Shown one piece after another: positions 1 through 64,000 of a stretch of 64,000 nucleotides of DNA. Under the pieces are notes generated by a model. The model ran no database searches, was not told the DNA's origin, and saw only the letters and a list, made by a program, of their open reading frames with translations. The stretch is from positions 53,460 to 117,459 of IMG/VR virus record IMGVR_UViG_3300050119_000104; one strand, given 5' to 3'. A program made the position numbers and the translations under genes. Positions within the stretch are counted from its first letter, which is position 1, and each line of letters opens with the position of its first letter. Source of the stretch: a virus.

Positions 1-1
1 A

Positions 2-2113
2 GGAGTCGGCACAACCGGACCTACAGGGCCGACTGGCGCAACAGGCGCAACAGGCGTCGGCGCGACAGGAGCAACTGGAGTCATCGGCTCAGTCTCATCG
101 ACACCTTACGGCATGGTGATGTCGAATAATCTTTCGCCAGCCGTCCTGAATGTCGCAGCGGGAGTCCGCATTGATAGTACGTTCACGACCTATATCACGC
201 TCGCCGCTTTCACCAAATCAGTTGCGGGATCATGGGCAGCTGGGTCCGGCGGTAATGGCATGGGCACCGGACTCACTGCAACAAACGCCACATGGTACCA
301 CGTCTTTGCGATCATCAATGGCGGTGTCGCTGACGTTTACTTCGATACATCAATCACCGCAGCAAACAAGCCCGCTGGCACCACTGCGTTTTGCCGTATC
401 GGTTCGATCTACTATCTGACGGGCCAGATAAGACCGTTCACGCAAGTCGGAGATCGATTTGAACTTGTGACACCTGTCACCTTTATCAGTGGCGCGGCCA
501 CGACCGCAACCCCCCAACTTCCTGTTTGTGGCGCACCAATCGGCTTGTCAGTTATAGCGACATTTGATGCATATTTGAACTACTCGTCGGCGGCATCTTA
601 CATGACTTTCTATTCCCCTCTTCAAACAGGTCAGGGAGCAGAAGGGACCCCGCTGGGGACGTATAGTCTAATAGCGTTTTCGGCGGCGGCTGCCGGAGCG
701 ATGGGACAATTTTCAGTCCTTACAAATACGTCAGGACAAATTGAATGGGTCGCAAATGGCGTAGGAGGATTGTTATACGCAGCACTTACTGGGTGGACTG
801 AGCCGACTATGAGCATCGCTGGCCCGACCGGCGCCACGGGGGCCACGGGTGCCATAGGCGCCACAGGCGGCACGGGTGGCACTGGCGGTACCGGAGCGAC
901 AGGAGTCGGCACGGCAGGCGCCACAGGCGTCATCGGCTCAGTCTCATCGACGCCTTACGGCATGGTGATGTCGAATGGTGCAACAGGCACAGCCCTCAAC
1001 GTCGCTGCCGGTGTTCGCATCGATAGCACTTTCACGACGTACATCACGCTCGCCGCTTTCACCAAATCAGTTGCGGGATCATGGGCAGCTGGGTCCGGCG
1101 GTAATGGCATGGGCACCGGACTCACTGCAACAAACGCCACATGGTACCACGTCTTTGCGATCATCAATGGCGGTGTCGCTGACGTTTACTTCGATACATC
1201 AATCACCGCAGCAAACAAGCCCGCTGGCACCACTGCGTTTTGCCGTATCGGTTCGATCTACTATCTGACGGGCCAGATAAGACCGTTCACGCAAGTCGGA
1301 GATCGATTTGAACTTGTGACACCTGTCACCTTTATCAGTGGCGCGGCCACGACCGCAACCCCCCAACTTCCTGTTTGTGGCGCACCAATCGGCTTGTCAG
1401 TTATAGCGACATTTGATGCATATTTGAACTACTCGTCGGCGGCATCTTACATGACTTTCTATTCCCCTCTTCAAACAGGTCAGGGAGCAGAAGGGACCCC
1501 GCTGGGGACGTATAGTCTAATAGCGTTTTCGGCGGCGGCTGCCGGAGCGATGGGACAATTTTCAGTCCTTACAAATACGTCAGGACAAATTGAATGGGTC
1601 GCAAATGGCGTAGGAGGATTGTTATACGCAGCACTTACTGGGTGGACTGAGCCGACTATGAGCATCGCTGGCCCGACCGGCGCCACGGGGGCCACGGGTG
1701 CCATAGGCGCCACAGGCGGCACGGGTGGCACTGGCGGTACCGGAGCGACCGGTTCGACTGGTACTGTAGGCGCGACTGGACCATCAACAGTGATCCCGCA
1801 AAATATCCAGAGCGGGGCATACGGGCTATTGATTGGCGATGCGGGCTACGAAATTTTCCATCCGACCGCTGACGCGACCGCGCGCATCTGGACTATTCCG
1901 GCTAACGGGTCCATAGCGTTTCCGATTGGGACCGTGATCACCTTCACTAACCAACACGGTGCGGGTGTCATCACAATCGCGATCACGACAGATACGATGT
2001 ACATGGCTGGGACGGGCTCGACTGGTAGTCGCACATTAGCGGCAAATGGCATTGCAACGGCGAAGAAAGTCACGGCGACAGAGTGGCTCATCTCCGGCGT
2101 AGGACTGACTTAA
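2..2113 (+). CDS. Collagen-like (GxT/GAT repeat) virion fibre protein with a tandemly duplicated globular domain; 5'-truncated by the window edge
   Basis: Frame is open from position 2 upstream of the ATG at 113. G-X-T repeats separate two copies of a ~283 aa unit, and the C-terminal domain (YTLxxxDAG...IPAN..FPIG) is typical of fibres. Confidence 0.8.
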   Translation, partial: GVGTTGPTGPTGATGATGVGATGATGVIGSVSSTPYGMVMSNNLSPAVLNVAAGVRIDSTFTTYITLAAFTKSVAGSWAAGSGGNGMGTGLTATNATWYHVFAIINGGVADVYFDTSITAANKPAGTTAFCRIGSIYYLTGQIRPFTQVGDRFELVTPVTFISGAATTATPQLPVCGAPIGLSVIATFDAYLNYSSAASYMTFYSPLQTGQGAEGTPLGTYSLIAFSAAAAGAMGQFSVLTNTSGQIEWVANGVGGLLYAALTGWTEPTMSIAGPTGATGATGAIGATGGTGGTGGTGATGVGTAGATGVIGSVSSTPYGMVMSNGATGTALNVAAGVRIDSTFTTYITLAAFTKSVAGSWAAGSGGNGMGTGLTATNATWYHVFAIINGGVADVYFDTSITAANKPAGTTAFCRIGSIYYLTGQIRPFTQVGDRFELVTPVTFISGAATTATPQLPVCGAPIGLSVIATFDAYLNYSSAASYMTFYSPLQTGQGAEGTPLGTYSLIAFSAAAAGAMGQFSVLTNTSGQIEWVANGVGGLLYAALTGWTEPTMSIAGPTGATGATGAIGATGGTGGTGGTGATGSTGTVGATGPSTVIPQNIQSGAYGLLIGDAGYEIFHPTADATARIWTIPANGSIAFPIGTVITFTNQHGAGVITIAITTDTMYMAGTGSTGSRTLAANGIATAKKVTATEWLISGVGLT
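194..1749 (+). repeat. Direct repeat with 849 bp period: 194-900 matches 1043-1749
   Basis: 707 bp apparently identical by eye; the ~120 bp preceding each copy are diverged. Confidence 0.9.
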
Positions 2114-2114
2114 A

Positions 2115-3332
2115 ATGGTCGCGACTCTGCAACAGATATTTCTTGGAGAACAGCAAACTCCAACGGTGACCGGTATCAGTCCGGCCAGCGGCAGCGTGCT
2201 CGGCGGCACGGCCGTGACCATCACTGGGACCGGCTTCATGCAGGGCGTGACATCGGTCCTCATCGGCGGCACCGCCGCAACGAGCATCGTCGTTGTCAGC
2301 GACACCTCGATCACGTGCGTCACAGGGACTGGCGCTGCTGGCGCTGTTGATGTGCAAGTGACAACTGAGATCGGGAACACGACGAACACCCTTTACACCT
2401 ATTTCAACGTTGTTCCGACCGTCTCTGCGATCACCGCCAATAATGGCACGACCAACGGCGGCACCGGGGTCACGATCACAGGCACCAATTTCGTCATAGG
2501 CGGCACAACGGTTACAATTCGCGGCGTCGCATGTACCTCCGTTTCTGTTTCAAATTCTACCACGCTCACATGCACGACCCCCGCAGCAACGACTGGTGGT
2601 ACGGCGAGCGTCCTCGTGACGACCGCAGGCGGCACCAACGGGGCAAACATGCTGTGGACTTACAACATTGCGTCGCCGGGGACTTACTCGTACACGATAG
2701 GTAGTGGCAATTTCACTGTCCCGGCCTACAACACCCTCACGATCCAATTGTGGGGGGCGGGTGGTGCTGGTGGTTCAACAACAACATCGGGGGCGGCGAT
2801 AAACGGAAATGCTGGTGGATATAGCGAAGTCGCAGCTTTGGGTCTGGTCGCGTATGGCGGCGGCGGCGGCGGAGGAACAAACTCCACTACCTCTGGCACG
2901 GGCGGCGCGGGCGGCGCGCCATCAGGGGGCAATACCGCAAACGCCGCTGGAACTACCGGCGGTGCAGGCAGCTATAATGCGACCGGTGCAACACTCACGA
3001 CGGGCGCGGGTGGCGCGGCGGCAGGAGGCGGCGGTGGGGCAGCGGCCGGAGTCTCAGTTACCACGACCTCTACGACGCAACAATTTACCGGTAACGGGGG
3101 CAACGCTCCGGGTGGTGGCGCTTCCGCAGGTGGCTACTCAACCGAGGTTATATCCTCCCACTTTGAATATGCAGGAGCAGGTGGCGGTGGTGGCGCATTC
3201 GTCAAGAGCGTTTACACGGGCGGTACTTATGCGGGCGTTAGTTTAGCTTGGATAGTCGGTGCAGGCGGCACCAGCGGGGGCGCGGGCAGTCCCGCAGGCG
3301 CGGCCGGAGAAATTCAATTCATCATTGCCTAA
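2115..3332 (+). CDS. Virion protein with two IPT/TIG domains and a glycine-rich C-terminal domain
   Basis: PTVTGISPASGSVLGGTAVTITGTGF and PTVSAITANNGTTNGGTGVTITGTNF are IPT/TIG signatures, followed by GGGGGG-rich repeats. Confidence 0.75.
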   Translation: MVATLQQIFLGEQQTPTVTGISPASGSVLGGTAVTITGTGFMQGVTSVLIGGTAATSIVVVSDTSITCVTGTGAAGAVDVQVTTEIGNTTNTLYTYFNVVPTVSAITANNGTTNGGTGVTITGTNFVIGGTTVTIRGVACTSVSVSNSTTLTCTTPAATTGGTASVLVTTAGGTNGANMLWTYNIASPGTYSYTIGSGNFTVPAYNTLTIQLWGAGGAGGSTTTSGAAINGNAGGYSEVAALGLVAYGGGGGGGTNSTTSGTGGAGGAPSGGNTANAAGTTGGAGSYNATGATLTTGAGGAAAGGGGGAAAGVSVTTTSTTQQFTGNGGNAPGGGASAGGYSTEVISSHFEYAGAGGGGGAFVKSVYTGGTYAGVSLAWIVGAGGTSGGAGSPAGAAGEIQFIIA

Positions 3333-3379
3333 GCTCGCGTGATGTGCCACAAAGCAAAAGAAAAAAAAAAGAAATCCCC

Positions 3380-4501
3380 ATGCCTTTCCGCTTCCATGTT
3401 TTAGGGCTCGCACACACGATCTCGACGCCGGAGTATTCGACCTGCGCGTTCACGCAGAAAGTCGTGAAGCTGTGCAAGCTGCTCAAGGCGCAGGGTCACT
3501 ACGTCATCCACTACGGCCACGAGGATTCGAAGGTCGAATGCGATGAGCACGTGACCGTTGTCAAGCGCTACGACTACAACAAAGCCTACGGCACCCATGA
3601 TTGGCGAAAGCACGGATGGGTAGGCTATGATATTAACAAGGATTGGACCTACAAAGTTTTCAATACGCGAACGCCGCTTGAAGTCGAGACACGGAGACAG
3701 CCGAGTGATTTCCTGCTTTGCTCATTCGGCTTCGGTCATAAGCCGGTTGCCGATGCCTGTCCTGAGTTGATCGTTGTCGAGCCTGGCATCGGCTACTCGA
3801 CCGGTGGCTTCGCCAAATACCGCGTGTTTGAGAGCTACGCAATTATGCACGCATATCAGGGTCAGAAAGCAATCGAATTTTCGAGCAACGACTTCTGGTA
3901 CGATGCAGTGATCCCCAACTATTTTGACATAGCCGACTTCACATATTCATCCTCCAAGGATGACTATTTTCTGTTCCTTGGTCGCGTCAACGACGGCAAG
4001 GGCGTTCACATCGCCGAACAGATCGCGAAGATAACCGGCACTAAACTCATCGTCGCCGGGCCTGGTCAGCGTGAACACGCAGAGGGTGTCTCATACGTCG
4101 GCGTCGTGAACCCGCAAATTCGGGCGGAGTTACTCTCACGAGCAACAGCGATCCTCTGCCCCTCGACGTTCATCGAGCCGTTCTGCGGTGTTCAAATCGA
4201 AGCGATGCTCTCCGGCACGCCGGTCATTTCATCCGACCGTGGTGCTTTTTCGGAATACAACAAGCACGGCGAGACTGGCTTCCGATGCAAAACGTTCGAG
4301 CAGTTTACATGGGCCGCGCGCAACATCAATCGCATCGATCCGCTGGCATGCCGTGCATGGGGCGAGCGTTTCACTCTCGGGCGCATCGGTCTGATGTTCG
4401 ATGAATATTTCCAATCGGTGTTGGACATCTCGCAAGGGAAGGGCTGGTACCAGGAAAAGCCTGATCGGGACAATCTTGACATGACGACGTGGAGAGCGTA
4501 A
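3380..4501 (+). CDS. Glycosyltransferase, GT4 / GT-B fold
   Basis: LFLGRV..GKG and EPFCGVQIEAMLSGTPVISSD motifs; start reassigned to MPFRFHVLG at 3380. Confidence 0.85.
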   Translation: MPFRFHVLGLAHTISTPEYSTCAFTQKVVKLCKLLKAQGHYVIHYGHEDSKVECDEHVTVVKRYDYNKAYGTHDWRKHGWVGYDINKDWTYKVFNTRTPLEVETRRQPSDFLLCSFGFGHKPVADACPELIVVEPGIGYSTGGFAKYRVFESYAIMHAYQGQKAIEFSSNDFWYDAVIPNYFDIADFTYSSSKDDYFLFLGRVNDGKGVHIAEQIAKITGTKLIVAGPGQREHAEGVSYVGVVNPQIRAELLSRATAILCPSTFIEPFCGVQIEAMLSGTPVISSDRGAFSEYNKHGETGFRCKTFEQFTWAARNINRIDPLACRAWGERFTLGRIGLMFDEYFQSVLDISQGKGWYQEKPDRDNLDMTTWRA

Positions 4502-4532
4502 CCCAGCCCCCGAAATTCAAAAGGAGAACACC

Positions 4533-4802
4533 ATGTGGAAGATCGTCTTGATAATGGTGGCTATCGTCAGCCCGAATGGCCCTCCGAAGCACCTCGCAGA
4601 CGGGGTTGTCAGAAATGGTTTCGCTACTGAGGCCGTGTGCGAGAAAAATTTAGCAAAGAAAAGTTTCGCAAAAATGACACAAGATATGGTCGAGGGCATC
4701 TCTAAGAAACTCAACGGTACCAAGGTTATAATCACCGCTCGATGCGTTGATACGTCAAAGAAAGTCGAACCAAAAATTGAGCCGCAGGGCGAGTCCATTT
4801 AG
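4533..4802 (+). CDS. Small hypothetical protein with signal-peptide-like N-terminus
   Basis: GGAG RBS upstream; hydrophobic N-terminus MWKIVLIMVAIV. Confidence 0.55.
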   Translation: MWKIVLIMVAIVSPNGPPKHLADGVVRNGFATEAVCEKNLAKKSFAKMTQDMVEGISKKLNGTKVIITARCVDTSKKVEPKIEPQGESI

Positions 4803-4815
4803 TTCTTTTTTACCC

Positions 4816-4847
4816 GGTTGCTGACACGTACTTCTCGTGGTAAATAT
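4816..4847 (+). promoter_or_regulatory. Putative sigma70-type late promoter upstream of the capsid gene
   Basis: ccggTTGCTG-N17-TAAATA. A similar TTG-N3-N17-TA layout recurs near 8870, 10149, 29316, 29778, 32893 and 35628. Confidence 0.45.
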
Positions 4848-4982
4848 CTCCATCATCACGTGATCCTCTGCCTCGACGTGGCTCCATGGTGAGTGACTCG
4901 GCAGGGCTTTCACATTCTACCCGCGAACCTCCATGGGGAGGCGACGGTTTTTGTCGTCAACCCCTTTTGTGAGGTTATCCCA

Positions 4983-6131
4983 ATGACCAATGTTTCCACC
5001 ACGATTGCGGATGTGATCGTCCCCGAAGTTTTCACCCCGTACACGCAGCAGCTTACGATGGAAAAGACCGCAATTATCCAGAGCGGTATCGCTGCCCGTG
5101 ACGACTTCATCGACAATTTGCTTGCTGGCGGCGGCTTGACCTTCACGGTCCCGTCCTGGCAGGACATCGGCGATCCGGCCGAGAATGTGTCAAGCGACGA
5201 CGCCAACACGTTCTCGACTCCGAACGCCACGCAGACGAGCGCCGAAGTTGCGGTGCGACTCTCGCGCAACAGTTCTTGGAGCACGATGCGTCTCGCGACC
5301 GCCCTGGCCGGTGCCGACCCGATGCAAAGCATCGCGGCTCGCGTTTCCGACTATTGGGTCCGTCGATTGCAGCGGGCATTCGTTGCCGCTGCTGCAGGCG
5401 TCTTCGCCACCAATGAGTTGTCCGATCCGACCGATGGTCGCTCGCACAACATCGGCCTCAATGCCGCCTACGGCAATATGGCTGATCTGACTCAGGATAT
5501 CAGCACGGGCGGCTACGCTGCCGGTGTGTCCGACTTCTCCGCCTCCGCGTTCATCGACACCTGTTCGTTGCTCGGCGACGCCGCCGAGGACGTGACGGCA
5601 GTGTTCATGCACTCGGTGGTCTACGCCAAGGCGCAGAAGAACAACCTCATCGACTTCATTCCTGATGCGGAAGGTCACGTCAATATCCCGACCTTCCTCG
5701 GACGGCGCGTGGTCGTTGACGACGGCATGCCCAACCCGGCCGGTGACTCGACTGCCGGTGCCTCCACCTCAAGTGGCGTCTACCACACGTGGCTCGTTGG
5801 CCCCGCGTCGTTCCGCCTGGGTGTCGGCACGCCAATCGTCCCCACCGAAGTTTTCCGTTACCCGGCTCAGGGCAACGGCGCAGGCTCGGACGTTCTGTTC
5901 AATCGCGTCGAGTGGTGTCTCCATCCCGTTGGCCATGCCTACGTCGGCACCAACTCGAATGGCGGCCCGACCAACGCGAACCTCGCGGCGGCACCCTCGT
6001 TCGTCCGCGTGTTCCCGGAGCGCAAGCAGATCAAGCTCGCCCGCCTCATCACGGCGGAGTCAATCGCCAACCCTGGCGCATACCGCGCCGATCCGGCTGG
6101 CACTGAGAGCGGCGGTCTGTGGACTCGCTAA
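4983..6131 (+). CDS. Major capsid protein (HK97-like fold)
   Basis: TTIADVIVPEVFTPY N-terminus, MHSVVY..QK.NLIDF and FLGRRVVVDDGMP motifs; GAGG RBS; start reassigned to 4983. Confidence 0.85.
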   Translation: MTNVSTTIADVIVPEVFTPYTQQLTMEKTAIIQSGIAARDDFIDNLLAGGGLTFTVPSWQDIGDPAENVSSDDANTFSTPNATQTSAEVAVRLSRNSSWSTMRLATALAGADPMQSIAARVSDYWVRRLQRAFVAAAAGVFATNELSDPTDGRSHNIGLNAAYGNMADLTQDISTGGYAAGVSDFSASAFIDTCSLLGDAAEDVTAVFMHSVVYAKAQKNNLIDFIPDAEGHVNIPTFLGRRVVVDDGMPNPAGDSTAGASTSSGVYHTWLVGPASFRLGVGTPIVPTEVFRYPAQGNGAGSDVLFNRVEWCLHPVGHAYVGTNSNGGPTNANLAAAPSFVRVFPERKQIKLARLITAESIANPGAYRADPAGTESGGLWTR

Positions 6132-6208
6132 CCCGGTTTGAAAAGATAGTCGGATGCCAACTTAGACTTGGCATCCGAGCCTTTTCTTAAACCAAAGGAA
6201 GCACCATC

Positions 6209-6457
6209 ATGGCCATCGATGAGCCCTTCAAACCCGATACCAAGGCGTCGCCCCGACTTTACCGTCGGCATCAGCGTTACGCCAACTATAGTCGCTTGCG
6301 CTACGGCGCGCAGGAGCGCGCATGGTTGACTCAGCAAGCCGAGCGCTTGGAGTCGGCGGGCGCGGATCAGACGATTTTCGATTATTTGTACACCAACACG
6401 GCGGGCGAGATTAAGTTAGCGACCAACGTGTCGCACCTGAACCCAGGTCGCGTTTAA
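6209..6457 (+). CDS. Hypothetical protein downstream of the capsid gene
   Basis: AAGGA RBS; 82 aa ORF in the late operon. Confidence 0.55.
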   Translation: MAIDEPFKPDTKASPRLYRRHQRYANYSRLRYGAQERAWLTQQAERLESAGADQTIFDYLYTNTAGEIKLATNVSHLNPGRV

Positions 6458-6506
6458 AGTTTCGGTGCGCGGTTTGAAGGGGGACTTCCGGCCGCCCACT
6501 GAGATC

Positions 6507-6530
6507 GGCCGGGGTCGCAAGACCCCGGCC
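6507..6530 (+). terminator. GC-rich hairpin, probable terminator or attenuator
   Basis: GGCCGGGGTC-GCAA-GACCCCGGCC perfect 10-bp stem, with a weak T-tract downstream. Confidence 0.55.
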
Positions 6531-6594
6531 ACGATTTTACGAGCTTCGCCATTCATGAGAATGGTGCATGTCCCCAAGCTGAACGAGGATTATC

Positions 6595-7254
6595 ATGACT
6601 GACCAAGCCAAGTACCACGAGAAGATCAAGACTGCGCTCGCGCAACTGGACCACGACGATGCCGACTCATGGACCGAAGATGGTCTGCCTCGCACAGGCA
6701 TCGTCCAGAAACTCTTAAACGATCAGACAATCCGGCGACAAGATATCGGCGATGCGTGGCCCGGTTTCGTCCGCAAGGTCTCAGTGACCGCGCCTATTGA
6801 ACCAACTGCAACGGACCCAGGTCCGAAAGCGGATGGTGGCACAACGTTGGTCGATCCCATTGAACCAATCGCGCCAGTCGATACGCGGCCGACCGAAGCT
6901 GAGTATCGAGCGAAGCTCAATCAGGATGTGGTCGATGCCGAGATGGCATATATCGCCAACAAGAAAGAGCTTGCGGTCTGCCATGGCCGCGAGCAGCCGC
7001 TCCGGTTGGAGATCGAGCGCACGAAAAAGGTTCGTGCCGCCGCGTTCCCACCGATGACCGCCGCGCAGAATATCAAGGAATATCTTGCCGGTGAGCATCA
7101 AAAGCGAATTGAAACTTCACGACTCAATCAGGTCGATGCGGCGATGGGGAAAGGCAACACCCTGGGTTGGAAGCGTCCTGTCCGTCCCATGATCGGGGTT
7201 GATGGCAACGTGGTTATGCCCATCGCGCGGGATAAAATCCGCCGGACCGGGTAA
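6595..7254 (+). CDS. Hypothetical head-region protein
   Basis: GAGG RBS; position in the morphogenesis operon. Confidence 0.6.
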   Translation: MTDQAKYHEKIKTALAQLDHDDADSWTEDGLPRTGIVQKLLNDQTIRRQDIGDAWPGFVRKVSVTAPIEPTATDPGPKADGGTTLVDPIEPIAPVDTRPTEAEYRAKLNQDVVDAEMAYIANKKELAVCHGREQPLRLEIERTKKVRAAAFPPMTAAQNIKEYLAGEHQKRIETSRLNQVDAAMGKGNTLGWKRPVRPMIGVDGNVVMPIARDKIRRTG

Positions 7255-7282
7255 TCTCCGGCCGGAATAAAAGGTCGGAACG

Positions 7283-7579
7283 ATGAGCGCACTTCTCAAT
7301 CCTCCGTACCGGCCGACCGCTGAAATGCAGGCGGGGCTTTACTATGCCCGCCGTCGCAATCGGGCACGTCAAGCTCTCCAAAATTTGCCGTTATGGTCCG
7401 CCGATCTCTCGGTGGCTGATGGGGCGTATTATCAGTATGGCGGCAACGCCTATCAAGCGCTCGGGGCGGGGACAACCGGCTCGACTGCACCTATTGTTGA
7501 TCGCGGTCAGCAGTCAGATGGAGCGGTCAATTGGGTATATGTTGATCCGCAAGTGCTCATCGGGCGGGTGCTGCCATGA
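7283..7579 (+). CDS. Small virion protein with carbohydrate-binding-module-like motif
   Basis: WSADLSVADGAYYQYGGNAYQALGAGTTG...DGAVNW resembles CBM5/12-like repeats. Confidence 0.5.
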   Translation: MSALLNPPYRPTAEMQAGLYYARRRNRARQALQNLPLWSADLSVADGAYYQYGGNAYQALGAGTTGSTAPIVDRGQQSDGAVNWVYVDPQVLIGRVLP

Positions 7580-8490
7580 GTATCATTTTCGCGCAGCAGG
7601 ACAGGACGGGCACCGTAGCTCAGATCACGGTCGCCGCCGCGCCCGCTAATCCAATTGCCGTCAATGACACCGGAACCATTGCAGGCGTGCAACCGTGGAA
7701 CGGCAACGAAGTGTCACTCGCGTTCACGGTCGGGCAAATCCTGAACACGGCGCAATTCGGTATCACGACCGCGCTTCCGAACGGCGCGGGTCCTGGCGAA
7801 GTGCTGCAAAGTGGATGGCCAGAAGCAGGCAGTGTAATCACGTGGATCACTGGCGCGAATGCCGAGACGACTTCCGCCGTGACGCAGATGGTTCCAGCCA
7901 ACGCCTACATCACGTCGAATTTCTTCAAGGAATATCACGCCTCACGCGGCAACGTGTACGGCACACCGACGACCGCGCAATTGCAGCAGGCAATAGTTCA
8001 AGGCACGGACTATCTCGATCAGTGGTATCGCTTCAAAGGCGTGAAGCTCCTGCAATTTCTTGGCGGCAACGATATCCTCGATCCGATGCTGCCATTTATT
8101 GATCCGTGGCTTAGCCCGTTCGGTTTCACTCAAACTGCATTCTATGTACCGAGCACTACGCAACAGGCAACGGAATGGCCTCGTCAGGGCGTGGTCGATT
8201 TCAATGGTGATAACGTATACGGAATTCCAAAAGCAATTTCATTCGGGTGCGCGGAGCTTGCGCTTCGCATGATCAATGGCATCATCCTCCAACCGGATTA
8301 CGATCCGACTGTCGTGTTAGCCGGAGCCATCATTGAGTCAGCTTCCCAGGAGGTCGGCCCAATCAAGGTGTCCGCGACTTATGATACCAAGCTCGGGATC
8401 GGATTTTTCGCGGACTTCCCGCACGTGAGTCGTTTATTGGCGAAGGCGGGACTCTTGATTGCTTCTGGCGGCCACCAGATTATTAGGTGA
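7576..8490 (+). CDS. Head-tail connector / adaptor (DnaT-like domain family)
   Basis: ANAYIT..FF..YH..RG, AIVQGTDYLD..YRFKG and Q.TEWPR motifs; synteny. Confidence 0.7.
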   Translation: MSIIFAQQDRTGTVAQITVAAAPANPIAVNDTGTIAGVQPWNGNEVSLAFTVGQILNTAQFGITTALPNGAGPGEVLQSGWPEAGSVITWITGANAETTSAVTQMVPANAYITSNFFKEYHASRGNVYGTPTTAQLQQAIVQGTDYLDQWYRFKGVKLLQFLGGNDILDPMLPFIDPWLSPFGFTQTAFYVPSTTQQATEWPRQGVVDFNGDNVYGIPKAISFGCAELALRMINGIILQPDYDPTVVLAGAIIESASQEVGPIKVSATYDTKLGIGFFADFPHVSRLLAKAGLLIASGGHQIIR

Positions 8491-8494
8491 TGGG

Positions 8495-8863
8495 ATGGCA
8501 GGAACCTTCAATTATCGAGCACTTGCGGCCGTCGCTGACAAGCTCATTCTGCAATTCGGCATGGCCGCATCGCTGCGCCCCGTCGGCGCAACGGATAGTT
8601 CGCAGGATCGTCCGTGCACAATTGTCATCACCGAGTATGATCCGCACGATGCTGCGACCCAACTCACGAACCCGACCGACCGCAAAATCCTCATTGCGCC
8701 GGGATTGGGCGCAGTTCCAGGCCAGCCGCCTGACAATGAAAAAGACCAGATAGTCGTTCTCATTGGCCCGGATGCAGGCCGGGTGCTCCCATTTACAAGT
8801 CCGGTCAAGCTTTACTCGCCCGCCGGGATTATAGTCCTTTATGAGTCAACGGTCCGTCGCTAA
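8495..8863 (+). CDS. Head closure / head-tail joining protein
   Basis: NYRALAAVADKLILQFG N-terminus; synteny. Confidence 0.6.
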   Translation: MAGTFNYRALAAVADKLILQFGMAASLRPVGATDSSQDRPCTIVITEYDPHDAATQLTNPTDRKILIAPGLGAVPGQPPDNEKDQIVVLIGPDAGRVLPFTSPVKLYSPAGIIVLYESTVRR

Positions 8864-8924
8864 ATTTACCCGGTTGCAGACGCCCCCGATCTATGGTTAA
8901 TGACAGCCTGGAAGGCCCTGGAAT

Positions 8925-9443
8925 ATGACGCAGTTTGATCGACGGCAGGCGATTTTGGTGGAGCTTGGTTCAATGCTGGCGGCGCTCGTGCCGACCATCG
9001 TTTTGACCGGGACGCAAGGAACGCCAGCGGGGTTTGCTACCGGAGGCTACGTGCACAATCGCAACGAGCTTCCACAAGGTTTAGTCCCTGGCATCATTCT
9101 GTTAGATGCTGATGAGTTACCTGGGGGAACGCCGGTAATACCCGGCCGGGCGCAGACAAGGATCGCGCCGCAGATAATGAAGATGACGCCGGAAATTTAC
9201 GTCGTGTTGGACGTGCGAAAGCCGAACAACTTAAACGTGGGAGAGGATTTAGATTTAGCGCGGATCGCGATCCTTCAAGGAATTTGGACGGATCAGACCC
9301 TGCTGAATTTGGTTAGTTCGAATGGACGAATTGTTGTTGAAGCCTGCGTGACCGATCTCGCGCGCAACCGGACGATGCAAGGCCAATTGGGAATTTCAAT
9401 GTCGTTCTACTATCCACTGCTACCAAACGAGATCATCGGTTAA
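8925..9443 (+). CDS. Probable tail terminator protein
   Basis: Size and position immediately before the tail tube gene. Confidence 0.5.
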   Translation: MTQFDRRQAILVELGSMLAALVPTIVLTGTQGTPAGFATGGYVHNRNELPQGLVPGIILLDADELPGGTPVIPGRAQTRIAPQIMKMTPEIYVVLDVRKPNNLNVGEDLDLARIAILQGIWTDQTLLNLVSSNGRIVVEACVTDLARNRTMQGQLGISMSFYYPLLPNEIIG

Positions 9444-9554
9444 ACGAGCGCGAAAATGCCGAAGCAAGTCGGTCGAGCAGATCATCCAATCGTATGCTTT
9501 ACTCATGCGATCCATAGTTTCACACCCGTGCTCGCTGCATAAAGGGAGGCTCCC

Positions 9555-10127
9555 ATGGCTGGATTTCTCGATATTGAGGGCAGTTTAACCTCCCCCAACA
9601 TAGGCAATTATTACATCGGCCGTGGCGTGGTCTCAATCAAAGTTCTCGGTGAGGAAGTATTCACTGATTGCGGCAACTGCCCGACGTTCGAATTCTTGGC
9701 GAAGGTAACGCAACTCGATCACTATTCGAGTCGTTCCGGTGTCCGCGTCAAGGATTTCGTCGCGACTACGCAAATCAGCGGCATGCTGACGATGGTCCTT
9801 GAGGAATTCACCGCGCGCAACATGGGTTTCGCTATGCTTGGGGTCACCCCGACCGTTGGCAGCGGTCCGTCGCCGTTGGAGGAAACCCTCGACATCTTCT
9901 CGACGCCCGTCCTGTACGCCGCCGTGCAATTCGTTGGCGACTCGCTCGTCGGCCCGGCATGGACGGTTGAATTCCCGCTCGTGCAACTGACCCCGAACAA
10001 GGCCATTTCGTTGATCGGCAATACCTGGGGCACGCTCGATCTACAGGGCGACGTTCTGTTCGACCAAGCCAGCGGCACTTTCGGCACTGCATTCGTCTCG
10101 CTGCCGAATAGCCCGGTCAAGGACTAA
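9555..10127 (+). CDS. Major tail (tube) protein
   Basis: NYYIGRG.V..K, GNCP.FE, HYSSR.G.R.KD motifs; GGAGG RBS. Confidence 0.75.
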   Translation: MAGFLDIEGSLTSPNIGNYYIGRGVVSIKVLGEEVFTDCGNCPTFEFLAKVTQLDHYSSRSGVRVKDFVATTQISGMLTMVLEEFTARNMGFAMLGVTPTVGSGPSPLEETLDIFSTPVLYAAVQFVGDSLVGPAWTVEFPLVQLTPNKAISLIGNTWGTLDLQGDVLFDQASGTFGTAFVSLPNSPVKD

Positions 10128-10229
10128 ATACGCAAGCGCGTATATTTTGACTTTAAGCGCACTCGCGTATAAAAAGGTCGGCACCTGCGTGTAGGGTGCC
10201 GACATCTGCACACCCCCCGGAGGCTCCCA

Positions 10230-10619
10230 ATGACAGATCAACCGCAACCGCGTCCCTTCCCCGTCAAAGACTCAGGCGTAAAGCCTTTCGATCCCGCTCG
10301 GGAACAAAATGTGGCTTTGGACGCCAGCGCAACAGGCGCCCCGTGGCCCTTCCCAGGAGCCCACACAGCCGATCCTGCGCCTGCCGCCCCACATACCCAG
10401 CCAACACCTGCGGCCGTCCCTGCGACGCCCGGTGCCCCGCCTGCGGTCAATTCCCCGGTGTCGGAGCCTGCGACTGCGCCGCTCCCGGCCGCCGTGCATG
10501 CCGCGCCCCCGAGCAAGACCTCGCAAGAGCGGCTACTCATCCAGCGGCAAACACAGAAACCCGCCGCGCTCGGGCCGAATTCGACAACGACCCCACCCTA
10601 CCCCGGCTACGGCCGATAA
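10230..10619 (+). CDS. Pro/Ala-rich hypothetical protein
   Basis: GGAGG RBS; low-complexity sequence. Confidence 0.5.
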   Translation: MTDQPQPRPFPVKDSGVKPFDPAREQNVALDASATGAPWPFPGAHTADPAPAAPHTQPTPAAVPATPGAPPAVNSPVSEPATAPLPAAVHAAPPSKTSQERLLIQRQTQKPAALGPNSTTTPPYPGYGR

Positions 10620-10642
10620 CAGAGGAAAAGGAAGTCCCCCAA

Positions 10643-11116
10643 ATGGCGAAAGAACAAGGTTTGAGTTTGATTGATATCGGCGGCGCTCAGGAACAGGTCC
10701 CGGTTAGGGGTATGAATCTGAATATAACAGGCGTATCGGCTCGGGGCGCTATCTCGCTTATCCAGCGCTTCCCCGACATGCAGAAGTGGTTTTCCGGTGG
10801 CGGCTTAACCGCCGCAGAAATGATTGTAGCTGGACCCGATGTCATTGCAGCTATCATCGCCGCCGGAACGGGGCACCTAAACGATGAGGCACATGAGAAA
10901 GTCGCGGACGAGCTTCCTGTTGAAGTGCAACTTGATATTTTAGAGGCTATAGGTCGCGTGACCTTTAAGAGTGGTTTCGGCCCTTTCGTGAAACGGATCG
11001 TCGCCCTGTCCAACGCAGTCGCATCCGTAAATTATGGAAAGGGACCGGATACGAACTTGCGGCCAGCGTCGAAGCCCTCATCGCCGGAGGCCATGGAGCC
11101 AGTGCCTGGGACTTAA
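10643..11116 (+). CDS. Tail assembly chaperone (gpG-like)
   Basis: Lies between tail tube and tape measure genes; start reassigned to MAKEQGLSL at 10643. Confidence 0.7.
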   Translation: MAKEQGLSLIDIGGAQEQVPVRGMNLNITGVSARGAISLIQRFPDMQKWFSGGGLTAAEMIVAGPDVIAAIIAAGTGHLNDEAHEKVADELPVEVQLDILEAIGRVTFKSGFGPFVKRIVALSNAVASVNYGKGPDTNLRPASKPSSPEAMEPVPGT

Positions 11117-11262
11117 CTCCCCGCCAAATCTCGGCCTACTCGTTCTTGGCCGCTCGACGACGCGAACGGGAGTTGTACGAACAACTCGCGCTGATCTCGC
11201 TTGGGAATAGCCAAGACGGTAAGGCGATCAAAGCGCAGTTGGGGGAGTGGGAGGATACTTAG
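11035..11262 (+). CDS. gpGT-like -1 frameshift extension of the tail chaperone
   Basis: The -1 frame is open from T-GGA-AAG-GG (11035) to TAG at 11262 and reads GTGYELAASVEALIAGGHGASAWDLTPRQI... Confidence 0.65.
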   Translation, partial: WKGTGYELAASVEALIAGGHGASAWDLTPRQISAYSFLAARRRERELYEQLALISLGNSQDGKAIKAQLGEWEDT

Positions 11263-11805
11263 GTGGCGAATATCCGTATCATCGTCAGTAACCCGGGCCC
11301 TGAATTCGTCAAGAACATGGCCGGACTTGGCGACCGCATGGATGCGGCAATTAATACCGCTTCCAACATGGCCGCATCGATGATCCAGGACTCGTGTCGA
11401 GCCGATATTAAATCAGCCGGGGGGTTTGGTTCACGATGGACTGATGGCTTGAATGTTAAGGTCGATCCTTACGGCGCGAGTGGGCGGCAACTGACAATCA
11501 CGCACGATATCCCCTACGCCGATATTTTTGAGACCGGCGGAACGATCACGGGTCGGCCACTATTATGGATTGGCTTAAGCGGTACCGACGCGGAGGGTGT
11601 CCCTCCTAGTGAGTACAGCGGGGGCTTATTTTCGATCCGTCGTCCCAGCGGTGATCCTTTATTGTTCTCGATCAGCGACAAACTACCAAAATACTTCGGA
11701 ATTTCGAGCGTGACTATTCCGCAGAAATTCCATTTCGCCGAAGATGTCGCGACAGTGATGGGTAACTTCCAATCGATCTTTGATATTGCATGGAAAGCCG
11801 CGTGA
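11263..11805 (+). CDS. Tail completion / HK97 gp10-like protein
   Basis: IFETGGTITGRPLLWI motif; GTG start directly after the preceding stop. Confidence 0.55.
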   Translation: MANIRIIVSNPGPEFVKNMAGLGDRMDAAINTASNMAASMIQDSCRADIKSAGGFGSRWTDGLNVKVDPYGASGRQLTITHDIPYADIFETGGTITGRPLLWIGLSGTDAEGVPPSEYSGGLFSIRRPSGDPLLFSISDKLPKYFGISSVTIPQKFHFAEDVATVMGNFQSIFDIAWKAA

Positions 11806-11806
11806 G

Positions 11807-14311
11807 ATGTCTGATATTATCCAAAGAATTTTAATTGAGGGCGGCGGTGAAGCAGGCGCGCAATTCGCTGAACTTGGCGAAACCGGCGTTGAGGCATTCC
11901 AAAAAATTGCGGAGGCGGCCGAAACTGCTGGTGCAGGTCTTACCATTTTCAGCGGCGGCACACTCGCGATCATTGCCGCGATTGCAGCCGTGGTGATCGC
12001 CATCGCTGAATTTGAAAAAGTGCAAGCGGAGGCCGTCGTGTCAACGGCTGCGCTCGGTGAAGCTTTTGGTACTACGGCCGCCGGGGTCCAAGGTTTGCGC
12101 GAAGCATTTGAGGAATTTGGGGTCACAGCCGAAGCCACAAGCCGTGCGATGGCACGCACTGTCCAGGAAATCGATCAAGCGTGGTCTGGTATCCAAGCAT
12201 CCATCCGTAACGCGGGCACCGCACATGAGGCAAGTGCCGAACGAATAGCAGCAGCAGATCAGCGCATTTCAAATGCGGCGAGTGAGTCGGCCGCGAAATC
12301 GGAGGATTGGGCACAGACTATGAAGAAAGACGCGCTCTCGGTCGCCGAGGCGTGGGAAAATCTGAAAAACTCCGCTAGTGATATGGCATCATCGGCGACG
12401 CACGATCTGCAATCGATAGCTGGTGCGTCACTTAGCGTTGAAGAAGCTGAGTTGAAGCTCAAAGAATTCCAAACCGGCCACAAGGATCAAGCGGCCGAGC
12501 ATGCTCTGCAAGGCAGGCGTCTTGAGCAAGGCGTGAAAGACGCGCGACAACATCAGTCGGATGCGAGCGACGCTGCGCTGAAACACATGGAAGATGACCC
12601 GCTGAAACAGGCGAAGGCAAGGCAGGCTTACGACGATGCGCAGAAAAAAATCAGCGACGATAATCGGAAGCAGGCGCAGGAGCAGGCCGATCAATCCCTT
12701 AAAGATAGAGAGCAAGCAACTTCGGCGAAGAAAGCACGCGAGGCTGACTATAATGCCTCCTTAAAAGATTTGGATAACATTCGCGCGGCAATCGAGGGCG
12801 GCGGCGTCGGTGGCGGAATTAATCTCAAGGACGTGAGTCTAGGCGATCTAAAACGCGCGACCATTTATGGCGCGGGAAAAGATCAGGCAGGTGGCGAGAA
12901 ACCTACTGGCGCAGATGTATGGAAAGAGGCTACCGAGAACGTTCGCAAATTCGGCATGAGCGCCAACGAAGCGGCAAAAATCATGGGTTTCGGCGGCCGC
13001 GCTGGAACCATGGATGCTGCTGGGGCAGCGAAAGCACTCAAACAAACAGATATCGGTGGCACGATAGCGGACGCGGATAAGGACAGTTCGAAACTTCAAC
13101 CTTCTAATGTTGCGAACGCGGAAAATATAGTTGGTGCGAGTGCACGAGTTAGCGGTAAATTCAGTGAGATTGCGGCAAAGGTTGCTACCGCCAATACCGG
13201 CCTCGGAGGTTTTACTCAGGCGCTCACCTCCGCAACAACCGCTCTTAAAAATAGCGGCGGTGGCAGCGGCGGTGATTTAACTGAGGCCCCCCTCGGTCAC
13301 GCTAAGGGCGGCATGATCAAGGCGCGCGTGTCCAATGGCGAATTCGTCATGGGGGCTGGAGCAGTAAAGCGTTTCGGTTCTGGTTTCATGCACGCCGTGA
13401 ACGGTGGGCTCGTTCCTCACTTCGCCGAAGGTGGGGATGTAGGCGATGATGGGAACGATCCCGTTAAAGAAGCTCAGAAGGCATCAGATGATCATTACGC
13501 GTCGATGCCACGTGGTTTGCATGGTGCGGCAGCGGAAAAATTTGATCAAGAACAACGGGTGCTCATAGCCAAAGTAAATAGCGCGAGGAAGAAAGCTGCC
13601 CAGGCAGAGATGAAGGCCGATATTCAGCGTGCTGAGGTATGGAACAACAACATGGGCCATCCCTCAATGAGTATCAATGATCCCACGCGGGACATGAACG
13701 ACCCTACTCGGATGGTTCCTTCAAATTATCAGGGTCCTGCTCCTGGTCCAGGCCCTTATTCCTCACCCTACAAAACGTCCGACGCCTCATCGGATACCAG
13801 CACCGCGCCTCAGCAAGTTGCGGACAGCGGTAGATTTGATGTAGCAGAAATGCCCATAATGGGTGTAAAAGGTGCGGACGATGCACGGATGAGTAGTGGA
13901 CCGGAGGGTCAGCCCCCGCCATCACTGCCGTGGGCGGAGTCGGCAGAAGGCGGTGAAATTCACGGCGCGGGCACTGGCACAAGCGATAGTATTCATGCGA
14001 TGCTATCACACGGCGAATTTGTCATGAAAGCGGCGTCGGTGCAAAACTACGGCACTGACTTCATGCACGCAATCAACAATATGGGCTATGCAATGGGCGG
14101 CCCCGTCGTGTCGCCAATTCACATGGCGGCCGGGGGCTCGGCAGGCGGCGGGGGCAGTGGCGGCAGAGGCGGCGGGACACCAATCCATTTGCATCTTGAC
14201 GGCCAGGAATTTGTGACGCACGCGGCGGATCACGTCGCGGCGAGCCTCAAGACACACGCGATCAGTCAACAGACAACTTCAACTGGACGCAAACCAAGCT
14301 GGATGCGCTAA
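11807..14311 (+). CDS. Tape measure protein
   Basis: Long Ala-rich helical protein; duplicated C-terminal GG.I.G.GT.TSDSI.AMLS.GEFVM motif. Confidence 0.85.
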   Translation: MSDIIQRILIEGGGEAGAQFAELGETGVEAFQKIAEAAETAGAGLTIFSGGTLAIIAAIAAVVIAIAEFEKVQAEAVVSTAALGEAFGTTAAGVQGLREAFEEFGVTAEATSRAMARTVQEIDQAWSGIQASIRNAGTAHEASAERIAAADQRISNAASESAAKSEDWAQTMKKDALSVAEAWENLKNSASDMASSATHDLQSIAGASLSVEEAELKLKEFQTGHKDQAAEHALQGRRLEQGVKDARQHQSDASDAALKHMEDDPLKQAKARQAYDDAQKKISDDNRKQAQEQADQSLKDREQATSAKKAREADYNASLKDLDNIRAAIEGGGVGGGINLKDVSLGDLKRATIYGAGKDQAGGEKPTGADVWKEATENVRKFGMSANEAAKIMGFGGRAGTMDAAGAAKALKQTDIGGTIADADKDSSKLQPSNVANAENIVGASARVSGKFSEIAAKVATANTGLGGFTQALTSATTALKNSGGGSGGDLTEAPLGHAKGGMIKARVSNGEFVMGAGAVKRFGSGFMHAVNGGLVPHFAEGGDVGDDGNDPVKEAQKASDDHYASMPRGLHGAAAEKFDQEQRVLIAKVNSARKKAAQAEMKADIQRAEVWNNNMGHPSMSINDPTRDMNDPTRMVPSNYQGPAPGPGPYSSPYKTSDASSDTSTAPQQVADSGRFDVAEMPIMGVKGADDARMSSGPEGQPPPSLPWAESAEGGEIHGAGTGTSDSIHAMLSHGEFVMKAASVQNYGTDFMHAINNMGYAMGGPVVSPIHMAAGGSAGGGGSGGRGGGTPIHLHLDGQEFVTHAADHVAASLKTHAISQQTTSTGRKPSWMR

Positions 14312-14312
14312 C

Positions 14313-14795
14313 ATGAGCATGACCTTGGAAAACGAACTGCCCTGGTCGCCGACATCATCGCCGCCGTCCGATACGCTACTGACAATCTCGGGCTTCGGTT
14401 CGATGCTTTATCAGGCACGCGGTCTGACGCAGACGCTAGAAGTTATCAAGCAGGCCAATCAACAAAATCGCACCATCAACGGCGTCCTCTTGGATATCTC
14501 CAATCCGATCTTTCGCAAGTATTCGAGCAAGATCACATGCACCGACATAGATGCGCCGCCGCTTGATAATATCTGGCCAGGGATGACCGTCACAGTTGAT
14601 TGCGCCGCGACGCTCTGCTATCCCACGGGGCGCTCGGGTTCGCCCGCGCGCACGGAGGTAAGCGGATCGAGTTGGACTCAGGGGGCTTTCACATTCTACC
14701 GGCCGGTGCTGACAATGCTCGTCGGTAACCCAACCGAGCACTTTGAGGAGTGGAAATCCGATGTGGTATGGTCTTTGGATTTGGAGGAAGTATAA
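14313..14795 (+). CDS. Distal tail-type protein
   Basis: Directly follows the tape measure gene; YQARGLTQTLE and RTINGVLLDIS.P.FRKY motifs. Confidence 0.55.
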   Translation: MSMTLENELPWSPTSSPPSDTLLTISGFGSMLYQARGLTQTLEVIKQANQQNRTINGVLLDISNPIFRKYSSKITCTDIDAPPLDNIWPGMTVTVDCAATLCYPTGRSGSPARTEVSGSSWTQGAFTFYRPVLTMLVGNPTEHFEEWKSDVVWSLDLEEV

Positions 14796-14796
14796 A

Positions 14797-15024
14797 ATGC
14801 TCGCGCTTCTCATGGTGGCGTGGCACCTCGTCCTTTTCACCGGGATCGATGGCAATATAATTCCGCTCAATCCTATCGCGGTTATAGCAGTCCGAGTGTC
14901 TCCCCCAGGATATGCCAAGGGCACCATGATCGTAACCGGCGGCGGCAGTTTTATCGTCAAGGAGTCAGTCACGGACGTGGTGCGCAGTCTCGAATGCGAA
15001 TGTAACTTGAGGACACGGAAATGA
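14797..15024 (+). CDS. Small hypothetical protein
   Basis: GGAGG RBS; coupled to the neighbouring genes. Confidence 0.45.
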   Translation: MLALLMVAWHLVLFTGIDGNIIPLNPIAVIAVRVSPPGYAKGTMIVTGGGSFIVKESVTDVVRSLECECNLRTRK

Positions 15025-15236
15025 AAGATGCCAAGGGCCACGGTAGTGAAAAAACGGGAGCGAACGGTTCGATCCCGCCGAAGTTCATGCGCCCGCGCGC
15101 CACGCCCGCGCATCAACAAGATATAGTCAAGACGCTGCGCACGGCGGTGATGCCTGACCTGAGCCGCGTCACGCAGATGCCGAAATGGCTTGCGTATTTT
15201 GGTAAGGCGCAACGTCGCGCTCGGAGACAATCATGA
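15021..15236 (+). CDS. Small protein with N-terminal MKDAKGHGSE motif (copy 1)
   Basis: GAGG RBS; ATGA overlap with neighbours. Confidence 0.6.
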   Translation: MKDAKGHGSEKTGANGSIPPKFMRPRATPAHQQDIVKTLRTAVMPDLSRVTQMPKWLAYFGKAQRRARRQS

Positions 15237-15541
15237 AAGACGCGAAGGGCCACGGCTCCGAAGCACACGGCGCACATAGCGCAGGCGTCGATCAAGTCGG
15301 CCACCCGCCGTCGCCGCCGCAGTTCGGCAAAAGTCCGATAGCAAACGCACGCGAGGCCGCACGTTACATCAATGAGTCAGGGCACCCGGCAGAGATTTAT
15401 CGGAAAGCCAGGTCAACTGTAGCGGCGATCTATTCCAATACCGACAACAAAATCCATGTCAATGTTTCAAACTCGTTCTGGAAAGACCCGGTCGGCAGTA
15501 TGGTGAGGAACAACGCGAGCGGTCATCTTTCACGCGCGTGA
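15233..15541 (+). CDS. Small protein with N-terminal MKDAKGHGSE motif (copy 2)
   Basis: GGAG RBS; same first 10 aa as the upstream ORF. Confidence 0.6.
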   Translation: MKDAKGHGSEAHGAHSAGVDQVGHPPSPPQFGKSPIANAREAARYINESGHPAEIYRKARSTVAAIYSNTDNKIHVNVSNSFWKDPVGSMVRNNASGHLSRA

Positions 15542-15614
15542 TGTGGGGCGGCACAATTTATTGAGTCCCGATGCGACCAAAGAAGCGCTTCGGAAGTTCG
15601 CAGGAGTGTAGATC

Positions 15615-15896
15615 ATGGGAAAAGATGCTTTAGGACACGGTTCCGATCCACGCGGCGGCGCACGTAGCGACGCCATCTCGCGCGGACTCAAGATTGATTT
15701 CCGGCGCTACCCGGGCGGCGGCGCGCAGGATCGCGCGACGACTGTAGCCAAGGGCTATCGCCCGGGACCAGGAGGGCGTCGAGACATGCCGGGCGCCCTA
15801 GGCGGCGCGCCGTCCGATCTATGGCGATCAAAACGATTTGCGACTCCGGCGGCGCATCAAGAGGGCGTTACCGCGCTTAAGGGAAAGAAGTTGTGA
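15615..15896 (+). CDS. Small protein with N-terminal MGKDALGHGS motif (copy 3)
   Basis: AGGAG RBS; motif variant. Confidence 0.6.
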   Translation: MGKDALGHGSDPRGGARSDAISRGLKIDFRRYPGGGAQDRATTVAKGYRPGPGGRRDMPGALGGAPSDLWRSKRFATPAAHQEGVTALKGKKL

Positions 15897-16084
15897 TGTA
15901 CAACGCGCCCGACAATTTCATGGGCGGCCCGGACCAAGCTACAGCACGTAGTCAGGTCTCTAAATACGCTGCGATGAACCCAAAAGAGTTTGTGAGCGAG
16001 GTTCACGCCGGGATGAAGGCTGGAAAGTCGTACTCACACGACGTGATGAGAATGTTCTCGCAATACGCACGAGTAAGAAAATGA
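15893..16084 (+). CDS. Small ORF resembling a C-terminal fragment of a zincin-like domain
   Basis: VSKYAAMNPKEFVSEVHAG motif. Confidence 0.4.
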   Translation: MMYNAPDNFMGGPDQATARSQVSKYAAMNPKEFVSEVHAGMKAGKSYSHDVMRMFSQYARVRK

Positions 16085-18771
16085 CCGCGCTATTACCCTT
16101 CTTTTTTGCGTGGGTTGACTCGGATCAAAAGACGTTTGATCCGACCACGATGAACGTTATGGATGAGGCCATTTTCTCGATCAACCTCAAGCACGAGGAA
16201 GGTCAGGTCCCCGATCTTGAAATCGTAATCTTCAACCCGCGCGTCGGGCTACTCGCTCCCGGCCGCAAGCAATGGGCATGGCTGTCCTACCAGCCACCGG
16301 ATGCCGCGACAGTAACCGCGATCAATGCGAAGTTTGGTACAAGCTACACGTATCCGTGCATCCTTCCGATATTTTTTGGTGAGCTAGTTGGCATCCCCTC
16401 CGATCTATTTGCCGAGAAGATCACACTGAAACTCATCTCACGGTCGCGGAATTTTATCGAGGACAAGCAAGCCGTCGCCGAGACACTCAAAGTCGCTCCG
16501 AACTACGATCCGATTTTCCTGGATGAGACGCACCGGGACGAGCCTGATGCGATCCTCGAAGGCTGGTCATCGCTTTATCATACCGACCGCACAACACTCG
16601 CGACTTCCGCGTCCGATATCTTGACCGGAGAAGATGGCACGATTGTTTTCGAACAGGGAGATGCGTTCTATGACTCGGTTAAGATGACCGTCGGCGAGTC
16701 ACCTCTCACCAATATCCGAATAGAAGCCAGCGTAAATTGGACCCAGCGTAGCAGCGGCTACGTCGATGGCCCGAATGTGAATATCATAAGCTATACCGGC
16801 GACTCTTTCATGGGTGATTGGCCAAAGCCGGGCGCAGGTGTCGGCGGCGGGTGGCATGTTGAAACCAGTTTCGTGAATGACGTTTACAAAATTACGCAAA
16901 CTCCAACAGTGAATATCAGCGCGTCGTGGACTACTACTTCGACGCAGATGGAAGATTGCAGTGTCAATTCCACGCACAATTCGGCGTCGTTTCCGGCGCT
17001 CTTATCGCCGTCCCCGCTCTCTACCACTTTAACTTGGCATGAAGTTGTTGGCGATTGTAATCCTTTCAGTACGCCCCCCGTTAACAGGGGCGCGAGTATG
17101 GAGCTTACCGGCCTTACGGTTCCCTTATGGGCGCTGAACTGTACATGGACCTTGCGCTACGATGCGAAGCGCAGCTATTCGGAAATGTTGGTGATGGATG
17201 TCGCCGCCAACACCCAAGCCATTCTTACGTCACCCACCGTCGAACAGAATACCGAACTTATGAAAGTCAGCGGTACCGATGTGGGCCAGCCCCTCATCAT
17301 TTACGATGCATGGTCAGATTTCGCGAGTGCTCCCGTCGGGGTGACACAGCTAATCTTCCCGAACGATGCTACAACCCCCGGCGGTTTGTCATATCAGATT
17401 TGCGTGCAAGCAGGCACTGCGGGCGCGACTGAACCAGTTTTCAGCGACATTCCTGGCACGATCACCGATGACGGCACGGTGCAATGGGCGAGCTTAGGTG
17501 AGTCACCATTGAACGCTATCCAACAAATGACGTTCGCGACGCATTACGCGTCGGGCACTATTTTGCTCTATCAGGAGCAAATTTTCGATCCAAATACCGG
17601 CGGCCTTATCGATGTGCCCGGCGCTACCTCCTACTGGCTTTGCGTTGGAGCATGCTCGACGACCGATCAGTACACTGAGATGACCTACATTCCGCCGGTC
17701 ACCACTAGCGACGAGCCCACGCCCGCGCCGGTCACCGTTTATTTAGAGTGGTTCTCGCCCAGCGGTGCTAATATGGGCGGCAGCAGTTTGATCGGCGGAG
17801 GCATTGGCGGCGGTCAATTCTCTTCCGGCGGAGCCGGTGTTGCAGCCCTCGGTGGCTTCACTGACCTTGGGATTGCTCCGTCATTTCTCGGTATTCCCAT
17901 CGGCGGCACGGCGGATAACGTGACCGCCAACAACTTCTTTCCGAGTGATCGAGGACAACAGAGTATCCAATATCTTATTTGTAAAGCCCGTGCGCGGCTG
18001 CGGCTACGTTCTCGCGCTGTCAAAGTCATGTGGGATTGCCCATTCTATGCCGTGGCGGGCATGTCCTGCCGCATGAATGCGACACTGTTTGACCCACGCC
18101 TGCCCGGCGGCACAGCAACTGGTAAAATCACTTCCTACACGATGAGTGCAAGTGAAGGTAAAATGATTGGGCATATTGAAGCAGGATGCGCAGTTGGCTA
18201 CGGCGGCGTCGTCGAAGCAATCGTGGGGACGCCGGAATATGTAGCAGACAACACTTACGTTGGCACCGGAGTCTACCAAGTCTACGATGGTGCAACGACG
18301 GCAGTATTCCCCACAGATAGCAACGATATCAGCTACACTCCGCCGGGCTATGTACCCTATGACGATGGCTTGAGTTTCCCGCTCAGTTATTTGCCAGCGA
18401 ACGTTTCCATAAGTGGTTCAGCGAGTGCGCAAGCGACAGCTATCAAGGCCGCGTTCCCACTCGCGGCGCAGTTAGCACAGACTTCGGTGATCCTGAACCA
18501 GACCTACACTTCGACGGAGACCGGCATGGACGGGTCCACTACGACAACTACAAACAGCGGCGGTACCGCATCGGCAGATTGGTGGCTCGAACAATTGGAA
18601 TTCTATGACACCGCCCACTCGATCCCGTATATTATGGAGTCCAATCCGGTCTCAGCCGAGATTTTGATCCAGCCGGTGACCAATGGTCCATTCAACGCCG
18701 CGTACACCGTCACTGTCAGTCCACTCGAAATTCCTCTCGGAATTGATCTTGAAGCCCCCTCTAGTCCATAA
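16081..18771 (+). CDS. Tail tip / hub (central tail) protein
   Basis: 896 aa; position after the distal tail gene; internal CBM-like segment. Confidence 0.65.
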   Translation: MTALLPFFFAWVDSDQKTFDPTTMNVMDEAIFSINLKHEEGQVPDLEIVIFNPRVGLLAPGRKQWAWLSYQPPDAATVTAINAKFGTSYTYPCILPIFFGELVGIPSDLFAEKITLKLISRSRNFIEDKQAVAETLKVAPNYDPIFLDETHRDEPDAILEGWSSLYHTDRTTLATSASDILTGEDGTIVFEQGDAFYDSVKMTVGESPLTNIRIEASVNWTQRSSGYVDGPNVNIISYTGDSFMGDWPKPGAGVGGGWHVETSFVNDVYKITQTPTVNISASWTTTSTQMEDCSVNSTHNSASFPALLSPSPLSTTLTWHEVVGDCNPFSTPPVNRGASMELTGLTVPLWALNCTWTLRYDAKRSYSEMLVMDVAANTQAILTSPTVEQNTELMKVSGTDVGQPLIIYDAWSDFASAPVGVTQLIFPNDATTPGGLSYQICVQAGTAGATEPVFSDIPGTITDDGTVQWASLGESPLNAIQQMTFATHYASGTILLYQEQIFDPNTGGLIDVPGATSYWLCVGACSTTDQYTEMTYIPPVTTSDEPTPAPVTVYLEWFSPSGANMGGSSLIGGGIGGGQFSSGGAGVAALGGFTDLGIAPSFLGIPIGGTADNVTANNFFPSDRGQQSIQYLICKARARLRLRSRAVKVMWDCPFYAVAGMSCRMNATLFDPRLPGGTATGKITSYTMSASEGKMIGHIEAGCAVGYGGVVEAIVGTPEYVADNTYVGTGVYQVYDGATTAVFPTDSNDISYTPPGYVPYDDGLSFPLSYLPANVSISGSASAQATAIKAAFPLAAQLAQTSVILNQTYTSTETGMDGSTTTTTNSGGTASADWWLEQLEFYDTAHSIPYIMESNPVSAEILIQPVTNGPFNAAYTVTVSPLEIPLGIDLEAPSSP

Positions 18772-18784
18772 GTAGAGTAGTCAG

Positions 18785-19021
18785 ATGAGCAGCAATCTTG
18801 AAACAATCGTGCGGCCCTTCGCCGATGTGGACGTGACACCGCAAGCGTTTATCCCTCCGGGCACGGTCGGCGTGCCGCCGGTTAAAGTCAGCGTTGGCCT
18901 CAAAGGCGGCACCAAAACTTTCTCCACCAACGCCAGTTCAGGCTTTTCTACCTACATGGGGTCCACACACACTGAGTCGTCACCAAATAGCCCCGCGCTG
19001 CAACAGGCGCTTGCGGGGTAA
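18785..19021 (+). CDS. Small tail-tip associated protein
   Basis: LETIVRPF motif; synteny. Confidence 0.5.
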   Translation: MSSNLETIVRPFADVDVTPQAFIPPGTVGVPPVKVSVGLKGGTKTFSTNASSGFSTYMGSTHTESSPNSPALQQALAG

Positions 19022-19027
19022 CGTCAA

Positions 19028-20461
19028 ATGGTTACCCTTACAGGTGGCATCACACGTCAGGTACATGTTGTTCGGATCACTGATCCAAAGGGCAACTATA
19101 TCGATGTTGAAGTCCTCAATATGGTCTCTATCGTATTCGCGAACGGGAAAGAAATTCTCTATAAGGTGACGGCAAAAGCTCCATATATTATTGACGATAC
19201 AGGAGATGGTAATAACGTCGGTAGCGCCTCTGGATGTTCACGCCGCTCTCATATGCAACGACTCACCAACCCCACCGATGGTTCGCAATTCTTTGATATC
19301 GAAATTTTAGACGCCATCACTTTCACAATGCCCAATGGGAAAGAAGAACTGTTCAAGATGCCAAATACCGACATCTCGGCAGCAGTAAAAGATGACACCG
19401 GCAATGGGCTCGAAGTGTCATTCGTCAAAGGAGTTTCAACGCGCAAGGATCATATAGTCGAGATTGATGAACTTATCGCTGGCGGCAGTACTAGTTCGGC
19501 GGATAAAGACTACCCCTCCGGGCCAACAACCGGTAACAAGTTGCTCATTGAGCAAACAGATAAGATCGGGTTCAAGAGCGTCAATGGCACTGAATTTGTT
19601 TTGGATGTCGATGCCTCCCTCTGGAACGTGAAGGATGTGACAAATTATACTGCCGACGGCGCGCCCCCGCCGAACACTGATAAGAATATCTATGTTCGTT
19701 GGACGAAAGGTGGCTTACCGTGGCTCGGAACTAAAACACCTGTCAAACAGGGGGCTTTTTGGCGGATCAAAAAAGTTGGCATTGCCCCAGGTCCGACTTC
19801 GGCAGGGCGCATGGATGTCACGTACATCCTCGACGTAGGTGTGGACACCGCAGAATTGTCGGTCGCCAACCCCGGCTTGAACTACTACGTGCAAGTCGAA
19901 GCTCTCCCTGCGAGTGGTGGTGACGGCGGTTCGCTCTATTCGAATTTAGTGACCATCCCATGCTATGAGATTTTTGGTGGCGGCGGTAGTGTTTTCCCCT
20001 ACAGTGCTCTTCGGGCAACCTATACCTTGACGTTGGATAATGTTCCGGTCGAGTACGCCCTGATCCTGAATGTGTGGGATAATATTGGTAGCGTCGTAGG
20101 TCCCGGATCAAATGGCCTCTCGCAAGATGGTGTTATCATCGAAAATAATCAGACGTGTTTCCATGGTCAATTTACCGCTACCGTCATTACAAGCCCAACT
20201 CTCACTGTTTCATCAACTCCGTCACCAAACATTGGCTCGCACACATATAGCCAAGACGGGGCGCATGGCGATCTCTATTGCAATCCATATCAACTGGCCC
20301 TTGGTCCCTACTGTCTGACCGGCTGTCCCTTCGGCATAAATTGGAATAGCAACCCTGCGGGGTCAGACCAGAATTTACTGCCGCTTCTCCCGTTCTGCGG
20401 CGGCGCAAATGCCATTGAGCATGAAGGCTCCCTCGGAACAGGGATACCCACACCACCTTGA
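19028..20461 (+). CDS. Tail-tip / receptor-binding-type protein
   Basis: Repeated VHVVRI.DP...YIDVEVL-type N-terminal units and a beta-rich C-terminus. Confidence 0.55.
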   Translation: MVTLTGGITRQVHVVRITDPKGNYIDVEVLNMVSIVFANGKEILYKVTAKAPYIIDDTGDGNNVGSASGCSRRSHMQRLTNPTDGSQFFDIEILDAITFTMPNGKEELFKMPNTDISAAVKDDTGNGLEVSFVKGVSTRKDHIVEIDELIAGGSTSSADKDYPSGPTTGNKLLIEQTDKIGFKSVNGTEFVLDVDASLWNVKDVTNYTADGAPPPNTDKNIYVRWTKGGLPWLGTKTPVKQGAFWRIKKVGIAPGPTSAGRMDVTYILDVGVDTAELSVANPGLNYYVQVEALPASGGDGGSLYSNLVTIPCYEIFGGGGSVFPYSALRATYTLTLDNVPVEYALILNVWDNIGSVVGPGSNGLSQDGVIIENNQTCFHGQFTATVITSPTLTVSSTPSPNIGSHTYSQDGAHGDLYCNPYQLALGPYCLTGCPFGINWNSNPAGSDQNLLPLLPFCGGANAIEHEGSLGTGIPTPP

Positions 20462-20492
20462 CATGGTTAACGACAGCCTGTAGGAGACTTCA

Positions 20493-21347
20493 ATGTCCAT
20501 GACCTTCCGCACAAATGACTATACCCGTTGGGGCTCCGGCCAAGGTTCAAACCTTTCGGCGGCGGAAGTCGATGTCAATTTTTGGACGCTATATAGCGCC
20601 CTAACGGCGCTTCAAGATCACGCGCTGACGACGGAGAACCAGATCGACTATTTCTCCGTAGCTGGAAATCAGCTATTCGTGACCATGATGGATCATACGG
20701 TCTTTGGTCCCTACACGCTCCCAACCGCCTCCTGGAATTTCCGTGGCCCGTGGTCGAGCACCACCTCATATCATGCGATGGACGTGGTGACCGATAGCGG
20801 CTCGGTCTATCTAGTTCTTGCTACCTTTACGAGCGCTTCGACTTTCGATCCGGGGGCTACCATCGGGATAGGCCAGCAGTGCTACGGTCTGTTGCTCAGT
20901 TCGCCACAAGATGAATTGCCGACCGGCGGCGTTGACGGTCAAGTCCTCATGGTCGTCGATCCAGGTAGCCCGACCGGATATCCACAAACTGCATGGGTGA
21001 CTCAAACTCGGTTGCTCGCGTTATTCATCGAAGGCACGCCACTCACCGATGAATTGCTTCTCCGGTTTGAATGTGTCGAAGCAATGACGTGGCCTGCGGG
21101 GTTGACAGGATCGAGAGCGTCATCGGCAACACCGCCGACGACGGATCAAACCTACGCGCTATATAAGAACGGCACGGCAATCGGCAGCTTGACTTTCACT
21201 CCGTCTCCCGAAGCCGTGGACATCGACTTCCCGACAGCGATCACGTTCACGCCCGGTGACATTATCACGATGTTTGCTCCTGGAAGTCCTGGCCCTGATC
21301 CGCACATGACAGATACCAGCTTCACCTTCGTCGCGACTCTGCCATGA
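20493..21347 (+). CDS. Tail fibre-base / structural protein
   Basis: WGSGQGSNLSAAEVDVNFW N-terminus and CBM-like W.STTSY...DVV motif; AGGAG RBS. Confidence 0.55.
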   Translation: MSMTFRTNDYTRWGSGQGSNLSAAEVDVNFWTLYSALTALQDHALTTENQIDYFSVAGNQLFVTMMDHTVFGPYTLPTASWNFRGPWSSTTSYHAMDVVTDSGSVYLVLATFTSASTFDPGATIGIGQQCYGLLLSSPQDELPTGGVDGQVLMVVDPGSPTGYPQTAWVTQTRLLALFIEGTPLTDELLLRFECVEAMTWPAGLTGSRASSATPPTTDQTYALYKNGTAIGSLTFTPSPEAVDIDFPTAITFTPGDIITMFAPGSPGPDPHMTDTSFTFVATLP

Positions 21348-22300
21348 CCTCTCCGTCAGTCACACAATCACAAGTCAACATTTTCGGCGGTTCGAGTAGC
21401 AGCGAGTCGTACACGAGTCCTGCAATCACATCCGACTCGAATGGCCTCTTTTGCGTTATCGCTTCGGAGAAAACTACTGGCACGACTATGAGCGTGACCA
21501 GCTTGGCATCAAGCAGCGTCACGTGGTCGAAGATTGGCGAGTACACCGAAGAAATCAATGGTACCATTCCCTACACGTTGTCGATTTTCTACGCGCCACT
21601 TGCTGCGGGTGCTGGTACAACTTATTCCTCGACGACGGTCACGATTGATTTCAATAACACGCCTGATGACTACGGCGTGATATTTTTCGGCGTGACCGGC
21701 CTCTATTCCTATACCAGTCCGCTCGACTCGAATGTGTTACTCCCGATCATGGGCTATGTAGCTGGGACTGGCGACCTGAGCACAGACGTTTCGACCAGTC
21801 AAGCGGACGACCTCCTACTGGCTTTCTCTATGACCGCTGGGGGCGGCGGAACTTATCCACCCAGCTATACCGGCATTGGTTACGGAGGCGGCTGGCCTAA
21901 TAATAATTGGGTCGGCCTCGCGGCCTCATATCTATCCATCTCAACGCTGCAAAGTAGTGTGTCAGTGGATTGGGGTACTGTAACCGCTACGTTGGGTGTC
22001 ATCCTCGCGATCTCCGCCGATGCGCCCCCGAGCCCGGGAGAGACCGGGACCTGGGCCTCCACCGAAGCCCCTGACACGATGAGCATGGCAGGCGATCTGC
22101 CTATTTCGGGAACGTGGGCATCTACCGAAGCCGCCGACACAATGATTTTAGATGGATATCCCGGCGCAGGCGGTAGCATCACTGGAACGTGGGCGTCCAC
22201 TGAGGAAGTTGACACGTTAACCATGACCGGGTATGCCAGCGGCAGTGAGAGTTTTGTTCCTGGCAGCGCCGGACATCGACGTATTTTTATCATGACCTAA
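21344..22300 (+). CDS. Ser/Thr-rich virion protein with three GTWASTExxDT repeats
   Basis: Repeats visible at ~22046-22230. Confidence 0.55.
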   Translation: MTSPSVTQSQVNIFGGSSSSESYTSPAITSDSNGLFCVIASEKTTGTTMSVTSLASSSVTWSKIGEYTEEINGTIPYTLSIFYAPLAAGAGTTYSSTTVTIDFNNTPDDYGVIFFGVTGLYSYTSPLDSNVLLPIMGYVAGTGDLSTDVSTSQADDLLLAFSMTAGGGGTYPPSYTGIGYGGGWPNNNWVGLAASYLSISTLQSSVSVDWGTVTATLGVILAISADAPPSPGETGTWASTEAPDTMSMAGDLPISGTWASTEAADTMILDGYPGAGGSITGTWASTEEVDTLTMTGYASGSESFVPGSAGHRRIFIMT

Positions 22301-22313
22301 CGGAGAAAATCCA

Positions 22314-22703
22314 ATGAGTGTAGTTTACAGCGCGGCCTTGAAAACCACCCGCATGGACGCGGTTCTAACCGCCCTCGATGCGGCCGGAAGTCCAGGAGGC
22401 TACATAGAAATCGGCACCTCTGGTGGTTTCTCGGGTTCAAACCTGCTCGCCACCATCCACTTCGCGGAAACAGCTGGCACCGTCTCTGGCAGTGTACTGA
22501 CGTTCTCATGCCCAATAGAGGACGCGAGCGCCGCCAACAGCGGCACAGCAACCCAGGCTCAGGTATTCGACGGCGCGGGCGGTACGGCGGTCATTACTGG
22601 CTTAACGGTCGGCACCTCGGGAACGGATATCGTCTTATCGAGCGTGACCATCGTCGCGGGTGAGCCGGTTACTTTGACCGCTGGAAGCATAACTCACGGT
22701 TAG
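22314..22703 (+). CDS. Small virion structural protein
   Basis: GGAG RBS; beta-rich A..SGTAT.A.V.D motif common in phage late operons. Confidence 0.55.
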   Translation: MSVVYSAALKTTRMDAVLTALDAAGSPGGYIEIGTSGGFSGSNLLATIHFAETAGTVSGSVLTFSCPIEDASAANSGTATQAQVFDGAGGTAVITGLTVGTSGTDIVLSSVTIVAGEPVTLTAGSITHG

Positions 22704-22715
22704 TTGGTACTCAAA

Positions 22716-23756
22716 ATGGGCCGACCCTCACTCATCATCCATGGTATGCATGGCTTGGGGGATAACCTCCATCAGCGGGCGTTCGTGCGTCAGTTGTTGG
22801 AGACACATGATATATGGCTCGAAACTTCGTGGCCTTGCGTCTACCACGATTTAATTGCGCAAGGTGGCCTGCACGTCATTCCAAAACGAGTCGGGCTCCG
22901 CACGCAAACTAAAAATGCGCAGCGTGAGCGAGACAAGTTTTCGAAGGTCTTGGTTCCTCCCCGCACGCCAGAACTTAGACCCAGCTACAACGACTACAAC
23001 GTCGCACGCATGCCGAACCGTACGATCCTGGAAGCGATTTGTGGCTCACTCAATATAGGCATCGATTATTCACGCGCCGACTTCCGCTTGCCAATCCCGT
23101 ATGATTGGCTCTATCCGGCAGATGAATTGATCGAGTCGTGGCATGCGACCAAGCCAATTTTGATTTATCGTCCACTCGTCGTCCGCACCGAATGGCGCGG
23201 CAACGAAAAACGCAACGCTGATCCTATGGCCTACGCGGAAATCTTCGCCTCGATCCGTGACCGCTTCTTTGTCGTGTCGGTAGCCGATCTCGTACCCGGC
23301 CACGAATGGATTATCGGACCGCAGCTTAAAGCCGATGTGACCCTGCACAACGGCGAGCTTTCATTCGAGATCATGGCAGCGCTGTTCTCGCGCGCCAAGC
23401 TGGTCTACACATCCTCGGGCTTTGCCACGCTGCTCGCGCAGGCCGTCGGTACCCCCAACATTTCCGTCATCGGTCTATACGAGAATGGCGCGCATCACTC
23501 CGCAGGCGCATCGTATGCGCCCTACCTCCCTATCGAGCCGCTCAATCCATGTAGTTGCCAATACTCCGGCTGTGTACGGAAGTGTTCGAAACAGATTGAT
23601 ATCCCTTCCGCCATCTCCAAGGTGGCGGATTTCGTCCATGATCTTGGGGTTTCAACAGATGTTGAAACGCGCCCAATTACTGAAATGTTCGATTCTCCGG
23701 CGGTGCGGATGCCGCAGATGCCGCAGCGGCGCATACACTCCGGGCTAAGGGCATGA
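22716..23756 (+). CDS. Glycosyltransferase, GT9 (heptosyltransferase)-like
   Basis: GMHGLGDNL and LVY.SSGFATLLAQAVGTP.ISV motifs. Confidence 0.7.
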   Translation: MGRPSLIIHGMHGLGDNLHQRAFVRQLLETHDIWLETSWPCVYHDLIAQGGLHVIPKRVGLRTQTKNAQRERDKFSKVLVPPRTPELRPSYNDYNVARMPNRTILEAICGSLNIGIDYSRADFRLPIPYDWLYPADELIESWHATKPILIYRPLVVRTEWRGNEKRNADPMAYAEIFASIRDRFFVVSVADLVPGHEWIIGPQLKADVTLHNGELSFEIMAALFSRAKLVYTSSGFATLLAQAVGTPNISVIGLYENGAHHSAGASYAPYLPIEPLNPCSCQYSGCVRKCSKQIDIPSAISKVADFVHDLGVSTDVETRPITEMFDSPAVRMPQMPQRRIHSGLRA

Positions 23757-24001
23757 ACATGGCGCGCGCAGGATATCGAGTCATCGAAGCCCGGTGGGAG
23801 GAATTTGGAGATCGAGATTTCTTTGAAGTTGAAGTTCTTTGTGGCACGCTCGATGATGCTCAAGAGATGGCGCAGCAGTACCTTCGCAGACATGTCGCTT
23901 CTACCGAAACCGATCTTATTTGGTTGCAAGGTGTATCGAACAAGCAGGGACAGGTTTTCTACGCGAACAACAAACACATAACATTCAGAATTAGGCAGTA
24001 A
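23753..24001 (+). CDS. Hypothetical protein
   Basis: ATGA-coupled within the operon. Confidence 0.45.
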   Translation: MNMARAGYRVIEARWEEFGDRDFFEVEVLCGTLDDAQEMAQQYLRRHVASTETDLIWLQGVSNKQGQVFYANNKHITFRIRQ

Positions 24002-24002
24002 G

Positions 24003-24617
24003 ATGTTGATCACCCCTATCATGCCAGTTAGCGAAGGCGACGTTCGCGCCGAAGTGGCGCTCGTCGTCGGCGGCAGCAATGAAGTGATGGAAGAATTCGA
24101 AGCCGCACGCGCGCTATGCGGTCCGGCACCATACATGACGTTCGTGTGTAACGACATGATTGCAGTATTCCCGCGTCCGATTGATCACGCCGTCACACTC
24201 CATCCCGATAAGATGTTGATATGGGTGCAGAAAAGATTGCAAGCTGGTTTACCCTCAATCGGCCGTACTTGGGCCCACCGTGGCTATTCCGGTTTCACTG
24301 ATCATACGAAAGATTGGGGCGGTTCATCTGGATTGTTGTGTACGAAAATCGCCAGAGAACAGGGATTTACGCACATAATCCTTTGCGGCGTGCCGATGAC
24401 AGTCGAGAACGGTCACTTCAAACGTCAAATGCGCTGGACCGCCGCGCATGGTTTTCGACGTGGATGGAGCCGATACATTCCGGGTCTCAAGCCGTTCGTG
24501 CGCAGCATGAGCGGCTGGACTCAGCAAAATTTTGGAGCACCGGATCAGGCGTGGCTCGATAGTATCATCGACGATCCACGCCCGATAAGGGGGCAAGCCG
24601 TGGGGATAAAAGCATGA
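24003..24617 (+). CDS. Putative glycosyltransferase of the DUF115/Maf-like fold
   Basis: ALVVGG, GGSSGL, GFTHIILCGVPM motifs. Confidence 0.5.
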   Translation: MLITPIMPVSEGDVRAEVALVVGGSNEVMEEFEAARALCGPAPYMTFVCNDMIAVFPRPIDHAVTLHPDKMLIWVQKRLQAGLPSIGRTWAHRGYSGFTDHTKDWGGSSGLLCTKIAREQGFTHIILCGVPMTVENGHFKRQMRWTAAHGFRRGWSRYIPGLKPFVRSMSGWTQQNFGAPDQAWLDSIIDDPRPIRGQAVGIKA

Positions 24618-25564
24618 TTGATCCACTTAACGAGCGCTTTGTGCCAACAAAGACAGCTTACGAGAAACTCAATCTCCCGACCGTGACTCTCTTGGCGGTT
24701 GAAACGCGCATGCATGATCTCGCGCGCATCGCCCTCAATGATTGCGTCAGCAAAGTCAATTTCGGCAACGTGATGATCTACTCAAACGACTGCGCCCGAA
24801 TTCAAGTTCCCGGAGCATGCTATTTCCAAGTTCCTGATTGGCCGCAGAAAGGCCAGTGCGGTGCATTCTGCTACAACGAAGCTTCTCAGCTAGTCGAGAC
24901 GCCGCATATTCTCTTTATCGAATGGGACGGCGGCGTCCGTGACGTATCCATGTGGCGGAAGGAGTTCCTGAACTACGATTACGTCGGCGCACCCTGGCCG
25001 CCCCGGCTATGGGGGAGAGGTGGCCCGCATCCAGGTCTCACTGTGGGAAACGGTGGCTTCACATTGTGGTCGAAACGTTTGATGGATCATATCGCAGCGA
25101 ACCGCAACCGATTTATGATCTCCACCGATACTCATATATCAGTGAACCATCGCCGCGCACTTGAAGCGGAGGGCGGCTTCAAGTGGGCTCCCGAGAACGT
25201 CGCTTACGATTTTGCTTTTGAGTACGGACTCCCGGCTTCCCGTGAACATAATTTTGGATTTCACGGCGCGTTCAATTGGCCCTACATGCTCCCCCGCGCG
25301 GATATGTTGGAGCGCATTCATTTAATGATCGCGAGCGAGTATGTCGCCTCTACGGTCATGCTGGATAGATTGTTTCAGAACGATCCGAACTTGATGGATG
25401 AGATTAGCCCGGATGACCGAGACATCGTAATAAAGATTATGAAACGTCCGGTGCGACGCACCATCCGCGCCCCAGTCATGCGCAATCCAAATATCGCGCA
25501 GCCCCCGGTACGTCCGGCACATATACCAAATATCGTTCAGATGCGTAGGGGGACCAAGGCATGA
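24614..25564 (+). CDS. DUF5672-like glycosyltransferase-related protein
   Basis: FLNYDYVGAPW, VGNGGFTLWSKRLM and FGFHG motifs. Confidence 0.7.
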   Translation: MIDPLNERFVPTKTAYEKLNLPTVTLLAVETRMHDLARIALNDCVSKVNFGNVMIYSNDCARIQVPGACYFQVPDWPQKGQCGAFCYNEASQLVETPHILFIEWDGGVRDVSMWRKEFLNYDYVGAPWPPRLWGRGGPHPGLTVGNGGFTLWSKRLMDHIAANRNRFMISTDTHISVNHRRALEAEGGFKWAPENVAYDFAFEYGLPASREHNFGFHGAFNWPYMLPRADMLERIHLMIASEYVASTVMLDRLFQNDPNLMDEISPDDRDIVIKIMKRPVRRTIRAPVMRNPNIAQPPVRPAHIPNIVQMRRGTKA

Positions 25565-27600
25565 CCAAAGTAGCACTCATCACCGGGATCACCGGACAGG
25601 ACGGCAGCTATCTCGCCGAACTTTTGTTGGCGAAGGGCTACATTGTTCACGGCATCAAGCGCCGGTCATCGTCATTCAATACTGGACGCGTGAACCACCT
25701 CTACGACAACCCGCGCCTTACCCTGCATTTCGGTGATGTCACGGACGCTACCAATATCATCAGGCTCCTGAGCGACATACAGCCGAACGAAATCTATCAC
25801 TTGGCCGCGCAGAGCCACGTGCATGTCAGTTTCGAAACGCCGGAGTACACCGCGAATTCAGATGCTCTCGGCACTTTGCGAATTCTTGAAGGCATCCGCA
25901 TTCTTAAAATGGAAGATCACGTTCGATTTTATCAAGCGTCAACGTCCGAACTTTACGGTAAGGTACAGGACATTCCGCAAACCGAGAAAACTCCGTTCTA
26001 TCCGCGCAGTCCTTACGCAGTGGCGAAGCTCTACGCGCATTGGATCGTTGTCAATTACCGCGAAGCTTACGGTATCCATGCGTCAAACGGCATCCTATTC
26101 AATCACGAATGTTGTGTTTTTGACACGCCGGTAGTGTATAAACGTAACGGACTTATTGATATTAAACCGATTGGTGAGTTGGTCACGCATCGGGCTGATC
26201 CCTCAAAAGGTAAAAAATACCAAACAGCCCCCGAGGGGCTTGAAATTTGGGATGGTGAAAATTGGTCCCAAGTCACTCTAGCTACCGCAACTTGGCGGCC
26301 GCGCGGAGAAGCTAATATCATAGAAGTCAACTGTCGGGGGGCCTATTATCAGACCACAGGCGATCATGTTTCGTTTCTCAACGGAGATATCGAAGCTAAG
26401 ACCAGCGACCTTAAGCCGGGCCAAGCACTCGCCCTCAAGACTCTTCCCCCTTTGGGAAACGCACAGACATCTGTCTCGTTGGAGGAAGCCGAGCTTCTTG
26501 GTATGCTCACCGCCGATGGATATCTGAATGATGAAAGAGGAAAAGGCACATTCACAAAGAACGATGATGCCCTGCGCGAGCGAGTCTCTACATTATGGCG
26601 TCAAGTCGCCGGAGGATATACAACTGGAAGCAGTTATGACTCCGCCAAAACCGTCAAGAAGATTAATCTGAATGGAAATCCCGCCGTCCTCACTTATTGG
26701 CGCGCGGAAATGTATACAGAGCGCAAATTCAAACGCGTGCCCACACGTATCCTCAACGCATCGGAACAAGTGAGAGAAACATTCTTGCGAGGCTACAACG
26801 CTTGCGACGGACTTAAAGGTGGCCACGACATAAACCAAGAACTCAAAGCATTCACCACCAATTCTGCGGTACTCGCACAGGGGCTATATCTGCTTTGTTC
26901 ACAGTTGGGCTATAGAATAACTTTACACCCCGGAACTCGGGGTGAATTTCTTTATTATCATTTAAACATCAATGTTAAGGATGCCGTTAAGGGACAACAC
27001 TTGATGCGGCCGTTGAATGAGATCAAGGTAGTTTCGCCGGTCGCTTATGAAGGGTGGGTGTTCGACCTCGCCACTAAATCAGGGACATTTTCAGCAGGTA
27101 TTGGCCTAGGGTGGGTGCATAATTCGCCTCGACGCGGCGAGACATTCGTGACGCGCAAGATAACACGAGCAGTCGCGGCCATCTATAAAGGGGAGCAGGA
27201 GTGTCTCTATCTCGGCAACCTGAGCGCTATGCGGGATTGGGGCCATGCGCAGGATTACGTCGAAGCGATGTGGCTCATGATGCAACAATCTCGGGCCGAT
27301 GATTATGTCATCGCGACCGGCGAGTCGCATTCAGTGCGGGAATTTGTCGAATTGGCTTTTGCTGCGGTCGGAATTACTATCTGGTGGGTAAATCCAGGTA
27401 GCGCGGAAGATCAGGGTATCTGTATGAAAACAAAAAAGACGCTAGTCCGCGTCGATACGCGCTATATCCGTCCGACAGAAGTCCAGATGCTGTTAGGAGA
27501 TCCCACCAAGGCGCACGACCGACTCGGTTGGAAACACAAAATCAGTTTCAAGGAACTGGTTCGAGAAATGGTAGCGAGCGATTTGGAGGCGGCGTCATGA
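25561..27600 (+). CDS. gmd: GDP-mannose 4,6-dehydratase, intein-containing
   Basis: KVALITGITGQDGSYLAELLL, LAAQSHV, YPRSPYAVAKLY, NHE|SPRRGETFVTRKI and RDWGHA motifs. Confidence 0.95.
   Translation: MTKVALITGITGQDGSYLAELLLAKGYIVHGIKRRSSSFNTGRVNHLYDNPRLTLHFGDVTDATNIIRLLSDIQPNEIYHLAAQSHVHVSFETPEYTANSDALGTLRILEGIRILKMEDHVRFYQASTSELYGKVQDIPQTEKTPFYPRSPYAVAKLYAHWIVVNYREAYGIHASNGILFNHECCVFDTPVVYKRNGLIDIKPIGELVTHRADPSKGKKYQTAPEGLEIWDGENWSQVTLATATWRPRGEANIIEVNCRGAYYQTTGDHVSFLNGDIEAKTSDLKPGQALALKTLPPLGNAQTSVSLEEAELLGMLTADGYLNDERGKGTFTKNDDALRERVSTLWRQVAGGYTTGSSYDSAKTVKKINLNGNPAVLTYWRAEMYTERKFKRVPTRILNASEQVRETFLRGYNACDGLKGGHDINQELKAFTTNSAVLAQGLYLLCSQLGYRITLHPGTRGEFLYYHLNINVKDAVKGQHLMRPLNEIKVVSPVAYEGWVFDLATKSGTFSAGIGLGWVHNSPRRGETFVTRKITRAVAAIYKGEQECLYLGNLSAMRDWGHAQDYVEAMWLMMQQSRADDYVIATGESHSVREFVELAFAAVGITIWWVNPGSAEDQGICMKTKKTLVRVDTRYIRPTEVQMLLGDPTKAHDRLGWKHKISFKELVREMVASDLEAAS
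26110..27123 (+). mobile_element. Intein (338 aa) with LAGLIDADG homing endonuclease in Gmd
   Basis: Splits NHE|SPRR; starts with Cys, ends HN, +1 residue is Ser; LLGMLTADG and FLRGYNACDG motifs. Confidence 0.92.
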
Positions 27601-28400
27601 TGAACCCTGATACGAGAGTTGCAGTGTGCTGCTACGCGGGCGACCAGCATCAGGTCATTCACAGTCTTGGTCTTTTCCTGCACCACGAATGCCCCACAGT
27701 GGTCCTATCGCCGGAGGACTCGAAAGCTGAAATTCGCTACCCTGGCATCGAGAACCGTTACGGCGGCAAGCGCGCGTATATCGGACAGGACTCGCTCGAC
27801 CGTGAGCGAAGGCATCTGGAAATCCTTTTGGAATTCCCGGAAAATCATTTCCTGATAAACGACGCCGACTCATTCTGCCTCGATCCTAAAATCCCCGATT
27901 ATCTCTACGCTGAACCTGATCTCGTATGGTCCAATCAAGTGCAGGACGATATCCCGGAGCATCAATCAACCTTCCTGCCCGGTTGGCCGCACGTGGCATT
28001 TCAACCGCCGTATTTTCTCTCCCGCAAAACAATCAAGGCCATGCTGGCAGTCGCCGACCAGATCACTGCCGCTCCGGTGATGCCCTTCATCGATTTCTAC
28101 ATGGTACAATTGACGGTCACGGCCGGGCTACCATGGCGGCGGTTTCGTAATTGCGTCAGTTGCCCGATAGCCGGAGACCCGGCTAAGAAGCACTCCAACA
28201 CGGATATTGCGACATACCAAATGGGCAAGAAAATTGGCATGAACGCCGTCGTCCAAGAGGGTACGGTCATGATCCACTCGGTCAAAGACTCAAAGGTCTC
28301 GCATGCAATGGCAGCAGCGCGCCGTGTCTATGTTACAGAACATGCGGCGGAAGCTGGTACCTCGTGGCCCAGCCAGCCACCGATAGTTGGAAAAGGATGA
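27597..28400 (+). CDS. Hypothetical protein, possibly a glycosyltransferase
   Basis: Lies between gmd and fcl; DAD motif (LINDADSF); GGAGG RBS; start reassigned to 27597. Confidence 0.5.
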   Translation: MMNPDTRVAVCCYAGDQHQVIHSLGLFLHHECPTVVLSPEDSKAEIRYPGIENRYGGKRAYIGQDSLDRERRHLEILLEFPENHFLINDADSFCLDPKIPDYLYAEPDLVWSNQVQDDIPEHQSTFLPGWPHVAFQPPYFLSRKTIKAMLAVADQITAAPVMPFIDFYMVQLTVTAGLPWRRFRNCVSCPIAGDPAKKHSNTDIATYQMGKKIGMNAVVQEGTVMIHSVKDSKVSHAMAAARRVYVTEHAAEAGTSWPSQPPIVGKG

Positions 28401-28406
28401 TCTAAA

Positions 28407-29330
28407 ATGGAAACCGGAGACACCATTCTCGTCACTGGCGCGTTCGGCCTCGTTGGGTCTGCCGTCGTCGAACATCTCGAAGCATCGGGCTTTCGGTATG
28501 TAGTCAGTCTTGCGCATTGCGATCTACGAGACCCGACCAGGACCCTCGCCGCATTCCGAGACGTTCAGCCAGCTTATATTTTCCATGCCGCCGCTCGCGT
28601 GTACGGCATTCTTGGCAACATGAATAATCAAGGGAAATCCTATCTGGAAAATACTTTGATCAATACCAATGTCATCGAAGCCGCGCGTTACGTCGGCGTC
28701 AAAAAGATCACTGTCATGGGCACGAATGCGGTCTATCCGTTCCCACCGGTCCTGCCATTCAAAGAGGACACCATTTTCGATGGTCGGCCACACTCATCCG
28801 AGAGCGGATATGCACACGCCAAGCGTGGTATGCTGGCAATGCTGGAAGCCTACCAGGAAAGCTACGGTATCGATTGGGCCTACATCGTTTCATGCAATCT
28901 CTACGGGCCGCGCGACAAATTCGATCCAGTTAACGGTCATGTTATCCCCGCACTCATTCGGAATTTTTACGAAGCGTCCTTGACGGGTAAGCCAGTTGTA
29001 GTGTGGGGCGATGGATCGGCGCACCGCAATTTCCTGTACGTCAAGGATTTGGCCCGCATCGTGTTGCTCATCATGAACGGGATACGAAATCAAGCAATTA
29101 ATGTCGGCGACGGAACTGTGCATAGTATTCGTGAGGTGGTTGATACGTTATCTGTAATCGCCGGATATACAGATATCCGATGGGATGCGACCAAGCCGAA
29201 TGGGCAAGCATACCGCGCCGCCGACCTGAGTCGCCTCGATGCGACCGGCTTCAAATGTCAGTATTCGCTCGAACAAGGTTTGCGCGAGACCTGGGACTGG
29301 TACTACCAGGAAGCCTTGACACACCCGTAA
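28407..29330 (+). CDS. fcl: GDP-L-fucose synthase (NAD-dependent epimerase/reductase)
   Basis: GAFGLVGS, YAHAKR, NLYGPRDKFD...HVIPALI and WGDGS..RNFLYV.D motifs. Confidence 0.9.
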   Translation: METGDTILVTGAFGLVGSAVVEHLEASGFRYVVSLAHCDLRDPTRTLAAFRDVQPAYIFHAAARVYGILGNMNNQGKSYLENTLINTNVIEAARYVGVKKITVMGTNAVYPFPPVLPFKEDTIFDGRPHSSESGYAHAKRGMLAMLEAYQESYGIDWAYIVSCNLYGPRDKFDPVNGHVIPALIRNFYEASLTGKPVVVWGDGSAHRNFLYVKDLARIVLLIMNGIRNQAINVGDGTVHSIREVVDTLSVIAGYTDIRWDATKPNGQAYRAADLSRLDATGFKCQYSLEQGLRETWDWYYQEALTHP

Positions 29331-29410
29331 AAATCTGGCATTTAGGCTCGATCACGTGCAAGCTTTCCGCCCGGCGTGAATGACAATTTACGTCGGGCGG
29401 TTTTCCTTTC

Positions 29411-29486
29411 GGGGCCATAGCTCAGTTGGTAGAGCGCCTGTTTTGCAAGCAGGATGTCGGTGGTTCAAATCCATCTGGCTCCACCA
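29411..29486 (+). tRNA. tRNA-Ala(UGC)
   Basis: Full cloverleaf, G3:U70 pair, anticodon TGC, GGTTCAAATCC T-arm, encoded CCA. Confidence 0.95.
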
Positions 29487-29512
29487 AATTTAACGAAGTG
29501 AGTAAACATCAA

Positions 29513-29755
29513 ATGAAAAACCCAAAGCTTGTCTATGTCGAGTTCTTGGATCATGGATCGTCAATTGGTTGGCGTTCCGATAACGAGGTTGATATTGAGA
29601 CTCCCGCCATAAACCTTTGTTTTGCAGTCGGCTGGATTGTTGCCGAAAACAAAAAAGTGCTGTGTCTTGGTTCATTTCGCTCCGACAATAAGGACTCGCA
29701 GGTTCGGCAGTACATTCTAAAAAGTTGCATTACTAAACGGCGTCAGTTGCGATGA
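29513..29755 (+). CDS. Hypothetical protein
   Basis: LVYVEFLDH...C.AVGWIV motif seen in small phage proteins. Confidence 0.55.
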   Translation: MKNPKLVYVEFLDHGSSIGWRSDNEVDIETPAINLCFAVGWIVAENKKVLCLGSFRSDNKDSQVRQYILKSCITKRRQLR

Positions 29756-29834
29756 CAAACCTAACCCCTAAATCAACCTTGCATCTGCCTCCCCCCTATG
29801 CTAAAGACCTGCCCTTACGGGAGGGCTATACCCC

Positions 29835-29982
29835 ATGACAATGCGCTATTTATTTTGGACGATCATCCTTCTCCAGTGGCTACAGCGGCATCAATCATGT
29901 CTACCTAGGCGGCAGTCTGATCCTCTACGTCCTCATCGGATTGCTCGGATGGAAAACCTACGGTAAGCCCATCGAGGGCTAA
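29835..29982 (+). pseudogene. Frameshifted small membrane protein
   Basis: Starts MTMRYLFWTIILL, continues in another frame as ...GGSLILYVLIGLLGWKTYGKPIEG*; 148 nt is not a multiple of 3. Confidence 0.45.
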
Positions 29983-30068
29983 TCGAAAATCGAGCGTCCC
30001 CCGCTCGATTTTGTACACAAACTTCGGACAACGCATATGACTTCGGTGTACCAGCAACAATGCATCGT

Positions 30069-30142
30069 GGCCCTGTCGTTTAATGGCAGGACGCGGCGCT
30101 TTGACCGCCGAGACGTGAGGTCGAGACTCACCGGGGCTTCCA
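30069..30142 (+). tRNA. tRNA-Gln(UUG), atypical
   Basis: Anticodon arm CGGCG-CTTTGAC-CGCCG and encoded CCA. G1.U72, U73 and T-loop GTCGAGA deviate from the canonical form. Confidence 0.75.
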
Positions 30143-30184
30143 ACTACGGCTTTACGCCGCCCGCGCCAGCGCGGTAGGGCGCAT

Positions 30185-30260
30185 CAGGGCGTAGCTCAGT
30201 TGGTAGAGTACCGGACCCGGACTCCGGGGGTCGTCAGTTCAAGTCTGACCGCCCTGACTA
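30185..30260 (+). tRNA. tRNA-Pro(CGG), atypical or decaying
   Basis: C1-G72/A73 acceptor and CCGGA-CCCGGAC-TCCGG anticodon arm; C33, A37, and the gene ends in CTA. Confidence 0.7.
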
Positions 30261-30278
30261 AACATCGAGGGGAATGTC

Positions 30279-30653
30279 GTGGCGGACCTTGAGTCAATCA
30301 AGACGGCCGATCAACCGGCGGTATCGGTCAGCGTTCCTGCTGGCTCGCTACCTAATGAGCCCGCCATAGCTATAGTAACGCCCGAGCCGCCGCCGATTAC
30401 CGCGCTCTCAAAAATCACCCCGGTAGCCTGCGCCAAATTTTTCGATATCTACGCGACACCATCCTGGCGCTTCGCCCATAAGATGTGGTCGGTGCGTATT
30501 GCGATATTTTGGGCAATCTTCGGCGGTCTTTGGGTTGCTGTTCCCGCATTTCAAAATTACCTTCCGCCATTTTATTTCGCGTGCGTTTGCGTCGGCATGT
30601 CACTCGCAATTTGCTTCGCACGACTCACCAATCAACCAGGATTACCCGGATGA
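30279..30653 (+). CDS. Holin-like membrane protein
   Basis: Two predicted TM helices (WSVRIAIFWAIFGGLW; FACVCVGMSLAICFARL) upstream of the endolysin. Confidence 0.65.
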   Translation: MADLESIKTADQPAVSVSVPAGSLPNEPAIAIVTPEPPPITALSKITPVACAKFFDIYATPSWRFAHKMWSVRIAIFWAIFGGLWVAVPAFQNYLPPFYFACVCVGMSLAICFARLTNQPGLPG

Positions 30654-30892
30654 TCAGAAAGAAGCGGCGGCCAACGCCGATACCGACGCCGACGCCAGTG
30701 TGGAAATCACCTGTCACGTGGCTCTCAGCAGTTACCGGCGGTAGCGGAGCATTCAGCGCAGTTGCGGCCGATCCAACCGTGACGACCTTACTTCACAATC
30801 CAGTTTCGTGGATTGGGTTCTCGACGATTGTTCTCGCAGGATCAGTTGCATATTTTCATTGGCGTGACCACTCGCCGCCGCATAGTTGGTAG
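30650..30892 (+). CDS. Small membrane protein in the lysis cassette
   Basis: ATGA overlap; hydrophobic segments. Confidence 0.5.
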   Translation: MIRKKRRPTPIPTPTPVWKSPVTWLSAVTGGSGAFSAVAADPTVTTLLHNPVSWIGFSTIVLAGSVAYFHWRDHSPPHSW

Positions 30893-30901
30893 GAAAAACT
30901 C

Positions 30902-31468
30902 ATGAGCATATTCAGCCTGCCTGCGCCGTCTGCACGCCAGAAAACCGGATGGGCCGCAGCGGCGATCCTCACTGTCACCATGTGTGCCAGCTTCGAAGGC
31001 TACGCCAAGCACCCATATGTGGATTACGTCGGACGCGGCCACCCAATAACGTGGTGCTTCGGTGAAACGAAAACCGATGGCCCTATCCCGAAAATGACTG
31101 CCACGTTTACCAGAGAACAATGCGACGAGCTTCTCAAAAAGAGCTTGGTCAAGTACAACATCGAAATCAACAAATATATTCACGTCGTAATGGGTGCGCA
31201 GACCGAAGCAGCCATGACAGACGCTGCTTATAATCTCGGGTCTGGCATATTCAAGCGTGGTTCAATGACGCGTTACCTGAATGCTGGCGGTGACTTCAAT
31301 GACGTTGTTGGGGCATCTCAATCAGTGGCGTACCGGCGGTATCATCCGCTCGCATGCCACGCGCTGCGCGCCTACAACCACGGCACTGTCCACGGGCGCT
31401 CTACAGTATTGCCTGGACTGACGCGCCGCCGCGCGGCCGAAGAAGCCCTCTGTAACCAGGACAATTGA
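30902..31468 (+). CDS. Endolysin, GH24 lysozyme with probable SAR N-terminus
   Basis: FEG(E)...YVD(D)...T.CFGET catalytic triad; DAAYNLG and GL.RRR..E motifs. Confidence 0.9.
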   Translation: MSIFSLPAPSARQKTGWAAAAILTVTMCASFEGYAKHPYVDYVGRGHPITWCFGETKTDGPIPKMTATFTREQCDELLKKSLVKYNIEINKYIHVVMGAQTEAAMTDAAYNLGSGIFKRGSMTRYLNAGGDFNDVVGASQSVAYRRYHPLACHALRAYNHGTVHGRSTVLPGLTRRRAAEEALCNQDN

Positions 31469-31511
31469 CCGCTCTGAAAAGTCCGCACATATCTCGTGAA
31501 CCTGCACATTT

Positions 31512-32729
31512 CTATGCCGCCACTTTGAAGTGTGTTTCATTTTCTTCCTGCTTCACAGAGCGGCGTTTCACGCGGGGCTTTCGCACCGCGCCAGAGCGCT
31601 GTTCTCCACAGGCTGTAACCGCAAAGCTCGCGGCCATCTTCTCAAGATTTCGTGCGGCATTCAGGTCGCGATCATGCGACGCGCCGCAGTCTTCGCAGGT
31701 CCAGGAGCGGACATCTAGGGGCATCGAGTCGTGTATCACGCCGCATTCGGAACAAGTCTTGCTCGACGGATAGAACCGATCAGCGGTAACGATCGTCGCA
31801 CCGTACCATTTCGCCTTGTATTCAAGCATTCGTCGGAACTCACCAAATCCGGCATCGGATATTGAACGCGCCAGATGGCCATTCCGGACCATGCCTTTGA
31901 CATGCAGGTCCTCGATGCCGATCCAGTCGAACTCGTGAACGAGGCGATGTGTCAGCTTGTGGTGGGCGTCGCACCGGACATTGACAATGCGAACGTGTAC
32001 CTTCGCCAGACGCGCCTTGGCTTTCCGCCAATTGACGCTGTGCCGGACCTTCCGGGCGAGCGCCTTGTTGGCGCGCCGGAGCCTCACCAGCGCGTTCTTA
32101 TGGGCCTTGGGGCCGGCGACCATCTCACCAGTCGAGAGTGCCGCCAGCGTCGTCACGCCGAGATCAATGCCGACTACGCGAGGAATTACAGGTCGCTCGA
32201 TCGGCTGGATATCAGTGTCGACCAGGACTGACACGAACCAGCGCCCGGCCGACTTGCTGATCGTTGCGCGCTTGAGTACGCCATCGAAGCGTACAGCCTC
32301 TCGCATCTTGATCCAGCCGATCACCGGCAGCTTGATACGCTTGCCTTCGGCGCGGAATGTCCCGGCTTCATTAGCGGCGCAGAACGAGGGTGTGGCCTTC
32401 GCTCTGCTTTTGAATCTGGGATAGCGGCCGTTGTGAGTGTTCGATTTGAAGTTGCGGAAGGCGATGCCAAGATCAATAATAGCCTCCTGCACGACACACT
32501 TGCCAACTTCACAGGCCCAAGGGAATTTTTCGCGTTTGGTGGCGTTGAACTGCTTCCGCAAACTGATTTCGGAGGGGAACGGCGTGCCGAAGAAGTACCA
32601 GTTTTGAGCCTGCTCTTTCCACGCACCCAGCGCCCAATTGTACGCGAAGCGCGCAGTCCCAGCGGCACGGGCAAGATATAGCTCTTGCTCCGCATTAGGG
32701 TTCAGCGCGACGCGGTGGGCAACTAGCAC
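31512..32729 (-). CDS. tnpB: TnpB RNA-guided nuclease, IS607-type, canonical RuvC D-E-D
   Basis: GIDLG, IGIEDL, SSKTCSECG..C..CG..HDRDLNAARNL motifs. Confidence 0.95.
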   Translation of the reverse strand: MLVAHRVALNPNAEQELYLARAAGTARFAYNWALGAWKEQAQNWYFFGTPFPSEISLRKQFNATKREKFPWACEVGKCVVQEAIIDLGIAFRNFKSNTHNGRYPRFKSRAKATPSFCAANEAGTFRAEGKRIKLPVIGWIKMREAVRFDGVLKRATISKSAGRWFVSVLVDTDIQPIERPVIPRVVGIDLGVTTLAALSTGEMVAGPKAHKNALVRLRRANKALARKVRHSVNWRKAKARLAKVHVRIVNVRCDAHHKLTHRLVHEFDWIGIEDLHVKGMVRNGHLARSISDAGFGEFRRMLEYKAKWYGATIVTADRFYPSSKTCSECGVIHDSMPLDVRSWTCEDCGASHDRDLNAARNLEKMAASFAVTACGEQRSGAVRKPRVKRRSVKQEENETHFKVAA

Positions 32730-32841
32730 GCGATTTCCTTTTTTACGGTATCCAGAAGCTTCTTCGTCTTGTGCGACCCCGAAGCGTGGTGATGGCGACG
32801 CCGAGCATTTCAGCTGCTAACCCTACTTTTATAAGCTTCAT
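32726..32841 (-). pseudogene. tnpA: Internally deleted IS607 tnpA (serine recombinase) remnant
   Basis: MKLIKVGLAAEMLGVAITTLR (MerR-like HTH start) is fused out of frame to GSHKTKKLLDTVKKEIAC (C-terminus). Confidence 0.75.
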
Positions 32842-32962
32842 AAGGAGAGATATAGGCGGATTTGTATATTATATATACCCCCAATTTAGCCGGTTGCGCT
32901 CGCGGGCGGGTTGTGGCAACACATAGCCGCCTATTCCCTCATCATACACAAAGGAGTCCCTG

Positions 32963-33394
32963 ATGTTTCACGTAGCTCTCGATGGTCTCTGGCTTGTCGG
33001 CGCGCTCGTCGCCGCCGCGCTAGTCGGCGTCTTTGTTTCCCAATACATCAAGGACAGTCTAAAGGGCGTCCCGTCCGCCCTGCGTACGGCTTTGTCGGCT
33101 ACCGAGTCAACCGCCCTCGCCGCGTTGAAAGAGGCAGAAGCAGCGGTCGTGAAAGAATTCGCCAAGAAAGTCTCTCCGGCGGCTACGGCTGCGGCTGCGA
33201 CCGTTCCCGTGATTGCGGTTTCATCGGTAGCCAAAGCTGTGACCCCGGCTCCGCTTGCAGTTCCAGTTCCGATTGCGTCGGCTGCGGCCGCTCCGGTCGT
33301 GGCGGCTCCGGTTGCAGTTCAAGCTCCCGGCGGCCCGGCCACATCGACTGTGGTTCAGGTTCCGACCGAAACGGCACCGGCCGTTAAAGTATAA
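32963..33394 (+). CDS. Ala/Val/Pro-rich membrane-anchored protein
   Basis: AAGGAG RBS; N-terminal TM segment. Confidence 0.6.
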   Translation: MFHVALDGLWLVGALVAAALVGVFVSQYIKDSLKGVPSALRTALSATESTALAALKEAEAAVVKEFAKKVSPAATAAAATVPVIAVSSVAKAVTPAPLAVPVPIASAAAAPVVAAPVAVQAPGGPATSTVVQVPTETAPAVKV

Positions 33395-33428
33395 CGCTCT
33401 AACTCTGGGGTTACAGGGGGGATGTGTT

Positions 33429-33737
33429 GTGTTTTTGATCAACGAATTTTTTGCGGGAGCCCTTGCGCTGGTATGGCATTGGGGCGCTGGCGTCGCGATC
33501 ATTATCCTGTTGCTCGCCGCTGCCTACTTCTCCCCACTCTATAAGAAATGGTTTCTCGGCGCGGCAGCAGTAGTCGCGCTGTGCTTGGCGTCTTACGGCG
33601 TCGGCATTGCTGATCAGGCCGCGCGGGCGAAAGCCCAGCAGCTAGTCGTGATCGAGCACGTAGATAAAGTTGTTGCAGGCACGAAAACCAAACGTGCCAT
33701 TGCGCGCAAGGACAAGTGGGACAGGAAAGATTATTGA
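33429..33737 (+). CDS. Probable i-spanin / Rz-like membrane protein
   Basis: GTG start at 33429; TM segments followed by a coiled C-terminus; lysis-region context. Confidence 0.45.
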   Translation: MFLINEFFAGALALVWHWGAGVAIIILLLAAAYFSPLYKKWFLGAAAVVALCLASYGVGIADQAARAKAQQLVVIEHVDKVVAGTKTKRAIARKDKWDRKDY

Positions 33738-33796
33738 CGCGCGTAAAGTATCATTTATTGATCCTTTTCGCAGTCGAAAAATAGGATATTTGGGAT

Positions 33797-34033
33797 ATGC
33801 GAAAATTCGCCCTTATCGTGACTTTGTGCATGTGTGCTGTACTGCTCGCCGACTGCGACGCGAGCGATCTGACTCCGGCGCAGACGACGGCGGTCTGCCA
33901 TGCGCTCATGGGCCCGATCCGTTACAATACCTACAACATCAAGAGTGGCCGTTATTCAGGTCACATCCTAGCCCTCGATCTAAAAGCCCGCAATCAAGTA
34001 GGACAGGGACTCCGATGCGCGCAGTATCGCTAA
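33797..34033 (+). CDS. Probable lipoprotein (o-spanin-like)
   Basis: MRKF + hydrophobic stretch + LLADC lipobox-like motif. Confidence 0.45.
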   Translation: MRKFALIVTLCMCAVLLADCDASDLTPAQTTAVCHALMGPIRYNTYNIKSGRYSGHILALDLKARNQVGQGLRCAQYR

Positions 34034-34444
34034 TTGACAAATGTTGGAGCTTGGCCTTTGCACTTCCTCTGGTCCTTGCTCTTGCTCCGTCCGCGTTTGC
34101 GGCTCACCATTACGCTACGCCGTTGCATCGTTGGAGTTGCGCCGACGTACCGTATTGGATTAGGAGCTACTCGCCATCAACGGTGGCCTCGACCGCAGCA
34201 AATATGGGCATGGCCCGTTGGGAAATCATTCGACTTCTAAAATGTCTACCGAAGCAGTGACCGTTTGGAAACGGGGAGTATGAGATGTCAACTTCAAAGC
34301 GAGTCGCCAATCAAGTATTCAAACAGAAGAAGTCTGAGCCCTCCTGCCTGATCGAAGCCGCCGTAGTCGGGTTCGAGCGCGTCATCAAAGATAGTCTTGC
34401 TCACATGACTCAGTACATCAACAAAATATCAGATAGGGTAGGCC

Positions 34445-34888
34445 ATGAGCAAAAGTGACGGCATCAAAGCCATCGCCGAACAGATGACGCTCCTTGATGA
34501 TGCGACAGTGAGGGCGACAGGAAAAGTTGATGCGTCGAGAATAGCTGCGTCGGATCAACTCGAAGCAACGGCGACAGCGGCAGCGATAAAGGTCGAAACG
34601 GCGGCGACAGCGGCGGCGATAAAGGTCGAAGCGGCGGCGTCAGCGGCGGCGGTAAGGATCGAAAAATCGGCGTCCGAAGCAGCAGCAAAGGTCGAAGCAG
34701 CGGCGACAATAGCGACAACAGCAGTGGCGGCGGCGGCGGCAGCGGCAATCGCGACGATAGCGGCAGCGGCAAAGACGGCTACCGCGACGGCGGATACAGC
34801 GGCAACAGCAGTAGCGGCAACGGCGTCAGACGCGGCAGCAGCAGTAGCAGCGACGGCGGCGGCAGCAGCGAAAGAAGTGGGCCATTAA
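34445..34888 (+). CDS. Ala-rich protein with 11-residue repeats
   Basis: ATAAAIKVETA/ATAAAIKVEAA/ASAAAVRIEKS/ASEAAAKVEAA, encoded by 33-bp units. Confidence 0.6.
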   Translation: MSKSDGIKAIAEQMTLLDDATVRATGKVDASRIAASDQLEATATAAAIKVETAATAAAIKVEAAASAAAVRIEKSASEAAAKVEAAATIATTAVAAAAAAAIATIAAAAKTATATADTAATAVAATASDAAAAVAATAAAAAKEVGH

Positions 34889-34889
34889 A

Positions 34890-35307
34890 ATGCTGTCCAC
34901 CCCCTCAAATATCGAACGTATTCGCGCGATTTCAGCGACGCTCAAAGACCTAGACTTGGCTTACCGCATTTTCGACGAGCTACCAGACGGCATTCTACTT
35001 GTTGACCGGAGCGGCATCATTCGGTTGGTCAACAAACAGAGCGAAGCGTTGTTCGGCTACACGCGCTTTGAGTTGGATGGTAGTCCTCTCAGCCTGCTAA
35101 TCCCCGAAACTTTGAAAGGGTTGCACGCCGAACACTTTCACGCGTACCTCGCGAACCCCGTCAAGCGACCAATGATGCCTACGGAAAAGCATGGACTCAA
35201 GCTGGTCGGAGTCCCGCAAGGACGGCTCAGAAATATCACTCGACATCAGCCTCACCCCCATCCAATCCCCCGAAGTATCTTTCGTGCTCGCAGTGATCAG
35301 AAGTTAA
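34890..35307 (+). pseudogene. Stand-alone PAS-domain protein with a single-base frameshift at ~35213
   Basis: ILLVDRSG.I.LVN.Q.E.LFGY...EL.G. The shifted frame gives RKDGSEISLDISLTPI...VLAVIRS*, the canonical PAS/PAC C-terminus. Confidence 0.75.
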
Positions 35308-35322
35308 GTGGGAGAAATAAAG

Positions 35323-35619
35323 ATGACCGGGGAACTTGACAACTGGTCGGAGTATCGTCGCCTCGTGCTCGCCGAACTTGATCGGCTGAATAAGGCTATC
35401 GAAGGTCTCGACAATAAAATCGACCAACGGGAGCGCGAGAACTCAGATAAAAACGCAAAGCGCGACCGCGAGAACGGGGATAAAGACGCGGTGCGAGATC
35501 GGGATTTGCTGACGCTCAAGCTCAAGGCGAGTATTTACGGCGCAATGTCGGGGGCTGTTTTCAGTGCCATCGTCGCGATCATTACGGCCCTATTCTATAA
35601 GTGGCCGATGAAATTGTAA
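35323..35619 (+). CDS. Coiled-coil protein with C-terminal TM helix (holin / XhlA-like)
   Basis: GGAG RBS; coiled coil followed by hydrophobic C-terminus. Confidence 0.55.
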   Translation: MTGELDNWSEYRRLVLAELDRLNKAIEGLDNKIDQRERENSDKNAKRDRENGDKDAVRDRDLLTLKLKASIYGAMSGAVFSAIVAIITALFYKWPMKL

Positions 35620-35662
35620 AATACAGGTTGCTCGATCCCGCGAACGCTGATAAGGTGATGCC

Positions 35663-36148
35663 ATGCTGTTAGATCACGAAATTGATCGACTCGCCGAACG
35701 GATCGCAGATCATCTGCGACCTATCTTCAAACAGGAGTTAAAACCCATGGTTGATGCAGTAGCAGACTTGACCGCAGCAGTGACGGCTACTCTCACTGAC
35801 GTATCTGGCCTCGTAGCTGCGCTCGAAGCGGACATCGCCTTGCTCGCGGCTACCCCCGCAAGCGATACGGTCGCGGTCGAGGCACAGGTCGCTCGATTGA
35901 CGGCAGGCAGCGCGGCAGCAGCCGCACTGCTCGCAACACTCGTTCCGGCTTCGCCCGTGGCGGCGCCGCTCTCCCCGGCTCCAGTTGGCGCAACCGGCGT
36001 CGGCGCATCTGGCGTTGCCGTATCTGGTGCAATCGGTGCATCCGGTGTAGGCGCGACTGGCGTAGGTACCGGCGTTGCCGGTGCTTCCGGTGGGACTGGC
36101 GCTTCCGGCGAAGCCGTCAGCACGGCGAATGCCGCGCTCAAGGCCTAA
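35663..36148 (+). CDS. Ala-rich protein with GAT/GAS repeats
   Basis: ORF follows a putative promoter at ~35628; collagen-like tail. Confidence 0.5.
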   Translation: MLLDHEIDRLAERIADHLRPIFKQELKPMVDAVADLTAAVTATLTDVSGLVAALEADIALLAATPASDTVAVEAQVARLTAGSAAAAALLATLVPASPVAAPLSPAPVGATGVGASGVAVSGAIGASGVGATGVGTGVAGASGGTGASGEAVSTANAALKA

Positions 36149-36175
36149 AGTTTCCCGGCAAGTACTACAGCAAAC

Positions 36176-36208
36176 GGGCGTCGCGTTTATTCGCGGCGCT
36201 CTTTTTTT
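36176..36208 (+). terminator. Rho-independent terminator ending the + strand block
   Basis: GGGCGTCGCG-loop-CGCGGCGCTC followed by T7, at the convergence point of the two gene blocks. Confidence 0.75.
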
Positions 36209-36304
36209 GTATGCAAAATTTGCCCTTCAAGGGCTAAAACGATATACAAAACTACTCTCGGGAATTGGCTGGAAGGGAACCGGCCGCCTGCTACTACCAC
36301 TGAG

Positions 36305-36616
36305 CTACCTTCCAAAATTTCTCTTTAAGCGCTGACGATGACTCGTTTCCTGACCGAGCGGCGAATTGTTGTAGCGATGCGCGCACTCCAATCCAAGCAC
36401 ACTTTGATCGTAACGACGCTTCGACTCTTTCCCGAGTACGCTTTTATGACTGCGACTATCAATCGCCCTTCCGTTCGGAGATTGCTTAAAAAGCCGCACG
36501 CACTCCATACAACCGTGACTGCTAACATAACGCTCGGTCACGTGACCGCGCGGGCATGGTCGTCCGGTGAAGTACCGTAAGAGTCCGCGAGCTTTCGCGG
36601 TGGCGCGCGAGATCAT
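36305..36616 (-). CDS. Endonuclease-like N-terminal Zn-finger protein (no nuclease domain seen)
   Basis: RYFTGRPCPRGH..ERYVS...C..C followed by Y..S..G.E repeats. Confidence 0.5.
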   Translation of the reverse strand: MISRATAKARGLLRYFTGRPCPRGHVTERYVSSHGCMECVRLFKQSPNGRAIDSRSHKSVLGKESKRRYDQSVLGLECAHRYNNSPLGQETSHRQRLKRNFGR

Positions 36617-36879
36617 TGTCGCTCTCGCCAAAGATAGTAGGCGATTTGCGCGAGCCATACCGTATTGATGAGTACGATACCGACGCCACCAACAAATGAG
36701 AACCATTGATCGAGCGCCGGGTAATAGAATAAATTCCAATAGCCCCACGCTGAAAAGAACGCGACTGGTATCCATGAGACGCCGCGCACGATTTTCTCAT
36801 GATAGAGTTTGCGCACCGAGAGCGCGATAAAAAATCCGCCCGCGCTCTTGAGGCAACCATTGATGAGATCAGGCGTCAT
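36613..36879 (-). CDS. PQ-loop-like small membrane protein
   Basis: KLYHEK.VRGVSW...FFSAWG.WNL.YYP motif. Confidence 0.6.
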   Translation of the reverse strand: MTPDLINGCLKSAGGFFIALSVRKLYHEKIVRGVSWIPVAFFSAWGYWNLFYYPALDQWFSFVGGVGIVLINTVWLAQIAYYLWRERQ

Positions 36880-37982
36880 TCTTGCCAGCTAACCCACGGC
36901 TTCCCCTCTGCCGCAGCTTTCTTACCCTCAAGGAAAATCTCCCAACGAGCGGTCGTGCCCCATTCGGGATGATTGAACCAGAGCGCTTGCGATGGTCGGC
37001 TGTAACGTGCGCGCAATTGCAGCATGGCGTACTCATCAAAGCCTTTGAGCGCGTTGTTGACGGTCACTCCCGGCAACCAGAGCATTTGGTGCCAGTGAAA
37101 CAGCACAAGCTCATCGAAGTCCATGCCAATAGTATGCGTCTGTTGACCAAGCTTGATCGAGCCCCGCATGATCGGGCCGATGGCCCCGATGATACCGTCG
37201 CCGCCCTTCACGCCGAGCGAGTCGCCGTGCGTGACCATGTAGCGTGTGCCATAGCTGGGGAAGTGCGCGTCAGCGGTGGATGGAACATCAATCCTGATAT
37301 GCTTCTCTTTGCGGAAGTATCGTTTGAGATTACAATAAATACTCCAATCATAATTTGTAAAAACCCTACCCTTCATTCGCATCTTTTTAGTCGAGCGACC
37401 GTGGTTGCCGACGACACCGACGACGTAGGCGCGACCGAATTTCGTCGCCATATGCTCGATACCGGCGGCCAGGATATCAGTGAGATCATCGACCGCTTGA
37501 TGTGGCGTTCGGTCATTGGTCGCTAGCAATTCCTCATGAATATCACCGCCGATCATGTCGCCGCCGAGCAGGATGATGATACCTGGGTATATAGTCTTGG
37601 CATGCCCCATATGATTGAACGCGAGATCGGCCGTGGTGTCATAGAGCCGGAACGCACGCTTCTTAGCGATGGCCATGTTGAATTCGTTGACGCCGTTGGT
37701 CTCGTCAGCTTTGACAACTTCGCCGTAATGCCAATCTGACCACGCCGTGATCGGACAGCCTCGCGAGCCGATCTTGCCAGCTTTGCCTGTGATCCACGTA
37801 GGTGGCTCAGGATCGTGCGCGGCGAGTCCCCAAATCTCTTGCCGGATTTTCTCCGCCGTATCGTTCTCACGATGGAGTTGCTCGATAGTGCGCCGATAGT
37901 CAATCTGTTGGGCGTTCTTTTTTCGGATCACTTCCTGCGCATCCGCGAGTTGATCCATTATTGTTTTTGTTGCGCTGGCCAT
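36876..37982 (-). CDS. Calcineurin-like metallophosphoesterase
   Basis: SDWHYGE, GGDM..GDIH, GNHGR and THGD motifs. Confidence 0.8.
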   Translation of the reverse strand: MASATKTIMDQLADAQEVIRKKNAQQIDYRRTIEQLHRENDTAEKIRQEIWGLAAHDPEPPTWITGKAGKIGSRGCPITAWSDWHYGEVVKADETNGVNEFNMAIAKKRAFRLYDTTADLAFNHMGHAKTIYPGIIILLGGDMIGGDIHEELLATNDRTPHQAVDDLTDILAAGIEHMATKFGRAYVVGVVGNHGRSTKKMRMKGRVFTNYDWSIYCNLKRYFRKEKHIRIDVPSTADAHFPSYGTRYMVTHGDSLGVKGGDGIIGAIGPIMRGSIKLGQQTHTIGMDFDELVLFHWHQMLWLPGVTVNNALKGFDEYAMLQLRARYSRPSQALWFNHPEWGTTARWEIFLEGKKAAAEGKPWVSWQE

Positions 37983-38129
37983 GACGATAACTCCTGTCTG
38001 TTTCTAAGCCCTTTGGCGACTGACGGTATTTCCGTTTGACTTCAAGATACTTCGGACCTAATCGATAGTTACGATCACGTTCAAGACCCTTCGGCGACTT
38101 GTTGTAGCGGATGTGAGCCGCCTTACTCG

Positions 38130-38771
38130 TCATTTCTTTGCTCGATGTCGAAACGGCAACTTTAGGCCGTCCTGGTTCAGATCGCAAGAAATCTTGCCAA
38201 GCTCTTTGTAACTGATTTTGGTGGGGAGACCACGATGCGGTCCGGGGTAGGTGACGATTGGAAATTTCTTTAGAGTCAGTTTCATGATCTCGCCGTAGTC
38301 GAGCCCGAGAGGGCGACCGTCCTCATCCGGCGTATCCAAGGTGAAAAGCAGAAGCGCCCGCGTGTATTGACGGATATGCTTGTACTCGCGACGCGACAGC
38401 CAGTTCAAACGGTTACTCTCGGCCGGTGTTCGATGTTCTCTAACTTTCTCAGCGGCAATGACCGCCTTATGCTCAGCTTCTTTGGCGCGGTTGGCTGCAA
38501 TAAGTTTTGCTTCTTTGGCGCGCTCGCGGAGCTTCACTTTCTTAGCGCGGAGAGCAATAAGGAGTTTCGCTTTCTTGAGACGGGCAGCAACAAGAAGGGC
38601 TACTTTTTTAGCGCGCTCGTGGAGCTTCGCTTTTGCTTTCGCTTTCTTAGCGCGGAGAGCAGCAAGGAGCTTCGCTTTCTTGAGACGGGAAGCAACAAGA
38701 AACCTCAATCGTTTTGCACGCTTGGCCTCTCGACACTTAAGTCTTTTTACTTGGGAAGTGAGTGATGACAT
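38130..38771 (-). CDS. Lys/Ala/Arg-rich hypothetical protein with an internal repeat
   Basis: Duplicated RLKKAKLL.ALRAKK unit. Confidence 0.5.
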   Translation of the reverse strand: MSSLTSQVKRLKCREAKRAKRLRFLVASRLKKAKLLAALRAKKAKAKAKLHERAKKVALLVAARLKKAKLLIALRAKKVKLRERAKEAKLIAANRAKEAEHKAVIAAEKVREHRTPAESNRLNWLSRREYKHIRQYTRALLLFTLDTPDEDGRPLGLDYGEIMKLTLKKFPIVTYPGPHRGLPTKISYKELGKISCDLNQDGLKLPFRHRAKK

Positions 38772-38772
38772 G

Positions 38773-39213
38773 CTACCAACCTTTTGCCGTTCTCAGAAGC
38801 ACGTCGGCGAGTGATAGTGTCGGATCACAGACAGAGAGGATTTCAAGAACCGACTCCGGCGCGGTGATGTGTTCATATAAGTTCCCCGGAACAAGATATA
38901 GACGAGCGGCGCGTCCCTCCCCCACCTGTAGCAGAACCCAATTGATCCTGCAACCGGCTTGTGAGCGGTCCCGATGCCAGTCCCGTTGCGAGTCCCGGCA
39001 CTTAGGATGGATCGGGGTTGTCGGCCTCACCGGGCGATCTTCGGATTTTAATTCGAGCCAAATTTGGAGCCCATTAATACAACCTTCCACGTCCGGGTGG
39101 CCTGTGCCGACGGCGTTTTCGAGGCGCTGTAGATCGACGAGGTGCCCGGTAGCCTTGAGCGCAGGAATGGCAGTGTCCCGGATACGTTTCCACAGCGCAC
39201 TCTCCCGCGCCAT
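38773..39213 (-). CDS. PD-(D/E)xK nuclease (VRR-NUC / resolvase-like)
   Basis: RLENAVGTGHPDV...WLELK motif. Confidence 0.7.
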   Translation of the reverse strand: MARESALWKRIRDTAIPALKATGHLVDLQRLENAVGTGHPDVEGCINGLQIWLELKSEDRPVRPTTPIHPKCRDSQRDWHRDRSQAGCRINWVLLQVGEGRAARLYLVPGNLYEHITAPESVLEILSVCDPTLSLADVLLRTAKGW

Positions 39214-39215
39214 CT

Positions 39216-39812
39216 TTATTCGACCGGCGGCTGCTTCCGCTTGCGAGGCCATCCTGGTTCAAAGACAAACTTGTCGGAGACGGGCTTGTTTTCCCGCTTC
39301 GCCGCTTCGCCGACCGCAGTGTAGGGTGGGACGGCATTCGGCATGCGCGCGGTGATCTCTTTGATTTTCTCGTTCATGTCCTCCTGCCATCCGCTCGGTA
39401 GCGGCGGCGGTCGGTCATCCACGAAATTTTTCATGAACATCGCGTCGCGGAGTACCACGAGAGAAGCGAGAGCTTTACCGATGTGGCTGATACCTGAAGC
39501 TGGGTCGATATCCTCGCCCTCGAACCACGCGGTCAGATGGCGCATGGTCGCGTCATAATAGACGCTCGCGCGCACGCCAATGACTCGATAGTTATGCCGT
39601 CCATATTTGCGGGCACCTTCAAACATGCCAACTCCGATCTCGGCAATGACGGCGGATGATACCGTCGAGAACGGCACTTTGAGAATGCCGAGCACGTCTT
39701 TCGGATTGGAAGGTTTCGCAGTTGGATTGTTGGCAACGATTTCCGTATTGAGTACGTCATCGGGATTCGTGCTTATCCGGTTGACACCCACAACCTCTTT
39801 ATCTTGGGTCAT
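39216..39812 (-). CDS. dATP/dGTP diphosphohydrolase-domain (DUF5664-like) protein, N-terminus replaced by the TIR element
   Basis: NPKD..G..K.P, GARKYG..N.R, RHL..W..GEDID..SG..H motifs; the first 15 codons lie inside the element. Confidence 0.75.
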   Translation of the reverse strand: MTQDKEVVGVNRISTNPDDVLNTEIVANNPTAKPSNPKDVLGILKVPFSTVSSAVIAEIGVGMFEGARKYGRHNYRVIGVRASVYYDATMRHLTAWFEGEDIDPASGISHIGKALASLVVLRDAMFMKNFVDDRPPPLPSGWQEDMNEKIKEITARMPNAVPPYTAVGEAAKRENKPVSDKFVFEPGWPRKRKQPPVE

Positions 39813-40903
39813 GCGGCCCTCCGGCTTTCGTCTCCACGACGCTGAGCACTCAGCGCGAGAATGTTCCGTGCGGCATTTGTGTCACGGTCATGGACCGCTC
39901 CGCATCCGCCGCACATCCATTCCCTTATTCCAAGCTCTGCGATACCTTTAGGGCCACAACGCGCACCGCACGTTGAACAGAGTTGGGAAGTCCATCGCTC
40001 ATCGGCCTCAATGTACGTCGCCCCGTGCCTGCTGGCCTTGTAGCGGAGCGCCGACCGGAACGAGGACCAAGAGGCGTCGAGCACGGATTTAGCCATCCGT
40101 GTTCGGGCCATCTGCGCCGCGTTCACATTGCCGACGACGATCAGGCGATTGTCCGCAGCGATGCGGGCCGTCGCCTTATGGATGTGATCTTTCCGGGCAT
40201 TCGCGATCTTGGCATGAATAGCCTTGGTGCGCTTGCGGTTACCGGCGCGCTGCGCCGTGGCAAGTGCCCGTTCGTATTGGCGGTAGTGGCGGAGCGCGGG
40301 GACCGAAGTGCCATCGCTGCACGCCGCAAGGGTTTTCAGCCCCAAATCAATGCCGATTTCGCCGTTGCCTATAGGCAAATCGGCAACATCGACGTGGAAG
40401 CACACGTACCAGCGTCCGCGTGCATCCTCGACGAACGCTCCACCTTTTGCGGTTGGCGGTAATGGCCGTCGCGCTTGCCAGAAATGGTAGACCTTGCCGA
40501 GATAGGTGATCGTGTTGGCTGATACCTGACGGCTCTGACCCTGAAACGGTATCCAGCCCAAAGCGCGCGATCCGCGCCAGCGCAATGAGCGCTTTGCCTT
40601 GTCGCGACTCCGCGCATACTGCTCGCACACCGAGCCGACCGTCTGCGCATGAATGCCCAAGTCCTTCGACGTGCCTTTGGTCATCCGTTGTAGGTCGAAA
40701 TGCGACGGCCATTTGCGCTTCGGCGACCCATCGCGGTAGCGCGCCTCGATGTCATGCTGTACCTCGTTGCAGTAATTCCAGACGACGTTGCACGCTTTCG
40801 CATGCCGCCGAAGGGTCTTTTTGGCGGAGCGGTCCTTGATGCGATAGCGGTAAGTCAAGATCATCTGGGTTTAGTACCTGTGGGTGTCAACCGGATAAGC
40901 ATG
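39768..40903 (-). mobile_element. 1136-bp TIR-bounded tnpB element, copy 1 (IS1595/ISSod11-like ends, no transposase)
   Basis: 25-bp TIR CRTGCTTATCCGGTTGACACCCACA at both ends; identical to the copy at 62885. Confidence 0.9.
39809..40864 (-). CDS. tnpB: TnpB with rearranged RuvC-II (G in place of E; alternative E downstream)
   Basis: IGIDLG; LIVVGNV; ADERWTSQLCSTCG; CGGCG.VHDRDTNAARNI. Confidence 0.92.
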   Translation of the reverse strand: MILTYRYRIKDRSAKKTLRRHAKACNVVWNYCNEVQHDIEARYRDGSPKRKWPSHFDLQRMTKGTSKDLGIHAQTVGSVCEQYARSRDKAKRSLRWRGSRALGWIPFQGQSRQVSANTITYLGKVYHFWQARRPLPPTAKGGAFVEDARGRWYVCFHVDVADLPIGNGEIGIDLGLKTLAACSDGTSVPALRHYRQYERALATAQRAGNRKRTKAIHAKIANARKDHIHKATARIAADNRLIVVGNVNAAQMARTRMAKSVLDASWSSFRSALRYKASRHGATYIEADERWTSQLCSTCGARCGPKGIAELGIREWMCGGCGAVHDRDTNAARNILALSAQRRGDESRRAA

Positions 40904-40965
40904 AACTCAATGAGCTTTTTGATCGGCTTGCGCCGGTGAAGCTCGCTAAGATTAGTCTTTGTCAT
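40904..40965 (-). pseudogene. Orphan N-terminal fragment interrupted by the tnpB element
   Basis: GGGAGG RBS + MTKTNLSELHRRKPIKKLIEF running into the TIR. Confidence 0.5.
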
Positions 40966-41161
40966 ATCCAACAGCCTCCCTATAATGGACACACGTTTCG
41001 TCCGGGGCCCCATGTACCTCTGCGCACGGGCAATCGAGACCCCAGCTACAATGAGCGCCGCGAGCCCCAGCTAGAAGCACGCGCGCAGCCTCAGCTTCGC
41101 GAACGCAAAGCGGGCACGGTTCGGTGCCTTTGGAAAAATCGTGATGGTGGCGGCAGCGCAC
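40952..41161 (-). CDS. Small Cys-rich hypothetical protein
   Basis: Coupled ORF; CPLC and CPC motifs. Confidence 0.45.
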   Translation of the reverse strand: MRCRHHHDFSKGTEPCPLCVREAEAARVLLAGARGAHCSWGLDCPCAEVHGAPDETCVHYREAVGYDKD

Positions 41162-41432
41162 GTCAGGTCTGTGCAGGCGGGAGCATCATTTGCTGGTCGA
41201 TGCGGCGTATGGCCTGAGCCACGCCGGTGCCGCGCGCAAACGCAGCCTCTCCCTCGGCGTATTTCTCTTTGCTGAATTCCAGAGGCTCAGTCATTGGGGG
41301 CTCCCTTTCAAATCCGGGCCGGGCTTCCACCAGCATCATGGATGTACCACTTGCATCCTTCCTTTTCAGGCTAACCACACCTTTACGTCGCAGATGCGCG
41401 AAGCCATCCCGTAGCGGAGCTAGCGCAACCTG

Positions 41433-42278
41433 TCAATAGTCAGGTGACAAACCTAAGTCGTCCGAATTCAGACCCTGGGGCGCACTCACGTCAGCGGGCG
41501 TCGGGCAGCGCGCTCTTGTGGCGCGGATCACTTTGGTCTGCTTCTCGCCGCGATATTCAGAATGTTCTTTAACCGACGCGCGCAGCGTGAACGTTTCGCC
41601 AACTTCGGTTTTGAAAGCGGGCGACATGCAGACGATGGAATTCCCGGCGGCGTCGCGCATGGTCGAAACGTAGACCGTTTGCGCGCGGTCGTAGTAGCCG
41701 AAGCCAGCGCGCTCGAACGTCGAAACACGCTCGACCGTGACCGCGACTTCGATGCGCTTGCCGATCTCACCAACGTGGCCGCTACCGGCGACCGCGACGG
41801 CCCGAGCCTCGCACTTGTCACACGCGGAAATCAGCGTAGCCATCTGCTTTTCGGACAGGTTGCCGGTCCGCGCGACGGTTTCCATAACGCTCGCGATAAA
41901 CGGGTTCTGCTCCGAAAACTTGGCAGCGCGCTCGAACAGCGGACCATTGTCCCGCGTGACGACGGCCCAGCGCTCCGCGCGCTCGGCGGCAATTTTAGCG
42001 ACCTTCACGGCGAGCTTCTCGGCCTTCGCAGCGGCCTTTTTATCAGCGGTCGCGTTCAGCTTTGCGAGTTGCTCGGCGGTGTAGAGCTTATGGCAGACGA
42101 TGGAACCACGGCCGGAACCGCCGCACTGGAAGCAGGTCCAGCCGGTGAACTTCCAGACCTCAGAACCGCCCTGGCCGCCGCAGCGGCCGCAGGGGCTCTC
42201 CTTGGTGATCGAGGGCGCACCCTTGGCGTTGATTTGGGGTGTGCCGGTGAACAGGGGACCAGTTCGGGGCGCGGTCAT
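41433..42278 (-). CDS. Zn-finger (CxxCxG) + OB-fold-like protein
   Basis: CGRCGG/CFQCGG and the C-terminal GHVGEIGKRI...TLRASVKEHSEYRGEKQT motif. Confidence 0.65.
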   Translation of the reverse strand: MTAPRTGPLFTGTPQINAKGAPSITKESPCGRCGGQGGSEVWKFTGWTCFQCGGSGRGSIVCHKLYTAEQLAKLNATADKKAAAKAEKLAVKVAKIAAERAERWAVVTRDNGPLFERAAKFSEQNPFIASVMETVARTGNLSEKQMATLISACDKCEARAVAVAGSGHVGEIGKRIEVAVTVERVSTFERAGFGYYDRAQTVYVSTMRDAAGNSIVCMSPAFKTEVGETFTLRASVKEHSEYRGEKQTKVIRATRARCPTPADVSAPQGLNSDDLGLSPDY

Positions 42279-42354
42279 GGGTTTTTCTCCGCCCTCTACA
42301 TGGCACGGCTCGGGGGAGCCAGCCAGCGGAACCTTGGAAGGAGGTTAAGAGACC

Positions 42355-42595
42355 CATGCTTATCCGGTTGACGCCCAATGCTTGACAGCTACCTGGAATT
42401 TTGCTTTTCTCCGTTCCGACAATCGCCTCCGATTGATTGGGGGTATCTAAAGACCATGTTTCCGTCGTCTGTTCGCGCCGAAAGGTAGAACGGCGATGAA
42501 TAAGGTCCATTTCGGTGGATCGCGCAGAGTGCTCTGCGTCCTGTAGAGGAGAGCCGGGTTCGTGTCGCCCATTGGGCGTCAACCGGATAAGCACG
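42355..42595 (+). mobile_element. 241-bp MITE A (putative omegaRNA cassette), 8-bp TSD AAGAGACC
   Basis: 26-bp TIR; TSD at 42347-42354 and 42596-42603; structured non-coding interior. Confidence 0.9.
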
Positions 42596-43157
42596 AAGAG
42601 ACCGTAAAGGGCTCGCTAGGGCTCAGTTTTCCGCTCCGGTGGGGCATCCATAGCCCAGGAGTGGAAAAACGCGCCAGCGGGCTTCCTCGTGGCTTTGTAG
42701 AGGGTTCTATTCTCCGCATCGGATCGCCATTCCCCCATTGAAGGCATCTTATCGCCCTTAAAGGTGCCCGAGCGGGGCACACGAGGGGGGCATATTCTTT
42801 GCAGCGGAGGTTGCTGAAGCTGTTTTTATGGGAAGGGCGCTAGGGCCGTTACCCTTTGGCGGTATTGCCGCGCAGAATAAGCAGGCGCTGCCATTGCGAT
42901 TCGATCAGGGCGTCGAATTCGACGAGGTTCCCGCATGTCGAGCGCACTAGCCATGCTTCACGCTCCTGCACGTTCGGCCGCTTCCATCCGACGGCTGAAC
43001 GCTTGCGCCTCGAATGCGCGAGCATGCGCCGAGTCATCAATGGGGTGGAATAGCCGCGTGTAGAAGTGCCGACCGTCCGTGGTCGTTATGAACACCTCTG
43101 AGAAGGGGCGATCTTCGCCCCGCCGCTCGATCCGCACCTCCGCGACTTCGGGTGCGC

Positions 43158-43736
43158 TCACGGCTTCCAGCCTGCTTCGATATCGATAGCCGCGTGTAAA
43201 ATAGCTAAGTGAGAGAGTTGAACGAAACCGTATTCGTATGACGGCGTGTAGAAATTCAGATCGCCCATCTTGCGCATTGGATTGTCGCGCTCGAAACCGG
43301 AGAACGTGGCAATGTCCATGCCCTGCGCTCGCGCGTATTCAATCGCGCGAATGATGTTCAGGGATTTGCCCGAGCACGACATCGCGATCAGAATATCGGG
43401 CTCATCGATGCCGAGCAATTCGAGTTGCTTGCTAAACATCGCCTCGACACCGAAGTCGTTGGCGTGCGAGGTGAGCGCGCACGAGTCGTTCAACGCGATG
43501 GCGGGCAAACGCGCCAACGAGAAATCGACGGCGAGATGACTGGCGGAAGCAGCGGCGCCGCCGTTACCGACCAGGATAATTCTACCGCCAGTGTGCAGCT
43601 TTTTGCGGAGATTGAAGACGCCCTGATCGAGTGTCAGCGTCCATCCATCCAGCGCCGGGTATCTCCGGTCTGTGACTTCCGTCAGCGTCGTCGCGAGATA
43701 CGCGGCGCTGATCCAATTTTGTGTGAAGTCGATCAT
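43158..43736 (-). CDS. gmhA: SIS-domain phosphoheptose isomerase-like protein
   Basis: GRIILVGNGG...ASH.A.DF, ND.G...MFS.Q and DILIA.S.SGKS.NI motifs; some canonical residues are altered. Confidence 0.75.
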   Translation of the reverse strand: MIDFTQNWISAAYLATTLTEVTDRRYPALDGWTLTLDQGVFNLRKKLHTGGRIILVGNGGAAASASHLAVDFSLARLPAIALNDSCALTSHANDFGVEAMFSKQLELLGIDEPDILIAMSCSGKSLNIIRAIEYARAQGMDIATFSGFERDNPMRKMGDLNFYTPSYEYGFVQLSHLAILHAAIDIEAGWKP

Positions 43737-43919
43737 CCGTGGTGCTGCTTATTTTTCTTCTTCATAGGAGCATCCCGAGCGCGTGCAAGTAGGTTATAGC
43801 TGGGTACAACGAGGCAAAGGCCGACATTATGAGGAATTTTTAATGGTGCCGCTTCCCTTGTAACAAAGATGGCAAGTTGACCCGCTGAATCCTGGTGGAT
43901 GTGATCTCTAAACTACGCA

Positions 43920-44201
43920 TCATTGGAGTCGTCTCTGCGATCTTTCGCGGTGAGTGGGGGCAACATCTCCCGGCTGACATGAGACAACGAGCCAGTCGCC
44001 CGCGTCGGCCGGTACGAGACCGGGTGTGAATTTTAGTCCCTTGATGTAGCAGACACAGGAGAAAGCATGCAAGGGTTTGATGGTCCGGTCACCATACATA
44101 TCAAACATATTGGTGACCGGCAAAAGACTGCCGTCGAAAGTTACCGTCCAGCGGATATCTTTCGGTACGAAGTTCGGATCGTCCGAGCTAACGCTGACCA
44201 A
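43920..44201 (-). CDS. Hypothetical protein
   Basis: 93 aa ORF coupled to the upstream gene. Confidence 0.4.
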   Translation of the reverse strand: MVSVSSDDPNFVPKDIRWTVTFDGSLLPVTNMFDMYGDRTIKPLHAFSCVCYIKGLKFTPGLVPADAGDWLVVSCQPGDVAPTHRERSQRRLQ

Positions 44202-44202
44202 G

Positions 44203-44913
44203 CTATTGCCTCAACTTGCACGAGGCATTCGTAAAATCGCGCGTTCCACCACCGACGTTTTGTCTCTCGACATAGCGCCATGTATTTTTGTCGGGATCGC
44301 GCATCACATCGCCGGTCAACTTGACTCCAGGGACGTTCGCCCGCGTACCTGACCACTCCCACTGATTGTCATTGATCTTTTTGAGAGCAACATTGTTGTA
44401 CATCTCGAAACGGTCCCACGTGATACCGCCACCGTCCGTTTCAGTGATGGACATATCGCCGTCTCCATCAGTCGAGAACTTGACCGCGAGCATGTTCGCG
44501 CCGTCGCGGCATGATAGGTCGTAGGCCCATTTTTTACTGTTGCTCGGCATCGAACGCACAATCGGGTGACTCAGATCGAGTGTGTTGGGAAAAACTCCCC
44601 AAGTTGGAGCCGACCACAAATCCGGAGTGATGCCACCCCCACTAACACCGCCGCCAGAACCGATGAACGGTTGCACTGTGCTAACTTGCCCAAACGACTG
44701 CGGTATATCCGCCCATGGGCCCCCACCTGCGCCACCGCCGCTGGATATGTTGTTCTTCACATTGATTTGGGCATTCAAAACCGCAGTCGCTGTTGCGGTC
44801 GCCGTGTTCTTATTGATATTGATATTCTTGTTCGTGTTCATGTTCTTCGGAGCGGCGCTTGCCACTGAGATCGTGACCAGGACTCCGATTAAGGCCAAAA
44901 GAATTCGCGTCAT
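44203..44913 (-). CDS. Secreted protein with Asn/Thr-rich repeat
   Basis: Signal peptide MTRILLALIGVLVTISVASA followed by NMNTNKNININKNTATATATA. Confidence 0.6.
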   Translation of the reverse strand: MTRILLALIGVLVTISVASAAPKNMNTNKNININKNTATATATAVLNAQINVKNNISSGGGAGGGPWADIPQSFGQVSTVQPFIGSGGGVSGGGITPDLWSAPTWGVFPNTLDLSHPIVRSMPSNSKKWAYDLSCRDGANMLAVKFSTDGDGDMSITETDGGGITWDRFEMYNNVALKKINDNQWEWSGTRANVPGVKLTGDVMRDPDKNTWRYVERQNVGGGTRDFTNASCKLRQ

Positions 44914-44992
44914 GTTCGTTTACTCTCTATCTGTTTTGGTTTGTCAAAAGGTCGCGCCGCATCCAGGAAAAGATGCGGCGCGTCCTTGACGT

Positions 44993-45223
44993 TTACTGGA
45001 AGTTGCCGACGTGAATGACGGCACCAATGAACGCAGCCGAGGACGAGGTGTCCACGTTCGTGTTCTTGTTGGTGGTCTTGTTCACGTTGGTGTTGGAATT
45101 GGTATTCTTCGAAGTCGTGGAAGCAGAAGCGCTGCTGCCACCCTTCGAGCCGCTCGACGGATGAGCGGTAGCGAGAGTCACGGACGCGAGAAGCGCGGCC
45201 GCTACAATCATGGACTTCTTCAT
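44993..45223 (-). CDS. Small secreted Ser/Asn/Thr-rich protein
   Basis: Signal peptide MKKSMIVAAALLASVTLATA followed by KNTNSNTNVNKTTNKNTNV. Confidence 0.6.
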   Translation of the reverse strand: MKKSMIVAAALLASVTLATAHPSSGSKGGSSASASTTSKNTNSNTNVNKTTNKNTNVDTSSSAAFIGAVIHVGNFQ

Positions 45224-45330
45224 CGATTGTCCTTTCATGGACATTGCGCAGGTACAAATGTTTGCACGTGCATGAACCTCACCTAGCAATTCGAAATTTG
45301 AAGTCAAGCGATCTCTATGGTTACCGAAAA

Positions 45331-45624
45331 TTATTTGACTCGGGCTTTGCCATCAACAATTTTCATCTCTGATCGATGACGGCCAAGCTGGCGAGCGGCG
45401 CGATCCTTCGCGCGTTCCTGTGGCCCCATGCGCGAGCGCTCGACGCCGAGTGGCGTTAACTTTTCGGTACCGGCGTAGAGCACGCCTGAATTTTGTAGGT
45501 GTTGGATAGCTTCTGCACGCGCATTTGGAACGTTCTTCTTTTCCATGATGCCTGTGAGCCGGTCAACCATGCCAGCAGCCCATCGTCCGTGTTCGTCGCG
45601 AAGCTCGTTTGGATTAAACGGCAT
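45331..45624 (-). CDS. Small protein with FNPNELRDEHGRW motif
   Basis: Motif resembles the F(N/D)P.QPRD..GRW unit of phage head-associated proteins. Confidence 0.5.
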   Translation of the reverse strand: MPFNPNELRDEHGRWAAGMVDRLTGIMEKKNVPNARAEAIQHLQNSGVLYAGTEKLTPLGVERSRMGPQERAKDRAARQLGRHRSEMKIVDGKARVK

Positions 45625-46191
45625 CGGGATCACGCTCGCTAAAACGGGAACGACCAGCGATATCGTACGGGGATAAAGCACACCCGTCATCGTGACCGGC
45701 TTTTGACCCCTCGCACGTGCAATAATCTGGACCGCGACTCAGGTGCGGAAAATACTCAGCAGCGCGCAGGTGCTCGTGTTCAAGTCGGACGCCTTCCTCA
45801 AGTCCCGGAGGCTTAGGCACTCCCGGATTTTCAAGCATCCCAACCCATGTCCGCCACAGCGCGGCGTACCAAATATAGACCCCCATCATTGGTCGCTCCA
45901 CTTACCTACAGCATCCACCAACATATTTGGCGGATTGATATCGTAACGACGCGACATATTTGGGGGCCGGTTCGGTCCGAGAATGACTAGAATATCTTCG
46001 CCGCCTATCGTGACCTCGGCATCTTGATCCAAGCCGCGTAGCCGAAGAACTACATCACGGATTTTCATTTGGCTCTCCGGGCAGCTTTCTTCGCAGCGCG
46101 TTTCGCGTCTGTCGCAGCGTTACGTCGGGCGGCACGATAGCTCGCCAGGGGGCGCGGCGTGCCCTGCTTCGGCGTGTAGCCAGGTATCGTT

Positions 46192-46629
46192 TTAATTTTG
46201 AGCGCCATGCAAAGCTTGGTAGTGGTAGTTCCTGGTTTTGTCAATCGGCTTGGTAAGAGCTTCCTCTTTCGGCATCCCCTTGCGAATGCGAGCATGTATC
46301 GTGCTGGGCGAGACCCCGGCCGCTCGGGCACGTTGGTTTACTGTGTCGGTACCGCGTACCGCGCAATTGGACAACGGCCGCGCGATTGCATCCGCTATCG
46401 ATAGTCCTTTCTTGCGCACACGATCAACCGTGCGCTGAACAGGAACCCCCGCAGCGCGAGCTTGCCCTGCAATTGAGTCGAGCCCGCGCCGACGGAATTT
46501 CAGATCGGGCGGGGTTGAAAGTGTCTCAGGCCATGACCAGCCAGCGCGGCGGCGCGCACGCACAGTCCGTGGGTTCAGGCCGTTAGCGCGAGCGAACCCA
46601 GCCATGCTCTTGGGGTCGAAATTAGGCAT
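46192..46629 (-). CDS. Tandem HTH-repeat DNA-binding protein
   Basis: Three ARAAG+...T+..R.RKG...E.AL repeats. Confidence 0.6.
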   Translation of the reverse strand: MPNFDPKSMAGFARANGLNPRTVRARRRAGWSWPETLSTPPDLKFRRRGLDSIAGQARAAGVPVQRTVDRVRKKGLSIADAIARPLSNCAVRGTDTVNQRARAAGVSPSTIHARIRKGMPKEEALTKPIDKTRNYHYQALHGAQN

Positions 46630-46885
46630 CTTGCTCGCTCTTATTATTATGCAGCGGCGGCGGCGGGAGCGGATGCCAATGCGTCGGCTTCGCATGAGGT
46701 TGATACTGCCCGGTCTGTTCACCAAATGCCAGGTCGATGAAATAAGCCCAATCAAACTGACCCCCGCCGACACCAGCACCAAATGGCCCAAGCAGCGATT
46801 CGCCGCGCTTCCCGCGCTCATAATCTTCGCGCTCCCAATCCGTTGAAAACCTTGGCTCGATCTTCTGAGGAATGCGCTTGGCCAT
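46622..46885 (-). CDS. Lar/DUF551-like protein
   Basis: PTHW.PLPPPP C-terminus. Confidence 0.5.
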   Translation of the reverse strand: MAKRIPQKIEPRFSTDWEREDYERGKRGESLLGPFGAGVGGGQFDWAYFIDLAFGEQTGQYQPHAKPTHWHPLPPPPLHNNKSEQDA

Positions 46886-46926
46886 TATTTTAGCTCCCGT
46901 GGGTTCCTTGCATTGGGCATGCTTTA

Positions 46927-48366
46927 TTACACGTCCGTTTGCAAAAGTAAATCGCGGAGGCCGTGTCCAGACACCGAGTCAGCTAATTTAGAGTTTGTAT
47001 CGCAAATTTCCCAATTGCGATCATCTATCGTTCCTGGCGTCGTGATCCGTACCACGGCAACCGAATGACCGCCTTTGACCGTGCCGCGTTCCTCTGCCTG
47101 CGAAACCATCCGGGCGTTGGGAATAGACGAGAAAAATATCACCGCGTCGGCCGCAGAGAAATCGAGTCCTTCGCCGCCCGCATTCGGCGTGCCGAGACAC
47201 TCCATGATCTTTGGCTCATGTAAGAAGCACATTCGATTTATTTCACGTTGCACCATCGGCACGTCGCCGTGGTATTCGACAAATTCGTGACCGCGCGCTT
47301 TCAGCTTCGCAGCGATGCGTCGGATATCCTCTTTATATCGGCACCAGATCAGACATTTCCCCGGCAGCGTGCCGTCTATCTGTTCGATCAGCGCGTCATA
47401 GATCGGCGCATCCTCATCAATAGTGCCGATCACGCCATCCTTCATGAGATAGCCGTTGATGATTTGTTGGAGCTTCTGCACGCGTGCGCCGCCCTCTGAG
47501 GCAGATATTTCCATGTCCCCGATCTCAACGAGGTGATGCGAAACCATTCTCAGATATGCATCACGCTGTAGGGGGCTCATCACGACTGGCCGTTCGGTGC
47601 GGATCAGGTCGGGCATATCATGGATATCCCCACGGAGTACGACGCTCGACCACTTCGCAAGCGCAGTGGTCAGTTCTGGCATATTGAGGTAGCGCTTTAG
47701 TTGCTGGTAGGTCTTGCCGGAGTTGCCGCGCTTCATTGGTACGAATTCAGCGAAGTGCTTCTGGAAATCCTTATAGGTTTCGAAACCGAGCGCCTGCGGG
47801 TGCAGGATTTCGAATTGAGCGAATGCCCGCAGGGGGCTGTTCAAGATCGGCGTGCCCGACTCAATCATCACGTACTTTGCATGAGGTGCAAGACTGCGGG
47901 CGAAATAGGTGCGCTTGCTTCCAGCGTAGCCAAAATGGTGGCCTTCAGAAACGACCAGCATGAATTTACTGTGACACGCTCTCATGAATTGCTTGACCGC
48001 CTTGCGACACGCGAGATGCTTCAACGCTTCCATATTTATAGCGAACCACTTGAAACCGTCACTCTGCAAAAAGTGCATGAAATTTGCAGCATTTTCCATG
48101 CGTTTTGGAGTGGACCAAGCGAACGTCGGATGGTCACCAAGCTCCGGCCAAGCATGGAGCGGAATTTCCCGCTGAACCCAATTAATATGTACGCCGTTCG
48201 GGGCGATGACGATGACGCCTTCGATTGTATTGCGACCGAACTGGTAGCAGGCTTTATCGATGACGGCCTTGGATTTGCCGGAGCGCATCGGCCAGATCAG
48301 ATAGCGCGAGCGCTTGTCCCGCCCTATCGCGAATTCACGAGCCTGATGCTGCCAGTCTTTAGCCAT
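46927..48366 (-). CDS. SNF2/DEAD-like helicase
   Basis: MRSGKSK (motif I), SEGHHF (degenerate DEAH), SGTP and GGEGLDF...Q.EER motifs. Confidence 0.85.
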   Translation of the reverse strand: MAKDWQHQAREFAIGRDKRSRYLIWPMRSGKSKAVIDKACYQFGRNTIEGVIVIAPNGVHINWVQREIPLHAWPELGDHPTFAWSTPKRMENAANFMHFLQSDGFKWFAINMEALKHLACRKAVKQFMRACHSKFMLVVSEGHHFGYAGSKRTYFARSLAPHAKYVMIESGTPILNSPLRAFAQFEILHPQALGFETYKDFQKHFAEFVPMKRGNSGKTYQQLKRYLNMPELTTALAKWSSVVLRGDIHDMPDLIRTERPVVMSPLQRDAYLRMVSHHLVEIGDMEISASEGGARVQKLQQIINGYLMKDGVIGTIDEDAPIYDALIEQIDGTLPGKCLIWCRYKEDIRRIAAKLKARGHEFVEYHGDVPMVQREINRMCFLHEPKIMECLGTPNAGGEGLDFSAADAVIFFSSIPNARMVSQAEERGTVKGGHSVAVVRITTPGTIDDRNWEICDTNSKLADSVSGHGLRDLLLQTDV

Positions 48367-48522
48367 TCATTGCTCGTCATCGAAGTCGAAAATTTCTTCC
48401 GAGATTGGTTCGCGCCACCCGCAAGCATCACATGAGTACGGACCGCATTGCTGTTCGCCGACGCCGATATCATCGGTTTCGCATTCAGCTTCGCTGCCAC
48501 ACCGAGGACATTTCATCTTCAT
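48367..48522 (-). CDS. Small Zn-ribbon protein
   Basis: MKMKCPRCG...CDACGW; AGGAG RBS. Confidence 0.5.
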   Translation of the reverse strand: MKMKCPRCGSEAECETDDIGVGEQQCGPYSCDACGWREPISEEIFDFDDEQ

Positions 48523-48558
48523 GGCTTATTCTCCTGGCCACTTCATTACTTTATGTTT

Positions 48559-48799
48559 CGTGCTTATCCGGTTGACGCCCAATGGGCGACACGAACCCGG
48601 CTCTCCTCTACAGGACGCAGAGCACTCTGCGCGATCCACCGAAATGGACCTTATTCATCGCCGTTCTACCTTTCGGCGCGAACAGACGACGGAAACATGG
48701 TCTTTAGATACCCCCAATCAATCGGAGGCGATTGTCGGAATGGAGAAAAGCAAAATTCCAGGTGGCTGTCAAGCATTGGGCATCAACCGGATAAGCATG
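48559..48799 (-). mobile_element. 241-bp MITE B (putative omegaRNA cassette), 8-bp TSD TTATGTTT
   Basis: Inverted near-identical copy of MITE A (about 3 substitutions); TSD at 48551-48558 and 48800-48807. Confidence 0.9.
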
Positions 48800-48990
48800 T
48801 TATGTTTGAGAAAATCACCAATTCGAGCGGCGACTGTGCAGTTGGCTTTATCAATGCCGTATGTGGTGCAATGTTCGCCACCGCCGCAATTTCCGACCTT
48901 TCGACCTATAATGATAATCTGATCATAGCCGTATTTCTCAGCTACTGCTTTTGCCGCACTGATTGGGATTGGTCTCATCTCACTCTCCAC
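48769..48990 (-). pseudogene. Small phage gene interrupted near its 3' end by MITE B
   Basis: Removing the element and one TSD restores ...DFLKHKVMKWPGE*. Confidence 0.7.
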
Positions 48991-49300
48991 GATAACGGGA
49001 ATTCCGTTCCTTCAAGCGCTCACGCTCGCGCTCTCTGTTCCGGTTTAGCTCGACTTCTTCGCGAGCTATGTCGGCGCAACCAGGGCAGAAATGCTCCCAC
49101 GGCTGACCCTGCGGCTTGAGCGTGATCCAGCCAAGCTCCTGCGCTCCTTTCCAAGTTACTACGAAGCTAGGTTCATGATTTTCCAGACGCTCGAATTGCG
49201 CTGGGCAAGCGTCGCATTCGAAAATGAGCGTGTTCTTATCGGGTCTATCAAAGCCCATTACTGCTTTCCTTCCGTGAGCGTGAACCGCCCATGCATCCAC
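48980..49300 (-). CDS. Hypothetical Zn-binding protein
   Basis: ECDAC...FCPGC motifs. Confidence 0.5.
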   Translation of the reverse strand: MDAWAVHAHGRKAVMGFDRPDKNTLIFECDACPAQFERLENHEPSFVVTWKGAQELGWITLKPQGQPWEHFCPGCADIAREEVELNRNRERERERLKERNSRYRGE

Positions 49301-50148
49301 TTAAGTGCAGGCATCGGAATTTTACCCGCGTCGGTATCGCGCACGAGCATTCCGTTCTCGCTGCGCAGTTTGACTCGCCCGACACCGCCGCGCATATCGA
49401 CTTCCACTAAATCCCCAGGGAGTAAGTGATGTTCAGAATAAGAGATAGTCGGCTCGCCTTCCTCCCACGGTCGCGCGTCCGTACTGAGTGTTTTGAACGG
49501 GGCATAATGTGATGGCATCGTCGGACTCCATTCTGACCGCAGATATTGGTGCTGATTGAAAATGTGATACGTGTACGCCGCATAGCGTAAGAGAAATTGT
49601 TGCTCAGCAAACGGAGCCGCCCACGGTATGATAGAGATACCGAGCGGATGGACCCCATATTTTGGACTGTGACGCCAATCGTTGTCACTGTCCGACATCA
49701 AGTGAGCCCGCTCGTCAACGATGATGCGGCCGTCGATCTCATCCTGGAATGTTGGCTTTGGTACCCTACTGATACCAAGCCATTCGCGGATCACGCTGTC
49801 AATGGCACACTCCCGTTTGCGGTAATCGGGCATATGTTGCTTGATCGGACGCGGGACATCGATGAGATATGCCTCCGGTGCATCATGCATGAGAATTTGC
49901 AGGGTATCGATTGCGCTGGCTTTTAGGATCGTCGCCGCATAAGTCGCGAGCAGAACGCTGTGCTGGGCAACCGAATAAACCGCCCCACCGGGACCGAACT
50001 TCGTGGCCCCTGCATACCGGCACTGACTCGCAAGATGGTGCGCGATATCAATGATCGAGACACTCTCGACTGTTGGGGCTAGCGGAAAAAATCTTCGGCC
50101 TGTGTAGGTTTCTTGGTAAGCGACCGCCTCATATTTGGTATCCATCAC
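49258..50148 (-). CDS. HD-domain phosphohydrolase (YfbR-like deoxynucleotidase)
   Basis: IAH.L...CRY.G, YSVAQHS and LMHDAPEAY..D.PRP.K motifs. Confidence 0.85.
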   Translation of the reverse strand: MMDTKYEAVAYQETYTGRRFFPLAPTVESVSIIDIAHHLASQCRYAGATKFGPGGAVYSVAQHSVLLATYAATILKASAIDTLQILMHDAPEAYLIDVPRPIKQHMPDYRKRECAIDSVIREWLGISRVPKPTFQDEIDGRIIVDERAHLMSDSDNDWRHSPKYGVHPLGISIIPWAAPFAEQQFLLRYAAYTYHIFNQHQYLRSEWSPTMPSHYAPFKTLSTDARPWEEGEPTISYSEHHLLPGDLVEVDMRGGVGRVKLRSENGMLVRDTDAGKIPMPALKWMHGRFTLTEGKQ

Positions 50149-50492
50149 GCTCTTATTCCTTCCCGATGATTTCGTAGTAAATCTGTTCGGCTTTGGCTCG
50201 ATCCATCTCTGGATGCGCGAGCATCATCTCGCCGACGATCCATGATTTACGCTGCGCGGCGCGCATGTGGGCCTGCTCGATGAGAGGCATTTTCTTGAAG
50301 CGCCTTACCGACTCCCGGCACAGTTCCTCGATGTTGCTCATGCTATCCTCGTTAATCTTTTTGCTGCCGCCATAACTTGCACTGGCACCTTGATCCCGGC
50401 TTTTGCAATGTCCGCTAGATAGGCGACGACGAGATCAGCATCCTTAAACTCAGGGTGCTGGACATACTTCGGGAGCTTTTTCAGAGCTTCTT

Positions 50493-50951
50493 TCATGCTA
50501 TTTCCTTAAGCGACTGCTGCGGGCCGCGTTTTTGATTTTGATATTTTCCATCATATGGTTTCTCGGCCGGTTCATCCAGGAAGTGAAACAGCACTTGCGC
50601 AATCGCGTCACCTTCGTTCAATGAAATCAACGTCGAGGAATGGTTCGTCAATTCCAATGTCAGATAACCCATCCATCCTGGTTCGATGACCGTATTTTGC
50701 ACCGCGAGACCCTTACGCGCAAGCGATGATTTATCATGCACGACGCCGATCACGGTGTTGGGCATATCAAACCGCTCGGCCGCCGATACTAGCGTAAAGG
50801 TGTGCGCGTGCAAGACGAGACGGTGATCGAGCGTGATATCGTAACCAGCAATGCTGAGTCCACATGAGCAACCCTGGCTATCGATATACTTCTCGCGCAT
50901 CGGTTTGAGCAAGTGAAGTCGGCGGATCGTTTGTCCTGATAGAACACTCAT
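50493..50951 (-). CDS. dcd: dCTP deaminase / dUTPase family protein
   Basis: AGYDI, DKSSLARKGL.V.NTVIEPGW.G.LTLEL and YDGKYQNQ motifs. Confidence 0.85.
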   Translation of the reverse strand: MSVLSGQTIRRLHLLKPMREKYIDSQGCSCGLSIAGYDITLDHRLVLHAHTFTLVSAAERFDMPNTVIGVVHDKSSLARKGLAVQNTVIEPGWMGYLTLELTNHSSTLISLNEGDAIAQVLFHFLDEPAEKPYDGKYQNQKRGPQQSLKEIA

Positions 50952-51364
50952 AGATGTTTTCCCAATTCCACAAACAACTTTTCTTTTTCAGCAAAGACGC
51001 CAGTTGCGAACTGATACATCACATCCCATCTTTCGGGATCGTCGAGCAAAATATAGCCGGGCTTAGGGAGATGCCAACCAAGTTCGAGATGACCCGATCT
51101 CCCCGCAGGCAATAGCAGGACAGCGATATCTGCTTCGGACAGATGTTTGTAGTCGAGAGCGAACACGTGCTTGGCGTGATAGCCCTGCAAGGCTTCAAGA
51201 TAAGTGTGACCGCGCTGCTTCTCATAGTCGCGCCAGATATCATCCGCATTTTTCCCGGCCGCATGCCAATCATCAAACACGTCGAAACCTAGCTCGCGAA
51301 GTTCATGCGCGAAGTCACGGACGGTATCTGCTCGTAGAGAGCCGATCAGATAGAGTTTCTTCAT
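50948..51364 (-). CDS. Nucleoside 2-deoxyribosyltransferase-like protein
   Basis: D...L..AD..VL.LPAGRSGHLELGW motif. Confidence 0.7.
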   Translation of the reverse strand: MKKLYLIGSLRADTVRDFAHELRELGFDVFDDWHAAGKNADDIWRDYEKQRGHTYLEALQGYHAKHVFALDYKHLSEADIAVLLLPAGRSGHLELGWHLPKPGYILLDDPERWDVMYQFATGVFAEKEKLFVELGKHL

Positions 51365-51400
51365 TTACAATTGTTCCAAACGCTATAGAGCGGGTGCGTT

Positions 51401-51727
51401 CTACTTGATGTTTTCTAATTTGTCGTAGCACCGGAGTAAATCGGCGGCAACTTCATAGACCCCGTATGAGTCGAGTTGCATATACCCGAGCACTCCTGAG
51501 CTTTCTTTTTTGTAGAATATGAGTTGCATCTCGCCAGCTTCCTCGTCCAACATTATGCCATAACCAAGAGCACGAAAGGCAGGATCGGCCAGTGGATTAC
51601 CACGCTTGACCGGCTTCGACAAGACACGGATCGCGTCCGCAGCATCTTTGAATGCGGATTTATAGGATGGGTTATCGGCGAGATTTCCCAACTCTGCAAG
51701 ATGATCGGCGAGTGCGGATACCGTCAT
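51401..51727 (-). CDS. Hypothetical protein
   Basis: TGATG overlap with the polymerase stop codon. Confidence 0.5.
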   Translation of the reverse strand: MTVSALADHLAELGNLADNPSYKSAFKDAADAIRVLSKPVKRGNPLADPAFRALGYGIMLDEEAGEMQLIFYKKESSGVLGYMQLDSYGVYEVAADLLRCYDKLENIK

Positions 51728-54700
51728 CACTTCCTCAACCGGCTGGATATCCAACCCTCTGCGGCCACCGGTATCCCCTGTGCCCATTTTGGAACCTCAC
51801 TCGTGAGTGCTTCGAATTCTTCAACCGAGCATGTGCCGATGGGGGCCTCGGCGATTACTTCGTCGTGGATGGATAATAGAAGCGCGAAACGACCGTCGGT
51901 GTCAACCCGCATCATTGCTTCGGCGAGCAGGTCACGCGATGACGCCTGATCGGCGTTCTCCGTAAGCGATCCGCCATGCGTTCCGCAGCGCTGCCATTGC
52001 TTCGTGACGATGTTGCGGCCCATGAACGACAGATGCGGCGATAGGAAATTTTCCGGCGCGTCATTCGTGAGTCGTTTGCGCTGCTTCTCCGCGAGCTTCT
52101 CCGCGTTGTAGCGCGCCCGATGGACCGGGACCCCTACATTCGATGGAAAGCGGATCACGCACGGTTTGCCATGCTCGTTCATGGCGTGGAAAGCCCACAT
52201 CACTTTCGTATGGACTTCCGGGTAGAGGTACGCGAGCAACCGGCCGCTCGGGAGACGGCAATGCAGGAAGTTGCGGTCATCACTCATGAAGTAAGAGATA
52301 GAGCCGACACCGAGCGCGTCCCCGCCCGCATAGAATTCTTCGCCTGGGTTCTGTACCGCCGCGATAGCAGCCTCGCCTACTGCCCTCCATAAGATCGGCA
52401 TCTCCGGGCACATCTCTTTGCGATAGACATTGACAACCATCTGGCAGAATTCATCTTCAAGCCAAACGCCTTCCTCCAACCAAACAGTGGTTTGGAATTT
52501 CTCCCAGCCCATGCTGTTGTGAACGAGCGTGGGACCGTCGCGAGTCAAAATCATGTAACGGTGACGTGGCCCGGCGTCGATCAAGTCATAGATTTTTTCT
52601 TTTCGACCGGCGCGTGTTGAGGCATTGCTCACTCCAGGTCGCGCAGCGAATGTTGCCCGGCTCATAGCCAAGATCATTGTTCTTTCGATCCATTTCAAGC
52701 TCTGGATTATCCTATCCCGGAAACCGGCCGACTGCCGCAGAGAGCCGATTGAGCCACATTTCTCGAAGGTCGGCGTCGGGCATTGCTGCTTTGTAATCGG
52801 CGTGTCGCTTATCCGCTGCCGCGCGCTTCGCGCAAGCATTGCAACGCGTTGTGCGACCTGCGCGCCAATTCGCCAAATCGACTTGATGCCTCGGCGCTTC
52901 GCAGTCACATCTAACCATGGTACATCTGATGCCGTTGCGGGGACCGACGACATGTCCTGTAACGGTAAGCTGTCCGCGCCTGCTTCCAATACGCGGCGGT
53001 TCAAGTCGGCGTCGGCGACCACTTTCTCCGCACGGTGGAACCTCTCGCCGCACCACACGGGATGATCCATCGTCGGGAATGTATCGCCCAAATTCGTCAC
53101 GTACTTTTCGCCGTTGCATATCAAACCTCTATGGCGGACCCACTCTTGTCCATCCCATAGCATATCCCAATCCTCCACGATGTCGATGCGGACCCATCCC
53201 CGCCGTGTGAGGATCAAAGTGTCGGCGGCGTGGCAATATCCTAGACCGAGTACTGCTTTCTTGCCGAGTTGACGTTCGTCTTTGTCAGCTTTCGTGATCT
53301 CCCGTTTGTAGATGGCGCATGCCATCGCAAGGTATGGGTCACCTTTGCTGCGAAACAATGCAAGCTGACTCTCGCAACCAGCCATCCAGGCGAGCTTGAC
53401 GGCTTCAATAGATTTAAAATCGGCCGCATATAATTCCATGTCCGGCGACGCTATGAGCGCACCACGACACGCTTTCGCGAGCGCTGGCAGCGGCTCGCCC
53501 CAAATGAAAGTGATAAGCTCGCGGTCACCCCAACCAGTGCTGATGTCGCCGTTGACGGCCATGATGTCGGCCCATACATCAGGCATATTCGCCATCCAAC
53601 CACGAACGAAATTATGCGGCTGCACACCTTTACCAGACCAGCGGCCAGTGTTCCCGGTAACTTGAATAGTGCCTTTGTAGCGGACAAGAAAATATCCAGT
53701 TTTAGTTCGGGCACAGTAGACAGTACCTTCGAATTTCTCATGTGCGAAAGTCCACTTTTTCTTGAGCCAAGTTCTCGCGCCCGAGCTATGGACATGAACA
53801 CGATAGTTTACATTCCACTTTTCGGGTTCGCGATTGCGTGCGGCTATACTCGCCCGCGTCCCGGCGAGCGCCGCGAGTGTTTGGGCCCACTCTGCATTGT
53901 TCTTGGAGCATGTCGAATAGGAAACTCCGGGCGTTATATTTCGCTTATCGATACATCCGTCCCAATGCTTTAGCTCGTCAATAAACACCGCCGGATCATG
54001 ATTGAGCAGCCAATCCCCAAACTCTTTGGAGCGTCGCAACCATTCAGGGGCCTCGACGATCTTGATGTTGGTCGAACCGTCACTATAGACACGTTCTTCG
54101 AACGCCAGCGAAGCGGCCTGCAATAGCGCCTTGCAGCGATCTATCTTGCGCGGCTCTCGAAAGTGCAGACTCAGTGGTTTATTAGTCTCTGGCGTTCGCC
54201 CGTCCGCCTGATACATGATGATAAGCCGCGTGCGTTCCGGTAGCTCGGTCGCTCCGCGATAGTTTCCGGCGAGTGGAATAGCCCAATTGCTTTCGCGGAC
54301 ATCCCCCGCTGCAACATCAATCAAGTTATCCCGGCAACTAATGAGCGGAATTTTGTGATCGACCGTGCAAAGCAATTCCGTGTTTGGTCCGACCATTCGA
54401 ACCATGTCACCATCATAGGGAAGTATCGCTCGCGTAGCAGAGGCGAACGTGATCTCTCCGACGCTATATTTCTGATGTGCCCATTGTGCAATCTCACCCC
54501 CCTGCCACTCGTCGATCCGTTGCCAGCCTTGTCGAGTCAAAACCTCAGCGTCGCCGCTGACGGGGCGATCCGCTCCATTATACAACATGATATCGTGCAA
54601 GCGGTCGTCCGGGCAGACGCTCGCGACCATCTGTTTGTATTTGGAGTTAGAGGTTCGGTTGACCTCCATCGCGATCTCCAGGGCACGATGGATTGACTTA

Positions 54701-55698
54701 CCTCGAACCCCCCGCGCCGCCCATTTTGCATCCATCGTCGGCTTTATAGCAGCTTTAGCTACCTCACCGGCCTTTGTTGGAACGCCATGTAACGCAAAGC
54801 TTAGTGTGTTGGCCGTCGTATCCGGTAGCAGCGGCATATCGTGACCAGCTTTCGCAAGCTCGTCAATTTGCATATTGACCCAAGCACGAAATGGTTTGCG
54901 CTTCGATCCGCCATCGACCGCATTCTCGGTTAGCTGCTGCATTTCCTCGTTCAATCGGATCGTTTCGACTTCGCAAAGTTTGATGGCTTGTAGGGCTCCA
55001 TTCTTATCGAGCAGAATACCGCGCTCATTCATGCGCCAGTCCATCTTCCAGTATTCAAGCTCGCGCTCGGTCATCTCCGGCAGAAAGTTCGAATAGCTGC
55101 GCTCCGCGCGTACGTCCTGCGCGCAGTATTTCCAGTTGGCTCGGTGTTCGACTTCTTCCTCGCACCATTCGGTCACACGTTCGATTGTAGTCGCTTCTGC
55201 TTTGGTACAACCGAGATTGAGCATCTCTTCATCGACTGTGCGGACGATGCGCGTGCGGGGCTTGCTAAGTTTGTTGATGAGTCGCCTGCCATCTTCCAAT
55301 TTCTTCTCCGGCAAATTGACCGCCTTGACCGCTTCACCGAGCGCGCGGGGGAGCGATAGGCACGAACCTTTCGCCGCAGAGCAGCGCATTTGCTCACGGT
55401 CAAGCTTGACATCGAACTCGGAGAATTCTCGGGTCAGCACGTAATTCCAGATCACGTATTCGAAGAATGCGTTATGGGCTTCGACGATCTCGCCGCTGCG
55501 TATCCGCTCAATCAACTCGTCGGGGCGCGGGCTCTTCTCGATCCAGGGATGGTCTCGGTGCCAGAGATGGATTTCTTCATCCTGGTCGAACGCCCAACAA
55601 AGACAGAGAGCTTGCGTGCCCCTATCGGTCGCGTAGCGTGTTGCGCCGAGCTTTATCAGATCGATGACTGATCGAGTCTCGAAATCTAAATAAATCAC
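51727..55698 (-). CDS. polA: Family A DNA polymerase (phage type, 3'-5' exonuclease) with two inteins
   Basis: YLDFETRS, AHNA.FE, TGRWSG..VQPHN, ADF..IE, R..GK...LGLGY and LSIHDE motifs. Confidence 0.92.
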   Translation of the reverse strand: MIYLDFETRSVIDLIKLGATRYATDRGTQALCLCWAFDQDEEIHLWHRDHPWIEKSPRPDELIERIRSGEIVEAHNAFFEYVIWNYVLTREFSEFDVKLDREQMRCSAAKGSCLSLPRALGEAVKAVNLPEKKLEDGRRLINKLSKPRTRIVRTVDEEMLNLGCTKAEATTIERVTEWCEEEVEHRANWKYCAQDVRAERSYSNFLPEMTERELEYWKMDWRMNERGILLDKNGALQAIKLCEVETIRLNEEMQQLTENAVDGGSKRKPFRAWVNMQIDELAKAGHDMPLLPDTTANTLSFALHGVPTKAGEVAKAAIKPTMDAKWAARGVRGKSIHRALEIAMEVNRTSNSKYKQMVASVCPDDRLHDIMLYNGADRPVSGDAEVLTRQGWQRIDEWQGGEIAQWAHQKYSVGEITFASATRAILPYDGDMVRMVGPNTELLCTVDHKIPLISCRDNLIDVAAGDVRESNWAIPLAGNYRGATELPERTRLIIMYQADGRTPETNKPLSLHFREPRKIDRCKALLQAASLAFEERVYSDGSTNIKIVEAPEWLRRSKEFGDWLLNHDPAVFIDELKHWDGCIDKRNITPGVSYSTCSKNNAEWAQTLAALAGTRASIAARNREPEKWNVNYRVHVHSSGARTWLKKKWTFAHEKFEGTVYCARTKTGYFLVRYKGTIQVTGNTGRWSGKGVQPHNFVRGWMANMPDVWADIMAVNGDISTGWGDRELITFIWGEPLPALAKACRGALIASPDMELYAADFKSIEAVKLAWMAGCESQLALFRSKGDPYLAMACAIYKREITKADKDERQLGKKAVLGLGYCHAADTLILTRRGWVRIDIVEDWDMLWDGQEWVRHRGLICNGEKYVTNLGDTFPTMDHPVWCGERFHRAEKVVADADLNRRVLEAGADSLPLQDMSSVPATASDVPWLDVTAKRRGIKSIWRIGAQVAQRVAMLARSARQRISDTPITKQQCPTPTFEKCGSIGSLRQSAGFRDRIIQSLKWIERTMILAMSRATFAARPGVSNASTRAGRKEKIYDLIDAGPRHRYMILTRDGPTLVHNSMGWEKFQTTVWLEEGVWLEDEFCQMVVNVYRKEMCPEMPILWRAVGEAAIAAVQNPGEEFYAGGDALGVGSISYFMSDDRNFLHCRLPSGRLLAYLYPEVHTKVMWAFHAMNEHGKPCVIRFPSNVGVPVHRARYNAEKLAEKQRKRLTNDAPENFLSPHLSFMGRNIVTKQWQRCGTHGGSLTENADQASSRDLLAEAMMRVDTDGRFALLLSIHDEVIAEAPIGTCSVEEFEALTSEVPKWAQGIPVAAEGWISSRLRK
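52516..53235 (-). mobile_element. Intein 2 of the polymerase (240 aa; Cys...His-Asn|Ser), no in-frame endonuclease
   Basis: LGY|CHAADTLILTRRGWV ... YDLIDAGPRHRY...LVHN|SMGWEKF. Confidence 0.9.
52586..53119 (-). pseudogene. Decayed HNH endonuclease nested in an alternative frame of intein 2
   Basis: IGSR.GQLTV...VRCDC...G.TTRC..C, then TAG at 52712-52714, then DNPELEMDRKNNDLGYEPGNIRCATWSEQ. Confidence 0.75.
53650..54564 (-). mobile_element. Intein 1 of the polymerase (305 aa) with LAGLIDADG domain, starting with Pro
   Basis: GADR|PVSGDAEVLTRQGW ... TVDH ... VYC ... VTGN|TGRWSG; MYQADG and LKHWDG motifs. Confidence 0.88.
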
Positions 55699-55898
55699 TT
55701 CTGACCGCCCTCGATCACCCGCAATGTCGGTTGCAAAAATTCACGGAGCGCGGTTGCCGCGTTCTCGCGTGCTTCTAAAACTTCCTGATATCGTTCGTGA
55801 GTCTTACCGTCCGCGCATGGCCGGGAGGCGGCTATAGCTAAGCTCTCGATGGCCTCGACCACTTGATCAACTTTTGTATTGATGGCCGGGACAGCCAT
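55695..55898 (-). CDS. Hypothetical protein
   Basis: Coupled to the polymerase start. Confidence 0.45.
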   Translation of the reverse strand: MAVPAINTKVDQVVEAIESLAIAASRPCADGKTHERYQEVLEARENAATALREFLQPTLRVIEGGQK

Positions 55899-55974
55899 TC
55901 AGCCCTCCAAAAGTTGGCCCGGCGGTACTATCAATACCGCCGGGCTTACCACGCTCACTTGCATAGGCGTGTGT

Positions 55975-56592
55975 TTAGACGCCGAAATCGTCGGCGGCTG
56001 TCTCTTCCTCGACGCCGAGACTGTCCTCGCCGTCGCCGTACTCGCCGGGATCGCCGCCAAAGTCGTCCTCAGCAGATGAGAACGAATCGAGCCGCTCGCC
56101 TTCGCCGAGCTTTTGCAGATTGTTCAGACCCATCGCCATGGTCTTTTTCCAGCCCTCCGGCACATACGGATTGACCGTCGCCCGAGCATAGCAACCGGAA
56201 TAGAATTCGTCCGGGCCATCTTCGGTGAGCGGCTCCTTACGGAGGTTGATAATGCCGGGGCGCTTTAGAACGCATGCCAGGGTCACATAGACGATCCCGG
56301 GGCCGCGTCCCCACTTACCCTCAGCATCGCCCTTGTGGAACGGAAGGACGTAGCCACCGTCTTTGGCGGCTTGCTGGTAGGACTTTTTCCAATTCTTTTG
56401 AGCGACCTTATCACAGGCACCCACGAGGGTTTTCCACAACTCCTTTTCGGTCGCGGAAAATTCGGAGGGCGTGAACAAGGCGGTGAGAGAATACCGGCCA
56501 GGACCCCCTTCCGTGAACGCCTTTTTGTGGAAAACTTGGGGGAAACTGACCCGGAATTTCGGGGTCGTGAGCTTTACGACAACTTCTGCCAT
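55975..56592 (-). CDS. Single-stranded DNA-binding protein (DUF2815 / Enc34-like)
   Basis: RVSFP.VF, YS.T.LF, FYSGCYARA, GLNNLQKL.EGERL and an acidic tail. Confidence 0.85.
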   Translation of the reverse strand: MAEVVVKLTTPKFRVSFPQVFHKKAFTEGGPGRYSLTALFTPSEFSATEKELWKTLVGACDKVAQKNWKKSYQQAAKDGGYVLPFHKGDAEGKWGRGPGIVYVTLACVLKRPGIINLRKEPLTEDGPDEFYSGCYARATVNPYVPEGWKKTMAMGLNNLQKLGEGERLDSFSSAEDDFGGDPGEYGDGEDSLGVEEETAADDFGV

Positions 56593-56762
56593 TTTCTTAT
56601 CCTTTACTTTGTTTTGATGTTTCACTTGACTTGTTCGAACTAGCATCTGTCGGCGGGGGTGTCAACCGCCTCCCGCGCTGAATTTGATGAATAGTACCCA
56701 TGAGCGCCACAGTCTGTTCGCGCATCCACGCGAGTGCTTTCTCCCGCCGCTCCGCGCAGCCC

Positions 56763-57050
56763 TCACACGCCGGGGTAAGCTGGGCCATGCTCATCGCACC
56801 CGATGCCCACATCACTCGCAAGCAGGCCGCCGTCATCTTGAACGGCCTCCGTCTCCTTCAGCCAGAAAATCTTGCGCGCCTGACCGAGCAAATCATCGAT
56901 GTTGCAAATAAACCCATGCGTAGGTTCACTCCCATAGCCTGCCTGAGTATGTAATTGATCGCGAAATATGCCCCATTCTTTAGCAGTCATCGTGACCGTC
57001 ATTGTGAATTTGATATCGTCAGGTGTCTCAACTTTGAATCGAGTTTCCAT
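56763..57050 (-). CDS. Hypothetical protein
   Basis: 95 aa ORF following the upstream stop. Confidence 0.4.
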   Translation of the reverse strand: METRFKVETPDDIKFTMTVTMTAKEWGIFRDQLHTQAGYGSEPTHGFICNIDDLLGQARKIFWLKETEAVQDDGGLLASDVGIGCDEHGPAYPGV

Positions 57051-57051
57051 T

Positions 57052-57615
57052 TTACATACTCGGTGGGAGAGGGACTATGCAGTAGGTTCGATGGATTTCT
57101 CCACCTAATATAGAGAGGAAGGCCCAGGCCGTGTTGGTCGGATTACCTTCCTTTTCACGTGTGAGCTTGTTCCCTGAGAAGTGAAAACTCAAGGAGCCTG
57201 TGATTTCCATACGATATTTGTATTCACCGTTCGGTTTTTTAACCTGCCGTTGCGACCCATCTTTGACACGAGCGAGACCATTTTCCTCAGTGCCGGTATG
57301 CGGCGGATAAGCTTCTTCTAGGATTTCAATCGGGTAAGCGTCTCCCGCGTCGCAGCAACTAATGACTTGGCCATGCGCGCTTCCAGTATCTCTCATATCC
57401 TGTTCAACATCGGGCCGCTTCAATTTCTCAAACCAATCAGCAAGCTCAGGCGGCGGTTCAGTAACCGGACCGTAAAGCGCCGGATCGTGTGCATTGAACA
57501 CGCCGTTATTAGGCATGCCCGCACCACCCCCATATTGCGCAAACGCTGGGCGCATGAATGCCGCACTAAGCGGCAGCAGTGCAGCGAAACGGGCAAGCTC
57601 ACGACGACTGATCAT
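57052..57615 (-). CDS. Hypothetical protein with Tat-type signal
   Basis: MISRRELARFAALLPLSAAFMRPAFA; SCCD motif. Confidence 0.6.
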   Translation of the reverse strand: MISRRELARFAALLPLSAAFMRPAFAQYGGGAGMPNNGVFNAHDPALYGPVTEPPPELADWFEKLKRPDVEQDMRDTGSAHGQVISCCDAGDAYPIEILEEAYPPHTGTEENGLARVKDGSQRQVKKPNGEYKYRMEITGSLSFHFSGNKLTREKEGNPTNTAWAFLSILGGEIHRTYCIVPLPPSM

Positions 57616-57980
57616 AAACTCGATGCTTTCCTTAGCCTTTTCTCGTCCTCGGCTTTTCGCGCTGAATTAATGAGATACACCTCATTTAGCAAATCCAGCA
57701 TGAATTCATCAGCGTGGGCACCACTCCGATCTGTTCCCGGACCAACCGGCCATCCTGGTCCACAGTGGCGATCCCACCACGACTCGCGGTGCCCCTCGTA
57801 CCAGCGCCGCAAATATATGGCGGCCTGATCAGCGGCAGCGGTCGGCTCGTCACCAAAAAACATCTCGACCCGGTAAAACTTGTTACGACGCATGCGGTTA
57901 CGTGACCAAATAGACGAGACTATCAGTACCGGCACGACGAAAAAGCATATGGTGAGGATGACTTGTGTGAAGTGGCTCAT
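57612..57980 (-). CDS. Membrane-anchored hypothetical protein
   Basis: N-terminal TM; the ATG lies 3 nt beyond the TIR of MITE C. Confidence 0.5.
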   Translation of the reverse strand: MSHFTQVILTICFFVVPVLIVSSIWSRNRMRRNKFYRVEMFFGDEPTAAADQAAIYLRRWYEGHRESWWDRHCGPGWPVGPGTDRSGAHADEFMLDLLNEVYLINSARKAEDEKRLRKASSL

Positions 57981-57982
57981 TG

Positions 57983-58067
57983 CGTGCTTATCCGGCTGAC
58001 GCCCAATGGACGACACGAACGGAAGAAAAGCAAAATTTCAGGTAGCTGTCAAGGTAGGTGTCAACCG
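57983..58067 (-). mobile_element. Decayed MITE C (internal deletion, one end truncated)
   Basis: CGTGCTTATCCGGCTGACGCCCAATG joined to GAAAAGCAAAATTTCAGGTAGCTGTCAAG, both from the MITE sequence. Confidence 0.8.
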
Positions 58068-58319
58068 TTTCTCCAGCAGTCGCAGGGGCTCCACGACGTG
58101 CATAGAGACCGGCGGCTGCATGCCGACACAGCAAAGCTCGATGCACCGGCCATCAATGAGTCGTTGCACTTCCTCTTTGGTAGGGGCCCACGTACTGTAG
58201 TGGTACACGCGGTCGCCGATCTGTTCACGACGAACCGAGAGCGTTCCGCATTCACTATCGTCCCAGCCTTCCGGCTTGGTGAAGTCGGTCGTGTGTCCGC
58301 GTGTCTTAGTTGGCTTCAT
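58038..58319 (-). CDS. Hypothetical protein; last codons supplied by MITE C
   Basis: KP.GWDD..CG.L.V...S.W.PT.EE...L..G..IEL...G.QPPVS motif. Confidence 0.6.
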   Translation of the reverse strand: MKPTKTRGHTTDFTKPEGWDDSECGTLSVRREQIGDRVYHYSTWAPTKEEVQRLIDGRCIELCCVGMQPPVSMHVVEPLRLLEKRLTPTLTAT

Positions 58320-59626
58320 ATCCCAAGTTCCTCTTCTGTTGCCGCAAGCGGCCACTCGTCATCAAAATCATTGACGGCTTCACTGAGCAAATCCGCTTCC
58401 GGTCGTGGATCATTCGCGTCGGCGACGACTAGCTGACCCAGCGGAGACGCCGCAAGATCGGCGATAAGTTCTTTGATCTTCGTTTTTTGTTTGCCCTTGC
58501 CGAGCTTCTCGATCTGCGCAGGAGATTTCAGCGTAGGTTCTTCCCACAACAGTTCGGATGGAATTCGAGGCGTGACCCCATTGTAGAGCGCAGTCTCAAT
58601 TTGCTTGGGCTCCATAATCCATTTACGGTGCGGCTTGGTACGCACTAATTTCTTACCGGGCACTGCGGTACCAGCAATCAGATGCGCCTGAATAGCAGCG
58701 AGAATATTTTTGCACCATTGATCGAACAGCGGTATCCATTGTGCCTTGCGCGCAAGTTCATCGATATCCATCGGGACCGGAAATGACGCAGGCATATCGG
58801 CTGACGAAGCCGGAGGGTCGGCAAAATCGAAGAGTGCTTCTTCCTCCATTGAATTTTCGAACGCCTTGCAACGCAATTGCGCCGGGCAATATCCACACCA
58901 TTTGCCGACTCGGAATGATGCGTTCGGTGCTGACGTGGCATCGGCAGCTTCCTTCATTTGCAGTTCAAAGATTTTTAATTCGTCGCGCGTGTACTCGACG
59001 GTACGAATACAGCCTTCCTCATGCGGAGCGTTCGGTTGAACGAGAGTGATACGCACATTCTCGGCATCCTCATGCTCATGCAGGAGACCGACGGCGTAAC
59101 TTTTCATTTGCTCATTGTCCGTAACTTCAACAACGACGCGGCCATTCTTGTAATCGAGAAGATGCACCCAGCCGAATAGCTCCACGAGCGTCACGTCGGC
59201 CGTGCCGCCGAGTCGCGGATCAAGCCACGACATATCCAGATAGCGTTCAGTAAAAAGTTCCGGTTCGACCAGCACTTCCCCAGCGCGTGCTACCTCGTCG
59301 ATCATCATCTGAACACCAAAGATCAGATCGTCACCGACGACAAAAGCAAACCAGCCGGGCGTCTTATCGAGTGAGCCCGCTTCTTCAGGCGCAAAAATAA
59401 CCGGCGGGTCATTCCCCTCCTGGACCACATGAACGATGTAGCCACTGTACGCGCTCGCATCACTTTCGCCAAGCTTTAGCATGCGTTCGATAAGGGCATG
59501 CCCGGCGGTGCCAAGCATCGCTGGCATACCAGCGCCCGACGACTCATCGCCGATGAGCGCGACGGAGCCTGCGCAGTTCATCCATCTGTGTGCGGATGAC
59601 GGGGGGAGCCTAGAGTGCTGTGCCAT
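58316..59626 (-). CDS. Cas4-like PD-(D/E)xK exonuclease (DUF2800)
   Basis: HS.L.PSSA.RW..C.GS, GT..H, GGTAD, LDYKNG and C.YCPA...C motifs. Confidence 0.85.
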   Translation of the reverse strand: MAQHSRLPPSSAHRWMNCAGSVALIGDESSGAGMPAMLGTAGHALIERMLKLGESDASAYSGYIVHVVQEGNDPPVIFAPEEAGSLDKTPGWFAFVVGDDLIFGVQMMIDEVARAGEVLVEPELFTERYLDMSWLDPRLGGTADVTLVELFGWVHLLDYKNGRVVVEVTDNEQMKSYAVGLLHEHEDAENVRITLVQPNAPHEEGCIRTVEYTRDELKIFELQMKEAADATSAPNASFRVGKWCGYCPAQLRCKAFENSMEEEALFDFADPPASSADMPASFPVPMDIDELARKAQWIPLFDQWCKNILAAIQAHLIAGTAVPGKKLVRTKPHRKWIMEPKQIETALYNGVTPRIPSELLWEEPTLKSPAQIEKLGKGKQKTKIKELIADLAASPLGQLVVADANDPRPEADLLSEAVNDFDDEWPLAATEEELGI

Positions 59627-59630
59627 TACC

Positions 59631-60335
59631 TCACCATTGCCATTTCTCCAACGCTCGCGCGGTGACTTCCACAATTTCCAGATCGGTCGCGGGCCGGGGC
59701 ATCGCATCGACCCATTCACGACCGGCGGGCCAGAACACGCGCGCATGCTCGCCGTCACCAACTCGCGTGCGGTCATTCAACGTGATCGTGCTACTCCCTG
59801 GGACACTCATATGGATTTCAGTCGGCTCTTGTTGATATGTGTCCCCGGTGTTGTAAATCTCTGTGGGCATGGACGACAAATTAACACGTCCGCGCTCGCC
59901 ATCCGGGCCGCCGCCTTCGCCGGTCTTGATAACCGCGTAGTCATACGGGTCGCCATAACTCGGAACCCCCTCGGAGAAAAACTTGGAATTCGGGGTATCG
60001 CTTTCGACGAAACGTATATTGCAAAACTGACCGTTGATGATCCGCGATTTGAAGCGCCATGGGTGGTCATGGATGAGGCTGACGTTCGATACCATGAGAG
60101 CGGAGTCCCAAATGTTCAAGCGGAATTGTTTCGGGTATTCAGGGCCCGAAAGATAGGTCCGCATCATACCAAAACCTTGCACGGTCCAATCGTAAAGGTA
60201 CGAATGGACCAGCATTCTTTTGACGTGGTAACGCAACACAGATGGCGGAAGATCAAACATCGCGGTATTGAACCTCCACTGAACCATCCTTGCCTCGGAC
60301 GATAACCATCTGCCGTCCGGGCTCCGGCGCGTCAA
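59631..60335 (-). CDS. Cupin-like hypothetical protein
   Basis: RLNIW...IHDHPW.F.S.I..G motif and a later EIH. Confidence 0.55.
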   Translation of the reverse strand: MTRRSPDGRWLSSEARMVQWRFNTAMFDLPPSVLRYHVKRMLVHSYLYDWTVQGFGMMRTYLSGPEYPKQFRLNIWDSALMVSNVSLIHDHPWRFKSRIINGQFCNIRFVESDTPNSKFFSEGVPSYGDPYDYAVIKTGEGGGPDGERGRVNLSSMPTEIYNTGDTYQQEPTEIHMSVPGSSTITLNDRTRVGDGEHARVFWPAGREWVDAMPRPATDLEIVEVTARALEKWQW

Positions 60336-60543
60336 TTTTGAAGCTGACTACCTCGTCCCCATCCTGAGCTATGCACGCGTTGGCTGAGCCATCCGGCAGC
60401 ATGAAAATTACGATATCACTTGAGTCATCGGGAGCGACGAGCATCACGCGATCTTTCGAGAGCGTCTTTGCTACGATCTTGCGCAATCGGGGTTCGCATT
60501 CTTCAACATCGCTCGGCTTCGGGAGTTTCCATGTTCCGCTCAT
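60253..60543 (-). CDS. Hypothetical protein
   Basis: Coupled ORF in the early operon. Confidence 0.4.
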   Translation of the reverse strand: MSGTWKLPKPSDVEECEPRLRKIVAKTLSKDRVMLVAPDDSSDIVIFMLPDGSANACIAQDGDEVVSFKIDAPEPGRQMVIVRGKDGSVEVQYRDV

Positions 60544-60917
60544 AGTTTTGTCACCGTCGCCGGAGTCACCTGATTAGTCGCGTCGAGAACGCCTCTCGCC
60601 ACTTGCTGCGTTTTTTGTTGCGCCTCGCGAACCTTGATGATCAAGTTCTTTTGCGCTGCGAAGGCTGCTAGGAAAGCGATCTTTAGCGAACCACCCGGAG
60701 TTTTGTTGGTGTGAGACGAGAGCGGCTTCCATTCGGCCGCCGTGAAACCATCGGCAGTGGTGTGCTGAATAAGCTGCTCGACGTGATAGGTGCACTGATC
60801 ATCATAGACATCGATGACGCGTATGATCCTGGTGGGAACGCAATGCGCGAGAACGCGTGCCGGTGGCGTCACCCGGTTCAGCACTTCGATTAAGTCATTG
60901 AGATGCGGTTCACTCAT
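60540..60917 (-). CDS. Hypothetical protein
   Basis: ATGA-coupled ORF. Confidence 0.45.
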   Translation of the reverse strand: MSEPHLNDLIEVLNRVTPPARVLAHCVPTRIIRVIDVYDDQCTYHVEQLIQHTTADGFTAAEWKPLSSHTNKTPGGSLKIAFLAAFAAQKNLIIKVREAQQKTQQVARGVLDATNQVTPATVTKL

Positions 60918-61387
60918 TGGGGTCGATATGGCGACGCATGATTTTGTAGAAGTGCACTCGTTGTTGGTGCCTCACCCGAGCCCCGGCAAGGATAGCGATA
61001 GGTGTGTTCATCAGAAATCTCTATCCGGTTGTGGCATCCCCGCTGCAACTTCCATCGCGACGCGCCGCATCGCTGCGATTGCCGCCCCGCCACCATGGCT
61101 ATTATCGGAACCGTCGCGCACCCTGCCTGCGAGAACTAACTCAGCATGGCCGTAGCGTTCTAATTCTTCGGCGAAGATATCCTGCATGCGCTGAATGTTC
61201 ATTTTGCAAATCACCCGCCACGAATACAAATTGCGCGACGAATTCTTTGGACTGCTTTAATCCACGACGTGCCACTTTCCCATTCAGCACGAGATGCGAT
61301 ATGTACCTCAAGGCGTGGGATTTCCCGTCCAAGCCGTCCCGTAATCCGGCTGCGCCACTGCCTAAAAGTCATGATCATGCCCTTTGT

Positions 61388-61897
61388 TCATTTCTTTGCC
61401 TTAGCGTCTTTGTCCGGGGGTGTCAAACTCAAAGTATGGACGGGAGCCCGACATTGATTGTGTCTGCGGATAGCAGCGTACACGGCATCGCGCGCCGACC
61501 GCCCGCATTCTAGGGCGGTTATACCATGTTCTTTACCAGAACCGATGGCATGGTAGCTCTCACCGATCTCGAATAGACCGCCGGTCCAATGCGTCAGCTT
61601 ATTTTCATCGTTCGGCTCATCCACTTGAATGTGAAAGATGCGACCCTTCGGCAGCACAAGGATGGCGCAATAGTCCATCTGCAATTCTAGTAGTTGTTTT
61701 CGGCTTGGCAAACCACCCGGCGTCTTGACCCGCGCCAGCAATTCTCGGAATGCGCGCGAGTCATCGTCGCCAGCTTCACCTAGCAGTGCGCCGGAGGGTA
61801 AGCGCACGATCTTGGTAGCGCGCGTGACTAAATATTGATCCTCAGACCATGCTGAGTCACATGCTAGGATACCATCCTTGTAACAAATAATGGTCAA
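61388..61897 (-). CDS. HslV / proteasome-beta-like Ntn-hydrolase
   Basis: N-terminal Thr (MTIIC....LACDS) and AIGSG motif. Confidence 0.65.
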   Translation of the reverse strand: MTIICYKDGILACDSAWSEDQYLVTRATKIVRLPSGALLGEAGDDDSRAFRELLARVKTPGGLPSRKQLLELQMDYCAILVLPKGRIFHIQVDEPNDENKLTHWTGGLFEIGESYHAIGSGKEHGITALECGRSARDAVYAAIRRHNQCRAPVHTLSLTPPDKDAKAKK

Positions 61898-61942
61898 AGG
61901 TCACCTAACTGTGACGCCGCAAGCGTTGGGCGTCATTCCTTT

Positions 61943-62410
61943 CTATTCCTTGCGCGGTCGGGCCCCGTGAATTTCCATCACGTGAACAGCGACGGCGGCA
62001 ATCTTGCGCATGTGATTGATCACGTCATTGTTGTCCTTGTCGTAGTACCAGTGATGCTTGGCATCCGAGAGCAACTTTTCCAGAATGAGCAACTGACCCG
62101 GCAGACTCGTCGGCTGCCGATGCTGGTCCTGGAAGGCGCGCTCAGTATCGATAGCATCGTAGGCATCACAGCGTACCTTCGGAATGAGTCGGCCGTCAAC
62201 CTTGCCGCTGGCGAGCGCCAGAACGATGTAGCAATCATCCGCCACATCCTGGTATTTGCTCGTCGGGCAATCCATGAGAGTGCTCACGCCCCCTCCCGCT
62301 TTTCGGAGCACCTGTTTAGCGTCCTCTTTTCCCAATTTAGGATGGTAGACGATTGCACGCAAAAGGTACGCGATATCCTCGAACGAAAGAGGGTGAAGAG
62401 AACGGCTCAT
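61943..62410 (-). CDS. Hypothetical protein with MazG-like C-terminal domain
   Basis: ID.ER.FQD......W......MRKIAAVAV..ME.HG; AGGAG RBS. Confidence 0.55.
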   Translation of the reverse strand: MSRSLHPLSFEDIAYLLRAIVYHPKLGKEDAKQVLRKAGGGVSTLMDCPTSKYQDVADDCYIVLALASGKVDGRLIPKVRCDAYDAIDTERAFQDQHRQPTSLPGQLLILEKLLSDAKHHWYYDKDNNDVINHMRKIAAVAVHVMEIHGARPRKE

Positions 62411-62433
62411 GTTGCTATCTCCTGTCCGAGAAC

Positions 62434-62508
62434 CGCGCAGAGTGCTCTGCGTCCTGTAAAGGAGAGCCGGGTTCGTGTCGCCCATTGGGCGTCAACCGGA
62501 TAAGCACG
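62434..62508 (+). mobile_element. Half MITE D (omegaRNA core hairpins + right TIR)
   Basis: CGCGCAGAGTGCTCTGCGTCCTGTAAAGGAGAGCCGG...GTCAACCGGATAAGCACG. Confidence 0.85.
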
Positions 62509-62513
62509 GAACG

Positions 62514-62840
62514 TCATGCGGCCTCCGGTTCTGGCTCGGATTTGCCATCTTCCCATTTGATGCGTAGCACACCGGGCAATGGCCTGGGCGATTTGTAGAC
62601 GCGATATTTGAATTCCGCACCTTGATCAACCTGTGGTGCTAACTCTTTCGCAAACCCCTTCGGAACATAGCCGAGCTTTTTCGCACCATAATAGATCGCG
62701 ACCGCATTCGCGTCGAACTTGTTGGTGGGCTCTCGTTTGAGAATCAAAGGAACATTCGACCGCAAGCGCTCGATCAGTGGCCACGCGCCGGGCAAGAAGC
62801 TCGTTCCGGCGATTGAGAAATCTCTTTGCTGAATAGTCAT
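62514..62840 (-). CDS. HIRAN-domain protein
   Basis: L.REP.N.FD.NAVAI......GYVP motif; GGAGG RBS. Confidence 0.85.
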   Translation of the reverse strand: MTIQQRDFSIAGTSFLPGAWPLIERLRSNVPLILKREPTNKFDANAVAIYYGAKKLGYVPKGFAKELAPQVDQGAEFKYRVYKSPRPLPGVLRIKWEDGKSEPEPEAA

Positions 62841-62884
62841 CGGTGCTGGTTATCCTCCGCCACGGGTTTCGGAATTGAAAGTGT

Positions 62885-64000
62885 CGTGCTTATCCGGTTG
62901 ACACCCACAACCTCTTTATCTTGGGTCATGCGGCCCTCCGGCTTTCGTCTCCACGACGCTGAGCACTCAGCGCGAGAATGTTCCGTGCGGCATTTGTGTC
63001 ACGGTCATGGACCGCTCCGCATCCGCCGCACATCCATTCCCTTATTCCAAGCTCTGCGATACCTTTAGGGCCACAACGCGCACCGCACGTTGAACAGAGT
63101 TGGGAAGTCCATCGCTCATCGGCCTCAATGTACGTCGCCCCGTGCCTGCTGGCCTTGTAGCGGAGCGCCGACCGGAACGAGGACCAAGAGGCGTCGAGCA
63201 CGGATTTAGCCATCCGTGTTCGGGCCATCTGCGCCGCGTTCACATTGCCGACGACGATCAGGCGATTGTCCGCAGCGATGCGGGCCGTCGCCTTATGGAT
63301 GTGATCTTTCCGGGCATTCGCGATCTTGGCATGAATAGCCTTGGTGCGCTTGCGGTTACCGGCGCGCTGCGCCGTGGCAAGTGCCCGTTCGTATTGGCGG
63401 TAGTGGCGGAGCGCGGGGACCGAAGTGCCATCGCTGCACGCCGCAAGGGTTTTCAGCCCCAAATCAATGCCGATTTCGCCGTTGCCTATAGGCAAATCGG
63501 CAACATCGACGTGGAAGCACACGTACCAGCGTCCGCGTGCATCCTCGACGAACGCTCCACCTTTTGCGGTTGGCGGTAATGGCCGTCGCGCTTGCCAGAA
63601 ATGGTAGACCTTGCCGAGATAGGTGATCGTGTTGGCTGATACCTGACGGCTCTGACCCTGAAACGGTATCCAGCCCAAAGCGCGCGATCCGCGCCAGCGC
63701 AATGAGCGCTTTGCCTTGTCGCGACTCCGCGCATACTGCTCGCACACCGAGCCGACCGTCTGCGCATGAATGCCCAAGTCCTTCGACGTGCCTTTGGTCA
63801 TCCGTTGTAGGTCGAAATGCGACGGCCATTTGCGCTTCGGCGACCCATCGCGGTAGCGCGCCTCGATGTCATGCTGTACCTCGTTGCAGTAATTCCAGAC
63901 GACGTTGCACGCTTTCGCATGCCGCCGAAGGGTCTTTTTGGCGGAGCGGTCCTTGATGCGATAGCGGTAAGTCAAGATCATCTGGGTTTAGTACCTGTGG
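62885..64000 (-). mobile_element. TIR-bounded tnpB element, copy 2 (runs off the window edge)
   Basis: Identical to 39768-40883 at an offset of 23117 bp. Confidence 0.9.
62926..63981 (-). CDS. tnpB: TnpB with rearranged RuvC-II, identical to copy 1
   Basis: Translation identical to 39809-40864. Confidence 0.92.
   Translation of the reverse strand: MILTYRYRIKDRSAKKTLRRHAKACNVVWNYCNEVQHDIEARYRDGSPKRKWPSHFDLQRMTKGTSKDLGIHAQTVGSVCEQYARSRDKAKRSLRWRGSRALGWIPFQGQSRQVSANTITYLGKVYHFWQARRPLPPTAKGGAFVEDARGRWYVCFHVDVADLPIGNGEIGIDLGLKTLAACSDGTSVPALRHYRQYERALATAQRAGNRKRTKAIHAKIANARKDHIHKATARIAADNRLIVVGNVNAAQMARTRMAKSVLDASWSSFRSALRYKASRHGATYIEADERWTSQLCSTCGARCGPKGIAELGIREWMCGGCGAVHDRDTNAARNILALSAQRRGDESRRAA

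What the first reader, a model, noticed from the sequence alone, without database searches (positions are those of the whole stretch)
39768..40903. TnpB carried between IS1595/ISSod11-type terminal inverted repeats instead of IS200/605 or IS607 ends
Seen: two identical 1136-bp elements contain only tnpB between 25-bp TIRs (CRTGCTTATCCGGTTGACACCCACA), and sister elements with these ends have 8-bp TSDs. Established (recalled, not looked up): IS1595-family elements make 8-bp TSDs, the ISSod11 group has ends nnnGCnTATC, and TnpB normally travels with Y1 or serine recombinases. Inference: a DDE cut-and-paste family has captured an RNA-guided nuclease, a prokaryotic parallel to the Fanzor-TIR transposon association, mobilised in trans because no transposase is in this window.
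Basis: partly seen in the sequence, partly recalled or inferred. Interest (0 to 1): 0.9.

Follow-up and report, generated by a model that had tools for sequence, protein, structure and literature searches.

The report
TnpB cassette inside IS1595 transposon ends
A peat-soil phage carries small mobile cassettes whose only gene is the RNA-guided nuclease TnpB, sitting between the inverted ends of a cut-and-paste IS1595 transposon whose transposase lies elsewhere in the same phage; the principle was published in 2023, but here the guide RNA's last structural bases are the transposon end itself.

Summary
Window 39768-40903 is a 1136-bp element holding only tnpB between 25-nt inverted repeats. A second copy (62885 to the contig end) is identical over its 1116 visible bases. 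Two 241-bp sister elements have exact 8-bp target duplications.

The same 117-kb phage genome, outside the window, holds a 2250-bp IS1595 element with a Zn-ribbon and DDE transposase, 23/25-identical ends and an 8-bp duplication.

All 19 TnpBs linked to these ends form one clade. Its sister clade is linked to Y1 TnpA and includes a canonical IS605 in this same phage.

The omegaRNA scaffold shows covariation. Its last stem and a pseudoknot use the terminal 13 nt of the repeat, so the guide should start in the flanking DNA. The small sister elements are tnpB-deleted copies that keep this RNA.

Two cautions:
- The tnpB copies mostly lack target duplications (2 of 8 have one; A1 has none).
- No TAM was found.

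TnpB in DDE transposons with inverted ends, and solo TnpBs moved in trans, were published in 2023 (PMC10691335). IS1595 is not named there. This scan has noted TnpB in IS1595 ends on other DNA before. Verdict: a new variant of a known kind.

The parts
39768..40903 (-). TnpB cassette A1: a non-autonomous IS1595-type element, 1136 bp
   Evidence: Bounded by 25-nt inverted repeats. Its only gene is tnpB. No target duplication.
40879..40903 (-). Inverted repeat on the 5' side of tnpB. Read inward: CATGCTTATCCGGTTGACACCCACA.
   Evidence: 23/25 identical to one end of the autonomous IS1595 in the same genome.
39809..40864 (-). tnpB, 351 aa, with a rearranged RuvC-II site
   Evidence: Pfam and NCBIfam hits. 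D173, G245 at the canonical Glu position, E289, D328 and a C4 zinc finger are each unchanged in every row that has a residue there, 83 to 86 of the 86 relatives.
39768..39792 (-). Inverted repeat on the 3' side of tnpB (tip CGTG). It also encodes the 3' arm of omegaRNA stem 3 (CCGG) and the pseudoknot strand AGCAC.
   Evidence: covariation; fold.
39768..39860 (-). Predicted 3' module of the omegaRNA scaffold: hairpin 1 with a GUGC loop, hairpin 2, stem 3, pseudoknot. The 5' end is undefined and overlaps the end of tnpB.
   Evidence: 18 pairs, 98.5% of cells paired, 10 pairs with changes on both sides, 0 of 500 shuffles as high.
39748..39767 (-). Predicted guide segment: the flank just beyond the repeat tip (AATCCCGATGACGTACTCAA on the minus strand)
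   Evidence: Inference from the scaffold ending one base before the tip and from the same layout in canonical relatives. Not shown by RNA data.
62885..64000 (-). TnpB cassette A2, cut by the contig end
   Evidence: 0 differences from A1 over 1116 nt.
42355..42595 (+). 241-bp tnpB-deleted derivative (MITE) keeping the omegaRNA module. Duplication AAGAGACC at 42347-42354 and 42596-42603.
48559..48799 (-). 241-bp MITE in the opposite orientation. Duplication TTATGTTT.
   Evidence: (99% complementary to the copy at 42355).
57983..58053 (-). Decayed, internally deleted MITE
62425..62508 (+). Half MITE: the omegaRNA-side 84 nt only
   Evidence: (D6, 94%).

Best explanation
The element is a non-autonomous member of an IS1595-family transposon lineage. 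Its cargo is a TnpB RNA-guided nuclease and its omegaRNA.

How it moves (inferred): the IS1595 DDE transposase encoded elsewhere in the same phage genome binds the shared 25-nt inverted repeats and moves the cassette in trans, normally making 8-bp target duplications.

Where it came from: the TnpB lineage branched from an ordinary IS200/IS605 lineage once. It has since kept its omegaRNA fused to the transposon end. The terminal 13 nt of the repeat supply the 3' arm of the last stem (CCGG) and a pseudoknot strand (AGCAC) that pairs with the GUGCU loop of hairpin 1. The scaffold therefore ends one base before the element's tip, and every new insertion gives the RNA a new guide read from the flanking DNA. 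This is the IS200/IS605 logic rebuilt on a DDE end.

Derivatives: internal deletion of tnpB produced about 11 omegaRNA-only 235-256-bp elements in this genome.

Shown here: the ends, the cognate transposase, the duplications of relatives, the single clade, and the RNA covariation.

Inferred: trans mobilisation of this copy, nuclease activity, the guide position, and a homing or retention role for TnpB.
For: Ends and gene content:
- Repeats and tnpB-only content.
- A1 and A2 are identical at two loci.
- A 96% identical cassette sits at an unrelated locus of another virus contig.

Cognate transposase:
- An IS1595 element with the same tip and an 8-bp duplication is in the same genome.
- 29 relatives of that transposase occur in other viral contigs, almost all with the same tips and 8-bp duplications.
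- About 40 family elements have perfect 8-bp duplications, including full tnpB cassette L106. L127 has one displaced by 6 nt.
- Autonomous relatives without tnpB have the end CATGCTTATCCGGTTGACACCCAA.

Phylogeny:
- All 19 repeat-linked TnpBs fall on one side of a branch with SH-aLRT 98.
- They are sister to a Y1-linked clade that contains tnpB-C of this phage.

omegaRNA:
- Hairpins 1 and 2 covary strongly.
- The pseudoknot between the hairpin-1 loop and the repeat tip is paired in 100% of cells, with double changes in L032, L114 and L108.
- RNAfold closes CCGG with CCGG and leaves AUAAGCACG free in A1 and L106.
- Canonical relatives have the same plan: stem 3, a 9-10 nt tail, loop-tail complementarity, then the element end.
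- The MITEs keep exactly this module.
Against: A1 has no target duplication. Only 2 of 8 full tnpB cassettes with both ends visible have one, against most IS1595 copies. So no copy in this window carries the DDE footprint.

About nine members of the clade show only the 3' repeat and no 5' partner within 600-1500 nt.

No TAM-like motif was found. The T two bases before the duplication is equally common beside elements that have no omegaRNA (45 of 68 flanks).

The canonical RuvC-II glutamate is a glycine, so nuclease activity rests on a published structural inference.

The tree is a quick search with midpoint rooting.
Confidence: 0.78

Rival explanations
1. The core is an ordinary IS200/IS605-type solo tnpB (IS1341-like). 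Its own ends lie at TTGAC| and GTCAA|, and it sits inside a palindromic target. The outer 13 nt on each side would then be target DNA, and the guide would read CCGGATAAGCACG.
For: Relatives at 43% identity (L033) end ...GGATGTCAA| and have TTGAC upstream. The cassette has GTCAA 13 nt inside its tip. A Y1 TnpA is present in the same phage.
Against: The repeat identity continues 7 to about 20 nt inside TTGAC. IS1595 elements without tnpB carry the same TTGACACCCA. Duplications are flush with the CRTG tips. The Y1-linked sister clade inserts next to TCATC and has a left-end hairpin; both are absent here. The AGCAC of the tip covaries with the hairpin-1 loop, so it is scaffold, not guide.
Confidence: 0.04
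2. The full-length tnpB cassettes spread in phage populations mainly by recombination, not by the DDE transposase. The route would be TnpB-triggered homing into cut empty alleles, or plain homologous exchange between co-infecting phages. The repeats would then be inherited baggage, used only rarely.
For: 6 of 8 full cassettes lack target duplications although their repeats are perfect. The A1 junctions are fixed across several peat and permafrost samples. The clade is almost absent from 185,579 representative bacterial genomes and is found in viral and metagenome contigs.
Against: Homing copies the duplication along with the element, so it does not explain missing duplications. L106 and L127 do have duplications. 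The deletion derivatives transpose with duplications. No flank homology exists between A1, A2 and L031.
Confidence: 0.12
3. The missing duplications are secondary. Multi-copy 1.1-kb cassettes recombine with each other, causing deletions or inversions between copies, or are mis-joined by the assembler. Either way a hybrid copy is left with flanks from two different insertions. This is compatible with the best explanation and explains its main anomaly.
For: The fraction with a duplication falls with copy number and length. My tally gives about 17 of 19 distinct single-copy IS1595 elements; searches give 5 of 9 MITEs and 2 of 8 tnpB cassettes. The contig breaks inside copy A2, which shows the assembler met this repeat.
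Against: Swapping the flanks of A1 and A2 does not restore a duplication. Three other samples give the same A1 junctions, which argues against a one-off assembly error.
Confidence: 0.5

Closest known systems
DDE-transposase-associated TnpB branches (DDE-1 to DDE-6), and solo TnpBs between the same ends; Altae-Tran et al. 2023, PNAS, PMC10691335
   Same: TnpB sits inside symmetrical inverted terminal repeats of a DDE transposon. The tnpB 3' end lies within 250 bp of the transposon end. Solo TnpBs share ends with transposase-bearing elements and are presumed to be moved in trans.
   Different: The main text names only IS630. A 2026 review (PMC13565253) lists ISL2, IS630 and IS1031 as DDE partners. 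IS1595 appears in neither. Whether this clade equals one of DDE-1 to DDE-5 could not be checked, because the supplement is not held. In the passages I read I saw neither the repeat-tip pseudoknot nor the swarm of omegaRNA-only derivatives described.
IS200/IS605 elements with TnpB and omegaRNA (ISDra2; IS1341-type solo tnpB), and their small palindrome-associated derivatives
   Same: The protein family is the same. The omegaRNA overlaps the tnpB 3' end, the scaffold ends at the element's end, and the guide is read from the flank. The hairpin, stem-3 and pseudoknot plan is shared with the canonical IS605 in this same phage. Small tnpB-less derivatives keep the ends.
   Different: The ends here are 25-nt inverted repeats, not asymmetric subterminal hairpins. 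Relatives make 8-bp duplications. There is no conserved target motif such as the TCATC of the sister clade. The mobilising enzyme is a DDE transposase, not a Y1 HUH enzyme.
IS1595 family insertion sequences (ISSod11-like ends); family features as summarised in PMC8101967
   Same: 8-bp duplications and a transposase with an N-terminal Zn ribbon plus a DDE_Tnp_IS1595 domain. The ends start CATGCTTATC, which fits the nnnGCnTATC recalled for the ISSod11 group.
   Different: The cassette carries no transposase, and its cargo is an RNA-guided nuclease. One repeat tip is fixed as CACG, which serves the RNA pseudoknot.
Fanzor nucleases inside eukaryotic inverted-repeat DNA transposons (Bao and Jurka 2013, PMC3627910)
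   Same: A TnpB-family nuclease rides in cut-and-paste DDE transposons that make target duplications.
   Different: This one is prokaryotic and phage-borne, is a compact 351-aa TnpB, and has a different transposon superfamily as partner.

Membership tests
IS1595 family (non-autonomous derivative) | Terminal inverted repeats shared with an element that encodes a DDE_Tnp_IS1595 transposase | tested here: met
   The cassette end is 23/25 identical to one end of the IS1595 element at genome 8172-10421. The first 15 nt are shared by 29 IS1595 relatives.
IS1595 family (non-autonomous derivative) | 8-bp target site duplication flanking this copy | tested here: not met
   A1 has TCGGGATT on one side and AACTCAAT on the other, and no offset restores a repeat. 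A2's second flank lies beyond the contig end.
IS1595 family (non-autonomous derivative) | 8-bp target site duplication in elements with the same ends | tested here: met
   About 40 elements have one, including two MITEs in the window and full tnpB cassette L106. L127's is displaced by 6 nt.
IS1595 family (non-autonomous derivative) | Transposase with a Zn ribbon and a DDE_Tnp_IS1595 domain available in cis or in trans | tested here: met
   None in the element or the window. One intact 347-aa copy lies in the same genome, outside the window.
ISSod11 subgroup of IS1595 | Subgroup-specific ends and transposase clade as defined by ISfinder | not testable with these tools
   CATGCTTATC fits the consensus nnnGCnTATC, which I recall from memory. 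No ISfinder reference set was available.
TnpB (OMEGA) RNA-guided nucleases | TnpB domain architecture | tested here: met
   Pfam OrfB_IS605 and Cas12f1-like_TNB. NCBIfam guided_TnpB at 213 bits against a cutoff of 100. Matches ISDra2 TnpB structures at 1e-21.
TnpB (OMEGA) RNA-guided nucleases | RuvC catalytic D-E-D triad | tested here: inconclusive
   D173 and D328 are present. The canonical Glu position is G245 in all 86 relatives, and E289 is invariant. This matches the published Glu-to-Gly rearrangement with an alternative Glu, which is inferred to be active.
TnpB (OMEGA) RNA-guided nucleases | Structured omegaRNA at or after the 3' end of tnpB | tested here: met
   18 pairs, 98.5% of cells paired, 10 pairs with compensatory changes, 0 of 500 shuffles as high. 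No Rfam family matches.
TnpB (OMEGA) RNA-guided nucleases | A transposon-adjacent motif (TAM) next to the guide's target | tested here: inconclusive
   Seven duplication-bearing omegaRNA insertions all have T at -2. So do 45 of 68 flanks of elements without omegaRNA, so this is a transposase preference, not a TAM.
IS200/IS605 (IS1341-type solo tnpB) | Asymmetric ends with subterminal hairpins and no inverted repeats, inserted 3' of a fixed 4-5 nt target | tested here: not met
   25-nt inverted repeats are present. Only 23 nt separate TTGAC from the start codon, with no hairpin. The sister clade's TCATC target is absent from the 5' flanks of the cassettes.
DDE-associated TnpB branches (Altae-Tran 2023) | Inverted terminal repeats around tnpB, a tnpB 3' end within 250 bp of the end, and solo copies sharing ends with transposase-bearing copies | tested here: met
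   The stop codon is 41 nt from the tip. The ends are shared with the IS1595 element. Which numbered branch it belongs to could not be tested.

The most novel reading that the evidence does not exclude
The phage may run a dispersed multi-guide system. One or two TnpB genes would be programmed in trans by about a dozen omegaRNA-only MITEs, each reading its guide from its own flank. TnpB would then cut MITE-free alleles of co-infecting relatives at many loci at once. Repair from the MITE-bearing genome would spread the MITEs and linked phage markers by homing, a form of marker exclusion between phages. The IS1595 transposase would be needed only to seed new sites. The dual-use repeat tip, serving both as transposase site and as RNA pseudoknot strand, would be the adaptation that made this possible.
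Probability: 0.2. Interest if true: 0.75.

Novelty: new variant of a known kind. Interest (0 to 1): 0.55.

Why it matters
It shows in one genome how an RNA-guided nuclease changes carrier. This phage holds all four stages:
- a canonical IS605 with Y1 TnpA and TnpB;
- a sister TnpB lineage rebuilt onto IS1595 ends;
- the autonomous IS1595 that can serve those ends;
- a swarm of tnpB-less derivatives that keep only the guide-RNA module.

The repeat tip is constrained both as DNA (transposase site) and as RNA (stem and pseudoknot). This explains the CACG versus CATG asymmetry of the two ends. It also predicts that the guide is reprogrammed at each DDE insertion. That prediction makes the open question of what TnpB does for a cut-and-paste transposon directly testable, using a compact 351-aa nuclease and a roughly 100-nt RNA.

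It also adds IS1595 to the DDE partners named in the literature I could read (ISL2, IS630, IS1031).

Tried and rejected
- Empty site from relatives. Homologues of the flanking dGTP-diphosphohydrolase-like gene diverge exactly at the N-terminus where A1 sits. The one related contig with the cassette is only 70-79% identical and is not alignable at the flanks.
- Empty site from reads. Logan contigs of four peat, permafrost and soil runs gave no contig joining 39767 to 40904. Contigs drop rare variants, so this shows nothing either way.
- The joint '40900 to 39768 with CTTC between' is the MITE inserted into the tip of cassette B. The loose ends at 39789 and 39823 are the relic at genome 42875-42925.
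- Rfam has no family for the 3' region.
- TAM search. The T at -2 turned out to be a general target preference of the family.
- I first took GTCAA as the end of the scaffold, by likeness to ...GATGTCAA| in L033. I gave this up after the structural alignment and the pseudoknot covariation.
It is a decayed copy of the cassette's 3' end.
- Promoter scan: nothing convincing inside the element.
- Representative bacterial genomes: the best relatives are at most 54% identical, and only one (Caulobacter sp., L193) has the repeat-like 3' end. No host was identified.
- In-frame fusion of the two gene halves after removing A1. This works only with boundaries that differ from those set by the duplications, so I did not use it.
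Full report
**Setting.** The window is bases 53460-117459 of a 117,459-bp virus record, rated complete and linear. The same DNA is held by about 20 peat, permafrost and soil metagenome runs. The window encodes a phage lysozyme.

**Observation.**
- The repeat 22-mer occurs at 39771-39792 (+), 40879-40900 (-) and 62888-62909 (+), against 0 expected by chance.
- The full arms are 25-27 nt.
- The only long ORF between them, 39809-40864 (-), is a TnpB.
- The second copy starts at 62885 and runs off the contig end. It is identical to the first over 1116 nt.
- Two 241-bp elements with the same tips, at 42355-42595 and 48559-48799, have exact 8-bp duplications: AAGAGACC and TTATGTTT.
- The window holds no transposase.

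The tnpB element at 39768-40903 has no duplication itself.

**The cognate transposase exists.** The tip motif occurs 27 times in the whole genome. One pair, genome 8172-10421, bounds a 2250-bp element.
- It has a perfect 8-bp duplication, ATCGGGAT.
- It has a 347-aa ORF with Pfam DDE_Tnp_IS1595 (1e-34) and Zn_ribbon_IS1595, and NCBIfam transpos_IS1595 at 190 bits against a cutoff of 75.
- One of its ends is 23/25 identical to the cassette's.

These are the family's stated features: a Zn finger, a DDE domain and 8-bp duplications (PMC8101967).

Relatives of this transposase, 77-96% identical, sit in 29 other viral contigs. Nearly all have CATGCTTATCCGGTT tips and 8-bp duplications. Some of these autonomous elements have the very end CATGCTTATCCGGTTGACACCCAA. 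The whole 25-nt repeat of the cassette, including TTGAC, is therefore native IS1595 sequence. Across all fetched DNA, about 40 elements with these tips have perfect 8-bp duplications.

**Census in this phage**:
- one autonomous IS1595;
- three TnpB cassettes: A1, A2, and a 59%-identical cassette B at genome 15708-16846, whose repeat is about 36 nt and whose tip has been hit by a MITE;
- about 11 MITEs of 235-256 bp, plus fragments;
- a canonical IS605, with Y1 tnpA at L030:7305-7715 divergent from tnpB-C at L030:6199-7302;
- a fifth, distant tnpB at window 31512-32729.

**Origin.** I collected 86 TnpBs from viral and metagenome contigs. I labelled each by the presence of the repeat-tip motif beside tnpB or of a Y1 tnpA.
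- In a quick IQ-TREE tree, all 19 repeat-linked TnpBs lie on one side of a branch with SH-aLRT 98.
- Their sister clade holds six Y1-linked TnpBs, among them tnpB-C of this same phage.
- One change of carrier explains the labels.

The tree is a quick search with midpoint rooting. Four unlabelled rows sit inside the repeat-linked clade. About nine members of the clade show only the 3' repeat.

Among representative bacterial genomes, the best relatives are at most 54% identical. Only one, from a Caulobacter, has the repeat-like 3' end.

**The RNA.** The last roughly 95 nt before the tip align across 19 cassettes and MITEs. The plan is as follows.
- Hairpin 1 is a 6-bp stem with a GUGC loop.
- Hairpin 2 is a 4-bp stem.
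- Both covary heavily. In the first count, 34 cells changed on both sides and 0 of 500 shuffles reached the observed values.
- The conserved GAAAGCCGG follows. Its CCGG can pair with the CCGG inside the repeat (stem 3), enclosing a variable hairpin that uses the inner repeat. RNAfold predicts this closure on its own for A1 and L106 and leaves AUAAGCACG unpaired.
- The hairpin-1 loop GUGCU is complementary to AGCAC, one base before the element's tip.

I tested that pseudoknot. All five pairs are paired in all 19 sequences. There are double changes in L032 (GCGCU with AGCGC), L114 (GCGUU with AACGC) and L108 (GUGCC with GGCAC), and wobble changes elsewhere.

The canonical relatives have the same plan: stem 3, then a 9-10 nt tail complementary to the hairpin-1 loop, then the element end. 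Examples are C (AACGU with ACGUU) and L033 (GACAU with AUGUC), read.

The scaffold therefore ends at the repeat tip, and the guide should be the flank. At a fresh insertion the flank starts with the duplicated 8 bp. This also explains why the RNA-side tip is always CACG while the other tip is CATG.

The MITEs keep hairpins 1 and 2, stem 3 and the pseudoknot but have lost tnpB. They are deletion derivatives that can still encode an omegaRNA. A 706-bp intermediate with a tnpB 3' remnant and a perfect duplication exists in L101.

**The nuclease.** D173 (RuvC-I), D328 (RuvC-III) and four zinc-finger cysteines show no substitution in any row that reaches them (all 86 for D173; 83 of 86 for D328 and two of the cysteines). 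The canonical RuvC-II glutamate is a glycine in all 86 (G245), and E289 is invariant. This is the Glu-to-Gly rearrangement with an alternative glutamate that Altae-Tran et al. describe and infer to be active. I did not test activity.

**Anomaly.** Of eight full cassettes with both ends visible, only L106 has a flush 8-bp duplication. L127 has one displaced by a 6-nt repeat of the tip. By comparison, by my tally most single-copy IS1595 elements have one (about 17 of 19 distinct copies), as do 5 of 9 MITEs here. The A1 junctions recur in three other runs, and no empty site was seen.

The trend with copy number and length fits recombination between copies, which leaves hybrid flanks. This is inference. 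Homing does not explain it, since homing copies the duplication.

**No TAM.** All seven omegaRNA-bearing insertions that have duplications show T two bases before the duplication. So do 45 of 68 flanks of family elements without the RNA. It is a target preference of the transposase. The Y1-linked sister clade inserts next to TCATC, and that motif is not found beside the cassettes.

**Rival reading.** An IS605-type core nested in a palindrome is rejected on four grounds:
- the repeat extends well inside TTGAC;
- tnpB-less IS1595 elements share that inner part;
- duplications are flush with the tips;
- the tip covaries as scaffold.

**What is known.** Altae-Tran et al. 2023 (PMC10691335) report six DDE-linked TnpB branches with inverted terminal repeats. 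They also report solo TnpBs between near-identical ends, presumed to be moved in trans. The main text names IS630, and the supplement is not held. A 2026 review lists ISL2, IS630 and IS1031. Full-text searches for IS1595 together with TnpB or RNA-guided found no paper whose title or abstract concerns the pairing; I did not open those hits. This scan's own notes record TnpB in IS1595-type ends in at least 32 other genomes.

**Verdict.** The principle is known. The named partner family, the dual-use repeat tip and the omegaRNA-only swarm in a phage are the new parts.

Noticed in passing
L030:6199-7715 (genome 46199-47715, outside the window): A canonical IS605: Y1 tnpA (Pfam Y1_Tnp, 5e-41) divergent from a tnpB that is 59% identical to the cassette's. 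Related copies insert next to TCATC.
   Followed up: partly
window 31512-32729 (-): A fifth, distant tnpB: 405 aa with an HTH domain, 37% identical to TnpB-A. It lies next to a phage lysozyme gene (30902-31468). I saw no IS1595-type repeat around it.
   Followed up: no
window 39216-39812 (-): An ATG overlapping the tnpB stop (ATGA) opens a frame that reads out through the repeat. It runs in frame into a dATP/dGTP diphosphohydrolase-like gene (Pfam PF18909). The same ATGA and outward frame is present in other cassettes.
   Followed up: partly
L028:15472-15720 (genome 15472-15720): A MITE has inserted with the duplication GAAGGCTT exactly across the tip of cassette B. One family member has hit another's end.
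   Followed up: yes
L030:2875-2925 (genome 42875-42925): A roughly 50-nt relic of a cassette 3' end, between the portal gene and the next gene. It accounts for loose ends seen when reads were laid.
   Followed up: yes
window 39768 / 40903 (run X9): A contig in a permafrost run joins a right tip to a left tip with exactly 8 nt (GTTCATTC) between them. It could be two abutting elements sharing one target, or a circular junction. It cannot be told apart from contigs.
   Followed up: no
L028:9256-10421 (genome 9256-10421): The autonomous IS1595 carries about 1.1 kb of extra DNA with two ORFs (124 and 181 aa) that match no Pfam, NCBIfam or PHROG family. Relatives in other phages range from 1.5 to 2.6 kb.
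   Followed up: partly
window 40904-40915 and 57975-57982: The 8-mer GCTCATTG abuts the decayed MITE at 57983. Its complement lies 4 nt from the A1 tip. This may be a trace of an old rearrangement, or chance.
   Followed up: no
genome 13761-14029 (L028): A MITE whose two flanks are inverted complements of each other, offset by 2 nt (AAAGCGAA and CGCTTTGT), instead of a direct duplication.
   Followed up: no

Follow-up and report, generated by a model that had tools for sequence, protein, structure and literature searches.

Protein-less derivatives of IS200/IS605 transposons known as PATEs carry omegaRNAs that would need TnpB to be supplied in trans by other elements (PMC10055086, Meers et al. 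2023). TnpB is also found together with transposases of the DDE type, and for these branches the text of PMC10691335 (Altae-Tran et al. 2023) describes tnpB genes that lie inside inverted repeats with their 3′ ends near the transposon end, as well as solo tnpB copies that have the same ends as transposase-bearing copies. The families named for DDE-linked TnpB are IS630, ISL2, and IS1031, and the rarity of the association is discussed in a 2026 review (PMC13565253), which also describes the capture of Fanzor1 by eukaryotic DDE transposons, with inverted repeats and duplications. In the omegaRNA of ISDra2 the bases at −5 to −3 pair with those at −103 to −105, and a 116-nt scaffold suffices for cleavage (PMC10097598, Nakagawa et al. 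2023).

The stretch of DNA we analyzed (64,000 nucleotides; the window) forms the final 64 kb of one viral contig of 117,459 bp, which recurs in peat metagenomes and whose genes include those for a portal protein, an exonuclease, and a helicase. Positions given below are those of the window unless they are marked as genome positions. Within the 117 kb of the contig there is a MITE family of 11 copies and two fragments. The original prediction, which held that two 241-bp MITEs of the window look like stand-alone omegaRNA expression cassettes, had pointed to these two elements, to a CTTGACA motif within them, and to three hairpins, and each of these features is present at the exact coordinates. 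MITE A (42355..42595, plus strand) is a 241-bp non-coding element with the ends CATGCTTATCCGG...CCGGATAAGCACG, and MITE B (48559..48799, minus strand) is 99% identical to it; the two share the start CATGCTTATCCGGTTGAC and the terminus GTCAACCGGATAAGCACG. The 24-nt motif of the inverted ends occurs seven times in the window against zero expected. As had been stated, no tnpB frame lies upstream of the omegaRNA-like part of the element, since the frame is interrupted by a TAA at 42501-42503, and the sole open reading frames in the MITE are context-dependent overlaps.

Exact 8-bp target-site duplications (TSDs) of unrelated sequence flank five of the 11 MITE copies, and six copies are without one. 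The TSD of MITE A is AAGAGACC (left copy 42347..42354, right copy 42596-42603), and that of MITE B is AAACATAA, which reads TTATGTTT on the plus strand (48551-48558 and 48800-48807). The left terminal inverted repeat of MITE A (42355..42380, plus strand) has its first 15-19 nt in common with a 2250-bp IS1595-family element located elsewhere on the contig (genome 8172-10421; ends CATGCTTATCCGGTT...), whose 15-19 terminal nt are identical to the MITE ends and which is bounded by an 8-bp TSD of its own. This element encodes a 347-aa protein (genome 8212-9255) that contains a Zn-ribbon (PF12760, 1e-11) and a DDE_Tnp_IS1595 domain (PF12762, 1e-34). IS1595 elements are the bacterial kin of Merlin, and 8 bp is the usual TSD length of their members (PMC8101967). 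Other viral contigs hold elements of 252-1960 bp with the same ends, eleven of them with an exact 8-bp TSD, and a tnpB element with these ends and the TSD TCTGATAT is found on one such contig (L086). A soil contig (L058) further carries a 2.6-kb element bounded by one pair of these ends, and inside them lie the RNA module, a tnpB with a frameshift, and an IS1595 transposase that is 66% identical to that of the phage. The combination of 24-nt inverted repeats, exact 8-bp TSDs, and unrelated targets means that the 241-bp elements belong neither to IS200/IS605 (PATE) nor to IS607, and the features by which PATEs are recognized (no inverted ends, no TSD, subterminal hairpins, and insertion 3′ of a fixed TAM) are together not those seen here. 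Judged by their sequence, the 241-bp elements are MITEs of a DDE, inverted-repeat, TSD-making lineage with tnpB as a passenger, and the shared ends and TSDs suggest that the IS1595 transposase mobilizes them in trans.

We note several further features of the insertions. One MITE (L001:15472-15706, TSD GAAGGCTT) is inserted at the left tip of a tnpB element (genome 15708-16846) and disrupts the left repeat of that element. Two other copies (genome 13769-14021 and 18974-19208) have flanks that are inverted rather than direct (CAAAGCG / CGCTTTG and GATGACAGA / TCTGTCATC, respectively), as expected of intramolecular transposition with inversion. At a distance of 5 nt from the element, the left flanks of MITE B (48800-48818) and of the genome-13769 copy (13750-13768) both contain ATTTTCTCAAA, which may recur in the phage as a motif and serve as a preferred target. 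An 8-mer near the right end of the tnpB element, ATCCCGAT, is the reverse of the TSD of the IS1595 element, a match that we ascribe to chance because the flanks are not paralogous. Finally, three viral contigs (L169, L184, and L187) have in common ...GCTGAGTGCTACGGGCAAACTAGGGTCGACCTACAACCGGATAAGCACG followed by an identical flank, and the copy of the right-end motif there is fixed and possibly domesticated.

The tnpB-only element of the window (39768..40903, minus strand) is 1136 bp long, has the same inverted ends as the MITEs, and contains a tnpB coding sequence at 39809-40864 with an omegaRNA module at its 3′ end. A second, identical element (62885..64000, minus strand; tnpB at 62926-63981) is truncated by the end of the contig, and a third (genome 15708-16846; tnpB of TnpB2 at genome 15747-16805) has the same ends and is 57% identical. 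Neither of the two complete TnpB1-type elements (39768-40903, that is T93224, and L176:654-1789) has a TSD, which may reflect the exchange of flanks by recombination between copies or intramolecular events. The solo right end of a MITE (62425..62508, plus strand) retains stems A and B, the closing helix, and the terminal repeat described below, and an 85-bp remnant with an internal deletion (57983..58067, minus strand) joins a MITE right end to the promoter-like stretch and is without the omegaRNA stems. The phage is unusually rich in transposons, which make up ~6% of the 117 kb, and its contig contains five tnpB copies of four types. Two other tnpB genes (31512-32729, minus strand, and genome 46199-47302, minus strand, which is L003:6199-7302 (−)) encode proteins of 405 and 367 aa, respectively, that have the Pfam OrfB_IS605 and Cas12f1-like TNB domains, and these genes are without IS1595-type ends. 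Repeats of other kinds are also present in the window: two direct repeats 849 nt apart (96% identity over 300 nt) lie in GGN-rich, collagen-like coding sequence at 32-1293 and are probably duplicated modules of the tail-fibre type, and an 85-nt direct repeat pair with 82% identity and a spacing of 105 nt lies at 38533-38722.

We derived the structure of the tnpB-linked RNA from an alignment of 16 tnpB-linked right ends, each taken over its final 150 nt and none of them from a MITE, the tnpB relatives being drawn from metagenome and viral contigs. Five helices are strongly supported by the alignment: helices C and D, which lie in the 3′ end of the coding sequence, stems A and B, and a closing helix (CCGG/CCGG) that surrounds a variable hairpin. 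In the 16 sequences, 95.3% of the cells are paired and 10 pairs show double changes; none of 500 shuffles matched this, and slid partners reached at most 42% pairing. In addition, a pseudoknot joins GUGCU, in the loop of stem A, to AGCAC at positions −6 to −2 from the element end; 98.8% of its cells are paired, against at most 56% for slid controls, and three of its five pairs are compensatory (in L008, L097, and L103). From the covariation of the pseudoknot it follows that the scaffold ends at the tip of the transposon, which places the flank in the position of the guide. Moreover, both the 3′ strand of the pseudoknot and the closing helix draw on the outer part of the right repeat, so that this repeat is a transposase site and the 3′ end of an RNA scaffold at once. 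The TnpB relatives are invariant in the catalytic D, E, and D residues and in the CxxC pairs. In the HDRDxNA(A/S) codons (39860-39885 and equivalents), changes at the third position of the Arg codon are matched by changes at the first position of the Ala/Ser codon (CCGCG/CGCGG and CCGAG/CUCGG), so the RNA stem appears to constrain the choice of amino acid in TnpB. A search of 39600-49000 against Rfam 15 at a permissive threshold returned no omegaRNA family, the sole match being to ar7 at chance level. Among genome contigs, relatives of the TnpB were found at one MAG locus, and 200 further genomes of the family of that MAG contained none at a strict threshold (E <=1e-40). The plasmid and phage collections held distant tnpB matches only and no MITE matches.

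The right half of the MITE corresponds to the 3′ part of this RNA. A 38-nt block of MITE A (42520-42557) was said to be identical at 32 of 38 positions to the 3′ end of tnpB, with four of the six differences falling into two compensatory pairs, and this is borne out: the counterpart is 39821-39858 on the minus strand, and the pairs are GCUGA/UCAGC versus GCAGA/UCUGC and UCGU/ACGA versus UCCU/AGGA. In MITE A, all on the plus strand, stem A (GCGCAGA-GUGC-UCUGCG) occupies 42522..42538, with the loop GUGCU at 42529-42533 as the 5′ strand of the pseudoknot, and stem B (UCCU-GUAG-AGGA) occupies 42539..42550. The closing helix (42554..42586) pairs CCGG at 42554-42557 with CCGG at 42583-42586, the latter inside the right inverted repeat, and encloses a variable hairpin, and the 3′ strand of the pseudoknot, AGCAC, lies at 42590..42594, which is −6 to −2 from the element end. 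A covariance model on homologues had been proposed as a check. Our model, which was built from the tnpB-linked right ends and contained no MITE, matched all of the MITE copies with 50-56 bits (E 2e-13 to 2e-15, or ~1e-14), and MITE A with 56.5 bits (E 2e-15 in 117.5 kb). In the alignment of the model with the MITE, stems A and B, the closing helix, and the tail are matched at high posterior, and stems C and D, which lie upstream in the tnpB-linked RNA, have no detectable counterpart in the MITE. The solo fragment at 62425-62508 scores 51.5 bits, near to a full MITE, consistent with a match made only by stems A and B, the closing helix, and the tail. By analogy with ISDra2, whatever lies 5′ of the pseudoknot strand may not be required. 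The module of the MITE is identical to no module of the tnpB genes on the contig. Taken together, these findings lend good support to the view that the MITE, a mobile element that encodes no protein, carries an omegaRNA core by itself and has its flank in the position of the guide. The original prediction is thus borne out in part, for this core; a self-promoted transcript, the use of TnpB in trans, and a working repertoire of guides are putative, and the lack of a TAM rule (see below) weighs against them.

Between the left repeat and the hairpins the MITE contains a promoter-like stretch, CTTGACA-N14-TGc-TTTTCT (42381..42410, plus strand; CTTGACA at 42381-42387), that is near-invariant in all of the MITE subfamilies and absent from the left ends of the tnpB elements. 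It has a perfect −35 and a TG, and its −10 (TTTTCT) is poor. A scan of 42300-42700 for sigma-70 promoters and terminators found nothing, and the assignment of a promoter at CTTGACA therefore fails by the standard sigma-70 scan. Contigs assembled from metatranscriptomes of three studies cover 42374-42595, although these are low-depth assemblies of a high-copy repeat in which DNA carry-over is possible. Two contigs from the RNA libraries go beyond the right end. The first enters the flank of the copy at genome 32011-32252 (CAACAAAGGACG...) for 83 nt, and the second continues for 115 nt in a flank that was traced to no copy in the 117-kb contig. One RNA-library contig begins at 42374, upstream of any start predicted from the promoter-like stretch. 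The unique flanks of MITE A were found in no contig of three RNA-library runs (Logan contigs, which cannot show absence). Given the low depth, the high copy number of the repeat, the strandless contigs, and the possible carry-over of DNA, we take the RNA-library contigs as a weak hint of transcription of the MITEs and nothing stronger.

Upstream of the core the MITE has hairpins of its own (42418..42521, plus strand), namely a CAAUCG hairpin (CAATCG/CGATTG at 42420-42435), a long stem with a GAAA loop (~42463-42497), and a UUCG-type hairpin (42504-42521), and this 5′ half folds as a chain of hairpins (z −2.85). These features, together with the core, bear on whether the module could be a non-functional leftover of the internal deletion that formed the MITE and persist only through recent amplification. 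Within the main subfamily the identity of most copies is 93-99%, as would be expected after recent amplification, and conservation there is for this reason of little weight. The lack of a convincing promoter, the lack of a TAM-like motif (see below), the loss of the upstream omegaRNA stems, and the decay of the family evident in the 85-bp remnant and the solo right end also fit with a relic. On the other hand, two diverged subfamilies (genome 6528-6768, ~73% identical, and L185, on a related viral contig) can be compared with the first, and stems A and B are base-for-base identical in all three while the surrounding sequence has diverged. The UUCG-type hairpin takes the forms GGUCCA/UGGAUC, GGUUCC/GGAGCC, and GGUCCGC/GCGGAUC in the three subfamilies, and at the base of the long stem CGUCG.../...CGGCG is replaced by CAUGACC/GGUCAUG; it is thus suggestive, with three lineages only to compare, that the three other hairpins have been kept through compensatory changes. 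The promoter-like stretch, which is equally invariant, does not come from the left end of the tnpB element. We accordingly regard a relic as improbable. The string of stems A and B in the MITE was found in one other viral contig only.

The hairpins might instead act at the level of DNA, as binding sites for the transposase or as single-strand DNA signals that transposition requires. The inner repeat motif does recur in inverted form at the right end (GTCGCCCATTGGGCGTC), in the manner of subterminal binding sites. However, at least eight mobile elements with the same ends and with TSDs, and the IS1595 element itself, are entirely without stems A and B and give no match to the covariance model, which means that the module is neither needed nor kept for transposition. 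Furthermore, G-U pairs are tolerated in the stems, and the same structure is present in the coding 3′ end of tnpB in relatives for which no left repeat was found, where the right-end motif likewise lies 3′ of tnpB. A role in DNA is for these reasons very hard to credit.

If the MITE RNA reads through the right end, the bases that follow would occupy the guide position. For MITE A, a putative 16-nt guide (42596..42611, plus strand) would consist of the right TSD and 8 nt of flank, and the flank sequences quoted in the original prediction as the guides of A and B match the DNA. That prediction held further that every insertion creates a new guide. A TAM would sit just 5′ of the target, which in the empty site means the bases before the duplicated 8 bp. 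At seven insertions the 4-5 nt 5′ of the TSD (AAGCT, AAATG, TGATA, GTATC, AGGTT, TTCTC, and TTATG) show no shared TAM-like motif, and so a TAM-dependent TnpB could not cut most of the empty sites. Without such a motif 5′ of the 8-bp TSDs, the statement that each insertion makes a new guide is true of the RNA sequence and goes no further. Either TnpB follows a very relaxed rule, or usable guides come from some of the insertions only, or the RNAs have another purpose. The 16-nt flank guides have no meaningful second match within 3 mismatches in the contig, and the reconstructed empty sites of MITEs A and B have no exact match in viral contigs. A 27-35 nt match downstream of the portal gene was considered as a guide and rejected: the sequence there (L003:2868-2900, genome 42868-42900; GGAGGGCCGCATGACCCAAGATAAAGGGG), 33 nt between the portal gene and a gene for a 921-aa protein, consists of the last codons of tnpB and ~20 nt of downstream element interior, is without a terminal repeat, and is probably a fragment of the interior of an element.

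One way to accommodate the random targets is to suppose that the MITE makes a structured RNA that has no working guides and serves another role, for example as a decoy that sequesters TnpB and thereby spares the phage or its host from cleavage, or as a regulator of the IS1595 transposase. The core of the scaffold is conserved and yet no TAM logic fits random 8-bp targets, the 5′ half is both specific to the MITE and conserved, and the guides lack a second match in the contig. Nothing specific favors a role of this kind, however; the pseudoknot and the end of the scaffold are placed as in working omegaRNAs (PMC10097598), and the RNA-library contigs extend into the flank. We therefore think it unlikely. 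A bolder proposal is that the MITE is a phage-borne, DDE-mobilized guide-RNA gene with which a TnpB of relaxed or unconventional TAM cuts MITE-free alleles in co-infecting relatives. We hold this to be rather doubtful. Were it true, the outcome would be homing or exclusion between phages and not repair of the excision site, and the terminal repeat of an IS1595 transposon would have been co-opted as the pseudoknot and closing helix of an omegaRNA, its bases serving transposase and nuclease alike. MITEs with nothing but this RNA would then spread in the phage genome, and a further guide would be written wherever one inserts.

In our judgment the MITEs are probably non-autonomous elements of the IS1595 lineage that keep an omegaRNA core and provide extra guides in trans for the TnpB proteins of the phage. 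In this scheme a MITE would have originated from the two ends of a tnpB-bearing element, and the IS1595 transposase encoded elsewhere on the contig would move it by way of the 24-nt inverted ends, with an 8-bp TSD made at each insertion. The MITE retains stems A and B, the pseudoknot that the loop of stem A forms with the final six bases of the element, and a closing helix to which the right repeat contributes CCGG. Transcription would start from the internal promoter-like stretch, and a transcript reading through the right end would be the omegaRNA, its guide being the duplicated 8 bp and the next bases of the flank. Binding by TnpB and cleavage would follow, and the most likely role of such extra guides in trans would be to mark MITE loci against MITE-free alleles. 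The homing by restoration that is proposed for IS200/IS605 does not transfer to this case, because excision by a DDE transposase already leaves a break and random 8-bp targets lack a fixed TAM (PMC13565253). What TnpB does inside DDE transposons is a question that this locus could address, as a compact natural system: the transposase is found on one contig with two variants of tnpB and a dozen guide cassettes that stand alone and have defined flanks. The terminal repeat is under a double constraint, from protein binding and from the RNA pseudoknot, and MITE RNAs, should they prove to work with TnpB, would be natural guides that are separately encoded and programmed by transposition.

How these elements relate to the systems described previously can be summarized as follows. 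PATEs and the 241-bp MITEs are alike in being protein-less miniature derivatives of TnpB transposons that keep a guide-RNA gene. PATEs are moved as single strands by the Y1 HUH transposase TnpA, have neither inverted ends nor TSDs, and insert beside a fixed TAM, whereas the 241-bp MITEs have 24-nt inverted repeats, 8-bp TSDs of unrelated sequence, and a DDE transposase as their partner. With the DDE-associated branches, as the text of PMC10691335 presents them, the elements of the contig share the placement of tnpB in inverted repeats and the solo copies with shared ends. IS1595 is not among the families that PMC13565253 names for them, and the text of PMC10691335 describes neither omegaRNA-bearing MITEs nor a terminal repeat that serves as a pseudoknot strand. 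Our literature search, which covered the main text of PMC10691335, found nothing that joins TnpB and IS1595 in one element, and it found no description of omegaRNA-bearing MITEs of a DDE transposon. Like the RNA of the contig, the ISDra2 omegaRNA forms a pseudoknot between the bases preceding the guide and a distant upstream segment, and its scaffold overlaps the 3′ end of tnpB. The two have no sequence similarity, and the RNA of the contig has no Rfam match; its core, from stem A to the tip, is ~75-95 nt long, and its 3′ strand is the terminal repeat of a DDE transposon, unlike that of ISDra2. Fanzor1, compared here by way of the review only, also places a TnpB-family nuclease and its guide RNA inside a cut-and-paste transposon, and the case reported here differs in being prokaryotic, phage-borne, and of the IS1595 family. 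Protein-less omegaRNA derivatives, in the form of PATEs, and DDE-linked TnpBs are thus already known, and the linkage to IS1595 and the MITEs of a DDE transposon described here are a variant of them.

Follow-up and report, generated by a model that had tools for sequence, protein, structure and literature searches.

TnpB proteins are the ancestors of the Cas12 nucleases, and a published question is why, in prokaryotes, TnpB seems bound to IS200/IS605 and IS607 elements, with their scarless excision. The IS1595 family reportedly combines a transposase of the DDE_Tnp_IS1595 and zinc-ribbon type with 8-bp target-site duplications, frequent passenger genes and MITE derivatives, and ends of the form nnnGCnTATC are, we take it, those of ISSod11-like IS1595 elements. 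We know of no RNA-guided nuclease among the classical IS1595 members, and of no structured RNA in an end. Gene-less IS605-type elements with omegaRNA-like ends, termed PATEs, are said to be usable by TnpB in trans. In the omegaRNA of ISDra2 (PDB 8H1J, 8EXA, 8BF8), a pseudoknot occupies positions −6 to −2 and is coaxial with stem 1 (PMC10097598), and for one IS607 TnpB the pseudoknot is functionally required (PMC10711439).

We consider it likely that a short segment of a peat phage contig, 42522-42603 of the 64,000-nt stretch analysed here (the window, from IMG/VR record IMGVR_UViG_3300050119_000104), holds the 3′ core of a TnpB omegaRNA scaffold integrated into the right inverted repeat of an IS1595-family cut-and-paste element, a reading that takes in at the same time a guide drawn from the flank, a candidate TAM and the cutting of empty sites (Table 1). 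The carrier is neither of the usual two for TnpB, IS200/IS605 (Y1) or IS607 (serine recombinase), but has DDE-type IS1595 ends instead. Outside the window, the parent contig (L001) encodes at 8212-9255 on the minus strand a 347-aa IS1595 transposase (Pfam DDE_Tnp_IS1595, 1e-34; N-terminal zinc ribbon, 1e-11), which sits in an element (8172-10421) with identical ends and a perfect 8-bp duplication and which lies between the same inverted repeats in L111 and L224 as well. No family was matched by a 591-aa plus-strand open reading frame of this 2.25-kb element, which we take to be probably spurious; the true gene is that of the 347-aa transposase on the opposite strand. The TnpB of the window matches Pfam OrfB_IS605 and Cas12f1-like_TNB and NCBIfam guided_TnpB (213 bits); in the alignment its catalytic D172, E288 and D325/D327 and its CxxC pairs are invariant, and the closest solved structure is that of ISDra2 TnpB (E 1e-21). 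Around the relatives in this TnpB clade whose scaffolds are not of the inverted-repeat type, no inverted repeats were found.

The element that carries the segment can be called a MITE: it is short and transposase-free, shares its inverted repeats with the autonomous element and is present in multiple copies, with about ten sister copies in the contig, six of them bearing perfect and mutually different duplications. It starts with CATGCTTATC. Perfect 8-bp duplications were found at 82 of 128 paired elements of the repeat family. As a source of missing duplications, inversion between two copies in one IMG/VR contig (L021/L030) was considered and dropped because the flanks do not fit. A consensus scan for promoters and terminators over 42300-42700 returned none. 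One contig from an RNA library spans 42431-42595 and nothing further upstream within the MITE, a weak indication; because assemblies break at repeat borders, this contig is unfit to define the RNA ends.

Table 1. Scaffold-bearing elements of the window and their parts, numbered from the first base of the window.
Feature	Positions	Strand	Remarks
TnpB cassette, 1136 bp	39768-40903	−	Same inverted repeats; left CATG at 40903, right CACG at 39768; no flanking duplication
OmegaRNA scaffold core of the TnpB cassette	39769-39849	−	GUGCU 39849-39845; AGCAC 39773-39769
tnpB, 351 aa	39809-40864	−	Intact RuvC D/E/D triad and zinc finger
Candidate TAM position	42343-42346	+	Four bases 5′ of the left duplication, here GGTT; T42345 is the conserved T at −10
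Left target-site duplication	42347-42354	+	AAGAGACC; identical to the right copy, 42596-42603
Non-autonomous IS1595-type MITE, 241 bp	42355-42595	+	Scaffold only, no ORF; 18-nt inverted repeats at both ends; perfect 8-bp duplication
Left terminal inverted repeat	42355-42372	+	Ends CATG
Possible −35 box of the MITE's own promoter	42382-42387	+	TTGACA, read from sequence; poor −10
Hairpin 1	42522-42539	+	6-bp stem 42522-42527 : 42534-42539; apical A42528, then GUGCU
Pseudoknot 5′ strand, GUGCU	42529-42533	+	Pairs with AGCAC 42590-42594
Small 3-bp hairpin	42540-42549	+	CCU GUAG AGG; 3′ of hairpin 1; in MFE fold
CCGG, 5′ half of the stem closing on the inverted repeat	42554-42557	+	Pairs with 42583-42586; in MFE fold
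Right terminal inverted repeat	42578-42595	+	CCGG 42583-42586, AUA linker 42587-42589, AGCAC 42590-42594, G(−1) 42595
Putative guide region	42596-42615	+	First 8 nt are the right duplication copy, then unique flank; from pseudoknot register and element boundary
Second scaffold-only MITE, 241 bp	48559-48799	−	Duplication TTATGTTT (plus strand)
MITE remnant	57983-58053	−	Internal deletion; CACG right end kept, hairpin 1 lost
Further scaffold	62435-62508	+	Hairpin 1 and CACG end; 5′ part unlike that of the MITE
Second TnpB cassette copy	62885-64000	−	Right-end CACG at 62885; runs off the contig end

The initial annotation of this stretch had pointed out that the loop GUGC(U) of hairpin 1 is complementary to AGCAC near the right end of the element, and the sequence agrees, with AGCAC stopping one base short of the last base, G42595. 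Within this single contig both the loop and the repeat are invariant, and complementarity there is indistinguishable from coincidence. Whether loop and end covary among homologues had been named beforehand as the test of the reading, and they do: among 26 scaffolds gathered through TnpB protein homology, the pseudoknot helix is 99.2% paired (alignment A3, columns 20-24 with 129-133), and at four of the five pairs both partners vary, only G42529:C42594 being invariant. The combinations met among relatives include GCGC/GCGC, GCAC/GUGC, GCGUU/AACGC, GCGUC/GACGC, GUGUU/AACAC, GUGUC/GACAC and GUGUA/UGCAC. When the 3′ partner was slid by one to three columns only 30-40% of positions paired, and the observed score was reached in none of 500 shuffles. 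In the wider clade, the exact complement of the locus's own loop was present at 44 of 62 protein-anchored loci (71%), as against a chance level of 9.8% for a downstream 5-nt complement to a foreign loop.

The remaining helices behave in the same manner. In the 26 scaffolds, the stem of hairpin 1 is 99.4% paired with five of six pairs changing on both sides, and the CCGG/CCGG stem shows 98% pairing and covariation at three of its four pairs; the cassette and the MITE themselves differ by a compensatory A-U/U-A swap in the hairpin stem. For the small hairpin, inspection of alignment A4 by eye gave the both-side changes CCU/AGG, CGU/ACG, CAU/AUG and CCA/UGG. The energy-drawn hairpin 1 leaves only four free loop bases, so a 5-bp pseudoknot needs the closing A-U pair to be opened, which is plausible. 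What emerges is a structured RNA scaffold with three helices supported by compensatory changes, overlapping the 3′ end of tnpB and stopping at the last base of the element; no Rfam family matched it at gathering thresholds or up to E 10. Judged by this covariation, the pairing between loop and end is a real H-type pseudoknot. It might instead be supposed that the scaffold ends before the repeat, which would then itself be the guide and target sibling ends, or that the match of loop and end is coincidental and the loop a protein contact. We find this scarcely credible: the invariance of loop and repeat would agree with it as long as this contig alone is considered, but 12 of the 15 named pairs change on both sides, including pairs within the repeat at −14 to −11 and −6 to −3, and matches to a locus's own loop far outnumber those to foreign ones.

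That the terminal inverted repeat doubles as scaffold, as the annotation had also supposed, is borne out by its composition. With its CCGG core the repeat supplies the 3′ side of a covarying stem, which makes the terminal 13 nt of this IS1595-type end part of the scaffold; the last six of these are taken up by the pseudoknot strand followed by G(−1). Together with the AUA linker, these six bring the scaffold to a close exactly at the transposon edge. Relatives that have lost the left end retain the segment CGGAUA....CG, and its retention without a left end points to a constraint at the level of RNA. One short stretch of DNA thus probably serves both the transposase and the TnpB nuclease.

The pseudoknot lies in the register −6 to −2, equal to that of the solved ISDra2 omegaRNA (PMC10097598), so that the guide should begin at the first flanking base, which is that of the 8-bp duplication. 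By analogy with ISDra2, a guide starting inside the repeat would be excluded, and a guide that begins with the duplication, as initially proposed, is the best reading; the one-sided motif 5′ of the left duplication appears to support it. Most TnpB cassettes, that of the window included, are without a duplication, and their guide therefore does not start with duplicated sequence. As for the motif, T at −10 was found in 22 of 24 left flanks of scaffold-bearing elements versus 54% for scaffold-less ones (Fisher p = 2e-4), AT in 16 of 24 versus 24% (p = 2e-5), and T on the mirrored right side in just 10 of 24. This left-only motif (T at −10, usually AT), situated directly 5′ of the duplication, is compatible with a candidate TAM. 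Because the family transposase itself favours T at −10, as the 54% indicates, the motif is partly a target preference and not a TAM.

Eukaryotic Fanzors with inverted repeats have the 3′ duplication in the scaffold and the 5′ copy in the TAM (PMC10711439; PMC13565253), and by the same design the duplication here could be absorbed in the scaffold or act as TAM, with the guide starting after the 8 duplicated bases. We think this very improbable. That design uses a short fixed duplication, whereas the present one spans 8 nt and varies in sequence, showing no more than a loose RTWNNWAY preference; next to scaffold-bearing elements its 3′ half is not additionally conserved, and the motif is one-sided and lies upstream of the duplication, outside it. 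Moreover, eight unconstrained bases between pseudoknot and guide would break the −6 to −2 geometry of ISDra2.

Exact IMG/VR searches for joined flanks found no empty allele of the MITE at 42355 and, with a gap of 0-30 nt allowed, none of the TnpB cassette at 39768-40903; contigs from three peat DNA runs and one RNA run contained no joint skipping the MITE. As no empty allele was recovered for scaffold-bearing insertions, the proposition that the guide would match the empty allele in full draws on the duplication only. The first 16 nt of 17 right-flank guides had no second site in the contig at ≤3 mismatches, with the sole exception of a MITE inserted in the left end of a sibling.

The initial annotation reported six scaffold-side ends reading ...AAGCACG and intact opposite ends reading CATG. 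This agrees with the window (...AAGCACG at 39768−, 42595+, 48559−, 57983−, 62508+ and 62885−; CATG at 40903, 42355 and 48799), and across the 117-kb contig the scaffold-side end is CACG in 16 cases and a degenerate TACG in one, all intact left ends being CATG. The accompanying proposal that the pseudoknot explains this asymmetry survives only in part. Perfect duplications flank 24 distinct CATG/CACG elements that lack a scaffold, and the autonomous L224, with its own transposase, shows the same asymmetry without a scaffold. Because the combination is common where there is no scaffold, the asymmetry was not created by the pseudoknot; it belongs to the standing polymorphisms of the IS family and is older than the RNA. 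What does stand is that −2 is C wherever a scaffold abuts the end, pairing with the invariant loop G in 26 of 26 cases and never as G-U, although the 26 lineages are not independent for this argument, as the scaffolds bearing the inverted repeat may share one capture. No case of T at −2 was lost through filtering, and when the last six bases were left out of the covariance model, it placed no scaffold at any of about 200 CATG ends. Hairpin-based detection had suggested four scaffolds at CATG ends, which inspection and the covariance model ruled out as false.

Could the asymmetry merely be inherited from a tnpB-capturing ancestor that by chance, and without selection, had CATG on the left and CACG on the right? 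The scaffold-less asymmetric elements and the equally asymmetric L224 are what such a history predicts, and all scaffolds of the inverted-repeat type have a homologous 3′ end, compatible with one capture. Nevertheless, positions −6 to −3 have changed repeatedly in step with the loop over TnpB identities down to ~50%, −2 has stayed unchanged in the 26 lineages, and the CATG ends are consistently without a scaffold, and we regard simple inheritance as unlikely.

A second cause would fit the asymmetry equally well, since by its sequence a CATG right end would recreate the candidate TAM, NATN, beside a perfect guide match. It is a real possibility, although not the one toward which we lean, that the pseudoknot exists but C at −2 is kept mainly as self-protection of this kind, the difference in pairing strength between G-C and G-U being secondary: with CATG immediately before a perfect match, TnpB would cut its own right junction. 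The strongest base of the flank motif, the T two bases before the duplication, is in the same register as the T of CATG, and G-U pairs, never found at −2, do occur at three other positions of the pseudoknot. In addition, CACG ends transpose normally in scaffold-less elements, as their perfect duplications attest, so the transposase accepts T as well as C, and the fixation of C must have another cause. On the other hand, the TAM is itself a candidate only. If self-protection were the main cause, immobilised relatives without a left end would be expected to show A or G at −2 together with a matching change in the loop, and this was seen in 0 of 26; relatives outside the inverted-repeat type have A:U or G:C at the same pair by covariation, which indicates an RNA-level constraint.

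Taking pairing and TAM avoidance together, we propose the following mechanism. Transcripts begun at tnpB, or at a weak promoter within the MITE itself, would read through the right end, so that the guide would be the flank, starting with the 8-nt duplication, and TnpB would require an NATN TAM immediately 5′ of its target. At an empty site, NATN would be followed by the duplication sequence and the right flank, a full guide match. At an occupied site, the left junction would match the guide over 8 nt only, and the right junction would match in full but be preceded by CACG instead of NATN. Cutting would then be limited to empty sites, which may help the element to be retained or to spread within the phage population, and selection would hold C at −2 wherever a scaffold uses the end, both as the partner of the invariant loop G and as the base that breaks the would-be TAM. 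A bolder version, which we offer as speculation and think doubtful in its entirety, is that a phage-borne IS1595 lineage has rebuilt the guide RNA from its repeat as closing stem and pseudoknot, that C for T at −2 is at once a pseudoknot pair and a switch removing the TAM, and that the roughly ten promoter-bearing MITEs are dispersed guides for one TnpB acting in trans and cutting every unoccupied site. If true, this would be a multi-locus homing system between competing phage genomes. The self/non-self rule, candidate TAM NATN versus CACG end, is testable, and the compact natural scaffolds (~75 nt from hairpin 1 to guide), together with guide cassettes that have a possible promoter, are of potential use to engineers of miniature editors.

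PATEs have IS200/IS605 ends and are moved by Y1, whereas the shells here are MITEs of the IS1595 type that may have their own promoter. The likeness to ISDra2 (Nakagawa et al. 2023, PMC10097598) is close at the level of RNA: the apical loop of an upstream stem pairs with −6 to −2, with a single base left between pseudoknot and guide, scaffold and tnpB overlap at the 3′ end of the gene, the scaffold stopping at the right transposon boundary, and the TnpB is homologous. The carriers differ, in that ISDra2 is a Y1 element with subterminal hairpins and the present one is of the DDE IS1595 type with inverted repeats and 8-bp duplications; unlike in ISDra2, the pseudoknot strand and a stem half are here the transposase's inverted repeat, the loop has 6 nt as compared to 19 nt, and the guide would open with duplicated target sequence. 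The IS607 TnpB of ISXfa1 and the Fanzor2 and Fanzor1 reRNAs (Yoon et al. 2023, PMC10711439) likewise have a conserved and required guide-adjacent pseudoknot and a scaffold that adapts to the bases the transposase needs at the end, and some Fanzors also reside in elements with inverted repeats and duplications (PMC10711439). In those systems, however, a fixed right-flank base or a short fixed duplication is absorbed in the scaffold, while the long variable duplication described here is most readily taken for the opening 8 nt of the guide; the present case also differs from them in being prokaryotic, phage-borne and carried by IS1595.

The DDE-1 to DDE-6 TnpBs of Altae-Tran et al. 2023 (PMC10691335) resemble ours in lying inside symmetric inverted repeats, in including solo TnpBs with the ends of transposase-bearing elements, implying mobilisation in trans, and in having the 3′ end of tnpB no more than 250 bp from the element end. 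The main text of that paper names IS630, with no occurrence of IS1595, and we found in it no account of bases shared by scaffold and repeat, of a TAM or of scaffold-only MITEs. Earlier publications have described both the pseudoknot principle and TnpBs associated with DDE elements, and the present case is a refinement of them and not a new class: it suggests a route by which a guide RNA may be re-fitted to a DDE carrier that has inverted repeats and a duplication both long and variable, the RNA taking the bases of the repeat for its stem and pseudoknot, the loop being re-tuned, and the two co-evolving thereafter.

The window forms the final 64 kb of a 117-kb contig, and its DNA is found repeatedly in peat metagenomes; positions 41900-43100 are present in 18 peat-metagenome DNA runs of differing studies and years, so the phage or close relatives are widespread in peat. 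The clustered tRNA genes (see table) are consistent with a large phage genome. The 241-bp element lacks an ORF, and a TTGACA box and several hairpins precede its pseudoknot stretch. The TnpB cassette carries tnpB as its sole gene (351 aa, intact, with Pfam and NCBIfam matches), and the catalytic D/E/D and zinc-finger columns are conserved on alignment. Six ends in the window read ...CACG and three read CATG, matching the initial annotation, which had placed CACG on the scaffold side and CATG opposite; in the whole contig, 16 CACG ends and one degenerate TACG end are all scaffold-side, and every intact left end is CATG. The 281-aa ORF beside the element has no family in Pfam or NCBIfam, and a contig from an RNA library spans part of it (41913-42112).

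Features of the window and, where stated, of the rest of the contig
Feature	Position	Strand	Remarks
Scaffold-only MITE, 241 bp	42355-42595	+	18-nt terminal inverted repeats, flanked by perfect 8-bp duplication
8-bp duplication AAGAGACC	42347-42354 and 42596-42603		perfect
TTGACA box	42382-42387
Hairpin 1 stem, 6 bp	42522-42527 with 42534-42539
GUGCU, after apical A	42529-42533
AGCAC	42590-42594
G	42595		final element base
TnpB cassette, 1136 bp	39768-40903	-	bounded by same repeats as MITE
281-aa ORF	41433-42278	-	many CxxC-like motifs; immediately left of MITE
Three tRNA genes	29411-29483, 30069-30139, 30185-30257	+	clustered
Transposase element, 2250 bp	8172-10421 (contig)
Second TnpB cassette	15708-16846 (contig, outside window)
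Further scaffold-only MITE	15472-15706 (contig, outside window)		inserted in left end of second cassette

The 2250-bp element shares the MITE's repeats, has CATG at each end and is flanked by a perfect 8-bp duplication. It encodes a 347-aa protein with a DDE_Tnp_IS1595 domain (E 1e-34) and an IS1595 zinc ribbon; a longer ORF on the opposite strand, without a family, is probably spurious. Scanning IMG/VR and metagenomes with the end sequences yielded several hundred loci, with elements of 0.2-2.25 kb and perfect 8-bp duplications at 82 of 128 pairs, and the examined elements of 1.6-2.25 kb encoded either a transposase of this kind or other cargo. We thus conclude that the shells are IS1595-family transposons, with the TnpB cassettes and the scaffold-only MITEs as their non-autonomous passengers. 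The target preference of the repeat family is RTWNNWAY, which is loosely palindromic, and 56% of flanks have A at outward position 10. Two other loci have the same IS1595-type ends around different cargo (L097:400-2382 and L111:3727-5491): in one element, an IS1595 zinc ribbon is fused to HNH endonuclease and HTH domains, and in the other, a fragment like a C-5 DNA methylase lies beside the transposase.

The pseudoknot proposed in the initial annotation, between the hairpin 1 loop and the element's end, is clearly borne out by covariation, the absence of which that annotation had set as a ground for refutation. Because loop and repeat are invariant within the contig, relatives were brought in by a protein-based search (80 IMG/VR loci with TnpBs 47-96% identical, and one MAG locus), each anchored on the conserved HDRD..NA..N motif before the downstream DNA was read. 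Co-variation of loop and end is seen in the subclade with a 3' end like the IS1595 repeat: GUGCU/AGCAC in the window corresponds to GCGC/GCGC (L006, L052), GCAC/GUGC (L015), GCGUU/AACGC (L025), GCGUC/GACGC (L041), GUGUU/AACAC (L033), GUGUC/GACAC (L055), GUGUC/GGCAC (L016, L031) and GUGUA/UGCAC (L059). When 26 distinct scaffolds were aligned with MAFFT, 99.2% of pseudoknot cells were paired, with 4 of 5 pairs changed on both sides; the corresponding values were 99.4% and 5 of 6 for hairpin 1, and 98% and 3 of 4 for the CCGG/CCGG stem. The observed helix values were equalled by none of 500 shuffles, and pairing fell to 30-40% when the 3' partners were shifted by 1-3 columns. Independently of alignment, 44 of 62 distinct relatives held an exact downstream complement of their own five loop bases, versus 9.8% for loops borrowed from other loci. 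Relatives without terminal inverted repeats, around whose scaffolds such repeats were sought and none found, share this design but differ in sequence (GACAU/AUGUC, AACGU/ACGUU, GGCUG/CAGCC, etc.). Two loci are irregular: at L034:2223-2500 the 3' end of tnpB is duplicated in tandem, producing two successive scaffolds, the first of which would have a guide equal to part of tnpB itself, and at L040:2218-2370 about 40 nt are inserted in the apical loop of hairpin 1 and a second copy of the element's last 10 bases follows its right end.

The conserved scaffold order is hairpin 1 with six apical bases, the last five paired; a 3-bp mini-hairpin; a stem with a CCGG:CCGG base around a variable hairpin; a 3-nt linker (AUA, AGA or AAG); the 5-nt pseudoknot strand; one base (G); and then the flank. 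The energy fold closes an A-U pair beneath a GUGC tetraloop, and the 5-bp pseudoknot would require this pair to open, with the A as a one-base crossing loop, a reading that is consistent with the 6-nt loops of relatives lacking the repeats. Counted back from the right transposon boundary, AGCAC lies at -6 to -2, the register of the pseudoknot in the solved ISDra2 complex, where it stacks on stem 1 (PMC10097598); the activity of an IS607 TnpB depends on its pseudoknot (PMC10711439). The last 13 nt of the repeat therefore belong to the scaffold, which excludes a guide beginning inside the repeat, and the repeat, containing one CCGG stem half and the pseudoknot strand, doubles as scaffold up to the guide boundary, as had been proposed. 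Retention of CGGAUA....CG in relatives that have lost the left end points to constraint on these bases from the RNA as well as from the transposase. Both the pseudoknot and this dual role of the repeat are strongly supported.

The claim that the pseudoknot explains the CACG/CATG asymmetry stands only in part. A metagenome scan with the CACG-ended repeat found 127 ends, with a scaffold at just 8, and 24 distinct elements without a scaffold, all flanked by perfect duplications, combine a CATG end with a CACG end; another asymmetric element (L224) has its own transposase. The asymmetry was thus not created by the pseudoknot, and either base is tolerated by the transposase. What holds is that scaffolds always abut C(-2): it is present in 26 of 26 protein-anchored lineages, from which the selection pattern had discarded no case with T at -2, and in all 26 it forms a G:C pair with the invariant first loop base, G-U being accepted at three other pseudoknot positions. 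A covariance model lacking the last six bases found a scaffold at none of ~200 CATG ends, and drift and covariation at positions -6 to -3 accumulated across the evolutionary distance over which -2 stayed fixed. These patterns indicate selection on -2 at all ends used by the RNA. Retention of C as the terminal pseudoknot pair fits, as does the possibility that T would license self-cleavage, since CATG would match the candidate TAM NATN directly before DNA fully matching the guide; simple inheritance of the asymmetry is a third and weaker possibility.

Because the scaffold ends at G(-1), the guide is probably the flank that follows, its first 8 nt being the duplication wherever one is present; the earlier proposal of such a guide start is thus probable, and a one-sided flank motif also favors it. 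Constraint acts on the four bases immediately preceding the left duplication and is confined to that side: T(-10), two bases 5' of the duplication, occurs in 22 of 24 left flanks of scaffold-bearing elements and 54% of scaffold-less flanks (Fisher p 2e-4), and AT at -11/-10 in 16 of 24 and 24% (p 2e-5). The two exceptions to T(-10) are doubtful left-end calls, and the mirrored right side is at background (10/24). The motif is a candidate TAM (the short motif TnpB needs beside its target), NATN, overlapping the transposase's own flank preference. In Fanzors the duplication is taken up in scaffold or TAM (PMC10711439, PMC13565253); that design fits poorly here, because the duplication is long and variable, its 3' half is unconserved beside scaffold-bearing elements, and the constrained bases lie instead 5' of it. 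Exact joined-flank searches of IMG/VR for the MITE and the window cassette, and peat-run contigs, recovered no empty alleles. The scaffold-only MITE at contig 15472-15706 sits in the left end of a sibling cassette, the TnpB of which shares 60% identity with that of the window, so the putative guide of this MITE reads the sibling's inverted repeat; against the left end of every other copy, this guide has 2-3 mismatches.

Perfect duplications flank 10 of 10 transposase-bearing elements of 1.6-2.25 kb and most cargo MITEs. They are absent from most TnpB cassettes inspected (that of the window and L005, L014, L020, L022, L027, L030 and L400); about 2 of 12 distinct insertions have one, and in two cases just 4 of 8 bases are shared. 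Because cassettes without a duplication retain the left-flank T(-10) motif, the change seems to lie in the right flank.

The anatomy supports mobilisation of both TnpB cassettes and MITEs by an IS1595 transposase in trans. By analogy with IS605 TnpB homing, read-through transcripts would then fold as scaffold with the flank as guide, and TnpB would cut where NATN is followed by the duplication and the right flank, an arrangement unique to the unoccupied site. The occupied site would be protected, its left match being only 8 nt and its right match preceded by CACG, and cutting empty sites in co-infecting genomes would favor retention or spread. One peat metatranscriptome library holds a 168-nt contig over 42431-42595 and none over the element's left 75 nt, a weak hint of expression, as contigs cannot define RNA ends and assemblies break at repeat borders.

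TnpBs within DDE-type inverted repeats and solo TnpBs with such ends have been described (PMC10691335), as have the pseudoknot principle (PMC10097598, PMC10711439) and scaffolds absorbing transposase-required bases (PMC10711439). IS1595 is unmentioned in the main text of PMC10691335, and a full-text literature search for TnpB with IS1595 returned nothing relevant. Seemingly new, being absent from the literature examined, are the TnpB-IS1595 partnership, the dual role of the repeat base by base, a variable duplication as guide start, the TAM/CACG logic and scaffold-only MITEs, possibly promoter-bearing, of an IS1595-type repeat family. Whereas Fanzors incorporate the duplication into scaffold or TAM, here it is long, variable and the probable start of the guide.
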